A stretch of 36,386 nucleotides of DNA, taken from the NCBI GenBank assembly GCA_024692925.1, contig JAILLX010000106.1, positions 1 through 36,386 of the forward strand. Direction: 5' to 3'. This DNA is from a bacterium. GTDB taxonomy: Bacteria > Pseudomonadota > Alphaproteobacteria > Rs-D84 > CACZYB01. The position numbers and the translations under genes were made by a program. Shown in pieces: positions 1 to 36,386 of the stretch (position 1 is the stretch's first letter; each line of letters begins with the position of its first letter). The notes under the pieces are model-generated. The model was not told the DNA's origin. It made no database searches and saw only the letters and a list, made by a program, of their open reading frames with translations.

Positions 1-1
1 T

Positions 2-1207
2 AAAATGGATAAACTAAGATCAAATCTTATTGTATCTCATCGTGCAATTCTTGAAGGTGACAGAGCTGAAAAACGTGATGAAATCATCAAAAATATTAAG
101 ATTGGTGATACAATGGATGGTATTATTAAAAATATTACTGACTATGGTGTATTTATTGATCTTGGTGGTGTTGATGGTCTTCTTCATATCACAGATATTT
201 CATGGAAACGTGTTTCAAATCCAAACGAACTTTTCACTGTTGGTCAAAAAATTACAACAAAAGTTATCAACTTTGATAAGGAAACAGGTCGTGTATCATT
301 GGGTATGAAACAACTTGAAAATGATCCATGGGAAAACATTGAAAAATTCGAAGTTGGTAAAATTTACAAAGGTAAAGTTACTAACCTTACAGATTATGGT
401 GCATTTATTGACCTTGATGATGGAATCGAAGGTTTGGTTCATGTATCTGAAATTTCATGGACAAAGAAAAATGTTCATCCATCAAAGGTTATTTCTGTTA
501 ACCAGGATGTTGATGTAATGGTTCTTGAAATTGATCGTGAAAAACGTCGTATTTCACTTGGTTTGAAACAATGCACACCAAATCCATGGAAAGACTTTGC
601 TGATACACACAAAGTTGGTGATGTTATCAAAGGCGAAATCAAAAATATTACTGAATTCGGTATTTTTGTAAGTCTTGGCAATGATTTGGATGGTATGGTT
701 CACCTATCTGATATTGATTGGGATAAAAACCCAGAAGAAGCTGTTAAAGAATATTCAAAGGGTATGACAATCGATACAAAGATTTTGGAAATCGATGCTG
801 AAAAAGAAAGAATTTCTTTGGGTATCAAACAACTTAAAGAAGACCGTGTTGCATCTTCACTTGACCGTGTAAAGAAAGGTGAAATCGTAACTTGTGTTAT
901 CAAAGAAATTAAAGAAGACGGAATCGTTGTTGACGTTAACGGCCTTCCTGGTTTCATTAAGACAAATGATCTTTCAAAGACAAAGTCTGAACAAAAACCA
1001 GAAAGATTTGCTGTTGATGAAAAAGTTGATGCAAAGATTACTGCTATTGATAACAAGACAATGCAACTTACATTATCTATCCGTGCTTATGAAATAGAAG
1101 AAGAAAAGAAGATAATGAAAGAATACGGTTCAACAGATACCGGTGCTTTGCTTGGTGATATACTTGGTGCATCACTTAAAGAAGCAGAAAAGAAATCAAA
1201 GAAATAA
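2..1207 (+). CDS. rpsA: 30S ribosomal protein S1, C-terminal ~400 aa (5' end lies upstream of the window)
   Basis: The frame is open from nt 2, so the ATG at 5 is probably internal. Four tandem S1/OB repeats carry the recurring G-x-V-x-x-I-x-x-[YF]G-[AVI]F-[IV]-x-L and G-[LM]-[LV]H-[ILV]S-[DE]I motifs. Stop TAA at 1205-1207. Confidence 0.92.
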   Translation, partial: KMDKLRSNLIVSHRAILEGDRAEKRDEIIKNIKIGDTMDGIIKNITDYGVFIDLGGVDGLLHITDISWKRVSNPNELFTVGQKITTKVINFDKETGRVSLGMKQLENDPWENIEKFEVGKIYKGKVTNLTDYGAFIDLDDGIEGLVHVSEISWTKKNVHPSKVISVNQDVDVMVLEIDREKRRISLGLKQCTPNPWKDFADTHKVGDVIKGEIKNITEFGIFVSLGNDLDGMVHLSDIDWDKNPEEAVKEYSKGMTIDTKILEIDAEKERISLGIKQLKEDRVASSLDRVKKGEIVTCVIKEIKEDGIVVDVNGLPGFIKTNDLSKTKSEQKPERFAVDEKVDAKITAIDNKTMQLTLSIRAYEIEEEKKIMKEYGSTDTGALLGDILGASLKEAEKKSKK

Positions 1208-1223
1208 TATTTCTTTTCATCTT

Positions 1224-1258
1224 AAAAAAACACCCCCTCAATCGAGGGGGTATTTTCT
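1224..1258. terminator. Bidirectional rho-independent terminator between convergent rpsA and the Cys-rich gene
   Basis: A-run 1224-1230; stem ccccctc (1233-1239) / gaggggg (1244-1250); loop aatc; then a T-rich tract. It reads as hairpin plus U-tract on both strands. Confidence 0.7.
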
Positions 1259-1296
1259 TTCATTTTGTTATTGTTTATATGAAAGTTTTTATAAGT

Positions 1297-1923
1297 TTAA
1301 CCACAACTACCAGAATATGAATAATCACATGAAGTATGACTACTGTTCACCCTGTAATAAAGCGTCCTATGTCCGGATCTTGTAACCGTACGAGTTTTAG
1401 TACATGATGTTGAACAAGAATAAGATTCTGTTTTTGTACATTCATAAGTTTCAGAACAGCTATAACTTGTTTGACCATTACCTCCACCAGCATAAGGATC
1501 ACAAGGTTTTGATCTGGTGCAAGTGGAAGGAACTGATCTAGTACAAGTACTGGAACAAGTACCAGTATATGATTCTGTTGCAGTATACGAACAACTCTCG
1601 CTTCTATTTGAACAGGTTGTACAACTTGTTGCACCATCAGTTGAAGAAAAAGTACTGCCGGTACATGCCTTGCAACTTGATGCTCCAGTTTCGTTTTGAT
1701 ACTGACCTTTTGGACATGGGGTGCAGGATGATGAACCTACTGTGGATGAGTAAGTACCAGCCGGACACTTCGTACACGACGTCACCGCCCCACCTTTAGA
1801 GTAATAACCAACAGGACATGCTGTACAATGGAAATATTTTTCTTCCTTTGGATTTGCAGAATTTGCGGTTGGTATTCCTGCGAGTATGAACGCAGAAGTC
1901 GAAATTAAATGCTTTAGTTTCAT
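1297..1923 (-). CDS. Secreted Cys/Ser/Thr-rich protein (208 aa) with four 17-aa CxxCPxGxY repeats
   Basis: ATG at 1923 is preceded by a strong SD (ttaAGGAGGaaaaacATG). The longer track ORF from 2004 has no SD. N-terminal signal peptide MKLKHLISTSAFILAGIPTANSA. Repeats: CTACPVGYYSKGGAVTS / CTKCPAGTYSSTVGSSS / CTPCPKGQYQNETGASS / CKACTGSTFSSTDGATS. The C-terminal half is rich in C, S and T. Confidence 0.75.
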   Translation of the reverse strand: MKLKHLISTSAFILAGIPTANSANPKEEKYFHCTACPVGYYSKGGAVTSCTKCPAGTYSSTVGSSSCTPCPKGQYQNETGASSCKACTGSTFSSTDGATSCTTCSNRSESCSYTATESYTGTCSSTCTRSVPSTCTRSKPCDPYAGGGNGQTSYSCSETYECTKTESYSCSTSCTKTRTVTRSGHRTLYYRVNSSHTSCDYSYSGSCG

Positions 1924-1957
1924 GTTTTTCCTCCTTAAATTAAACATTCTTTTTCTT

Positions 1958-2088
1958 GAGGGGTCGCAACTCCTCGTCATCTGAAGGACTATCCCCTCCA
2001 TCATACGAAGAACTCTCCTCGTTCGAAGGGCTAATCCTCCGTAATCCGAAGAACCACCACTCCGTCATCCTGAACTTGATTCAGGATC
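1958..2088 (-). repeat. Head-to-tail array of six degenerate 18-25 nt hairpin units (REP-like) in the leader of the Cys-rich gene
   Basis: Units on the + strand: 1958-1980 gaggggtcgcaactcctcgtcat; 1981-2004 ctgaaggactatcccctccatcat; 2005-2022 acgaagaactctcctcgt; 2023-2045 tcgaagggctaatcctccgtaat; 2046-2068 ccgaagaaccaccactccgtcat; 2069-2088 cctgaacttgattcaggatc. Each has a 4-8 bp stem. In four units the only stem mismatch is A-C on + and G-U on -. Confidence 0.6.
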
Positions 2089-2257
2089 TTTTCGGGCTTT
2101 TAATTTCGTGACTTTCATGCTTACTCGAGGCTTTAAGGTGGGCGGAGAAAAGCATGAAAACCTCCACCCATTCAAGGGTTTGATTTTGATGCGGACCTGC
2201 GAATCTTTACAATCCGCCTGTATCCCACAGAAAACCTTGGTTCCTTGCCTATAACAT

Positions 2258-2416
2258 AAACAAAAAACCACCGATAAAATGATGTGATCAAAAAACTATT
2301 TTTTGATAAGTTGAGGTCGGAGAAATTCACCTGTAAAAACAAATGGTTAAATAATACTTGTTGCAAAAAAATTTGAAACAGGATATACTAATCAAAAAAA
2401 GGGTGGTTTTTTGTTT
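2258..2416. repeat. 159-bp segment bounded by a perfect 15-bp inverted repeat (possible MITE-like element or long hairpin)
   Basis: aaacaaaaaaccacc at 2258-2272 is the exact reverse complement of ggtggttttttgttt at 2402-2416. The arms are A/T-rich and of low complexity, so chance is not excluded. Confidence 0.4.
2361..2389 (+). promoter_or_regulatory. Orphan sigma70-like promoter inside the IR-bounded segment, pointing at the 3' end of tolB
   Basis: -35 ttgcaa (2361-2366), 17-nt spacer, -10 tatact (2384-2389). No plus-strand ORF follows. Confidence 0.3.
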
Positions 2417-2526
2417 ACGGTGTTGCCTGAAAATCCAGCCTCTCCGCCCCCTACATCCCAACAGATAGATTTTTCGAAGATAGGTCAAAATGAAAGCCTT
2501 GAAATGGGTGTCTTCCACTACCCTAT

Positions 2527-2615
2527 GTCATCCCGAATTTATTTTTGGATCTTAGACCCTGAAACAAGTTCAAGGTGACAGCGGATATTGGGGTGATATT
2601 TATAATCAGAATGAC
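2527..2615. repeat. Cluster of 3-4 degenerate copies of a 25-nt palindromic unit immediately 3' of tolB
   Basis: gtcatcccgaatttatttttggatc (2527-2551, +). gaccctgaaacaagttcaaggtgac (2555-2579) is the reverse complement of gtcaccttgaacttgtttcagggtc. A weaker copy lies at 2592-2615. This is the same family as gtcatcctgaacttgattcaggatc at 2064-2088. Confidence 0.55.
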
Positions 2616-2623
2616 AATGGATA

Positions 2624-3943
2624 TTATGGCAACAATGGTGACCACGCAGGATCTGACGCATTAGTTGGAAGTTTCAAAGTATTATGATTATATCCAGTTA
2701 TATCCACACTTTGAATAGTCAACCTATCCTGCCCATCTTTGGTTGATTTTTGTTCATAAAATATAATCCTTCTACCATTTGGCGACCATGTTGGAGATTC
2801 CACCATATAACCATCAGCAATCATACGTTCCCCAGTACCATCCTCGAACATCAAACCAATGTAAAACTTATTATTTTTTATTTTAACAAAGGCAAGATAA
2901 TCGCCCCTTGGCGACCAATTAACATCACCATATTGCCCCTCACCAAAACTAACACGCTCGACATTGCCACCATCCCTATCCATAGTATAAATCTGAGGTT
3001 TTCCACTTCTATCAGAAACAAAGGCTATACGCTTTCCATCCGGTGAATAAGTAGGTGCCGTTTCAATTGCAGGGTGCGAAGTCAATCTTTTAAGTTTTTT
3101 TGATTTCAAATTCATCTCATAAATATCAGAATTTCCATCTTCGGCAATACTCATCAAAACATACTTATCATCCGGAGAAAACCTTGGTGCAAATGACATT
3201 CCAGGAAAATTTCCAAGCAAATCTTGCTCGCCTGTTTCAATATCAAAAATATAAACACGAGGCACCTGCTTAAAATAAGTCACATAGGCAATTTTTTGCG
3301 AATTATTTGAAAATACTGGTGTTGTCACAGGAATTTTTCCATCAGTTAAATATTTAAGATTCGCCCCATCCTGATCAACAACACTTAATCTTTTTGTTCT
3401 ATCAAGTTTTGAACCAGTTTCAGAAACATAAACAATCCTTGTATCAAAATACCCTTTATCCCCAGTCATTCTTTTATACACATAATCAGAAATTATATGT
3501 GCAATTCTTCGCCAATTCGAAACCTCAGTTATAAGTGCCTGCCCTTCAATTCTTTGCTGTGCAGGAACATCCCAAAGATGGAATTCAACCCTAAGTTTGC
3601 CATCTTCTCTTTTCAAAATTTTTCCATAAATCAAAGCCTGTGCATTTATAACAGACCAGTTTTCGAAATTCGGAGCATCTGCCACATTTTGCTTTTTATC
3701 AACAAAAGCCTTATGATCAATAGGTCTGAAAAGCCCCGAACTTTTTAAATCATTAGTAATTACACCAGTAATTTTTTGCCCAATATCTTTATTTTCCTTA
3801 TTATCCCCATCAAAATCCATAATTGCAATAGAAATAGGTTCGATATTACCACTATCAATATCAACATAAATTTCAGCCAACGCCGAAATTGTTCCTAATA
3901 AAATAAAAGCAAGTAAAAACAATGATTTTTTTAAATTTTTCAT
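2624..3943 (-). CDS. tolB: Tol-Pal system beta-propeller protein TolB
   Basis: 439 aa. Signal peptide MKNLKKSLFLLAFILLGTISALA. N-terminal TolB domain, then repeated ..P.[FW]SPDG..[IL]A[FY]V.. propeller blades (SFAPRFSPDDKYV, APTYSPDGKRIAFVSDRSG, NWSPRGDYLAFV, PTWSPNGRRIIF). SD gtaaggag lies upstream of the ATG. Confidence 0.93.
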   Translation of the reverse strand: MKNLKKSLFLLAFILLGTISALAEIYVDIDSGNIEPISIAIMDFDGDNKENKDIGQKITGVITNDLKSSGLFRPIDHKAFVDKKQNVADAPNFENWSVINAQALIYGKILKREDGKLRVEFHLWDVPAQQRIEGQALITEVSNWRRIAHIISDYVYKRMTGDKGYFDTRIVYVSETGSKLDRTKRLSVVDQDGANLKYLTDGKIPVTTPVFSNNSQKIAYVTYFKQVPRVYIFDIETGEQDLLGNFPGMSFAPRFSPDDKYVLMSIAEDGNSDIYEMNLKSKKLKRLTSHPAIETAPTYSPDGKRIAFVSDRSGKPQIYTMDRDGGNVERVSFGEGQYGDVNWSPRGDYLAFVKIKNNKFYIGLMFEDGTGERMIADGYMVESPTWSPNGRRIIFYEQKSTKDGQDRLTIQSVDITGYNHNTLKLPTNASDPAWSPLLP

Positions 3944-4035
3944 ACTAAAATCTCCTTACATATATAATTTACTTGAAATTTTTTCTTTTGCAATAGATAC
4001 TTTTTCAAAAGGAGAAAATGCTAGCATAATATTTA

Positions 4036-4065
4036 TTGACAAATAATACTTTTATTGTCTATAAT
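4036..4065 (+). promoter_or_regulatory. Near-consensus sigma70 promoter of the ACP-like gene
   Basis: -35 ttgaca (4036-4041), 18-nt spacer, -10 tataat (4060-4065). The TTG used as ORF start in the six-frame track is this -35 box. Confidence 0.5.
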
Positions 4066-4074
4066 ATAGATATT

Positions 4075-4374
4075 ATGACTAATAAAACTGAAAAAATGTA
4101 TAACAAAAGAAAGCTTTTTAAGCAAGAGATTCAAAGGGTTTTGGCTCAAAACACCCCTAGTATTGCTATGAAAGATTTCGATTCGGTAAAAAAGGAAAAT
4201 TATTCAACTCTTGGTATGGATTATTGGGAATGGATGGATTTTCTTGCAAATTTGGAAACAACTTTTTCAAAAGATTTGACCGAAACCACCGATAAATTCA
4301 AAATTGAAACAATAGATGACGTTATCGAAGCCCTCTATTTTGCCCCAAATATTAAGAATTTATACAATAATTAA
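4075..4374 (+). CDS. Small acidic acyl-carrier-protein-like protein lacking the phosphopantetheine-attachment Ser
   Basis: STLGMDYWEWMDFLANLETTFSKDL...IETIDDVIEAL aligns by eye with the neighbouring AcpP segment [25 protein letters not shown]...TVEDAVKYI. The DSL serine position is Tyr (codon 4222-4224). The start is uncertain: ATG 4075 (near-leaderless given the promoter) or ATG 4096. Neither has an SD. Confidence 0.5.
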   Translation: MTNKTEKMYNKRKLFKQEIQRVLAQNTPSIAMKDFDSVKKENYSTLGMDYWEWMDFLANLETTFSKDLTETTDKFKIETIDDVIEALYFAPNIKNLYNN

Positions 4375-4404
4375 TTTCCAAAAACGGCTTTTTTGCATTA
4401 TTGC

Positions 4405-4433
4405 TTGACATTTCCCAGCAGAAATAGTAAATT
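4405..4433 (+). promoter_or_regulatory. Putative acpP promoter
   Basis: -35 ttgaca (4405-4410), 17-nt spacer, -10 taaatt (4428-4433). Confidence 0.4.
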
Positions 4434-4489
4434 ATCTCTATTCGGTTTAAAACTGAAAATAAGTTTAACTAACAAAAAGGTGAAAAAAA

Positions 4490-4729
4490 ATGGCTGAACA
4501 AAATGTTCTTGAAAAAGTAAAAAAAATCGTTGTTGAAAACCTCGGTGTAGAAGCTGATAAGGTTACTGAAAAATCAAGTTTTATTGATGATCTCGGTGCT
4601 GATTCTCTTGATACAGTTGAGTTAGTAATGGCTTTCGAAGAAGAATTCGGTTGCGAAATTCCTGATGAAGAAGCTGAAAAAATCTTGACTGTAGAAGATG
4701 CTGTAAAATACATCGAAGCACATATGTAA
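4490..4729 (+). CDS. acpP: Acyl carrier protein
   Basis: 79 aa. Canonical [22 protein letters not shown] motif. SD aaaggtg lies upstream. Confidence 0.96.
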
Positions 4730-4745
4730 TTTATGTTTCAGTTTT

Positions 4746-4775
4746 AAAAAGCCTCCCAATCGGGAGGTTTTTTTA
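4746..4775. terminator. Bidirectional rho-independent terminator (acpP / ruvX)
   Basis: aaaaa, then cctccc (4752-4757), loop aatc, gggagg (4762-4767), then ttttttt. Confidence 0.75.
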
Positions 4776-4790
4776 TTTTAAAATTTTATA

Positions 4791-5255
4791 TTAAAAAGCA
4801 TCCAAAACTCTTTGTAAAATTTCTGCGGCTGCAACCTTATCCAATATTTTTTTTCGTTTCTGCCTACTTAAATCAAATTCACGAATAAGCATTTTTTCAC
4901 TCATCGCCGAAGTCATACGTTCATCAACAAAAGTTATATCAATATCCGGCATAAATTCAGAAAGTTTTTCAGCAAAAAACCTTACTTTTTTTGCGGTTTC
5001 GCCCTCCTCCCCATTCATTTGCAAAGGAAGTCCCAAAACAATAACTGCGACATCCATATCATCAACAATTTTTTTTATTTCCGGAAATAAATCCTTATAA
5101 CTTTTATTTTTAAGCATAGCATAAGGAGTGGCAATCTGTCGTCCAACATCCGAAACGGCAACACCAATATTTACATCGCCATAATCTATTCCTAAAAAAC
5201 GCTTTTCAGTTGAAAAATATTTTTGCTTAAGGGTATTGAAAATATTATTTTGCAA
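4791..5255 (-). CDS. ruvX: YqgF/RuvX family putative pre-16S rRNA nuclease (Holliday junction resolvase-like)
   Basis: 154 aa. LGIDYGDVNIGVAVSD near the N-terminus, LPLQMNGEEGE in the middle, and DERMTS plus AAAEILQ near the C-terminus are typical of YqgF. Confidence 0.88.
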   Translation of the reverse strand: MQNNIFNTLKQKYFSTEKRFLGIDYGDVNIGVAVSDVGRQIATPYAMLKNKSYKDLFPEIKKIVDDMDVAVIVLGLPLQMNGEEGETAKKVRFFAEKLSEFMPDIDITFVDERMTSAMSEKMLIREFDLSRQKRKKILDKVAAAEILQRVLDAF

Positions 5256-5331
5256 TGTTATACTCCTGTTATGAATTATTTTTAATATAGTTCAGAAAAT
5301 AAGGAAAGTCAATCAACAAAAGGAGCTTAAA

Positions 5332-5646
5332 ATGGTTGCTAAAAAAACAACAAAAAAACCAGTTGCTAAAAAAACTGTAAAGGCTACAAAGGCTGTAAAA
5401 CCTACTAAAAAAGTAGAAGTTGCACCTGTTGAAAATAAATGTGCATGTGGTGCTGACTGCAAATGTGGATGTTGCTGTAAATGTGCAAAGGTAAAACAAT
5501 TCATCGTTTTGCTTTTAATCGTTATTGCAACAGTAATCGCTACATTAGTTGTGACACACAAAGGTCCATGTGGAAAACACCCACACGGTCCATGTCCATG
5601 TGAAAAAAAGGCTCCATGCCCACACATGCAAAAAATGGCAAAATAA
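5332..5646 (+). CDS. Small bitopic protein: Lys-rich N-terminal tail, CxC cluster, one TM helix, Cys/His/Pro-rich C-terminus
   Basis: SD aaaggag precedes the ATG. MVAKKTTKKPVAKKTVKATKAVKPTKK, then CACGADCKCGCCCKC, then FIVLLLIVIATVIATLVV, then HKGPCGKHPHGPCPCEKKAPCPH. A terminator follows. Confidence 0.65.
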   Translation: MVAKKTTKKPVAKKTVKATKAVKPTKKVEVAPVENKCACGADCKCGCCCKCAKVKQFIVLLLIVIATVIATLVVTHKGPCGKHPHGPCPCEKKAPCPHMQKMAK

Positions 5647-5666
5647 TTTTTGCTTAGCTAATGTTT

Positions 5667-5699
5667 AAAAAGGGCATTGAAAAATGTCCTTTTTTATTT
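5667..5699 (+). terminator. Rho-independent terminator
   Basis: Stem aagggcatt (5670-5678) / aatgtcctt (5683-5691) with one G-U pair; loop gaaa; then a T-run. Confidence 0.6.
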
Positions 5700-5709
5700 T
5701 AATCAATGC

Positions 5710-5739
5710 TTGACTACTAAAATCAAATAATGCTAATAT
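5710..5739 (+). promoter_or_regulatory. Putative promoter of gatC-secF-ctp-like operon
   Basis: -35 ttgact (5710-5715), 18-nt spacer, -10 taatat (5734-5739). Confidence 0.4.
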
Positions 5740-5767
5740 TCATTCATAGAAAAAAAGAGGAAATATT

Positions 5768-6061
5768 ATGTATTTTACAAAAGAAAAAATTAAAAAAAAT
5801 GCAAAGTTAGTTCGCTTAGGTATGCCTGATGAACTTGCTGAAAAAATGATACCTGAACTTGAAAATGTTATTGAATGGATTGAAGGTTTGGACGATGTGA
5901 ATGTTGATGGCGTTGAACCACTTATTTCCGTAAATGAACATGATCTTCCAAAACGTGATGATGTTGTTAAAATGGAAAACACTCGTGACGAAGTTTTAAC
6001 AAACGCACCTGCACCTGACGAAGATGGCGAATTTTTCACTGTTCCAAAAATTATTGAGTAA
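5768..6061 (+). CDS. gatC: Asp/Glu-tRNA(Asn/Gln) amidotransferase subunit C
   Basis: 97 aa. The layout is typical of GatC: ...KLVRLGMPDELAEKMIPELENVIEWIEGLDDVNVDGVEPL...DDVV. SD agagga. Confidence 0.85.
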   Translation: MYFTKEKIKKNAKLVRLGMPDELAEKMIPELENVIEWIEGLDDVNVDGVEPLISVNEHDLPKRDDVVKMENTRDEVLTNAPAPDEDGEFFTVPKIIE

Positions 6062-6072
6062 AAGGATTAAAA

Positions 6073-6969
6073 ATGTTTAAATTAATAAAATTATTCCCTG
6101 CTGAAATTCATTTTAATGCAATGAAATATTCAAAGTTTTTTGGCGGAATTGCTTGTATTTTTATAGCACTTTCAATATTTACAATTGCAACAAAATCACT
6201 TAACTATGGTATTGATTTCTCGGGTGGTGTTTTAATGGAAATAAAAACTCCTACTACTGCCAATATTGAAAAGATTCGCTCTGACTTAAAATCATTTTCT
6301 CCTGAAATTCAATCACAGGGGGATACCGGCGATATTGTTTCGATTCGTTTACCACAGGGAAACAAGGACGAAGCACAAATTGCATCAATGCTAAACGAAG
6401 TAAAATCAATCTTAGGGAACAAAGTTGAGTACAGAAACACACAAATCGTTGGACCAAAGGTTGGTGCTGATTTAATCAAAAGTGGTATCTTGGCGGTTGT
6501 TTTATCAATTTTGATAATTGCAATTTACATTTGGGCACGATTCGAATTACCATTTGCAATTGGTGCCGGAATTTCACTTTTACACGATGTTATTCTTGCA
6601 ATTGGTATGCTTGCATTCACTGGTTTAGAATTCAATCTTACAACACTTGCATCACTTTTAACACTCGCAGGATATTCCATAAACGATACCGTTGTTATTT
6701 ACGATAGGATAAGAACAAACCTTAAATTATACAGAAACAAATCTGTAAAGGATATAATCAACCTTTCAATCGACACAACATTTTCAAGAACTGTTCTCAC
6801 CAGTTTGACCACAATGTTTGCCGTACTTGCAATATTCATTTTTGGTGGAGAAGTATTGCGTGGATTTTCTGCTGTTATGTTGTTTGGTATTATTGTTGGA
6901 ACTTATTCATCAATGTTGCTTTCGACATCAATACTTTTACTTTTTCCAGAAAAAAGAATTAGAAAATAA
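6073..6969 (+). CDS. secF: Protein translocase subunit SecF
   Basis: 298 aa. N-terminal TM, periplasmic loop, then five TM helices with GIDFSGG, HDVILAIG and LAGYSINDTVVIYDRIR motifs. Confidence 0.9.
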   Translation: MFKLIKLFPAEIHFNAMKYSKFFGGIACIFIALSIFTIATKSLNYGIDFSGGVLMEIKTPTTANIEKIRSDLKSFSPEIQSQGDTGDIVSIRLPQGNKDEAQIASMLNEVKSILGNKVEYRNTQIVGPKVGADLIKSGILAVVLSILIIAIYIWARFELPFAIGAGISLLHDVILAIGMLAFTGLEFNLTTLASLLTLAGYSINDTVVIYDRIRTNLKLYRNKSVKDIINLSIDTTFSRTVLTSLTTMFAVLAIFIFGGEVLRGFSAVMLFGIIVGTYSSMLLSTSILLLFPEKRIRK

Positions 6970-6989
6970 TTTATACAAAGGAGGGAAAA

Positions 6990-8591
6990 ATGAAATATAA
7001 AAAAATATTATTGGGATTATCCTTATTTTTCCCTTTTTCTAATATTGCAAAGGCTGACCCTGATTCTACTTTTGCCAAGGTTGAAATTCTCCCTTTATCA
7101 AAGGATGATGTTGCAAAGTACGAATATAAGCCAAAGGAATACTGGGTAAATGGTTCCGACATAATCGATGACTTTTCTATTGAACAGGCACAAAAATTTT
7201 ACACAAACCTTTATGATACAGTCATTGGAAATTATGTAAAACCTATCACTCATCAAAAGATAACAAATATTATTTTAGAGGGTCTTTCTGGTTTCACTGA
7301 AAAACTTTCCATCGATACAACTGACAATCGAATACTTATCTACGATCCAAATTTAAAACTTCTTGGTAATTTTGCAAAGGTTTCTGATAATGATACGGAA
7401 AGTTGGGTAAACCTTCTTATAAAAACGATTCTCGCTCTTCGCAAAAATAATGAAAAAATTGCAAAGGCACATCAGGAACAAATTTACTATTTAACAACAC
7501 TTTATTTGTTAAAAAGTCTTGATGAAAATGCAAACTATCTTGACCCTGTTTCAAAAAGTCGTGAAACATATAACAATAATTCAACAAGTCTTGGTTTCAC
7601 ATACCGCCGAACAACTTTTGGTATTCAGGTTTTAAGTATTTTTAAGGATTCGCCGATATATTTTTCTGATATAAAAACTGGGGATATAATTTCTGCGATA
7701 AATAAAACCCCAACCCGAAGCCTTACTGATGAACAATTGGAATATATCCTAACCAATACCGATACTGATATTTTGAATATTGATTATATTCCGATGATTT
7801 CTAATAAGCCGGCAAATATTTTTTTAAGGAAAAATCGAATTGTAATGCCATCAATTACAACAAAAAATATTGATAACATTCCTGTTTTGGAAATACAAAA
7901 TTTCAAATCCGGTTCGGCAAAGGAATTAAAGCAAGCGTTTGATAAATTGAAAAACGGCGATGGTATAATCATTGATCTTCGCGGAAATATCAGCGGTCTT
8001 TCATCCGAAGCAATCGAAACGGCAAACCTTTTCATCTCTGGTGGTGAAATTTTAAAAACTACCGGCAATAATGATGAATATAATCAAACCTATACTGCAA
8101 AAAGTGGTGATATTGCAAACTCTCTCCCTATTGTGATAATAGTTGATAACACGACAAAGGGACCAGCGGAAATTTTCGCATCCATAATGGATGGGTCAAG
8201 ACGTGCTGTTGTAATTGGTACCCCAACCTTTGGCGATGGTAATTTACAAAACGAATTTACACTTCCAAACAATGCAAACATTCACTTTGCAACATCGACC
8301 GCTACAAATGCAAAGGATATTTCCGTTGATAAAATCGGTGTTGTTCCTGTGGTTTGTACTTCCACAATAACCGAAGAAAGGGATATAAAACTCCTTGTTG
8401 AAAATATTGCAAAGGATAAATTTGTTGACAGCCGTCCAAAGGATAATAACAAAACTGCTGAAACAATTAAAAACATCCGCAACAGTTGCAAGGCATTATT
8501 CCCATCTGATGGTGTGACAAACCTTATGCTTAAAACCGCGACCGGAATTTTAAAGGATTCCTCCGCATATAAAAAGTTATTGGAAAAATAG
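6990..8591 (+). CDS. S41 (Ctp/Prc-type) C-terminal processing peptidase homologue with PDZ domain; catalytic dyad substituted (predicted inactive)
   Basis: Strong SD aaaggaggg. Signal peptide ending NIAKA. PDZ-like GIQVLSIFKDSPIYFSDIKTGDIISAINK. S41 core IIIDLRGNISGL. VDNTTKGPAEIFASIMDGSRRAVVIGTPTFGDGNLQ sits where family members have G-T/S-ASASE and TFGKG. Confidence 0.85.
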   Translation: MKYKKILLGLSLFFPFSNIAKADPDSTFAKVEILPLSKDDVAKYEYKPKEYWVNGSDIIDDFSIEQAQKFYTNLYDTVIGNYVKPITHQKITNIILEGLSGFTEKLSIDTTDNRILIYDPNLKLLGNFAKVSDNDTESWVNLLIKTILALRKNNEKIAKAHQEQIYYLTTLYLLKSLDENANYLDPVSKSRETYNNNSTSLGFTYRRTTFGIQVLSIFKDSPIYFSDIKTGDIISAINKTPTRSLTDEQLEYILTNTDTDILNIDYIPMISNKPANIFLRKNRIVMPSITTKNIDNIPVLEIQNFKSGSAKELKQAFDKLKNGDGIIIDLRGNISGLSSEAIETANLFISGGEILKTTGNNDEYNQTYTAKSGDIANSLPIVIIVDNTTKGPAEIFASIMDGSRRAVVIGTPTFGDGNLQNEFTLPNNANIHFATSTATNAKDISVDKIGVVPVVCTSTITEERDIKLLVENIAKDKFVDSRPKDNNKTAETIKNIRNSCKALFPSDGVTNLMLKTATGILKDSSAYKKLLEK

Positions 8592-8659
8592 TTTAAATTG
8601 CCATCCCCTACATTATCATTGCGAGCCGTCTTTTAAAATAAACCATCAGCCATACAAAC

Positions 8660-8692
8660 AAAAAAACCTCCCATATCAGGAGGTTCTTTTTC
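8660..8692. terminator. Bidirectional rho-independent terminator (ctp-like / VirB2-like)
   Basis: aaaaaa, then acctcc (8666-8671), loop catatca, ggaggt (8679-8684), then tcttttt. Confidence 0.6.
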
Positions 8693-8707
8693 AATTTCTT
8701 CAAACGA

Positions 8708-9112
8708 TTAATCCCAACCGTCTGTATTACCCAAATTTTGGTATGTAGTAACAACAGCATTTGAATCTTCTGGATTTGCCATATATGAAACAACCCAACC
8801 TGCAACACCCAAAATTGTTAATCCAACGATAAGATAGAAAATCTTTTCCCATTCAACAGAACCTTTTTGAATTGCAGTCCAAGCATAAGCGATAAATGCA
8901 AACGCAGCCAATACAAACAAAGCATTTCTTGTTTGCATAAACAATTTTGCAGCACGCCACAAAAATGCAGTAAACGGACCAGTTTTTGCAGGAACACCAC
9001 CACCATATTGTGCATCCGCAGCCCAAACATCAACCGGTACAAATGTTAAAAGAACCAAAATTCCCAAACAAAGAAGAGTAGATTTTTTTGTTAAAAACTT
9101 GAATATAGACAT
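8708..9112 (-). CDS. TrbC/VirB2-like pilin candidate (signal peptide plus two TM helices)
   Basis: 134 aa. Long signal peptide ending VDVWA|ADAQYGGG (compare the AAA|QSAGGG processing region of Agrobacterium VirB2). Two hydrophobic helices (ALFVLAAFAFIAYAWTAI and IFYLIVGLTILGVAGWVVSYM) are separated by the short polar loop QKGSVEWEK. SD aaaaggag. Confidence 0.45.
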   Translation of the reverse strand: MSIFKFLTKKSTLLCLGILVLLTFVPVDVWAADAQYGGGVPAKTGPFTAFLWRAAKLFMQTRNALFVLAAFAFIAYAWTAIQKGSVEWEKIFYLIVGLTILGVAGWVVSYMANPEDSNAVVTTYQNLGNTDGWD

Positions 9113-9144
9113 TTTTTTCTCCTTTTCTTATAAAAACTAAACTT

Positions 9145-9173
9145 ATTATAACACAAATTTTGTCATATAACAA
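9145..9173 (-). promoter_or_regulatory. Strong sigma70 promoter of the VirB2-like gene
   Basis: On the minus strand: -35 ttgtta (9168-9173), 17-nt spacer, extended -10 tgt-tataat (tataat = 9145-9150). Confidence 0.55.
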
Positions 9174-9192
9174 GATATTTTTATACAAAAAA

Positions 9193-9945
9193 TTACAGTG
9201 AAATTCCCTTTACAAAATGCTCCACATACTCATTTTTCGGATTATCCAAATCTGATGGTTTTCCGCTCCAAATAATTTTTCCATCATAAAGCATAACAAT
9301 CCTATCCGCAATTTTTCGTGCAGAATTTATATCATGAGTAATAGTCAGTGCTGTCGCCCCCAATTGTTTCACACAACGAACAATAAGGTTGTTAATCACA
9401 TCCGACATAATAGGGTCAAGTCCGGTTGTTGGCTCATCAAAGAAAATAATATTCGGATTATCCGCAATCGCCCTTGCCAAGCCAACACGTTTTCTCATAC
9501 CACCCGAAAGTTCATCCGGCATCATATTTGCCACCTTTGCAGGAAGTCCAACATCCTCCAACTTTTCAATTGCAATTTTTCGTGCTTCCACTGGATCCAT
9601 TTTATCAATGTTAAGAAGAGAAAACGCAACATTTTCCCAAACACTCATACTATCAAAAAGAGCACCATTTTGGAACAACATTCCAATTTTTCGATTATTT
9701 TCATAAAATTCTTCTTCGGAAAAGTTTGTAATTTCCTTTCCATTGATTTTGATACTACCACTATCCGCATCCATAAGCCCAAGCATCAACCTAACACTTA
9801 CGGATTTACCCATACCACTTTGTCCCAAAAGGACAACCGATTCGCCCTTATAAATATCCAAATCCAAACCACGAAGGACATACTTTGTCCCAAACGATTT
9901 ATATACATTTTTAAGTTCTATTACAGGTTCTTTTTTCTCAACCAT
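9193..9945 (-). CDS. mlaF: ABC transporter ATP-binding protein, MlaF-like
   Basis: Walker A GQSGMGKS, signature LSGGMRKR, Walker B IIFFDEPTTGLD. It is adjacent to the MlaE permease. The ATG at 9945 has SD gtgagg; the track start at 9951 is a GTG two codons upstream. Confidence 0.85.
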   Translation of the reverse strand: MVEKKEPVIELKNVYKSFGTKYVLRGLDLDIYKGESVVLLGQSGMGKSVSVRLMLGLMDADSGSIKINGKEITNFSEEEFYENNRKIGMLFQNGALFDSMSVWENVAFSLLNIDKMDPVEARKIAIEKLEDVGLPAKVANMMPDELSGGMRKRVGLARAIADNPNIIFFDEPTTGLDPIMSDVINNLIVRCVKQLGATALTITHDINSARKIADRIVMLYDGKIIWSGKPSDLDNPKNEYVEHFVKGISL

Positions 9946-9956
9946 TTTCACCTCAC

Positions 9957-10724
9957 TTAAAAGAATACCGCAGTCAATACATAGTTAAAAATCAATATAA
10001 GGATTGATGAATACACAACCGCATTTGTTGTTGCCTTTCCCACACCATCGGCACCGCCTTCGGTATAATATCCATAATAACATCCCATAGAAGTAATAAT
10101 CGCACCAAAGGTTGCACCCTTTGCAATACCTATTGTCAAATCCACCATTTTCATACTGTTGTATGTATCTTTTATATAAACATAAGGATTAAAACCAAGT
10201 TCGTTAATACTTACCAAAAAGCCACCAAACACACCAATAATATCCGCAACAATTACCAACAACGGCATAACCAAAACACCCGCCAAAACCCTTGGTGAAA
10301 CAATATACTTAAATGGACTCATTGATAAAGTTTTAAGTGCATCAAGTTGCTCTGTTACCTTCATTGTACCAATACTTGCCGCCATAGTTGCACCGATTCG
10401 ACCCGCAACCATTAACCCTGCGAACACAGGACCAAGCTCACGGGTAATCGCAATTTCAACAACAGTTGCAACCGCACCTTCTGCTGAAAAACTTGAAAAT
10501 CCAGAATAGCTTTGAAGTGCCAAAACCATACCTGCAAAAAGTGCGGTAAGTGATACAACCGGAAGCGAATAAAACCCGATTTCAATAAAGTTTTTCAAAA
10601 ACACCTTTGGATAATATGGTGGCAAAAACCAATTATGCACAGTCTGTATTAAAAAAAGTAAAAATTGGAACAAAGATTTTACAAAATTTATTCCCATAGT
10701 ACCAATTTTACGAACCATTTCCAT
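9957..10724 (-). CDS. mlaE: ABC transporter permease, MlaE family
   Basis: 255 aa polytopic protein. RELGPVFAGLMVAGRIG and MVLPLL-type motifs are typical of MlaE/Ttg2B. Confidence 0.87.
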   Translation of the reverse strand: MEMVRKIGTMGINFVKSLFQFLLFLIQTVHNWFLPPYYPKVFLKNFIEIGFYSLPVVSLTALFAGMVLALQSYSGFSSFSAEGAVATVVEIAITRELGPVFAGLMVAGRIGATMAASIGTMKVTEQLDALKTLSMSPFKYIVSPRVLAGVLVMPLLVIVADIIGVFGGFLVSINELGFNPYVYIKDTYNSMKMVDLTIGIAKGATFGAIITSMGCYYGYYTEGGADGVGKATTNAVVYSSILILIFNYVLTAVFF

Positions 10725-10726
10725 TT

Positions 10727-11710
10727 TTATTCTCCTCTAAAAAAATCAATTATTTCCTGCATATCCGAAGGAAGTTTTGTTTCAAATTTCATACGTTCCC
10801 CAGTTATCGGATGATTAAATTCAATATTCTTACTGTGAAGCATTTGCCTTTTTATTCCCATAAGCAAGGAACGAACCTCTTCATTTTCAACCTGTGTAAT
10901 ATGACGTTGAGGATTTCCGTAAACACTATCCCCCAAAATCGGCGTCCCAATACTTGACATATGCACACGAATTTGATGTGTTCTTCCTGTTTCCAACAAA
11001 CATTTCACAAGTGCAAGTGGTTTGAACTTCGCCCCACTAAAAACCTCTAATGTTTCATAATTTGTAATCGCTGGTTTTCCACCATCATAAACAACAGTCA
11101 TTTCCTGTCGCGAATGAGGATTTCGTGCAATATTTTTTTCAATTCTACCACTTATTGGATTTGGCATTCCCCACAAAAGAGCATAATATTCACGCTTCAC
11201 CGAATGATTCGCAAATTGTTTTTGCATAACGGAATAAGCCTTATCAGTTTTGCATGCCATCATTGCACCACTTGTATCTTTATCAAGCCTATGCACAATA
11301 CCCTGACGACCAACATCACCACCAACACTTGAAAGTTTGCCATTACAATGATAAAGAAGTGCATTTACCAAAGTTCCACTGTTGACCCCTGCCCCCTGAT
11401 GTACAACCATACCCGCAGGTTTATTTATCACAATAATATCATCATCTTCATAAAGGATATCCAGCGGAATATTTTCAGGTTTAAGTGAAGTTTCAACTTT
11501 TTCCTCTGGTACATTCACCGAATAAATTTCACCAGTTGCAACATCGATTCGCTGACTTTCAACAGGACTATCATTTTTAGTAATAAATCCATTTTTGATA
11601 AATTGTTGAATTTTTGATCGTGAAAAATCAGGCATAACAGTTGCAAGCCACTTATCCAACCTTACCCCATTAAATTGTTCATCAACTTCAAAAGTCAAAA
11701 TATTGCTCAT
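10727..11710 (-). CDS. rluD: 23S rRNA pseudouridine synthase, RluA family (RluD-like, N-terminal S4 domain)
   Basis: 327 aa. S4 region RLDKWL. Catalytic motif HRLDKDTSG. GRTHQIRVH near the C-terminus. Confidence 0.9.
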   Translation of the reverse strand: MSNILTFEVDEQFNGVRLDKWLATVMPDFSRSKIQQFIKNGFITKNDSPVESQRIDVATGEIYSVNVPEEKVETSLKPENIPLDILYEDDDIIVINKPAGMVVHQGAGVNSGTLVNALLYHCNGKLSSVGGDVGRQGIVHRLDKDTSGAMMACKTDKAYSVMQKQFANHSVKREYYALLWGMPNPISGRIEKNIARNPHSRQEMTVVYDGGKPAITNYETLEVFSGAKFKPLALVKCLLETGRTHQIRVHMSSIGTPILGDSVYGNPQRHITQVENEEVRSLLMGIKRQMLHSKNIEFNHPITGERMKFETKLPSDMQEIIDFFRGE

Positions 11711-12174
11711 TATAATTCTACACCATCATATTCTTGTATAATATCTTTATTTGCATTAGGATTTATTTCGTGTTTTTCACATTCCGAAATATTAACCTGC
11801 ATTCTTGGAATAACACCCTGAGCAATAGACCCCTGCACACTCACAGGGCAAAGCATATATCCATCTGCCTTTGCATTTTTTGGAACAAATGCACCAATAG
11901 GTTTAGTTATATAACTAAGATAAATTTCCTTTGGTGGTTCCAAACAAAAAAGGGTAATCATATTCCGCCCAACAATAGTTCTATAATATTCCCTATTATA
12001 TTGACCATAGCATGGAAAATTAGTTAAATAATATCCCTGTGTCACATTCAAATTGTCATCACTTACAATATAGATTTTATATTGTTGATCAGATACATTA
12101 AACCAATTGCTCCACTGTGAAAAAGAAACCTTTGAAATCAGCAATCCCAAACAAAGAAAAAATATTTTTTTCAT
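11710..12174 (-). CDS. Hypothetical secreted protein (4 Cys)
   Basis: Signal peptide MKKIFFLCLGLLISKVSFSQ. Its stop overlaps the rluD start (TAATG), so the two are translationally coupled within the operon. No family recognised. Confidence 0.6.
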   Translation of the reverse strand: MKKIFFLCLGLLISKVSFSQWSNWFNVSDQQYKIYIVSDDNLNVTQGYYLTNFPCYGQYNREYYRTIVGRNMITLFCLEPPKEIYLSYITKPIGAFVPKNAKADGYMLCPVSVQGSIAQGVIPRMQVNISECEKHEINPNANKDIIQEYDGVEL

Positions 12175-12188
12175 TTATCCTCCATTAT

Positions 12189-12869
12189 TTAGATTTTAGA
12201 TTCGTCAACAAAGTCAACTTTTACCCTTGCAACCTGTGATGAAAACTTAAATACCTTAAACATAAAGTCAGTTTTTTCCAAAGGAGCCAAAGTTTTCTTT
12301 TCAATTTCCCTTTCTTGTTCCTGAAGGACTCTTTCATCACGATTTTCCAAACGGATAACAAGTTTTGGTACAGGCATTTTTTTATTTGTTGGATTATACA
12401 CAAAACCACGAATAATTATATACTCGTTTGAACCTTCCTTTGTAAGGGTAAGAGGTTTCACAATTTCAATATATAATTCTTTTGCCTTGCTACCTTTGTT
12501 TTCAGTATCAAATACATTCTGTGCATCCTTTGAAACCGAAGAATTCATAACAAATTGACTAACAATAATTATTATTGAAAAAAGCACAACTCCCATTAAA
12601 AATATAACAAAATTTTTAACCGAAAAAATCGAAAGGAAGTTTTTTAATTTTCCAGATTGAGCAGATTCGCCCTCTTCCTCTGTTAAAATAGATGGAAGTT
12701 TTTCTTCCTCATCTTTCACAGGAATATTTTCTGCAATTTTTTGACCCTTTTCAATATGTTCACTCCAAATATAGGCACATTCGGAACACTGAAATTTCAT
12801 TTCGCCATTTGAAACAGCACTATCATTAACTTCAAATTTTGTTTTACATTTAGGACATTCTATAATCAT
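12189..12869 (-). CDS. MJ0042-type zinc-ribbon protein with TM helix and DUF3426-like C-terminal domain
   Basis: MIIECPKCKTKFEVND...KFQCSECAYIW (two CxxC pairs), a central TM helix FVIFLMGVVLFSIIIIV, and a beta-rich C-terminus. It is divergent from ftsE. Confidence 0.8.
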   Translation of the reverse strand: MIIECPKCKTKFEVNDSAVSNGEMKFQCSECAYIWSEHIEKGQKIAENIPVKDEEEKLPSILTEEEGESAQSGKLKNFLSIFSVKNFVIFLMGVVLFSIIIIVSQFVMNSSVSKDAQNVFDTENKGSKAKELYIEIVKPLTLTKEGSNEYIIIRGFVYNPTNKKMPVPKLVIRLENRDERVLQEQEREIEKKTLAPLEKTDFMFKVFKFSSQVARVKVDFVDESKI

Positions 12870-13001
12870 AATAAACCCCTTTTATATACAATTCACAAGG
12901 TGAAGTATAAATCAAAGATATTAATTTTTCAATTTATAAAAATAAAATATTTGTATTTTATTAAAAATTTTGTATGATAAGAAATATTACGGAGAAATAA
13001 A

Positions 13002-13691
13002 ATGCAAAAAACACAAAGTGATTCAACAAAACCTATCATAAGTCTTCAAAATGTTGGGCTTCGTTATAATGCTGGTCCCGAAGTATTAAAGGATATAAAT
13101 CTTGAATTAAAGGCTGGGGATTTTTATTTTCTTACTGGTGCAAGTGGTGCTGGAAAGACATCTCTCTTAAAACTTTTGCATCTTGCACACAAACCAACCC
13201 GTGGAAAGGTAAAAATTTTCGGCAAAGATATTGATTTCATAAAACAACAGGATATGGCTAATATTCGTCGAAGAATTGGTATAGTATTTCAGGATTATCA
13301 CTTGCTTGACCATTTATCAGTACTTGACAATGTTGCACTTCCTCTTCGTATTGTCGGACGAAGTGAAAGGTATATTCAAACACACGTTCCGGAACTTCTT
13401 GAATGGGTTGGTTTAAAAAAATTTATAAATGTAAAACCAAAACTTCTATCCGGTGGTCAACAACAAAGGGTTGCTATTGCACGTGCAGTAATAAACAATC
13501 CTGATATTTTAATTGCCGATGAACCAACCGGAAATGTTGATGAAGAAATGGCAAAAAAATTGCTTTTCTTATTTCTTGAATTAAACAAGATGGGAACAAC
13601 AGTAATAATTGCAACCCACAGCACAAATTTAATAAAACAATTCCATTTTCCAGTTTTACACCTCCAAGATGGACATCTAACAAAGGAATAA
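13002..13691 (+). CDS. ftsE: Cell division ATP-binding protein FtsE
   Basis: Walker A GASGAGKTS, signature LSGGQQQRVAIARA, Walker B ILIADEPTGNVD. ftsX follows directly. Confidence 0.92.
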   Translation: MQKTQSDSTKPIISLQNVGLRYNAGPEVLKDINLELKAGDFYFLTGASGAGKTSLLKLLHLAHKPTRGKVKIFGKDIDFIKQQDMANIRRRIGIVFQDYHLLDHLSVLDNVALPLRIVGRSERYIQTHVPELLEWVGLKKFINVKPKLLSGGQQQRVAIARAVINNPDILIADEPTGNVDEEMAKKLLFLFLELNKMGTTVIIATHSTNLIKQFHFPVLHLQDGHLTKE

Positions 13692-13692
13692 A

Positions 13693-14571
13693 ATGTTAAA
13701 AACAGATATAGCTTTTAAAACAGATTTAAACAAAGGTTTTTTACCATTCATCACTGCATTTATGGTATTTGTTGCTTCAATCACATTTGCCACTGCGTTA
13801 ATTGGAAACAGTCTTGCAACGGATTGGAACAAACATATGAACAACAACCTAACTATACAGGTTCTTCCTGATATGAAGGCAAAAAATCCATCCCAAGAAA
13901 TAGAGGCAAGAATAAATAATATATCAAAAATATTAAAACAAACCCCAGGTGTAAAATCATATTATGCTATGACAAAAGATGAAACTGTAAATCTTTTAAA
14001 ACCATGGCTTGGTGGAAAAATTGATATTACACTTCCACGAATTATTTCCGTACAAACATCTGATGTAATTCCTCTTAATACAAAAACATTAACAAATGAA
14101 ATAAGAAGTTATTCTTCGCTTATAAAGTTGGAAACTTATGAAAATTGGATGTACGATTTTAAAAACACAATATCCGCAGTACAAACACTCCTTGGCTTAA
14201 TCATAGTTTTGATTTTAGCAACAACTGCAATCACAATATCTTATGCAACAAAATCCGGACTTAATATAAACAGAAAAGTTATAAATATTATGCATATGGT
14301 TGGTGCAACAAACAAATATATCTCGACTCAATTTTCACGACAGATGATGATTCTTGCCATATCCGGAGGATTCGTTGGATACATAATTTCGTGTTTGGTA
14401 ATTTTCATTATAAAAACTATATCCGAAGAAATAAGTGATGGTATTATTGCTAATTTCGAGTTCTCATCGTATGTATATTTAGAAATGTTGCTAATTCCAA
14501 TTATTGCTGGTATAATAGCAAAGGTAAGTGCGATGCTTACAATAAGAAAAGAACTTAACGATATGATGTAA
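13693..14571 (+). CDS. ftsX: Cell division permease-like protein FtsX
   Basis: 292 aa. TM1, a large periplasmic domain, then three C-terminal TM helices. It starts 1 nt after the ftsE stop. Confidence 0.88.
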   Translation: MLKTDIAFKTDLNKGFLPFITAFMVFVASITFATALIGNSLATDWNKHMNNNLTIQVLPDMKAKNPSQEIEARINNISKILKQTPGVKSYYAMTKDETVNLLKPWLGGKIDITLPRIISVQTSDVIPLNTKTLTNEIRSYSSLIKLETYENWMYDFKNTISAVQTLLGLIIVLILATTAITISYATKSGLNINRKVINIMHMVGATNKYISTQFSRQMMILAISGGFVGYIISCLVIFIIKTISEEISDGIIANFEFSSYVYLEMLLIPIIAGIIAKVSAMLTIRKELNDMM

Positions 14572-14573
14572 AA

Positions 14574-15272
14574 ATGGAAATTGAAAAGTATAAAGAAGGC
14601 TTTAAGCCAAAAAAAGAATTATCTGAATCCGAACTTCGTGCAAAAAAATATGTGCTTTGGATTCTTATTGTTTCAGGATTGTATTTTCTCGGCTTTGTAT
14701 ATTTTGCATTGAACCTTGAATATGAACCTGCATACATAAATGAAAAGACTGATGCAATTATTGTTCTTACTGGTGAAACACGCCGTATAACTGATAGTAT
14801 TGAGGAATTAGGAAAAGGAAACTCCCCTAAACTTTTCATCTCTGGTGTTTATCTACAGGCTCCTATTTCAAAGGTAATTGATAAAACAATCTCCAATTTA
14901 CAAAAATCAGGGAAACTATCCGTATCTCCCGATTCCCTTAAATCAAAAATTTCAACTGGAAAGGCTGAAAACACAATCGAAAATGCATTGGAAAGTGCTG
15001 TTTGGGTAAAGAAAAATAATGTTGATACTGTTCGTTTAATCACATCATTTTATCATATGCCAAGATCAAAACTTCTTTTTCAAAAATATCTTCCTAAAAC
15101 GGCAATAATTTATCACCCTATTTCATTTTCACAAAGTCGTTTTACAACATTAACTAATCCACATATGCTTGGTTTAGTCTTCGGTGAATATAACAAATTT
15201 ATATTAACATACATCTGGAACCTTACTGGTTTAGAAACAAAAACGGCATTAAGAATACAAGGAGCATTATAA
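14574..15272 (+). CDS. YdcF/ElyC family (DUF218) protein
   Basis: N-terminal TM. AIIVLTGETRRI...KLFISGV and SFYHMPRS motifs are typical of DUF218. Confidence 0.78.
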   Translation: MEIEKYKEGFKPKKELSESELRAKKYVLWILIVSGLYFLGFVYFALNLEYEPAYINEKTDAIIVLTGETRRITDSIEELGKGNSPKLFISGVYLQAPISKVIDKTISNLQKSGKLSVSPDSLKSKISTGKAENTIENALESAVWVKKNNVDTVRLITSFYHMPRSKLLFQKYLPKTAIIYHPISFSQSRFTTLTNPHMLGLVFGEYNKFILTYIWNLTGLETKTALRIQGAL

Positions 15273-16003
15273 TGAAAAAAACAATTTTAATAATTCGTTC
15301 AACAATCTATTTCATTTTATTTATGATTACTGCAATAATATTTTGCATATCAGCAGTATTCACATCTGTTTTACCATCAGCAGTCACATTTACAACTGCA
15401 CGCATTTGGTGCCGAAGTGTAATGTTCCTTTTAAGGGTATGTTGCGGATTAAAGTACAAGGTCACCGGACTTGAAAATATCCCTGCTGGGAAAACAGTAA
15501 TTTTTGCATCAAAGCATCAATCTGCATGGGAAACATTTGCATATCAAATATTTTTAAGACCATGCGTTTTTATGTATAAAAGGGAACTTGCATTCATCCC
15601 ACTTTTTGGAATTGCAATGATAAAAACAAAAAACATTCCTGTAAATCGTGGCCATGGAAACAAGGAAATGATAAAAAGTTTGCGTGCAAGTTTTGCAAAA
15701 CGTCTTAAAAAATACAGTGTCATTATTTTCCCAGAAGGAACACGTACAAAACCTGGTGCTGAACCAAACTATAAATCTGGATTAAGCATAATCATCCAAG
15801 CATTAAAAGGTGTTGAAGTTGTACCTGTTGCAATGAATTCTGGTGTATATTGGCCAAAACATGGTTTCATAAAATATCCTGGAACAATCGAAGTTCACAT
15901 TCTTCCACCGATAAAGGCATCCGAACTTTCGCGTGATGAGTTCCAAACACAACTTATTAATGCGATAGAAGATGAACAAAAGAAACTTCCATTAAAACCA
16001 TAA
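15272..16003 (+). CDS. plsC: 1-acyl-sn-glycerol-3-phosphate acyltransferase
   Basis: Acyltransferase motifs SKHQSAWE (Hx4[DE]) and FPEGTR. Its start overlaps the upstream stop (TAATG). Confidence 0.88.
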   Translation: MKKTILIIRSTIYFILFMITAIIFCISAVFTSVLPSAVTFTTARIWCRSVMFLLRVCCGLKYKVTGLENIPAGKTVIFASKHQSAWETFAYQIFLRPCVFMYKRELAFIPLFGIAMIKTKNIPVNRGHGNKEMIKSLRASFAKRLKKYSVIIFPEGTRTKPGAEPNYKSGLSIIIQALKGVEVVPVAMNSGVYWPKHGFIKYPGTIEVHILPPIKASELSRDEFQTQLINAIEDEQKKLPLKP

Positions 16004-17509
16004 TCAGTAGTACCAATATCCTGATCCACACTTTATATACTCGCAACGCACATCCAATTCTGTTTTGAATGGAAGGAATGCGTTTGCATTCGTAGGATAA
16101 GTATTTCCAATAAGTTTATGTATATCAGCATATTCGTAATACAATCCACGCAACACAACAGAAAGTGGAGTTTTTTCACTAAGGTCGATACCACCAATTT
16201 TTTTAGTCTTCTCCAATAATTTTTTATTAACATCAATAACAATTATATCATTCAAATTAATAGCCGGAGCAGTACCACTCGAAGTAATATTGTAATTTAC
16301 ATTTTCCGCACCATCAATTTTTATATTACCAAACTTAAACACAACCGAACCCAAAGAACTTTTTTCACTATCAAAAGATTTTGTTGTTAAATTTGTTAAG
16401 GTCAAAACAGTATTCAAACCATCATTTAATTTTAACAAATTAGAAACAGCCAAAACAGATTGTGATGCAACATTCAAAGTTTCTGCGGTCACAGATCTTA
16501 ATTTATTACAACTATTCGTATACACATCCCCACTAAACAAACATTTTGTGACATCATTAGCATAAAGATTATTCACATTCAAATTTTTATTCAAAGACAA
16601 ACTGCGTAATCCAGAATCAGAAAAAGTCAAAGATGAAACAATCAACCCCAACGGAAAATTCAATGTATTAGATATAGTCATATCCTGATTGATTGATAAA
16701 CTACTGTTAGAAGAACCTCCCTCTGATGTTTCTCCCGGAGCAATTGTGATATTATCAAACGAAGAAGTTTTTTCAACACTGTTTCCACTTGCTAAATTCA
16801 CTGAACCAGTAAAATTAAAACTACCAACTTCCAACGAATTTGCAATATACAAATTATTGATACCATTTATATTTTTCATATTCATATATAAATCAGTTTC
16901 CATAGTTGCAGTTCCACCACCAGCCTTTCTTGAAATATATTTATATTCCTTTTTTGAAAACCCAGCCCTTACGACCAAAGAACTTGCATCAAAACCATCA
17001 CCCCACAAATTTTCAGCAACAGAAAATTGCCAACCCGGACCATAAACCATATTACTTTCTACATATCCGGCATACCCCTTGGCTTCCTTAACAATATCCC
17101 TTATCCTCATCGTAGGGATAGAAGGCTCCCCTGTTGCAAGGATTATCGCATCATAAACAGTATTGCCATTTCCATCTTTCGAAGTTTTAACTCTGATTTT
17201 ATATGTCTGACCAAGGACATTTTTCTCCTTAAAACTTTTTTCCAAACCACTATCGTATAACTCTGACAAAGAAACATTATTAATCGAAGATGATTTACCA
17301 TCCTGTATTTCAAATGTTGGATTACGTTTCAAATAATTTTCCAATGCAGTTTTAAGTTTTACCAAATCACGAACAACCATCTGGTTTCTTATTGCATCAG
17401 TCCTTTTTTTAACATTACTCTGAATAAATGGGAAAATAGCCACCATTATCGCCAACATAAAGATAACTTCTAACAAAATTCCACCACTGACATTTTTATT
17501 TTTATTCAT
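16004..17509 (-). CDS. Giant prepilin-like protein P3 (501 aa)
   Basis: N-terminus MNKNKNVSG|GILLEVIFMLAIMVAIFP: a short basic leader, Gly, Glu at +5, a hydrophobic helix and Pro at +18. The body is N/S/T/G-rich and looks beta-rich. C-terminal Cys pair CEYIKC. SD aaggaa. Confidence 0.7.
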   Translation of the reverse strand: MNKNKNVSGGILLEVIFMLAIMVAIFPFIQSNVKKRTDAIRNQMVVRDLVKLKTALENYLKRNPTFEIQDGKSSSINNVSLSELYDSGLEKSFKEKNVLGQTYKIRVKTSKDGNGNTVYDAIILATGEPSIPTMRIRDIVKEAKGYAGYVESNMVYGPGWQFSVAENLWGDGFDASSLVVRAGFSKKEYKYISRKAGGGTATMETDLYMNMKNINGINNLYIANSLEVGSFNFTGSVNLASGNSVEKTSSFDNITIAPGETSEGGSSNSSLSINQDMTISNTLNFPLGLIVSSLTFSDSGLRSLSLNKNLNVNNLYANDVTKCLFSGDVYTNSCNKLRSVTAETLNVASQSVLAVSNLLKLNDGLNTVLTLTNLTTKSFDSEKSSLGSVVFKFGNIKIDGAENVNYNITSSGTAPAINLNDIIVIDVNKKLLEKTKKIGGIDLSEKTPLSVVLRGLYYEYADIHKLIGNTYPTNANAFLPFKTELDVRCEYIKCGSGYWYY

Positions 17510-17541
17510 AAATTTTGTTCCTTTTCAAAAAAATAATCACC

Positions 17542-18957
17542 CTAATCACTTTGTTCAATTTTATTTTGATAACGATAAAGTTTTTTAGCAATAGAACCGG
17601 AATCACTTCCTGTTGTTCCAGCATCAAATTTATCCATAATACTCCAAATATTTCTAATCGAAGGATTTCCTGGAATACCATATAAATTTACATTCAAGGT
17701 CGTAGTTATTTTTCCATTTGCCAATTTTATATTTCCACTATTCGAAGAAGCATAATTATTATTAACGTTAATAACCTTTGCCCTTAGATTAGTAAGTTTT
17801 ACATTTGGAACTTCGACACGAAGTTTTGTTTGAACATTTGCACCAACAGTATCACTATCACTAAATGAATCTTCCAATCCATAAACATAAAGTCCACTAC
17901 CACCGGTCAAATTATTAAACTCCAACTCTTGCAAATCAAGTCTTCCACTCAAATCAGTCAAATTCGCAACTGTGATAATAGGTTTATACGCACCCACAGT
18001 ACCCAATAAATAAGCCGAAGTCGCACTGAAACTTGCTAATCTAAGCAATTCTCCAAAAATAATTTTTGGAACAAATACCTTTCCTTCATTTCCAAATTCC
18101 AACGACGAAGCGCCAGTATTTTCATTAAAAATAAGTGATGTGACATTCAAAAGTCCACCTATTATACCACTGTTTGCTTTAAACATACCAATTTTAAAAC
18201 TACGGCTACTATCAAAACTGGAAACAGTGCTAAGCACTTCCGCTTGCTTAACATTTTTCACATCGTGTTGTACACTAGCAGTTCCCATATTAAAATCACG
18301 ACCCATCACATTTAATTCTGAATCATCCCTATTTCTGTAAAGGTAAATAGACGAGTCATATTCATCTTCCAACAAACCATCATCAACACGCACAACCGCA
18401 ATTTTTGACCCACTCGGAGCAACAGATCCTCCAATAGTCGAATAATTTTCACCCCACTTACCATTTATTGCACAAACACAAGAATTTGTTGTACAACCTT
18501 CACACTTTTCACCATTCACAACATAACCAATATTATCTTCTACATAAAACAAAGTCTTATTAAATGCAATTGCATCCAATGGGAACGAAGTCATATCAAT
18601 TACACCATAAAGGACCATCGAATCATCTGCATTTTTTATATACTTCAAAGTAAGATGTTTTTTTATTTCTTCATCAATTGAGTCATCAAGTCCATAATTT
18701 GCCAATCCACCACCAGTCACGGCAATATTACCCGATCCAACCGGCCAATTATCCCTTTCTGATGAAGCATAAGCGGTTAAATTTTTTATAACTTGTTTTA
18801 TTTGTTTTGCAAGATTCAAATATCTTACATCTGCCAAATCCTTAAATGCAAACTGTATCACAACAGGAGTAAGCACAGCCATAATTCCCAAAACAAAAAT
18901 TACTTCCATAATAGAGGCACCCAAAACATCTTTGAATTTTTTTACTCTTTTATACAT
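17542..18957 (-). CDS. Giant prepilin-like protein P2 (471 aa)
   Basis: N-terminus MYKRVKKFKDVLG|ASIMEVIFVLGIMAVLTP (Glu +5, Pro +18). SD ggggg lies 6 nt upstream of ATG 18957. The alternative GTG at 18960 overlaps the P1 stop. Confidence 0.7.
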   Translation of the reverse strand: MYKRVKKFKDVLGASIMEVIFVLGIMAVLTPVVIQFAFKDLADVRYLNLAKQIKQVIKNLTAYASSERDNWPVGSGNIAVTGGGLANYGLDDSIDEEIKKHLTLKYIKNADDSMVLYGVIDMTSFPLDAIAFNKTLFYVEDNIGYVVNGEKCEGCTTNSCVCAINGKWGENYSTIGGSVAPSGSKIAVVRVDDGLLEDEYDSSIYLYRNRDDSELNVMGRDFNMGTASVQHDVKNVKQAEVLSTVSSFDSSRSFKIGMFKANSGIIGGLLNVTSLIFNENTGASSLEFGNEGKVFVPKIIFGELLRLASFSATSAYLLGTVGAYKPIITVANLTDLSGRLDLQELEFNNLTGGSGLYVYGLEDSFSDSDTVGANVQTKLRVEVPNVKLTNLRAKVINVNNNYASSNSGNIKLANGKITTTLNVNLYGIPGNPSIRNIWSIMDKFDAGTTGSDSGSIAKKLYRYQNKIEQSD

Positions 18958-18959
18958 CA

Positions 18960-20315
18960 CTAACCCCCATTAGTTGGCAAACCATATGTACCACCAGCAT
19001 TCAAATACAAAGTAATATAATTTTCCAATGTTGTATAATAATTTAAAATTCTATTAGAAAGGCAATCTGTTCCCTTACAAATATCACTTACTTCAGAAAC
19101 TCCTGCCAAATTCAAAATAATAGAATCCCCTTCGTTATAAGTTTTATTTCCATCAACTTCGGTATAGCTTCCTACATAAATATAACTATCTTCCAAATTA
19201 TTTGATAAATTTGACGGAGCATCCATAGTCACCGTAGAAACCGTATCCGCCTGACTTCCATCCTTTGAAACAAATGTATTTGAAACAATAGTATTGATAT
19301 TCGAAGCGATACCAGATGCATCACCATGTACATAATATCCTTTTGAATTGATTGTGGAAGTAGTAAGATCACTACCTTCAATAAAGATTTTATGCAAACG
19401 TAAATCCCCTTCGACAGTTAAATTATCAACCTGAATTTCACTATTCGTCCCAGTCATAGAAAATGGCAATTCTCCGGACAAAGAAGTAAATCCATCCGAG
19501 TTTTGATATGAAAAGCTACCTACATTACTTTTACCATTCAACACCAACGATGAAACAGACAAATCCGTTCCAATAATATTTGCCGCAGTAATTTCTTTTG
19601 CAAAAAAGTTATCCACATAATTCATATTATGACTATTCATATTCAAATCAACAATCATAGTATTTACCAATGACCCTCTTTCTACATCACCAGGCATAGG
19701 AGCCACATGCAAATAATCAGATGTAAAAAATGAATCAGTCACAAACATAAAAATCAATCCACCATTCGAAGGATTTACTTTAGTTTTAAGTGCATTAGTC
19801 AAAGCAGGTGATAAACTTAAATCACTAAGTATTGTTCCATCGGAATCCATAACCGCACCCTTATCAAACAAAAATTGCCCAATACCGTTAAGGGTCAATC
19901 TGTCAACACCACCACCATAGGCAAAAACAACCGCCTCCACACTTCCACCCGCAGACGAAACCGCGTTTTCAGCATTTTGCACAATTATCATACCATAGGT
20001 CTGACCAAAACCATTACTTGTTTTAGGAGCATCGGAACCCAAATAATCCAACAACAAATTTTTCAATGCACTACCTTCTGTGACACCAGTTTGAAGTCCC
20101 TTATCTTTTTCAAAAACTATATAAGACGAAGCCGCCTTTTGCCATTTTTCCAAATCATGCACAGCTTCTTCCCTTTGAACTTCCTCATTATACTTTTTTA
20201 TTTGGGAAAAAATCATAGGTGACATCATAACCATAAGCCCAAGCCCCAAAAGAACCTGAAACATAACGGCACCACCAATTGCTTTTTTAAAAGATTTTTT
20301 TGATAAAATTCTCAT
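18960..20315 (-). CDS. Giant prepilin-like protein P1 (451 aa)
   Basis: N-terminus MRILSKKSFKKAIGG|AVMFQVLLGLGLMVMMSP has the same register as P2 and P3, but with Gln at +5. C-terminal Cys pair CKGTDC. SD agaggga. Confidence 0.68.
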   Translation of the reverse strand: MRILSKKSFKKAIGGAVMFQVLLGLGLMVMMSPMIFSQIKKYNEEVQREEAVHDLEKWQKAASSYIVFEKDKGLQTGVTEGSALKNLLLDYLGSDAPKTSNGFGQTYGMIIVQNAENAVSSAGGSVEAVVFAYGGGVDRLTLNGIGQFLFDKGAVMDSDGTILSDLSLSPALTNALKTKVNPSNGGLIFMFVTDSFFTSDYLHVAPMPGDVERGSLVNTMIVDLNMNSHNMNYVDNFFAKEITAANIIGTDLSVSSLVLNGKSNVGSFSYQNSDGFTSLSGELPFSMTGTNSEIQVDNLTVEGDLRLHKIFIEGSDLTTSTINSKGYYVHGDASGIASNINTIVSNTFVSKDGSQADTVSTVTMDAPSNLSNNLEDSYIYVGSYTEVDGNKTYNEGDSIILNLAGVSEVSDICKGTDCLSNRILNYYTTLENYITLYLNAGGTYGLPTNGG

Positions 20316-20419
20316 TTTTCCCTCTTATATAAAATAATACACTAAAAACACAAAAAAGAAAAGTAGAAAATATGTTTTTTCTGGTGTATAATAACACCAA
20401 AATATTAATGGGGGCAAAA

Positions 20420-20962
20420 ATGGAAAACAAATTTCACAACATAAAAGTATATCAAGTAATAACTTTTCTATCTTTAATTACAATTGCCTGTCTGATTTGT
20501 TTTATTCCATTGCACCGTGCAAACAATATAAAACAGGCCCTTTATAAGGCTCGTTATAATCAAATAAAATACCTTAATGAACAAAGTCAAATTATTCCTC
20601 AAACTATAAATATTATAAAGGGACATATAATACATAATGAAAAGGCATTAAAGGATATTGTTTACATAAATATGCTTACAAAAATAAAAAGCAATAACAT
20701 AAAAGATATTTATGAAAATCAGGTAAAACTTTTTTCAATTACAAAAAATTTGATTGATAGTACAAATTCAAACTCTATGTTAAATAATAATGAAAATTTC
20801 AAAAATATAAAAACCAGATTCGAAGAAGTTTATTCCAATATGACAAAGGAGCTTAATCTTTGTAAAACAAGGACCAAGCACCTTCAAAAATATATGAAAC
20901 TCCCTATCTATAAAAATATCATAGATACAACGAACATAAATGAAATAATCTGTATTGATTAA
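20420..20962 (+). CDS. Divergent LemA family membrane protein
   Basis: ATG 20420 is preceded by ggggg. N-terminal TM. IIPQTINIIKGHIIHNEKAL resembles the LemA motif LIPNLVxTVKGYAxHEK. NENFKNIKTRFEE and LPIYKNII resemble the C-terminal LemA motifs. Confidence 0.6.
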   Translation: MENKFHNIKVYQVITFLSLITIACLICFIPLHRANNIKQALYKARYNQIKYLNEQSQIIPQTINIIKGHIIHNEKALKDIVYINMLTKIKSNNIKDIYENQVKLFSITKNLIDSTNSNSMLNNNENFKNIKTRFEEVYSNMTKELNLCKTRTKHLQKYMKLPIYKNIIDTTNINEIICID

Positions 20963-21384
20963 ATCATAGAAACGATGAAATCCAAAATTTTCTTACGTTT
21001 TTCTGGGTTTTGTAATTTCCAATATGAATTTACAAGTTCCAATGTTTCATTATCACGCATAGGATCAAATTCTATAACCTTCTCTGAAACATAACCAACG
21101 CTTGCTTCAAATTCATCGATTCCAGGAACTTCCTTTTCAAGTCCATCATAAAAGTATTGAATGTCAACTTGCAAAACCTTTGCAAGAATCAACAAACGAC
21201 TTGCACTAAGTTTTGTATTTCCACTTTCATACTTTTGGATTTGTTGAAAAGTCACACCTACCATAGAAGCAAGTTCATCTTGACTCATATGAAGCATAAT
21301 ACGGCGAAGTTTTAACCTTTTCCCGATATATACATCAATTAGTCCTGCATTCATTTCTTTCATTTCAAATTTTTTGTTTGCCAT
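20959..21384 (-). CDS. XRE-family helix-turn-helix transcriptional regulator
   Basis: LKLRRIMLHMSQDELASMVGVTFQQIQKYESGNTKLSASRLLILAKVL is a classic Cro/C1 HTH. A ~60-aa C-terminal extension follows. SD agaggtg. Confidence 0.85.
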   Translation of the reverse strand: MANKKFEMKEMNAGLIDVYIGKRLKLRRIMLHMSQDELASMVGVTFQQIQKYESGNTKLSASRLLILAKVLQVDIQYFYDGLEKEVPGIDEFEASVGYVSEKVIEFDPMRDNETLELVNSYWKLQNPEKRKKILDFIVSMI

Positions 21385-21412
21385 ATTACACCTCTTTGTA
21401 TTATTATTAATC

Positions 21413-21449
21413 GATTTCTAATTGATTTTTAAGAAATCTATCCTATAAT
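21413..21449. promoter_or_regulatory. Inverted repeat overlapping a -10-like box between the XRE gene and the HIT gene (candidate operator)
   Basis: gatttct (21413-21419) and agaaatc (21432-21438) are 7-bp arms 12 nt apart. tataat follows at 21444-21449. Confidence 0.3.
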
Positions 21450-21496
21450 ATAAATTGAAACGAAAAAAAAATCAACTAAAAAGAGAAAGAAAAAAA

Positions 21497-21853
21497 ATGA
21501 CATACGATAAAAACAATATTTTCAGCAAAATAATAAGGAAAGAAGCCCCTTCCACAACCGTTTTTGAAAACGAAAATGCTATGGTAATAAAAAATCTTTA
21601 TCCAAAAGCACCATGCCACTTACTTGTTTTACCAAAGGGTGAATACGAATCTTACACCCGATTCGGTCTACTTGCATCAGCACAGGAAAAATTGGATTTG
21701 ATTGAGGCAATAAATTTTGTAATTAAGGAATATAACCTTGATGAAAAGGGATACCGTCTTGTTGCAAATACTGGTGATTACGGTGGTCAATCAGTTCCAC
21801 ATTTTCACATCCACGTTTTGGGCGGGGAAAAACTTGCCGATTTTGGATTATAG
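21497..21853 (+). CDS. HIT-family (histidine triad) nucleotide-binding protein
   Basis: VPHFHIHVLGG histidine triad. IFSKII...VFENE N-terminal motif. The ATG at 21497 is preferred over the TTG at 21455. Confidence 0.88.
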   Translation: MTYDKNNIFSKIIRKEAPSTTVFENENAMVIKNLYPKAPCHLLVLPKGEYESYTRFGLLASAQEKLDLIEAINFVIKEYNLDEKGYRLVANTGDYGGQSVPHFHIHVLGGEKLADFGL

Positions 21854-21854
21854 T

Positions 21855-22391
21855 TTAAATAAATTTCTTTTTTCGTAAAAGTATGTAAAATGCGCCATCA
21901 CCTCCATCCGAGATATTGGCGTAATTTACATACAAAATTTTATCTTTTACATTTTCATCATTAAGCCAAGCCGGTAAATTTTTTCTTATCACACCGGTAT
22001 TTTTTTCAGGATTTCCCTTTCCCGTCACAATAAGCAAATTTCGATTCTCACATTCATAATTTTTATTTATAAAAGAAATAAATGTTGCAAAAGCACGCTC
22101 TAATGTTTTTCCATGTAAATCCAACTTTGCGTCAAAGGAAAAATTTCCACGTCTAATATTTTTAATAGTCGCCTTATCCACACGTGATTCATCACCAACA
22201 TATAAATCAGATTCTATAATATTCCTATGTTTCAAAATTTTTATATCTTCCAATGAAATAAATGAAACATCAATATCATTAGTACGATTCTTTTTTTGTG
22301 GAACAGGTTTTATTTCACGACCAAACTCAGCCCTCTTTTTTTTAAGTGGGACAACAGTATCAATAATTTCCTTCCACAAATTTTTACTCAT
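21855..22391 (-). CDS. Smr domain protein
   Basis: LDLHGKTLERAF...LLIVTGKG is the Smr/MutS2 C-terminal domain signature. 178 aa. Confidence 0.85.
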   Translation of the reverse strand: MSKNLWKEIIDTVVPLKKKRAEFGREIKPVPQKKNRTNDIDVSFISLEDIKILKHRNIIESDLYVGDESRVDKATIKNIRRGNFSFDAKLDLHGKTLERAFATFISFINKNYECENRNLLIVTGKGNPEKNTGVIRKNLPAWLNDENVKDKILYVNYANISDGGDGAFYILLRKKKFI

Positions 22392-22414
22392 AAAATTTTT
22401 TCCTTAAAATAAAC

Positions 22415-22441
22415 GGGAGGAAAAAAGTTTTTCTTCCTCCC
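22415..22441 (-). terminator. Hairpin terminator following tRNA-Thr
   Basis: gggaggaa (22415-22422) pairs with ttcctccc (22434-22441). On the minus strand a T-rich tract follows. It sits 9 nt after the tRNA 3' end. Confidence 0.55.
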
Positions 22442-22450
22442 TTAAAATCT

Positions 22451-22526
22451 TGGTGCCATCTGCGGGATTCAAACCCACGACTTCCAAATTACGAATTTGG
22501 CACTCTATCACCTGAGTTAAGATGGC
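22451..22526 (-). tRNA. tRNA-Thr (anticodon CGU)
   Basis: Minus-strand sequence GCCATCTTAACTCAGGTGATAGAGTGCCAAATTCGTAATTTGGAAGTCGTGGGTTTGAATCCCGCAGATGGCACCA. Acceptor 7 bp; D stem ACTC/GAGT; anticodon stem CCAAA/TTTGG with loop TTCGTAA; T stem GTGGG/CCCGC; CCA is encoded. Confidence 0.93.
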
Positions 22527-22528
22527 AA

Positions 22529-22972
22529 TTAGTCAAGTGCAGTTTTTGGTTTTGCACCATCAATATTTTTAAGTGTACCTTTTAAAACACCACCTTTTTC
22601 AACAACCAAATTTGCATAATTTATTTTACCCTTTATAACACCAGTTTCATAAACATAAAGGATTCCTGTCACAGTAAGTTCACCATCAAAAAAGCCACTG
22701 ATATGAGCTTCTTCAACTTCGGCATTACCGGTAAAACTTCCGCCATAAACAATATCCAAATATTTTGCACCGCTAAGGTTTGCTTCCAATGTACCTTCAA
22801 CAACCAAACTTTCACAAACATCAATTGCACCAGAAAGTTTTATATTCTTACCAACAATAAGTTGTTTTCCATCTGCTTTTGGCATAACAGTATGTCCCTT
22901 TGAAATACCACCAGTATATGATGATTTTGTTTTAGTTAAGTTATCAAGAAGTTCCTTTTTATTTATTTCCAT
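22529..22972 (-). CDS. Bactofilin (polymer-forming cytoskeletal protein, DUF583)
   Basis: 147 aa with a beta-helical repeat pattern: IKLSGAIDVCESLVVEGTLEANLSGAKYLDIVYGGSFTGNAEVEEAHISGFFDGELTV...VIKGKINYANLVVEKGGVLKG. Confidence 0.87.
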   Translation of the reverse strand: MEINKKELLDNLTKTKSSYTGGISKGHTVMPKADGKQLIVGKNIKLSGAIDVCESLVVEGTLEANLSGAKYLDIVYGGSFTGNAEVEEAHISGFFDGELTVTGILYVYETGVIKGKINYANLVVEKGGVLKGTLKNIDGAKPKTALD

Positions 22973-23146
22973 TTTTATCTCCTAAAAATTTTTCTTTTAA
23001 AAATACTATACCCAAAAAATTTTACAAAAGCAATTAAACAATAAAAAAAGTTTAAAAATATTTAAAAAAACTCTAGATTTTCAAAATTTATATGCTAATA
23101 TGACCCTGTGAGATAGAAATTTAACTTAAATAAGGAGAGGTAAAAA

Positions 23147-23668
23147 ATGACATCTAAACACGATTATATTCAAGAAGCTGCATACTTCATTTGGCTTAAC
23201 CGCGGTAAACCAGAAGGTCAAGATTTGGAAATCTGGGACGAAGCAACAAAAATCTATGAACTTACACAAGAAGTTTTAAAACCTATTGAAAAAAAGGCAT
23301 CAAAAACTCCTGCTAAAAAAACAGTAAAAAAGGTTGCAAAAAAAGCTCCTGCCAAAAAGGCTGTTAAAGTTGTAAAAGCAGTTGCACCAAAGGTTGCACC
23401 TAAAGCAAAAGCTGTTGCTCCTAAAAAAGTTGCAGTGAAGAAAGTTGCTGTTAAAAAGGCTCCTGCAAAAAAAGTAGTTGCTAAAAAAACTGCTCCTAAA
23501 AAATCTATAAAAGTAGCAGTAAAACCCGTAGCAAAAAAAGTTGCAAAACCAACTGCTAAACCAGTTGCTGTTGCAAAAATTATACCTATGGTAAAAAAGG
23601 AAGCTCCTGCTAAAAAAGCACCTGCTCCTAAAACAAAAATTAAAATCGTTGTTGGAAGAAAAAAATAA
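23147..23668 (+). CDS. DUF2934 domain protein with long histone H1-like Lys/Ala/Pro/Val-rich tail
   Basis: The N-terminus IQEAAYFIWLNRGKPEGQDLEIWDEA matches the DUF2934 pattern (AY.lWe..G.P.G.d...W..A). About 120 aa of AKK / PKK / VKK repeats follow. Strong SD aaggagagg. Confidence 0.8.
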   Translation: MTSKHDYIQEAAYFIWLNRGKPEGQDLEIWDEATKIYELTQEVLKPIEKKASKTPAKKTVKKVAKKAPAKKAVKVVKAVAPKVAPKAKAVAPKKVAVKKVAVKKAPAKKVVAKKTAPKKSIKVAVKPVAKKVAKPTAKPVAVAKIIPMVKKEAPAKKAPAPKTKIKIVVGRKK

Positions 23669-23702
23669 TTTTCCAACCGCTTACTTTATTTATGGTTAAA
23701 TG

Positions 23703-23738
23703 AAAAATACAGGTTTGAAAAAATCTGTATTTTTTTTA
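23703..23738 (+). terminator. Rho-independent terminator
   Basis: aaaaatacag (23703-23712) pairs with ctgtattttt (23725-23734), and the T-run continues. Confidence 0.5.
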
Positions 23739-23773
23739 TTTTCCGCTTTACCGATTCAAATATTTATGCTATA

Positions 23774-26032
23774 ATGAACAAGTGTAAGAGGGAAAAAGTG
23801 AACGAGAACAAAAAACATAGTTTAAGTTTTAATGTTTTATTAGTCGCAGTAATCTGCGGTTCTTTTGTATTTTCAAACTCATCAAATGCCGCAAAAAAGA
23901 AGAAAAAAACATCAACTGTCACAACCGGTTGTATTGCATGTTTAAACGCATTTGATGCCGAAACCCTCGAATTCACAATTGACAAGGATAAATGTCCAAA
24001 GCGTCTTGCAAAATGTTATAAGGCAAACTATACCAATCAATGCGAAGGAATTATCGAAGATTGTATCGCTTATAATTGTAAAAATGCTGGCTCCTGTGGG
24101 GATGAGGCTGGCAACCGTAATTTATTTGCCGGATGCCTTAAATCCGTAAATCAAATTTTACCATTCCAATGTGCAAGTTATATCGCCGGTTATGCATCAA
24201 GCAAAGCCGAAGAAGTTAAATCTCTTCAAACTGCACAGGAAAACGCCTTAAAACAAAAACAACTTGAAGTTCAAAAGGCTGAACAAGAGGCAAAAACTGC
24301 TGCTGAAAATGCAAAGGTAAAGGCTCAACAAATTGCATCTGACACCGAAACAAAAAAGTTGCAAATTGCTGGTGAAAATGAATTAAAACTTACTCAGGAA
24401 AAGGCACGACTTGAACAGCAAGCAAAGGATGCTGAACTTGCCCGCCAGAAAAAGGAAGCACAAGAGGCAAAAAACAACAAACCTAACGTTAAATATAACA
24501 ATTTATTGAATACTGTAAAGCAGGATATTACTTCTGCAAAAACTTACACAACAAAGGCGTATAATTTGCTTGGTATCACAAAAACTAATGACCAACAAAC
24601 AAATGGTTCAGCAGTATTTTTCCCACCACAAATTATAACTGTGTCTGCACTCGCTTCTTCAACTGATGCAAAGACTCGTTCCCTTGTAAACTCAAGTCGT
24701 TATAAATCCGATCAAAATTTTGTTTGTACCAAAAATACAAAGGAAAACTTTATCAAAAACGAACTTAATAACGTTTACAACACAATCAAAAAATCACGTG
24801 ATAATCTTTCAAAGGGCATTGCCGAGATTGAGGCAACCAATGCCGATGATGAAACAACTGATACAATTTCTGAATCAAAGATTAACACACTTTACCTAAC
24901 ACAAAACAAACTTACCGAAATTATGGAAACGGTGGAAGGATACACTGCAAACCTTAAGACCTCCTGTGAAACAAGGTGTGAAGGTATGTCTTCTATGACA
25001 AATATGAGTTCGTCAATTTCATCCGCTCCAATTCAATTTGATGAAAACGGTAATATTATCGAGGAAAAGAAAACTGATGAAAACGCATATTCGTGTAAGG
25101 ATTTTGAAACATCGTCTTCTTCAAACACAACTGGATTCGCCTCAATGATTGGTGGATCATCCAATATTTCCGATATGTTTGGTGGCATTGGGAAAAAGGT
25201 GACCGAATTAACTAAGCGTACTACTGAATCTGTACTTTACACCGACCGTATTTTGGATGAGGCATTAATCGCCGTTCAAAGTGGTAAATTCGATGGTTTC
25301 TCATCATCAGATTACCCTGCAATAGACAGCTGTGTTCAATATATGGTTTTGGATATTGCACAATACACAAGTTGCACCTCAAATGTATTGGGTCAGCAAT
25401 TAACTGCTCTTTCAACTAACAAATCTAATTCAAACATAAAAACGGAATTAAGAAACAGTATCAATACCATTCTTAAAACTATAACAAGTCCTAATTACAA
25501 GGATTCCTTAGAAGATGAAAAGGTTTATTGTCAAAACCTAACAAACGGTGATAATTTATTTAATAAAGACACCAACAATAATGTTACAGGAAACAACATA
25601 ACCGCAAACAACTTAAACGATTACAATGATTTCAATACTTGTGCGTTAAGTATCACCAATGCATTGAATAAGGTTAAGGATAAAAAAGGAAAAACTGGAA
25701 TGTCAAACTTCCAAATTGCGACCGCAAACAAAGAAAACAATCTTATCTACCTTTCAAATGGTGATATGTTTACGCCTACTGATTTTGCACAAAAGAAACT
25801 TGGTTGGAAAAATGCTACATGTACTATGGTAATAATAAGTAGTTCTGGAAACAACAATATGCCTATAATGACATCTAACGGTCAGGTAATACAATTAAGT
25901 AATTCTAATACTGGTATAGATATGCTATTATCCGGTCTACAATGTGATTGTGGTAATGGTAAACATAATAATCCAAATTTCCAAAAATTAAACTCTGGAA
26001 ATTACAGCTCTGATTGTTCGGAGGAACAATAA
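23774..26032 (+). CDS. Large secreted protein: Cys-rich N-domain, ~90-aa Lys/Glu/Ala/Gln coiled coil, Asn/Ser/Thr-rich body, Cys-containing C-terminus
   Basis: 752-aa ORF. The in-frame GTG at 23798 has a better SD (gaggg plus 5 nt), and tataat (23770-23775) overlaps the ATG at 23774, so the true start may be 23798. Signal peptide LSFNVLLVAVICGSFVFSNSSNA. No family recognised. Confidence 0.7.
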   Translation: MNKCKREKVNENKKHSLSFNVLLVAVICGSFVFSNSSNAAKKKKKTSTVTTGCIACLNAFDAETLEFTIDKDKCPKRLAKCYKANYTNQCEGIIEDCIAYNCKNAGSCGDEAGNRNLFAGCLKSVNQILPFQCASYIAGYASSKAEEVKSLQTAQENALKQKQLEVQKAEQEAKTAAENAKVKAQQIASDTETKKLQIAGENELKLTQEKARLEQQAKDAELARQKKEAQEAKNNKPNVKYNNLLNTVKQDITSAKTYTTKAYNLLGITKTNDQQTNGSAVFFPPQIITVSALASSTDAKTRSLVNSSRYKSDQNFVCTKNTKENFIKNELNNVYNTIKKSRDNLSKGIAEIEATNADDETTDTISESKINTLYLTQNKLTEIMETVEGYTANLKTSCETRCEGMSSMTNMSSSISSAPIQFDENGNIIEEKKTDENAYSCKDFETSSSSNTTGFASMIGGSSNISDMFGGIGKKVTELTKRTTESVLYTDRILDEALIAVQSGKFDGFSSSDYPAIDSCVQYMVLDIAQYTSCTSNVLGQQLTALSTNKSNSNIKTELRNSINTILKTITSPNYKDSLEDEKVYCQNLTNGDNLFNKDTNNNVTGNNITANNLNDYNDFNTCALSITNALNKVKDKKGKTGMSNFQIATANKENNLIYLSNGDMFTPTDFAQKKLGWKNATCTMVIISSSGNNNMPIMTSNGQVIQLSNSNTGIDMLLSGLQCDCGNGKHNNPNFQKLNSGNYSSDCSEEQ

Positions 26033-26045
26033 CATCTTCCAAATT

Positions 26046-26102
26046 TGTCACTGCGGTCGGCAGTTATATATGACCTCGTCATTACGAGGAAGCACGACAA
26101 AG
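26046..26102. repeat. Two short GTCA-initiated motifs related to the hairpin-unit family
   Basis: gtcactgcggtcggc (26046-26060). cctcgtcattacgagg hairpin within 26073-26088, continuing gaagcacgacaaagg. Compare the ...ctcctcgtcat unit ends at 1971-1980 and tcattgcgagccg at 8616-8628. Confidence 0.3.
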
Positions 26103-26173
26103 GAAAAAACATTTTCAAAGTATTTTGTGCCAAGACCTAGCTTTTACGGTATTGGTGCAAAAGACGAAGAAAA

Positions 26174-26602
26174 TTAGTATTTTATCTTCACACTAGCCAC
26201 AGCCCTATACCCAAAATAAGTATTCACACGGTCAATAACCGTTGGAAATTGATATTGAATTATTGATGAAAGGGAGGCATTTTTTATTTTTACATAAAGT
26301 GTTCCATTCTGCCTTTGCCCCATTGGAAAAGAAAGTTTCACCGGCGAAATTTTTGCCGCCAAATCCGGCCCTGCAATTTTTTCCCAATCAGTCAAAATAT
26401 CCGAATTGATAAAGCCATACTTTTTTCCAAACCCCTTTATCACATTCATAAGCGAATTGCCAATTTCGTTCGGACCATACGGAAACCGAGCCGATTTCGG
26501 AGCAACCGGCTTTTCCAAATAATCCTCTGACATTTCATCAATGCCAAAGTTTTGCTTTGCCAAAAGTTCCTTTTCACTACTTTTTTGCATTGTATTTTTC
26601 AT
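26174..26602 (-). CDS. dciA: DUF721 / DciA-like protein (candidate replicative-helicase operator)
   Basis: ILTDWEKIAGPDLAAKISPVKLSF...GTLYVKIKNASLSSIIQYQFPTVIDRVNTYFGYRAVASVKI follows the DUF721 pattern (W..i.G..la....p..l..g.L.v.v.s...a.el......i...in...G...v..i). The start is uncertain: 26602 overlaps metG by 26 nt, with alternatives at 26590 and 26533. Confidence 0.7.
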   Translation of the reverse strand: MKNTMQKSSEKELLAKQNFGIDEMSEDYLEKPVAPKSARFPYGPNEIGNSLMNVIKGFGKKYGFINSDILTDWEKIAGPDLAAKISPVKLSFPMGQRQNGTLYVKIKNASLSSIIQYQFPTVIDRVNTYFGYRAVASVKIKY

Positions 26603-28268
26603 TTAATTCAGCAACCCTTTCAGGTGCAATTTTTGTAAACACACTTGCCGGTACTTCAAACTCATGCCCCTTAGAAACAGAATTCATCTCCGCCTCCACA
26701 TCAAAAATCCAATCACCGGATGTATGAAGTGCAGTCAAAATTTTCTCCGCAGTTTCTGGGATAACAGGCTTTGCAAGGATAAGGAACACCCGCATCAAAT
26801 TCATTGCAAACACAAGTATTTCTCCGGATTTTTCAGCATCAGTTTTAAACACTGTCCACGGTGCCATCTCGTCAATATAGGTATTACCCAAAACCCAAAT
26901 TGCACGAAGCTCCGCCATCGCCTTTCTGAATTCCATCTGTGAAAGATAGTTGGTATAAGATTCGATTCTGGTTTTAAGTTCAGCCTTAACCGCAATTTCT
27001 TTCTCGCCATTTGCGGGATTATGTTGCAATGTTGAACCAATTTTCGAAGAATAGAATTTCAAAACCCTAAGGACGAAATTTCCCAAAACATCGTTTAAAT
27101 CCTTGTTAATTTCTTCGGCAAATCTTTCGAATGTAAAATCAGTATCATCAGTTTCCGGAGCATTTTTGATAAGCCAATATCTCCAATAATCTGCTGGAAA
27201 TTCAGCAATCGCACTGTCGGCAAAAATTCCCCTACCTGCTGATTTTGAAAACTTTCCACCGTTAAAGTTAAGATAACTCAACCCCTTCAATGTATCCACT
27301 TTTTTATAATCCGGATTCGCACCAATAAGTGTTGCAGGGAACATTATCGAATGAAACGGAACATTATCCTTTCCCATAAATTCAACATATTTTTCATCGC
27401 CCGCACCACAAGACTCAAGCCACCAATTTTTATATCCATCACCAAGAAGTTCTTTTGTAATAGAAATATACCCAATCGGTGCATCAAACCAAACATAAAA
27501 AACCTTGTCTTTCATATCAGGAAAAACATCCGTTGGAACAGGAATTCCCCACTTTAAATCACGGGTAATACATCTATCTTCTAACCCTTCATCAAGCCAT
27601 TTATTTGCGATTCCCAAGGTAAGTTTATTCCACTTTCTTGTATTAACCCACTCACGAACCTTATCACTTAATTTCGAAAGTTTAAGGTAAAGATGTTTTG
27701 TCTTTCTGACCTCAAGATTTGTACTACCACTAACCGAAGACCTTGGCTCAATCAAATCCTTTGGATCCAAAACTTTTGTACAATTTTCGCATTGATCACC
27801 ACGTGCATTTGTCGCACCACAGTATGGGCAAGTCCCCGTAATATACCTATCTGGCAAAAACATATTATCATCTATTGAAAAAACTTGCTCAACCTCGCGT
27901 TCCTCGATATATCCATTTTTTGCAAGCTCCCTTGCAATCTGTTGAGAAAGTTCAGTATTTTCCGGTGCCGAAGTACGACCAAAATAATCAAACGAAAGAT
28001 TAAATTTTTTGTAAATATCCTTATGAAGATTATGATATTTTGTTGTATATTCCAAAACATCAATCCCCTCTTTTTTTGCACCAAGTTCGGATGGTGTTCC
28101 ATGTTCATCAGTTCCACCGATATAAAGAACTTCATTACCAATAAGTCGGTTAAACCTTGCATACACATCACTTGGCAACAAACATCCAGCCAAATGTCCT
28201 AAATGAGGAAGTCCATTAACATAAGGAAGTGCACAAGTCACAAGAATTTTTTCTTTTTTCATTTTCAA
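26577..28268 (-). CDS. metG: Methionyl-tRNA synthetase
   Basis: ALPYVNGLPHLGHL (HIGH region), zinc knuckle CPYCG...CENC, KFSKSAGRG (KMSKS). Confidence 0.95.
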   Translation of the reverse strand: MKMKKEKILVTCALPYVNGLPHLGHLAGCLLPSDVYARFNRLIGNEVLYIGGTDEHGTPSELGAKKEGIDVLEYTTKYHNLHKDIYKKFNLSFDYFGRTSAPENTELSQQIARELAKNGYIEEREVEQVFSIDDNMFLPDRYITGTCPYCGATNARGDQCENCTKVLDPKDLIEPRSSVSGSTNLEVRKTKHLYLKLSKLSDKVREWVNTRKWNKLTLGIANKWLDEGLEDRCITRDLKWGIPVPTDVFPDMKDKVFYVWFDAPIGYISITKELLGDGYKNWWLESCGAGDEKYVEFMGKDNVPFHSIMFPATLIGANPDYKKVDTLKGLSYLNFNGGKFSKSAGRGIFADSAIAEFPADYWRYWLIKNAPETDDTDFTFERFAEEINKDLNDVLGNFVLRVLKFYSSKIGSTLQHNPANGEKEIAVKAELKTRIESYTNYLSQMEFRKAMAELRAIWVLGNTYIDEMAPWTVFKTDAEKSGEILVFAMNLMRVFLILAKPVIPETAEKILTALHTSGDWIFDVEAEMNSVSKGHEFEVPASVFTKIAPERVAELNEKYNAKK

Positions 28269-28331
28269 TCCTACTATAAAATTATTATTAAAGATATTTT
28301 ATAAAATTTGAAGATATAATGCAAGAAAGAT

Positions 28332-29465
28332 TTACTTAATTATCTCCCTAATTATTGCATCAAGCAAAGTTCGTCCCTTCACACTTGTTCTAATGGACGA
28401 TTCGCACAAAATCAAAAACTTTTTTTCAACCATATTTTGAAATCTTTGCATATCAACTATATCAAAAAAATCCACACCAGAATTTTGCTTAAATTCATTA
28501 AACTTTATTCCATTATTTTTTCTTAATCCCATAATAAGCATTTCTTCGGCACGCTTCTTTTTTGATAAAGGTTTAAGGGGTAAAATTCCATCATCAATAT
28601 TTTTTTTCCACTCATCAATATTCCTTGGATTTTCAGAAATAAAATGTCTTGCCCCATCAAAGATTCTACCTGATGCAGAAACACCAATACCTATATAATC
28701 GCCACCATTCCAATAGTTTAAATTGTGCCTACTTTCAAACCCCTTTTTTGCATAGTTTGAAATTTCATATTGCGGAAATTTATCCCGCAAAAAATGATTC
28801 GTATATTCATACATTTTTTTTGCGAATGATTCGGAAATTGGATTTATTTTTCCACTTTTCACCAAATTAAAAATTGGTGTTTTTGGCTCTATAATAAGTT
28901 CATAAAGCGACAAATGTTTTACATCCAGCTTTGTAATTTTTTCCAAATTTTTTTGCCATTTTTCCAAAGATTGATTCGGCAACGCATAAATAAAATCACA
29001 ACTTATATTTTCAAAATATTTCTTTGCCGATTCGATACATTCCACCGCATCAACCGAATTATGCACACGCCCCAAAAATCGAAGCTCTGCATCATCAAAC
29101 GATTGCACCCCAATCGAAAGCCTATTTACTCCTGCTTCATAAAAGCCCAATAATTTTTTATCATCCACAGTTTTGGGATTAACTTCCAATGTAATCTCTG
29201 CATCATCATCCACATCATAAAGGTTAAAAATTTTCTCCACGATTCGCATCACAATTTCCGGTGGCAAAAGCGATGGCGTTCCACCACCAAAATAAATTGA
29301 TGAAATTTTTTTTCTACCAAACTTTTGTTGATAAAGTTCAATTTCTTTCAAATAATATTGCAAAAGATTCGGAACATTTTGCCCACACGGAAAACTTACA
29401 AAATCACAATAATTGCATTTTTTTAAACAATACGGAAAATGTATATAGATACTATTTTTTCTCAT
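28332..29465 (-). CDS. hemW: Radical SAM heme chaperone HemW (coproporphyrinogen III oxidase-like)
   Basis: IYIHFPYCLKKCNYCDF (CxxxCxxC), GGGTPS, and a HemN_C-like C-terminus. The ATG at 29465 (MRKNSIYIHFPYC) is preferred over 29510; it overlaps the rdgB 3' end by 14 nt. Confidence 0.88.
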   Translation of the reverse strand: MRKNSIYIHFPYCLKKCNYCDFVSFPCGQNVPNLLQYYLKEIELYQQKFGRKKISSIYFGGGTPSLLPPEIVMRIVEKIFNLYDVDDDAEITLEVNPKTVDDKKLLGFYEAGVNRLSIGVQSFDDAELRFLGRVHNSVDAVECIESAKKYFENISCDFIYALPNQSLEKWQKNLEKITKLDVKHLSLYELIIEPKTPIFNLVKSGKINPISESFAKKMYEYTNHFLRDKFPQYEISNYAKKGFESRHNLNYWNGGDYIGIGVSASGRIFDGARHFISENPRNIDEWKKNIDDGILPLKPLSKKKRAEEMLIMGLRKNNGIKFNEFKQNSGVDFFDIVDMQRFQNMVEKKFLILCESSIRTSVKGRTLLDAIIREIIK

Positions 29466-30243
29466 CACTTTCGCTTGAAAAAGGCACTTCCGGTGCAATA
29501 AATTTTTCATCTACTTCTACTGAAAAAGTATTCTCATCAACCACAACTTTTTCTTCCACCTTTTCAACAACAACCGGAATACTTTCTTCGATTTTTGCAT
29601 CAACTTTTGTTGCCTTAGTCTTAAGTGGTTTCACCGCAGTTTTCTTTTCTGTTTCTGCCGAAAGTTTTTCAATAAATTCAATGAATTTTGCAGTTGCAAT
29701 TGACCTATGACTAATCGAATTTTTTTCTTCCTCAGTCATTTCAGCAAAAGTTCTGCCATACGAATTTGGCACAAACATTGCATCATAACCGAAACCATTT
29801 TCACCCCTTGGTGGGAAAATTGTAAAGCCATAGCACGCACCTTCGAATTGCACAGTTTTTTCACCCTTAACTGCAAACGCAATATTGCAAACAAATTTTG
29901 CCTCACTGCATTTTCCATTAAGACGATTTTTTATATCTTCAAAAGCCTTATCATAGCCACCGACTTCCTCGGCAAATCTTGCGGATCTTACCCCTGGAAA
30001 ACTTGCCAATTCCTTAATACAAAAACCACTGTCATCAGCAAAAGTAGGAAGCCCAGTTTTTTCACAAATTGCCTCTGCTTTAATCTTTGCATTTTCAGCA
30101 AAAGTTTTTCCGGTTTCCTCTATTTCGAACTGACCTTTTATAACATCTTTATATGGAACAACTTTTATTCCAAAAGGTTTCAACAAAGTTTGGAATTCAC
30201 GTACCTTGTGTTCATTAGTCGAAGCTATAATAAATTTTTTCAT
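29452..30243 (-). CDS. rdgB: dITP/XTP pyrophosphatase (Ham1/RdgB family) with ~69-aa charged C-terminal extension
   Basis: IASTNEHKVREF, ETGKTFAENA, DDSGFCI, FGYD and SHRS motifs. The tail runs SAETEKKTAVKPLKTK...VEEKVVVDENTFSVEVDEKFIAPEVPFSSESDEKK. Confidence 0.9.
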   Translation of the reverse strand: MKKFIIASTNEHKVREFQTLLKPFGIKVVPYKDVIKGQFEIEETGKTFAENAKIKAEAICEKTGLPTFADDSGFCIKELASFPGVRSARFAEEVGGYDKAFEDIKNRLNGKCSEAKFVCNIAFAVKGEKTVQFEGACYGFTIFPPRGENGFGYDAMFVPNSYGRTFAEMTEEEKNSISHRSIATAKFIEFIEKLSAETEKKTAVKPLKTKATKVDAKIEESIPVVVEKVEEKVVVDENTFSVEVDEKFIAPEVPFSSESDEKK

Positions 30244-30248
30244 AATAA

Positions 30249-31721
30249 CTATCCTTCTGTTTTTCCATCATAAAAATTATCGAATTTAAAGTATTCACCG
30301 ACAAAGGCAACCTTCACATCACCGGTTGGACCATGACGTTGCTTTGCAATCAAAATTTCAGCCATATGTTCAATCTGCTCCGCCCTCTTTTGCCATGCGA
30401 TATATTCCTGACTTGTCACATCGGCATCAACCGGACGTTTTTTGTTGTGATAATAGGATTCACGGTACACAAACATAACGCAATCGGCATCCTGTTCAAT
30501 AGATCCGGATTCACGAAGATCAGCAAGTTGTGGTCTTTTATCATCCCTTTGTTCAACAAGTCTTGAAAGCTGAGAAAGAGCAATCACCGGCACATCCAAT
30601 TCTTTTGCCAAAATTTTAAGTCCACGGGTAATCTCAGAAATTTCCTGCACCCTGTTATCCGACTTTCTTCCACCTGGAGAATTCAAAAGCTGAACATAGT
30701 CAATTACAATCAACGAAAGTCCACCATATTGACGTTTGATTCGTCTTGCCCTTGTTCTTATTGCAGGCACAGTAATATCCGGTGTATCATCAATGAACAA
30801 AGGTAAATCTTTCAATGCCCTTTGATGTTCAACAAGTCTGTTAAATTCATCCTCGTTTATTGAACCATTACGAATTTTATTACCATTAACTTCCGCAGAA
30901 AATGAAAGTATACGTGAAGCCAACTGATCCGCCGACATTTCAAGTGAAAAGAAAAGCACCGGTCCCTGAAGTTTTTCTGGTCCCCTATGATTTAAAACCT
31001 CGTTCGCAACATTAAATGCGACATTCAATGCAAACGCCGTTTTTCCCATACCAGGACGTCCCGCAATAATAAGCAAATCTGATGGATGAAGACCACCAAT
31101 TTGTTTATCCAAAGTATTTATTCCAGTTGAAATTCCAGAAATAGAACCATCCGCCCTATATGCTTCCTCAATAGTCTGCATTGAATCACGCAAAGTCATT
31201 TCCAATGACATAGGGCCATTTTCAACATCCCCAACTGTTGCAAGGTTGTAAAGTTTTGATTCGGCATTTTCAATTTGATCAACCGCAGGAACATCATTAT
31301 CACTTGAACCGCCAAATGCTTCATTCACAATATCAGTACCAATTTCAATAAGGTTTCTTTTTACTGCACATTCGTAAACAAGTCGTCCATAATCATACGC
31401 ATTTACATAAGGCACAGCCGAACTTGAAAGTTGGCTAAGGTATTCAACACCCCCCGCCATATCAAGTGTACCATTACTTTCCAAATAATTTTTAAGTGTG
31501 ATTATATCAGCCAAATGCCCCTTTTCAATAAGGCGAAGACATGCCTCATAAATCTTTTGATGCATAACTTCAACAAAATGTTCTGGCTTCAAAAATTCAG
31601 AAACTTTTTCCAAAGCCTTATTATTAGTAATAATCGCAGAAAGTACAGCCTGTTCTGCCTCCACACTTGCCGGAGGTTTTCTTAAAAAATCCCCACTAAT
31701 ATTTTTTGTTGCTCTTTCCAA
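30249..31721 (-). CDS. dnaB: Replicative DNA helicase DnaB
   Basis: PPASVEAEQAVLSAII N-terminal domain. Walker A GRPGMGKT. Walker B LIVIDYVQLL. SQLSR and RESGSIEQDAD motifs. TTG start with SD ggag 8 nt upstream. Confidence 0.95.
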   Translation of the reverse strand: MERATKNISGDFLRKPPASVEAEQAVLSAIITNNKALEKVSEFLKPEHFVEVMHQKIYEACLRLIEKGHLADIITLKNYLESNGTLDMAGGVEYLSQLSSSAVPYVNAYDYGRLVYECAVKRNLIEIGTDIVNEAFGGSSDNDVPAVDQIENAESKLYNLATVGDVENGPMSLEMTLRDSMQTIEEAYRADGSISGISTGINTLDKQIGGLHPSDLLIIAGRPGMGKTAFALNVAFNVANEVLNHRGPEKLQGPVLFFSLEMSADQLASRILSFSAEVNGNKIRNGSINEDEFNRLVEHQRALKDLPLFIDDTPDITVPAIRTRARRIKRQYGGLSLIVIDYVQLLNSPGGRKSDNRVQEISEITRGLKILAKELDVPVIALSQLSRLVEQRDDKRPQLADLRESGSIEQDADCVMFVYRESYYHNKKRPVDADVTSQEYIAWQKRAEQIEHMAEILIAKQRHGPTGDVKVAFVGEYFKFDNFYDGKTEG

Positions 31722-31808
31722 TTAAAAAACTCCAAACGATTCTTTTTTATTATATGTAAATATAAACGAACCCCCATAAAAAAGCAAGAAACAATTCAAA
31801 GCCAAATA

Positions 31809-32393
31809 CTACATCATTTTTACAAAATAAACTGCCATAAAAAGAAGTACAAAAGCTATAATTGTTAACATTTCAAGGTTCTTTTCAATAAACATTCTTG
31901 CATCATCACCATATTTTTTAAGCAAGAACGCAATAAAGTAATACCTTAACGCCCTTGATACCGCCGATGCGATAATAAACAAAGGAATATTCATACCGAC
32001 AACACCACTGGCGATACAAATAACCTTATATGGAAATGGGGTAAGCCCACCCGCAAACACAATCCAATAATCCCATTTTGAATACAAAGTTTTGAATTGT
32101 TCGAACATATCCTGATAATGTAAAACCTCAAGAATTTTTATACCAACAGTATCAAACAAAAATGCACCAACATAATATCCGGCAAGTCCACCTAACACAC
32201 TAAACATAAGGGCAAGCGAAGAAATGCTCCATGCCTTTTTTGGTCTTGCTAAAATCATAGGAATCATAATTATTTCGGTTGGAAATGGGAAAAATATACT
32301 ACCCAAAAATGAAACCAAAAAAAGTGTGGCAAACGCATACTTTGTTTCACTTAAATATAACACATAATCATAAGTTTTTTTTAAAATCTTCAC
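31809..32393 (-). CDS. YqaA/DedA-type (VTT domain) inner-membrane protein
   Basis: 194 aa polytopic protein. ..SIFFPFPTEIIMIPMIL.. and GGLAGYYVG resemble YqaA. GTG start with SD ggagg. Confidence 0.72.
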   Translation of the reverse strand: MKILKKTYDYVLYLSETKYAFATLFLVSFLGSIFFPFPTEIIMIPMILARPKKAWSISSLALMFSVLGGLAGYYVGAFLFDTVGIKILEVLHYQDMFEQFKTLYSKWDYWIVFAGGLTPFPYKVICIASGVVGMNIPLFIIASAVSRALRYYFIAFLLKKYGDDARMFIEKNLEMLTIIAFVLLFMAVYFVKMM

Positions 32394-32521
32394 TTAAACC
32401 TCCAAAACATAAGAAAAGTGTATTATAAAAAATTCCTAAGTCAATAAAAAACAAAAAACTCTTGCATATAAAAAAGCTATCTTGTAATCTTATAGTATAT
32501 ACTTACTTTTAGGAGGTAAAA

Positions 32522-32704
32522 TTGAGAAAAATTTTTGCATTATTTTTACTTATTATCGTTTCAGGTTGTGGGGGGACAATGTACGAGCCTGATCCCGTTG
32601 GTGTCGGCTATGATGCAAATGAATTAAAGATGTCACCTTGTGCTTGTATACAGATTGAAACAAAGCCGGGGTTGCCTGAATGGTTTATAGAAACAACAAT
32701 ATAG
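32522..32704 (+). CDS. Small lipoprotein (60 aa), VirB7-like in size and position
   Basis: TTG start 6 nt after a perfect SD aggagg. Lipobox IVSGC. The mature peptide is ~44 aa and contains SPCAC. It directly precedes two VirB8-like genes. Confidence 0.55.
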   Translation: MRKIFALFLLIIVSGCGGTMYEPDPVGVGYDANELKMSPCACIQIETKPGLPEWFIETTI

Positions 32705-33528
32705 AAAACACCGAAAATAAAAAGGCTGATAATCTTTCAGTATATCCTTTCACTGTGGATGTTCCATCATTCCCAGAAAGGAAGTATTTAGTTGCAATCT
32801 ACAGATTCGCAAGGATAACTTATGTTGCACTTTTTATTGCAATGATTATTGCGATTCTTACAATACTTCGTGCTTTTTCCCGTGATATTTCCCCAAGGTT
32901 TATAAAGTGGAATGATATTGAAAATAAATATCAGTATGTAAAATCATCTTACTCTCAAAAACAAACAACTCTTTCTTATTCTCAATACCTTAACGAATAT
33001 TTCATAAGGACCTATATTTCAAAAAGATTTTCTATCTCCGAAACATCTGTCACAAACTTTAACAATTGGTGTGATTGCAGTAATAAAACCGCATCAAAGA
33101 TGGGAATATTTAACACAGACGAAGAATGTTATTTATGCCAATATTCATCTTCGAAAATATATAAATCTTTCACCGATAATGTTCAAAACGCCTACACTAC
33201 TATGGCAAACGATGGCATAACAAGGACCGTTGATATTTTGGATATAACATTACAAAGTGCATATGAAACAAACCCTGAATTATCAATTGTTGAATGGTTT
33301 TTAAATAAAACAAAACCTATATCAATTACACAAACTTTTCGTGTTGATTTTATTGTAAACGAATTTAAAAATTCTAAACCTGTATCAAGGGAAGTCTTAA
33401 TCGGATTTATAACAGTAAGTGGTAATAAAACATCCCCTCAAAAACGTGGTGTGATTAATGAAAGCTATATGTTCAATCCGAACTATGATTTAATTTTAAG
33501 AAACGGAGGATTAAATGCAAAAAGATAA
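32680..33528 (+). CDS. Bitopic membrane protein, VirB8-like candidate (with CxC...CxxC insertion)
   Basis: ~45-aa cytoplasmic N-terminus, a single TM ITYVALFIAMIIAILTIL, then a periplasmic domain beginning ...SQYLNEYFIRTYISKRFSIS, which resembles the VirB8 helix-1 pattern (yF...YV..RE.y). It overlaps the lipoprotein gene by 25 nt. The start is uncertain. Confidence 0.4.
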   Translation: MVYRNNNIENTENKKADNLSVYPFTVDVPSFPERKYLVAIYRFARITYVALFIAMIIAILTILRAFSRDISPRFIKWNDIENKYQYVKSSYSQKQTTLSYSQYLNEYFIRTYISKRFSISETSVTNFNNWCDCSNKTASKMGIFNTDEECYLCQYSSSKIYKSFTDNVQNAYTTMANDGITRTVDILDITLQSAYETNPELSIVEWFLNKTKPISITQTFRVDFIVNEFKNSKPVSREVLIGFITVSGNKTSPQKRGVINESYMFNPNYDLILRNGGLNAKR

Positions 33529-34222
33529 AAAAACATTATCATTCGTTCCTCTTAAAATATCTATTGCATTGTGTCTTGTGCTAATACTATCTGCACTATT
33601 TATTGCAATATCATTTTCCGCATCATTAGAAGAAGATAATTTTAAAATTGATGGCATTGCTGTTGCCAGATTTAAAAACACAAATAACGAATTCGAAGTA
33701 ATTCCATTTAATAACGATATTCCATCAACAAGAAAACAGGAATTTATGAAAAATTATCTAAAGGAATATGTTGTAAACCGCTACACCGTATCCGGCAATA
33801 TCGAAGAAATGAATCAAAGCCTTGGTTATAACGCTCCTGATTCTTTAAATGGTGGAATTTTACTTAAATATCCAAGTTATATGGGAACGGAAAATGGGCA
33901 ACCAGTTTGGACCAGTGCATACCAGGATTTTATAAAAAATGATTTGCCTGAAATAAAGGAACTTTTGAATTCAAACACTACTCGTTCTGTCAGAATTCTT
34001 TCTGAACCAAAAAAATCCGGTGATTGGTGGAGCATTACCGTTGAATTCATATATCGCAATCCAACGACTTATTCATTATCCGTTGCACGAAAGGAAAAGT
34101 ATGAAATTCGCCTTAACATTAAATCATACGGAATAAAACAGGTTGATCAAATAAACCCATATTTCCCAGCCGGAAATGTCTTTGCAACTATAATAATTAA
34201 CATACAAAAAATAAAACTTTAA
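33515..34222 (+). CDS. Bitopic membrane protein, second VirB8-like candidate
   Basis: SD ggagga. N-terminal TM ISIALCLVLILSALFIAISF. FMKNYLKEYVVNRYTVSG resembles the VirB8 helix-1 pattern. ~235 aa is typical VirB8 size. It overlaps the upstream gene by 14 nt. Confidence 0.42.
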   Translation: MQKDKKTLSFVPLKISIALCLVLILSALFIAISFSASLEEDNFKIDGIAVARFKNTNNEFEVIPFNNDIPSTRKQEFMKNYLKEYVVNRYTVSGNIEEMNQSLGYNAPDSLNGGILLKYPSYMGTENGQPVWTSAYQDFIKNDLPEIKELLNSNTTRSVRILSEPKKSGDWWSITVEFIYRNPTTYSLSVARKEKYEIRLNIKSYGIKQVDQINPYFPAGNVFATIIINIQKIKL

Positions 34223-34273
34223 AAATAACTTGAAATTTTGAATAAAAGCATATAAAATACATTCTATCTTTTC

Positions 34274-34349
34274 GGGTGATTAGCTCAGTTGGTAGAGCAA
34301 CTGACTCTTAATCAGTAGGTCGGGGGTTCGGATCCCCCATCACCCACCA
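34274..34349 (+). tRNA. tRNA-Lys (anticodon CUU)
   Basis: GGGTGATTAGCTCAGTTGGTAGAGCAACTGACTCTTAATCAGTAGGTCGGGGGTTCGGATCCCCCATCACCCACCA. Acceptor GGGTGAT/ATCACCC; D stem GCTC/GAGC; anticodon stem ACTGA/TCAGT with loop CTCTTAA; T stem GGGGG/CCCCC; CCA is encoded. Confidence 0.95.
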
Positions 34350-34409
34350 ATCTTCACAATACTAAAATTCAGGCTGGTTTTTTACATCAAAAATCACCGG
34401 TTCGATATA

Positions 34410-34447
34410 TAAAAGAATAAAGAAAAGCCCCCGCACAAGGCAGAGGC
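34410..34447 (-). terminator. Rho-independent terminator of the large surface-protein gene
   Basis: On the minus strand, gcctctgccttgtgcgggggc (34427-34447) folds into an 8-bp stem with two G-U pairs and loop cuugu. A T-rich tract follows. Confidence 0.55.
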
Positions 34448-34473
34448 ATTTTCAAAAGAAAGAAAATAAAATA

Positions 34474-36386
34474 CTAACTGTACTGTTTCTGATTATCATC
34501 CAAAATCGCACGAATCAAATCAGATCTAGTTTGATTAATATTCTTTGAAGGAAGAACATAGGACAAATCAGCTTCTGAAGGATTTTCCTTACCCTGATTT
34601 CCTGCTTTCTCCCATTGTTGAGCAGAATATGTTCCTGAAGTAACAGTCCTAGTTATAGCAAAGTTTGAAGGTTTAGCTCCTTCACTATTTGTTATAACTT
34701 CAGTAATACCATCACTAGTACCTACCGCTTTTATATTTGCGGCAGCAGAAACAGACAACTTCGAAACATCCACAGAATGAGCACCATTCATTTTTGTTTC
34801 ACGTGAAACACTACTATATACGAGTCTAGATCCAAACTTGTCTATATAATCCGGTGCATCGCCAGCAAATTCAATAACACCTCTTTGTGATCCAGTCAAA
34901 CTAATACCATTCAAATCAGATGCGAAACGAACATTAGTTAGACTCATAGATAATTCTGTCGGTGCAGAAGAACTTCTAACTCCTGTAATGTTTACATTAG
35001 ATGTATCTGTATTCATTACCAAAGCGGCATTGATGTCAAGATTATAAGCATTATTACTATAAGTATTTTCTTCATACATCGAACCTCCATTAAGGTATTC
35101 TTTTGCATTAAAAACTCCAAAATTATTTGTAAAACTCATAGTTTTCGAATTATTATAATATTTAGCAATAACAAGGTCAATATTTGTACCATATAAATTT
35201 GTTTCCTCAATATTAACACTTTCAACTTTCAAAGCCAAGGTTGGCAAATTTTCAGCTTCTGTATTTTTAATAAATTTTTCATAAAATGAAGAAATATTCG
35301 ATCCTCCAGTAATTGTACCAGAAATTGTTGTATTTGCCAAATTTTCAAATTCAACACCCCCGATAATACCACCTTGGTAAGTTTGGTTAGCATTTATACG
35401 AGTGTCTTCACCTAAGTTATAAGTTGTTTTCGACAAATCAACTTTTTTATCATTATCGGCAAACACCAAAGCTTTCTGAACAGTTTTTGCATCTACACTG
35501 TCAAAAATAGCAACATGTGATTGAACTTGAATACCAGGAACCAAATCTTTATAGAAATTATCACCAACTTGTGCATCACTATAATCAGGTTCATCAGCCT
35601 TTGCCATCAACTCCAAATTATTTTTGATAACAAATGTTTCTGCGGAAGCAGGATAAGCGGCAAAGTCAACAACACCTTCTGCTTTTCCATTTTCTGTAGC
35701 AGCAGTACGTACACTATCATATAATTCACGAAGAGCAAGAACATCGATTTCAGTTGAACCATTTGCAACCGCAACCTTAACACCTTCTACACTTGCCCAA
35801 TCAATATTTGCAATACCGGCTTCAGATGTAATTGTTGGATGAGCCTTTTGATAAGCTACTGAATTTTCATGAGCTGTATTATAAGCATTCACTGCATTTT
35901 GTGCAGTTGTATATTTTCCATCAACTGTATTATAAGCAGCATCATAAGTAGCTTTTTCATCATTAATACTTGCTTGATCATTCTTTGCAGCAGTACTCAA
36001 ACTCTTAATATTTTCAACATCATATGCATCTTTTGATTGATTGAAGATTTTATCATCCATAAAATCAGCAACAACCTTTACACCTTCTGCTAAAAGGTTA
36101 TTATAATTTTCTGTTGGAACAGCTTTTATAGCAGTAATATATGCATCACGTGCAGTCTTAAAATCACCATCTCTGTATGTTTCATACTCTGTCTTTTTCT
36201 CCAATGCAGTTGCATATTCAGTAAGAGAAGTATCTTCTGTACCAAGTGTTATTGTCTTTGTATAATCTGCAACATTATCTGCATTAGTTAAATCAGTCAA
36301 AGAATCAATTGCTGACCTTACTTCGTTAAGTTTTGTAATATATGCACTAACACCTTCTTCGTTTTTATGAGCAGAAAGAATATTAT
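34474..36386 (-). CDS. Large secreted/surface-type protein, C-terminal >635 aa (N-terminus beyond the window end)
   Basis: The reading frame stays open through 36301-36386 (..NILSAHKNEEGVSAYITKLNEVRSAIDS-LTDL..), so the TTG at 36300 is internal. The N-terminal part visible here is helical and rich in Ala, Lys, Glu and Thr. The C-terminal part is rich in Asn, Ser, Thr and Gly and looks beta-rich. There is no aromatic C-terminal residue typical of an OM beta-barrel. No family recognised. Confidence 0.72.
   Translation of the reverse strand, partial: NILSAHKNEEGVSAYITKLNEVRSAIDSLTDLTNADNVADYTKTITLGTEDTSLTEYATALEKKTEYETYRDGDFKTARDAYITAIKAVPTENYNNLLAEGVKVVADFMDDKIFNQSKDAYDVENIKSLSTAAKNDQASINDEKATYDAAYNTVDGKYTTAQNAVNAYNTAHENSVAYQKAHPTITSEAGIANIDWASVEGVKVAVANGSTEIDVLALRELYDSVRTAATENGKAEGVVDFAAYPASAETFVIKNNLELMAKADEPDYSDAQVGDNFYKDLVPGIQVQSHVAIFDSVDAKTVQKALVFADNDKKVDLSKTTYNLGEDTRINANQTYQGGIIGGVEFENLANTTISGTITGGSNISSFYEKFIKNTEAENLPTLALKVESVNIEETNLYGTNIDLVIAKYYNNSKTMSFTNNFGVFNAKEYLNGGSMYEENTYSNNAYNLDINAALVMNTDTSNVNITGVRSSSAPTELSMSLTNVRFASDLNGISLTGSQRGVIEFAGDAPDYIDKFGSRLVYSSVSRETKMNGAHSVDVSKLSVSAAANIKAVGTSDGITEVITNSEGAKPSNFAITRTVTSGTYSAQQWEKAGNQGKENPSEADLSYVLPSKNINQTRSDLIRAILDDNQKQYS

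Follow-up and report, generated by a model that had tools for sequence, protein, structure and literature searches.

What purpose do three consecutive genes for large pilin-like proteins serve in an uncultured gut alphaproteobacterium, with no pilus machinery beside them? Within the window, as we call the whole 36-kb stretch of DNA analysed here, a first-pass annotation had flagged this triad, P1, P2 and P3, as an unrecognised family and possibly a novel fibre system.

The locus and its relatives

The triad forms a compact operon (Table 1), and its coordinates, N-termini, internal motif and Cys pairs all read as quoted at first pass. The tight coupling described there is equally real: the GTG start of P2 overlaps the P1 stop codon by one base, or the alternative ATG lies 2 nt past it, P2 and P3 are spaced by 32 nt, and plsC directly abuts P3. 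The order P1-P2-P3 is constant in 13 species genomes of the window's clade and recurs in four deep alphaproteobacterial lineages, with 11 of 12 HMM assignments in agreement. In most loci, the stop and start codons within the triad overlap or are separated by 1-13 nt.

Upstream of the P1 ATG, the intergenic region contains a Shine-Dalgarno-like AAGAGGG, and its promoter-like matches are at consensus level only, none of them decisive. The divergent gene, annotated as LemA-like, belongs to the true LemA family: Pfam LemA matches 11 of its 14 orthologues (best E 4e-9), and the LemA structure PDB 2etd is matched at E 7.5e-6. The gene beyond it encodes an XRE regulator, as annotated. The LemA-family gene adjoins the triad in 13/13 genomes of the window's clade and in none of the deeper lineages, so that this linkage is confined to the former. 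On the other side, an ftsEX-DUF218-plsC block stands between the triad and the genes for a Zn-ribbon membrane protein and a 154-aa secreted protein. The latter is homologous to the 148-154 aa proteins of three other loci (L021, L022 and L025), where the triad is followed by the Zn-ribbon protein, the 148-154 aa protein and RluD, in this sequence. The setting always consists of housekeeping and envelope genes, e.g. plsC, ftsEX, dnaX, ompA, skp and lpxD.

As for pilus machinery, Pfam scans and tblastn with a full IncI-type pil operon detected none in the window, which bears out the first-pass remark that nothing of the kind lies nearby. Genes for a prepilin peptidase, an assembly ATPase, a platform protein or a secretin were likewise not detected in ~1.1 Mb of flanks of ~100 related loci. 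A conventional pilin gene is present at 2-4 kb from the triad in 35 of the 36 long metagenome loci of the sister clade, as well as in L021, L022 and L025; the pilin it encodes has 152 aa, a globular domain and a Cys pair. Its profile weakly matches the type IVb pilin TcpA (E 0.003), one of its members weakly matches Pfam PilS (E 0.005), and the source annotation names it 'type II secretion system protein'. Neither the window nor the DNA up to 10 kb from the triad across its clade yielded a small pilin.

Table 1. Features of the triad locus. A slash separates the class III signal from alpha1N; P2 motif residues follow the ATG numbering.
Feature	Coordinates	Strand	Size or residues	Description	Basis
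P1	18960..20315	-	451 aa	First gene of operon; PilV-family pilin-like protein	ORF
P2	17542..18960	-	472 aa from GTG, 471 aa from ATG at 18957	PilV-family pilin-like protein; Glu at +5	ORF
P3	16004..17509	-	501 aa	Glu at +5	ORF
P1 class III signal and hydrophobic alpha1N	20217..20315	-	1-33	MRILSKKSFKKAIGG / AVMFQVLLGLGLMVMMSP	Sequence, conservation
P2 class III signal and alpha1N	18865..18960	-	1-32	MMYKRVKKFKDVLG / ASIMEVIFVLGIMAVLTP	Sequence, conservation
P3 class III signal and alpha1N	17429..17509	-	1-27	MNKNKNVSG / GILLEVIFMLAIMVAIFP	Sequence, conservation
PilV-family motif, P1	19605..19664	-	218-237	NTMIVDLNMNSHNMNYVDNF	
PilV-family motif, P2	18250..18312	-	216-236	NVMGRDFNMGTASVQHDVKNV	
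PilV-family motif, P3	16850..16903	-	203-220	M-E-T-D-L-Y-M-N-M-K-N-I-N-G-I-N-N-L; end of pilin head	
P3 variable middle region	16256..16864	-	216-418	Asn/Ser/Thr/Gly-rich, beta-rich; proposed exposed binding surface	
P3 C-terminal module with Cys pair	16007..16255	-	419-501	47% mean identity	
Divergent control region, P1 / LemA-family gene	20316..20407	.		Short	Sequence
LemA-family bitopic protein	20372..20962 (probable start 20408)	+		Divergent neighbour of P1	
plsC	15272-16003	+		0 nt from P3 stop	
Zn-ribbon membrane protein	12189-12869	-		Within 11710..12869; ancestral downstream neighbour of triad	
154-aa secreted protein	11710-12174	-	154 aa	Within 11710..12869; ancestral downstream neighbour of triad	

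Prepilin-type N-termini

The three proteins have in common Gly at -1, Glu or Gln at +5, Leu at +10, Met at +13 and Pro at +18, a register that, by sequence comparison, is far beyond chance. Conservation confirms that their class III (prepilin-type) N-termini, already recognised at first pass, are real. The 14 orthologues of P2 (Gly13, Glu18, Pro31) and the 26 of P3 (Gly9, Glu14, Pro27) all keep Gly(-1), Glu(+5) and Pro(+18). The 13 P1 orthologues all have Gln(+5) and Pro(+18) (Gln20, Pro33), and their Gly is located one or two residues ahead of a conserved Ala-Val-Leu, so that P1 has no fixed cleavage register (Gln at +5 or +6). The same Gln/Glu/Glu pattern is found in the sister clade, where 34 of 36 P1-type proteins carry Gln at +5, as against Glu in 32 of 33 P2-type and 32 of 33 P3-type proteins. 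A family profile falls in register (Gly-1, Glu+5) with full-length pilins and pseudopilins of solved structure, namely Geobacter PilA-N (E 3.5e-5) and GspG (E 0.008).

Divergent members of the PilV family

Far from being unrecognisable, P1, P2 and P3 are, as judged by profile alignments, anciently duplicated, divergent paralogues in the PilV/Shufflon_N (PF04917) superfamily. Their families align pairwise over the first 225-275 residues with 97-98% probability (profile-to-profile, hhalign), which upholds the three-way paralogy noted at first pass. P3, for which 28 homologues were found, is the most PilV-like of the three. It aligns with plasmid PilV at 94.9% (E 4.5e-8, residues 5-291 against 4-273), and the hhalign probabilities are 83% for P1 (E 8.8e-6) and 67% for P2 (E 5e-5). 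Pfam Shufflon_N matches 6 of 26 P3 orthologues, 2 of them above the gathering score; in the wider family of 82 proteins it matches 17 (best E 2.4e-37). One relative (P0050) matches annotated plasmid pilV genes in tblastn. None of the window's own three proteins reaches the Pfam or NCBIfam pilin thresholds.

The internal "DLxMNxxxI" motif of the triad is, from these alignments, a hallmark of the PilV family. Met203 and Ile214 are invariant in the P3 motif, whose aligned counterpart in an annotated plasmid PilV is MHTAIDMNNNNLNNV. Asn218, Thr219 and Met220 of P1 and Asn216 and Met218 of P2 are also invariant, and both motifs align with those of P3 and PilV.

PilV, the product of a shufflon, is a minor pilin and serves as tip adhesin in the thin (type IVb) pili of IncI1/IncI2 (R64, TP114). 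Its homology with the triad extends over the first ~270 residues and includes the class III signal, Gly-1, Glu+5, the pilin head and the common motif 'M-x-T-x-[IL]-x-M-N-x-x-x-[IL]-x-x-V'. Both combine a conserved N-terminal part with a variable C-terminal part, and their sizes are similar (490 aa for one plasmid PilV). As PilV/Shufflon_N members themselves have 430-490 aa, the dimensions of the triad proteins are normal for the family. In contrast with PilV, a single gene in a plasmid pilL-pilV operon, the triad comprises three fixed paralogues that are chromosomal and vertically inherited amid housekeeping genes. Neither shufflon repeats nor a recombinase was found at the triad, P1 has Gln at +5, and the window proteins stay under the Pfam threshold.

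In the AlphaFold2 model of P3, computed from an 82-sequence alignment, an N-terminal helix of 57 residues leads into a beta-sheet domain (pLDDT >90 for residues 10-180). Short beta strands are predicted in the middle region (pLDDT 56-80) and two helices in residues 420-470 (pLDDT ~90). A Foldseek search against solved pilins returned no significant structural match. Identity among orthologues is 46-66% in the N-terminal module and 26-30%, with many indels, in the middle region; for P3, the mean pairwise identity of the latter is 26% with 22% gapped positions, versus 66% for alpha1 and 51% for the head. The P3 middle region also matched a phage tail-fibre sequence, weakly and in a repeat-like manner (E 0.0014). 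Most orthologues retain the RCEY..C motif of the P3 C-terminal module, and the Cys pairs read CEYIKC in P3 and CKGTDC in P1.

A candidate pilus tip and its alternatives

We consider it reasonably likely that P1, P2 and P3 assemble as a heterotrimer of minor pilins, variable on its outer face, that acts as the tip or priming complex of a type IV pilus, the motor of which would be encoded elsewhere in the host genome. The evidence fits one option raised at first pass, that of large minor pilins or tip adhesins. Each protein would enter the inner membrane by means of its class III signal, and a prepilin peptidase from another locus would cleave it behind the conserved Gly. P1, P2 and P3 might then assemble 1:1:1 by way of their N-terminal alpha1 helices, and the complex would prime pilus assembly and finish at the pilus tip. 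As Gln at +5 implies that no salt bridge to a subunit above is needed, P1 would likely be the apical, capping subunit, with P2 and P3, which have Glu5, connecting down to the major pilin. The poorly conserved, beta-rich distal halves would be exposed and bind a target, which is probably another cell.

By analogy, the caps made by CofB (ETEC CFA/III) and TcpB (Vibrio cholerae TCP) may be the closest model of how the triad works. Both are homotrimers: three copies of one large minor pilin species cap a type IVb pilus. These proteins initiate assembly and are located at the tip (PMC5207764, PMC6048534). They resemble the triad in their length (420-520 aa) and in having a pilin domain followed by beta-rich domains. 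However, no sequence or fold match to the triad was detected, their genes lie inside the pilus operon, and each homotrimer stems from one gene, whereas the triad would be a heterotrimer of three diverged paralogues. Small sets of minor (pseudo)pilins also form the filament tip and prime assembly in GspK-GspI-GspJ, where the apical subunit GspK lacks Glu5 (GspIJK structure), and in type IVa PilV/W/X-PilY1. Their subunits are smaller (130-330 aa), with no detectable homology to the triad past the N-terminal helix, and the triad has no PilY1-like partner.

Alternatively, the triad might be pilin-derived but no longer filament-forming, its proteins being periplasmic or envelope relics, anchored in the inner membrane by an N-terminal helix that is uncleaved or merely cleaved, that outlasted pilus loss in a reduced genome. 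The lack of machinery in any flank examined and the constant housekeeping/envelope setting agree with this. Moreover, type IV pili are unreported for Rs-D84, the order to which the organism would belong: the one paper on this order mentions them for a different lineage only (PMC12306168). 'Incomplete type IV pili' have been noted in related Holosporales (PMC9992710). Yet Gly-1 and Glu+5 are strictly kept over deep divergence, as expected under selection for peptidase recognition and filament packing, neither of which matters to a plain anchor, and the sister clade keeps a conserved small pilin near the triad. We regard such a decay as unlikely.

It is quite improbable that the triad serves a Tad (type IVc) pilus as its tip complex, as a functional equivalent of TadE/TadF/TadG or of the Myxococcus KilL/KilM/KilN Tips. 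The TadE/TadF resemblance proposed at first pass found no backing in profile searches, as the TadE profile matches 0 of 82 family members; the detectable homology is with PilV of type IVb pili, and the linked 152-aa pilin, with its globular domain and Cys pair, differs from the ~60-aa Flp pilins. Tad is nevertheless the usual filament type in Alphaproteobacteria, to which the host belongs, and the N-termini of distant relatives have a TadE-like appearance (RG-x-x-x-VEF-x-L). In Myxococcus, a Tad machine is served by three-gene minor-pilin 'Tip' clusters, several of them encoded away from it, and Tip1-3 are orphans like the triad (PMC12075869). Such clusters are also a precedent for the favoured reading, a tip complex whose motor would lie elsewhere. 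KilL/KilM/KilN of the Kil/Tad pilus are predicted heterotrimers on an alpha1 bundle, in which a large variable distal domain sets target specificity (PMC12075869). Unlike the triad, the Kil proteins are of unequal sizes and do not represent paralogous copies of a single large pilin; they and TadE/F/G belong to another pilin family, and Kil occurs in a predator whose genome is large.

We deem very unlikely the other first-pass option, a self-contained fibre in which three giant pilins would polymerise alone without a separate major pilin. All three do have full pilin N-termini, and a small pilin was found neither in the window nor in the flanks of its clade, an absence that for the window covers 36 kb of genome only. 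However, a conventional pilin is kept beside the triad in the sister clade, and the missing Glu5 of P1 suits a cap over a repeating subunit. PilV, the closest characterised relative, is a low-abundance tip protein according to its annotation and to PMC9045228.

That the triad is the pseudopilus tip of a type II secretion-like system (cf. GspK-GspI-GspJ), expelling substrates rather than adhering, is highly improbable: three minor subunits of which one lacks Glu5, as GspK does, weak sub-threshold NCBIfam GspG matches in 5 of 82 members and the source name of the linked small pilin would agree with it, but GspH/I/J/K profiles have no matches, the homology is with PilV, the 250-residue variable distal regions resemble an exposed binding surface, and the small-pilin names derive from generic N-terminal domain matches.

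The triad, in short, is probably a pilus tip, the pilus serving to grip other cells. Since its proteins are relatives of PilV and a probable pilus tip, they would represent a known machine newly arranged, not a new kind of fibre.

An ancient and ordered triad of PilV-family genes

P1, P2 and P3 are adjacent, tightly spaced genes that together span ~4.3 kb, with 32 nt between P2 and P3 and with plsC ending at 16003, where it abuts the P3 stop codon (see the table). The ORFs, N-termini, internal motif and C-terminal Cys pairs described in the first-pass annotation were all found again in the sequence. The window, apparently an entire contig of 36,386 bp, is low-GC DNA (~33%), and the GC content of the triad (0.32-0.35) equals that of its flanks, so that nothing points to recent import. 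According to Pfam scans, the remaining genes are housekeeping genes: rpsA, tolB, secF, an S41 peptidase gene, mlaEF, rluD, ftsEX, plsC, HIT, Smr, bactofilin, metG, hemN, Ham1 and dnaB.

Homologues come only from uncultured Alphaproteobacteria of rumen, faecal, rodent, termite and human gut metagenomes. The LemA-like gene followed by P1-P2-P3 forms a block that is found throughout the window's clade (13 of 13 species genomes). Three consecutive pilin-like genes, coding for proteins of 377-489 aa, also occur amid housekeeping genes in deeper alphaproteobacterial lineages (loci L016, L019, L021, L022 and L025), and HMMs built on the window's clade assigned these genes, in their order, to P1, P2 and P3 in 11 of 12 cases. 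Translational coupling of the triad genes is near-universal across loci. The cassette that the first-pass annotation had proposed to look for in other genomes is thus found there with its order kept, and the triad is both ancient and ordered.

The LemA and XRE neighbours are confined to the window's clade. The LemA model (PF04011) matches 11 of the 14 orthologues of the divergent neighbour (best E 4e-9), the window copy being sub-threshold at 20.1 bits, and the profile of this neighbour matches the PDB entry 2etd, 'lemA protein' (E 7.5e-6). The XRE regulator beside it is conserved in 12 of 13 related genomes; among NCBIfam models it comes closest, though far below threshold, to the Wmk protein of Wolbachia phage WO, in the helix-turn-helix region (E 2.4e-13). 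Downstream, the ancestral neighbours of the triad are rluD and two genes that encode a Zn-ribbon membrane protein and a secreted protein of 154 aa. All three persist in the window at 10727-12869, a ftsEX-DUF218-plsC block standing between them and the triad. In deep lineages, the Zn-ribbon protein and the secreted protein (148-154 aa, with conserved Cys) come directly after the triad; the two may have a functional link with the triad or with rluD.

Coordinates of the triad and of other features in the window and in related loci
Feature	Position	Strand	Remarks
P1	18960-20315	-	451-aa ORF
P2	17542-18960	-	472 aa from GTG (one base common with P1 stop), or 471 aa from ATG two bases past P1 stop
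P3	16004-17509	-	501-aa ORF
Zn-ribbon protein and 148-154-aa secreted protein	11710-12869	-	Also L021 11338-12308; L022 3094-4070; L025 3033-3997
152-aa pilin	L021 4946-5404; L022, L023, L025 10001-10459		Also in L026-L105
XRE regulator	20959-21384	-	Beside LemA gene
TrbC/VirB2-like protein, 134 aa	8708-9112	-	Signal peptide, two hydrophobic helices
Cys-rich repeat protein, 235 aa	1297-2004	-	
Protein with Lys/Ala/Pro/Val-rich tail, 173 aa	23147-23668	+	
Antisense ORF, 140 aa	23254-23676		
Cys-rich coiled-coil protein, 752 aa	23774-26032	+	Secreted
Bitopic membrane protein, 282 aa	32680-33528	+	No Pfam match; adjoins 235-aa gene
Bitopic membrane protein, 235 aa	33515-34222	+	No Pfam match; adjoins 282-aa gene
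Asn/Thr-rich protein, 608 aa	34474-36300	-	No Pfam match
Locus of 1003-aa family member	L018 3584-13012		

The orthologue families of P1, P2 and P3 align profile-to-profile over their first 225-275 residues with 97-98% probability, which bears out the three-way paralogy proposed initially. The family, not recognised in the first-pass annotation, is a known one. Shufflon_N (PF04917) is the Pfam model of the constant region of PilV. The window's own P1, P2 and P3 do not match it at E<=1; six of the 26 P3 orthologues do, over residues 52-265, and two of them exceed the 27.5-bit gathering score (P0006, 33.9 bits; P0014, 28.7 bits). An exhaustive profile search yielded 219 representative clusters. 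In an alignment of 82 family sequences, made of 25 close P3 homologues and 57 of those 219 representatives, 17 members match Shufflon_N, with a best E of 2.4e-37. One relative, P0050, has tblastn matches to annotated plasmid pilV genes. As a reference, we used the annotated 490-aa PilV of an Enterobacter plasmid with a complete pil operon (read in locus L024). The hhalign probabilities against this protein are 94.9% for P3 (E 4.5e-8), 83% for P1 and 67% for P2, and in a local HMM search the plasmid PilV ranks nearest to P3. The motif common to the three proteins aligns with 'MHTAIDMNNNNLNNV' of the plasmid PilV and is therefore a hallmark of the PilV family. Given the length of the reference, large size is normal for this family, and the triad proteins are not the giants they first seemed.

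The triad departs from known PilV systems. PilV is subject to a shufflon, with alternative C-terminal segments flanked by inverted repeats and an Rci-type recombinase, whereas the triad has none: the 15000-21500 region shows AT-rich repeats at chance level only, and Pfam scans detected no recombinase in the window. In addition, the PilV gene sits in a pilL-pilV type IVb operon that encodes the secretin PilN, the ATPase PilQ, the platform protein PilR, the pilin PilS and the peptidase PilU, unlike the triad genes.

Two other affiliations were considered. One is a Tad-type tip; the resemblance to TadE/TadF seen at first in the N-termini has no profile support, as neither a TadE-like (PF07811) nor a TadG vWA Pfam match was found in the window proteins or in the 82 family members. 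This reading is less well supported than a PilV-type one. The same applies to a type II secretion pseudopilus tip: models of the GspH/I/J/K minor pseudopilins gave no match, and weak GspG-type N-terminal matches were obtained for only five of the 82 members. Weak matches of P1 and P2 to CotH, ToxT_N, CvfB and LdtR were dismissed as noise.

The family also has an outsize member of 1003 aa, at locus L018, with a long beta-helix-like repeat (weak DUF2345/sarcoglycan matches). Its gene is preceded by three large unknown genes and adjoins a flagellar cluster, fliF-fliG-fliN-flhA. The genome has 51% GC, and its flagellar genes include FlbT.

Prepilin signals and the residue at position +5

The leaders are short and Lys/Arg-rich, with 9 (P3), 13-14 (P2) or 14-15 (P1) residues and a Gly at -1. 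Gly9, Glu14 and Pro27 are invariant among the 26 P3 orthologues, which are 31-69% identical, as are Gly13, Glu18 and Pro31 among 14 P2 orthologues. In the 13 P1 orthologues, Gln20 and Pro33 are invariant, and the Gly stands one or two residues ahead of a conserved AVL. Judging from this conservation, the prepilin signal is a genuine feature of the family and not a chance string.

Further support for the class III character proposed in the first-pass annotation comes from solved structures. The deep profile A4, built on the 82 family members, matches the PDB sequences of Geobacter PilA-N (E 3.5e-5), GspG (E 0.008) and PilA (E 0.014), and its alignment to full-length solved pilins covers the leader and keeps Gly-1 and Glu+5 in register. 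Only this deep profile reached pilins, as the shallow one (A1) found no match among PDB sequences. The curated N_methyl profile, which the first-pass annotation had proposed as a check, does not match P1, P2 or P3 at E<=1 and matches two of the 82 family members below threshold. Among NCBIfam pilin models, none is above threshold on the window proteins, and P3 alone has a sub-threshold match, to ComGG (19 bits vs. a cut-off of 40). Because such models fall short of threshold, the proteins are labelled 'hypothetical' in their sources.

Position +5 of the mature protein distinguishes the paralogues. Glu is invariant there in the P2 and P3 orthologues and Gln in those of P1. The split is identical in the sister clade, a lineage that has both the triad and a conventional pilin, with Gln in 34 of 36 P1-type, Glu in 32 of 33 P2-type and Glu in 32 of 33 P3-type proteins. 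The triad thus has a conserved member of the apical type, as known apical minor pseudopilins likewise lack Glu5.

Predicted structure of P3

An AlphaFold2 model of P3 based on 26 sequences was too poor for use (pLDDT 57), and the use of 82 sequences raised the pLDDT to 78. The latter model predicts a 57-residue N-terminal helix (residues 5-61) followed by strands at 74-182, both with pLDDT >90, then a strand-rich middle region at 190-420 (pLDDT 56-80) and a two-helix C-terminal module (pLDDT ~90). The predicted succession of an N-terminal helix and a beta-sheet head is the pilin order of elements anticipated in the first-pass annotation. Foldseek searches with both models found no PDB match at E<=0.001, the Clostridioides difficile minor pilin PilW appearing at E ~1.2, and a search of viral structures (BFVD) with the better model gave nothing significant. 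The assignment to a pilin fold therefore rests on sequence and topology. Conservation is lowest in the middle region in all three families, at 26-30% identity with many indels vs. 53-66% identity in alpha1, so that a conserved N-terminal module carries variable distal regions.

A conventional pilin beside the triad in the sister clade

In the sister clade, the gene of a classical 152-aa pilin is found at a distance of 2-4 kb from the triad, ordered triad <-> 95-aa gene-dnaX-pilin-ompA-skp. This pilin (MKYESG|RSLIEMMGVLAIMGVL...) has a Cys pair at its C-terminus. A metagenome scan retrieved 80 pilin loci, of which 36 are at least 12 kb long; in 35 of these 36, the triad lies beside the pilin. 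The pilin family itself is highly conserved, specific to uncultured Alphaproteobacteria and found between dnaX and ompA-skp. It comprises 255 clusters, mutually ~50% identical, on contigs that reach 0.93 Mb and may represent near-complete genomes. Sister-clade contigs reach 0.85-0.94 Mb, which suggests that the genomes are small. Weak similarity links the family profile to the type IVb pilin TcpA (E 0.003) and the L021 pilin to Pfam PilS (E 0.005); the match to a plasmid PilS is not significant. For the window's clade, neither a motif scan nor a profile search revealed a small pilin, be it in the window itself or up to 10 kb from the triad.

That relatives keep a conventional pilin beside the triad makes a self-contained fibre, one of the initial proposals, unlikely. 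This proposal started from the absence of assembly machinery nearby, an observation that we confirm below, and it is less well supported than a tip function.

Pilus machinery and other proteins of the window

In the window, Pfam scans and tblastn detected neither an ATPase or platform protein nor a peptidase or secretin that would belong to a type IV filament system, and ~1.1 Mb of flanks from related loci gave none either. All eleven proteins encoded by the IncI-type pil operon served as tblastn queries against 0.46 Mb and 0.71 Mb of fetched loci, and only PilV relatives were retrieved at E<=0.01. In the window and the first 23 loci, no non-PilV match fell below E 0.08, the value of the sole other match (PilR to locus L014), and in the 80 pilin loci there was none at E<=0.01. 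The 752- and 608-aa proteins of the window and the bitopic 282- and 235-aa proteins, checked as possible machinery, have no family matches, and the latter two have no PDB sequence matches either. Rs-D84 is an order with reduced genomes and a predicted dependence on partner cells; in the study describing it, type IV pili come up solely for a different lineage (PMC12306168). This silence is weak negative evidence against a pilus and hinges on the lineage assignment of the triad carriers, which probably belong to Rs-D84 or near it. The triad proteins could also be relic membrane-anchored proteins. This reading would fit the lack of machinery genes in the window and is less well supported than that of functional tip proteins; the signal residues have been conserved in all three families.

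Other genes of the window deserve mention. The 134-aa protein with a weak, sub-threshold match to TrbC/VirB2, a pilin of type IV secretion (Pfam E 0.0047), is kept at the same place in L001, a related locus, and L021 carries a VirD4/TraG coupling protein; together they hint at scattered VirB-type secretion genes. The 752-aa protein has a long Lys/Glu/Ala coiled-coil segment, and L001 has a 738-aa gene without family match at the corresponding position. The Cys-rich 235-aa protein combines an NCD3G-like stretch with eukaryote-type Ephrin_rec_like repeats (E 8e-14), and the related locus L002 has a comparable Cys-rich repeat protein just past the triad. The tail of the 173-aa protein is long and histone H1-like, and in L002 a DUF2934 gene lies amid neighbours matching those of the 173-aa gene. 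The ORF antisense to it is almost certainly spurious, a product of the repeat.

A putative heterotrimeric pilus tip

We infer that P1, P2 and P3 are cleaved by a prepilin peptidase and that one copy of each would join the others via the alpha1 helices to form a tip or priming complex, with P1 on top. The variable regions would be displayed at the pilus tip for binding, probably of other cells, and the pilus motor would be encoded elsewhere. The proposal is made by analogy with PilV as a tip adhesin, with TcpB and CofB and with the Tip clusters of the Myxococcus Kil pilus. The tips formed by TcpB and CofB are homotrimers, whereas the triad would be a heterotrimeric counterpart. PilV is described as a tip adhesin in the literature (PMC9045228) and in annotations; TcpB and CofB are large type IVb minor pilins that start assembly and cap the pilus (PMC5207764, PMC6048534), and the Kil pilus has orphan three-gene Tip clusters (PMC12075869). 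The original interpretation is partly right: the proteins are prepilin-like, paralogous and probable tip proteins, but their family can be recognised, their size is normal for it, and a self-contained system is improbable.

What is new is a fixed three-paralogue architecture with a Gln/Glu/Glu asymmetry, the loss of the shufflon and of the plasmid context, and the fact that a large radiation of uncultured Alphaproteobacteria has conserved the triad at a housekeeping locus. Several hundred 'hypothetical proteins' (the 219 representative clusters, at 50% identity) are now placed in the PilV superfamily. It is tempting to speculate, with more doubt than confidence, that the triad forms a heterotrimeric pilus tip of the PilV type, inherited vertically and defining its clade, with which very small, metabolically dependent gut Alphaproteobacteria recognise and hold partner cells, the variable middle regions setting partner specificity. 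The Saccharibacteria, in which type IV pili drive episymbiosis, offer a parallel. In a bolder version, the triad pilus may act together with the VirB-type secretion genes of which there are scattered hints in the window, by analogy with the IncI thin pilus and its conjugation machine. If the tip reading is true, the Gln/Glu/Glu asymmetry could reveal the ordering of tip subunits. As for the means by which such dependent gut and rumen cells find or hold their partners, the triad is a concrete candidate attachment device, because three PilV-like proteins of 450-500 aa have been retained at a fixed chromosomal site.
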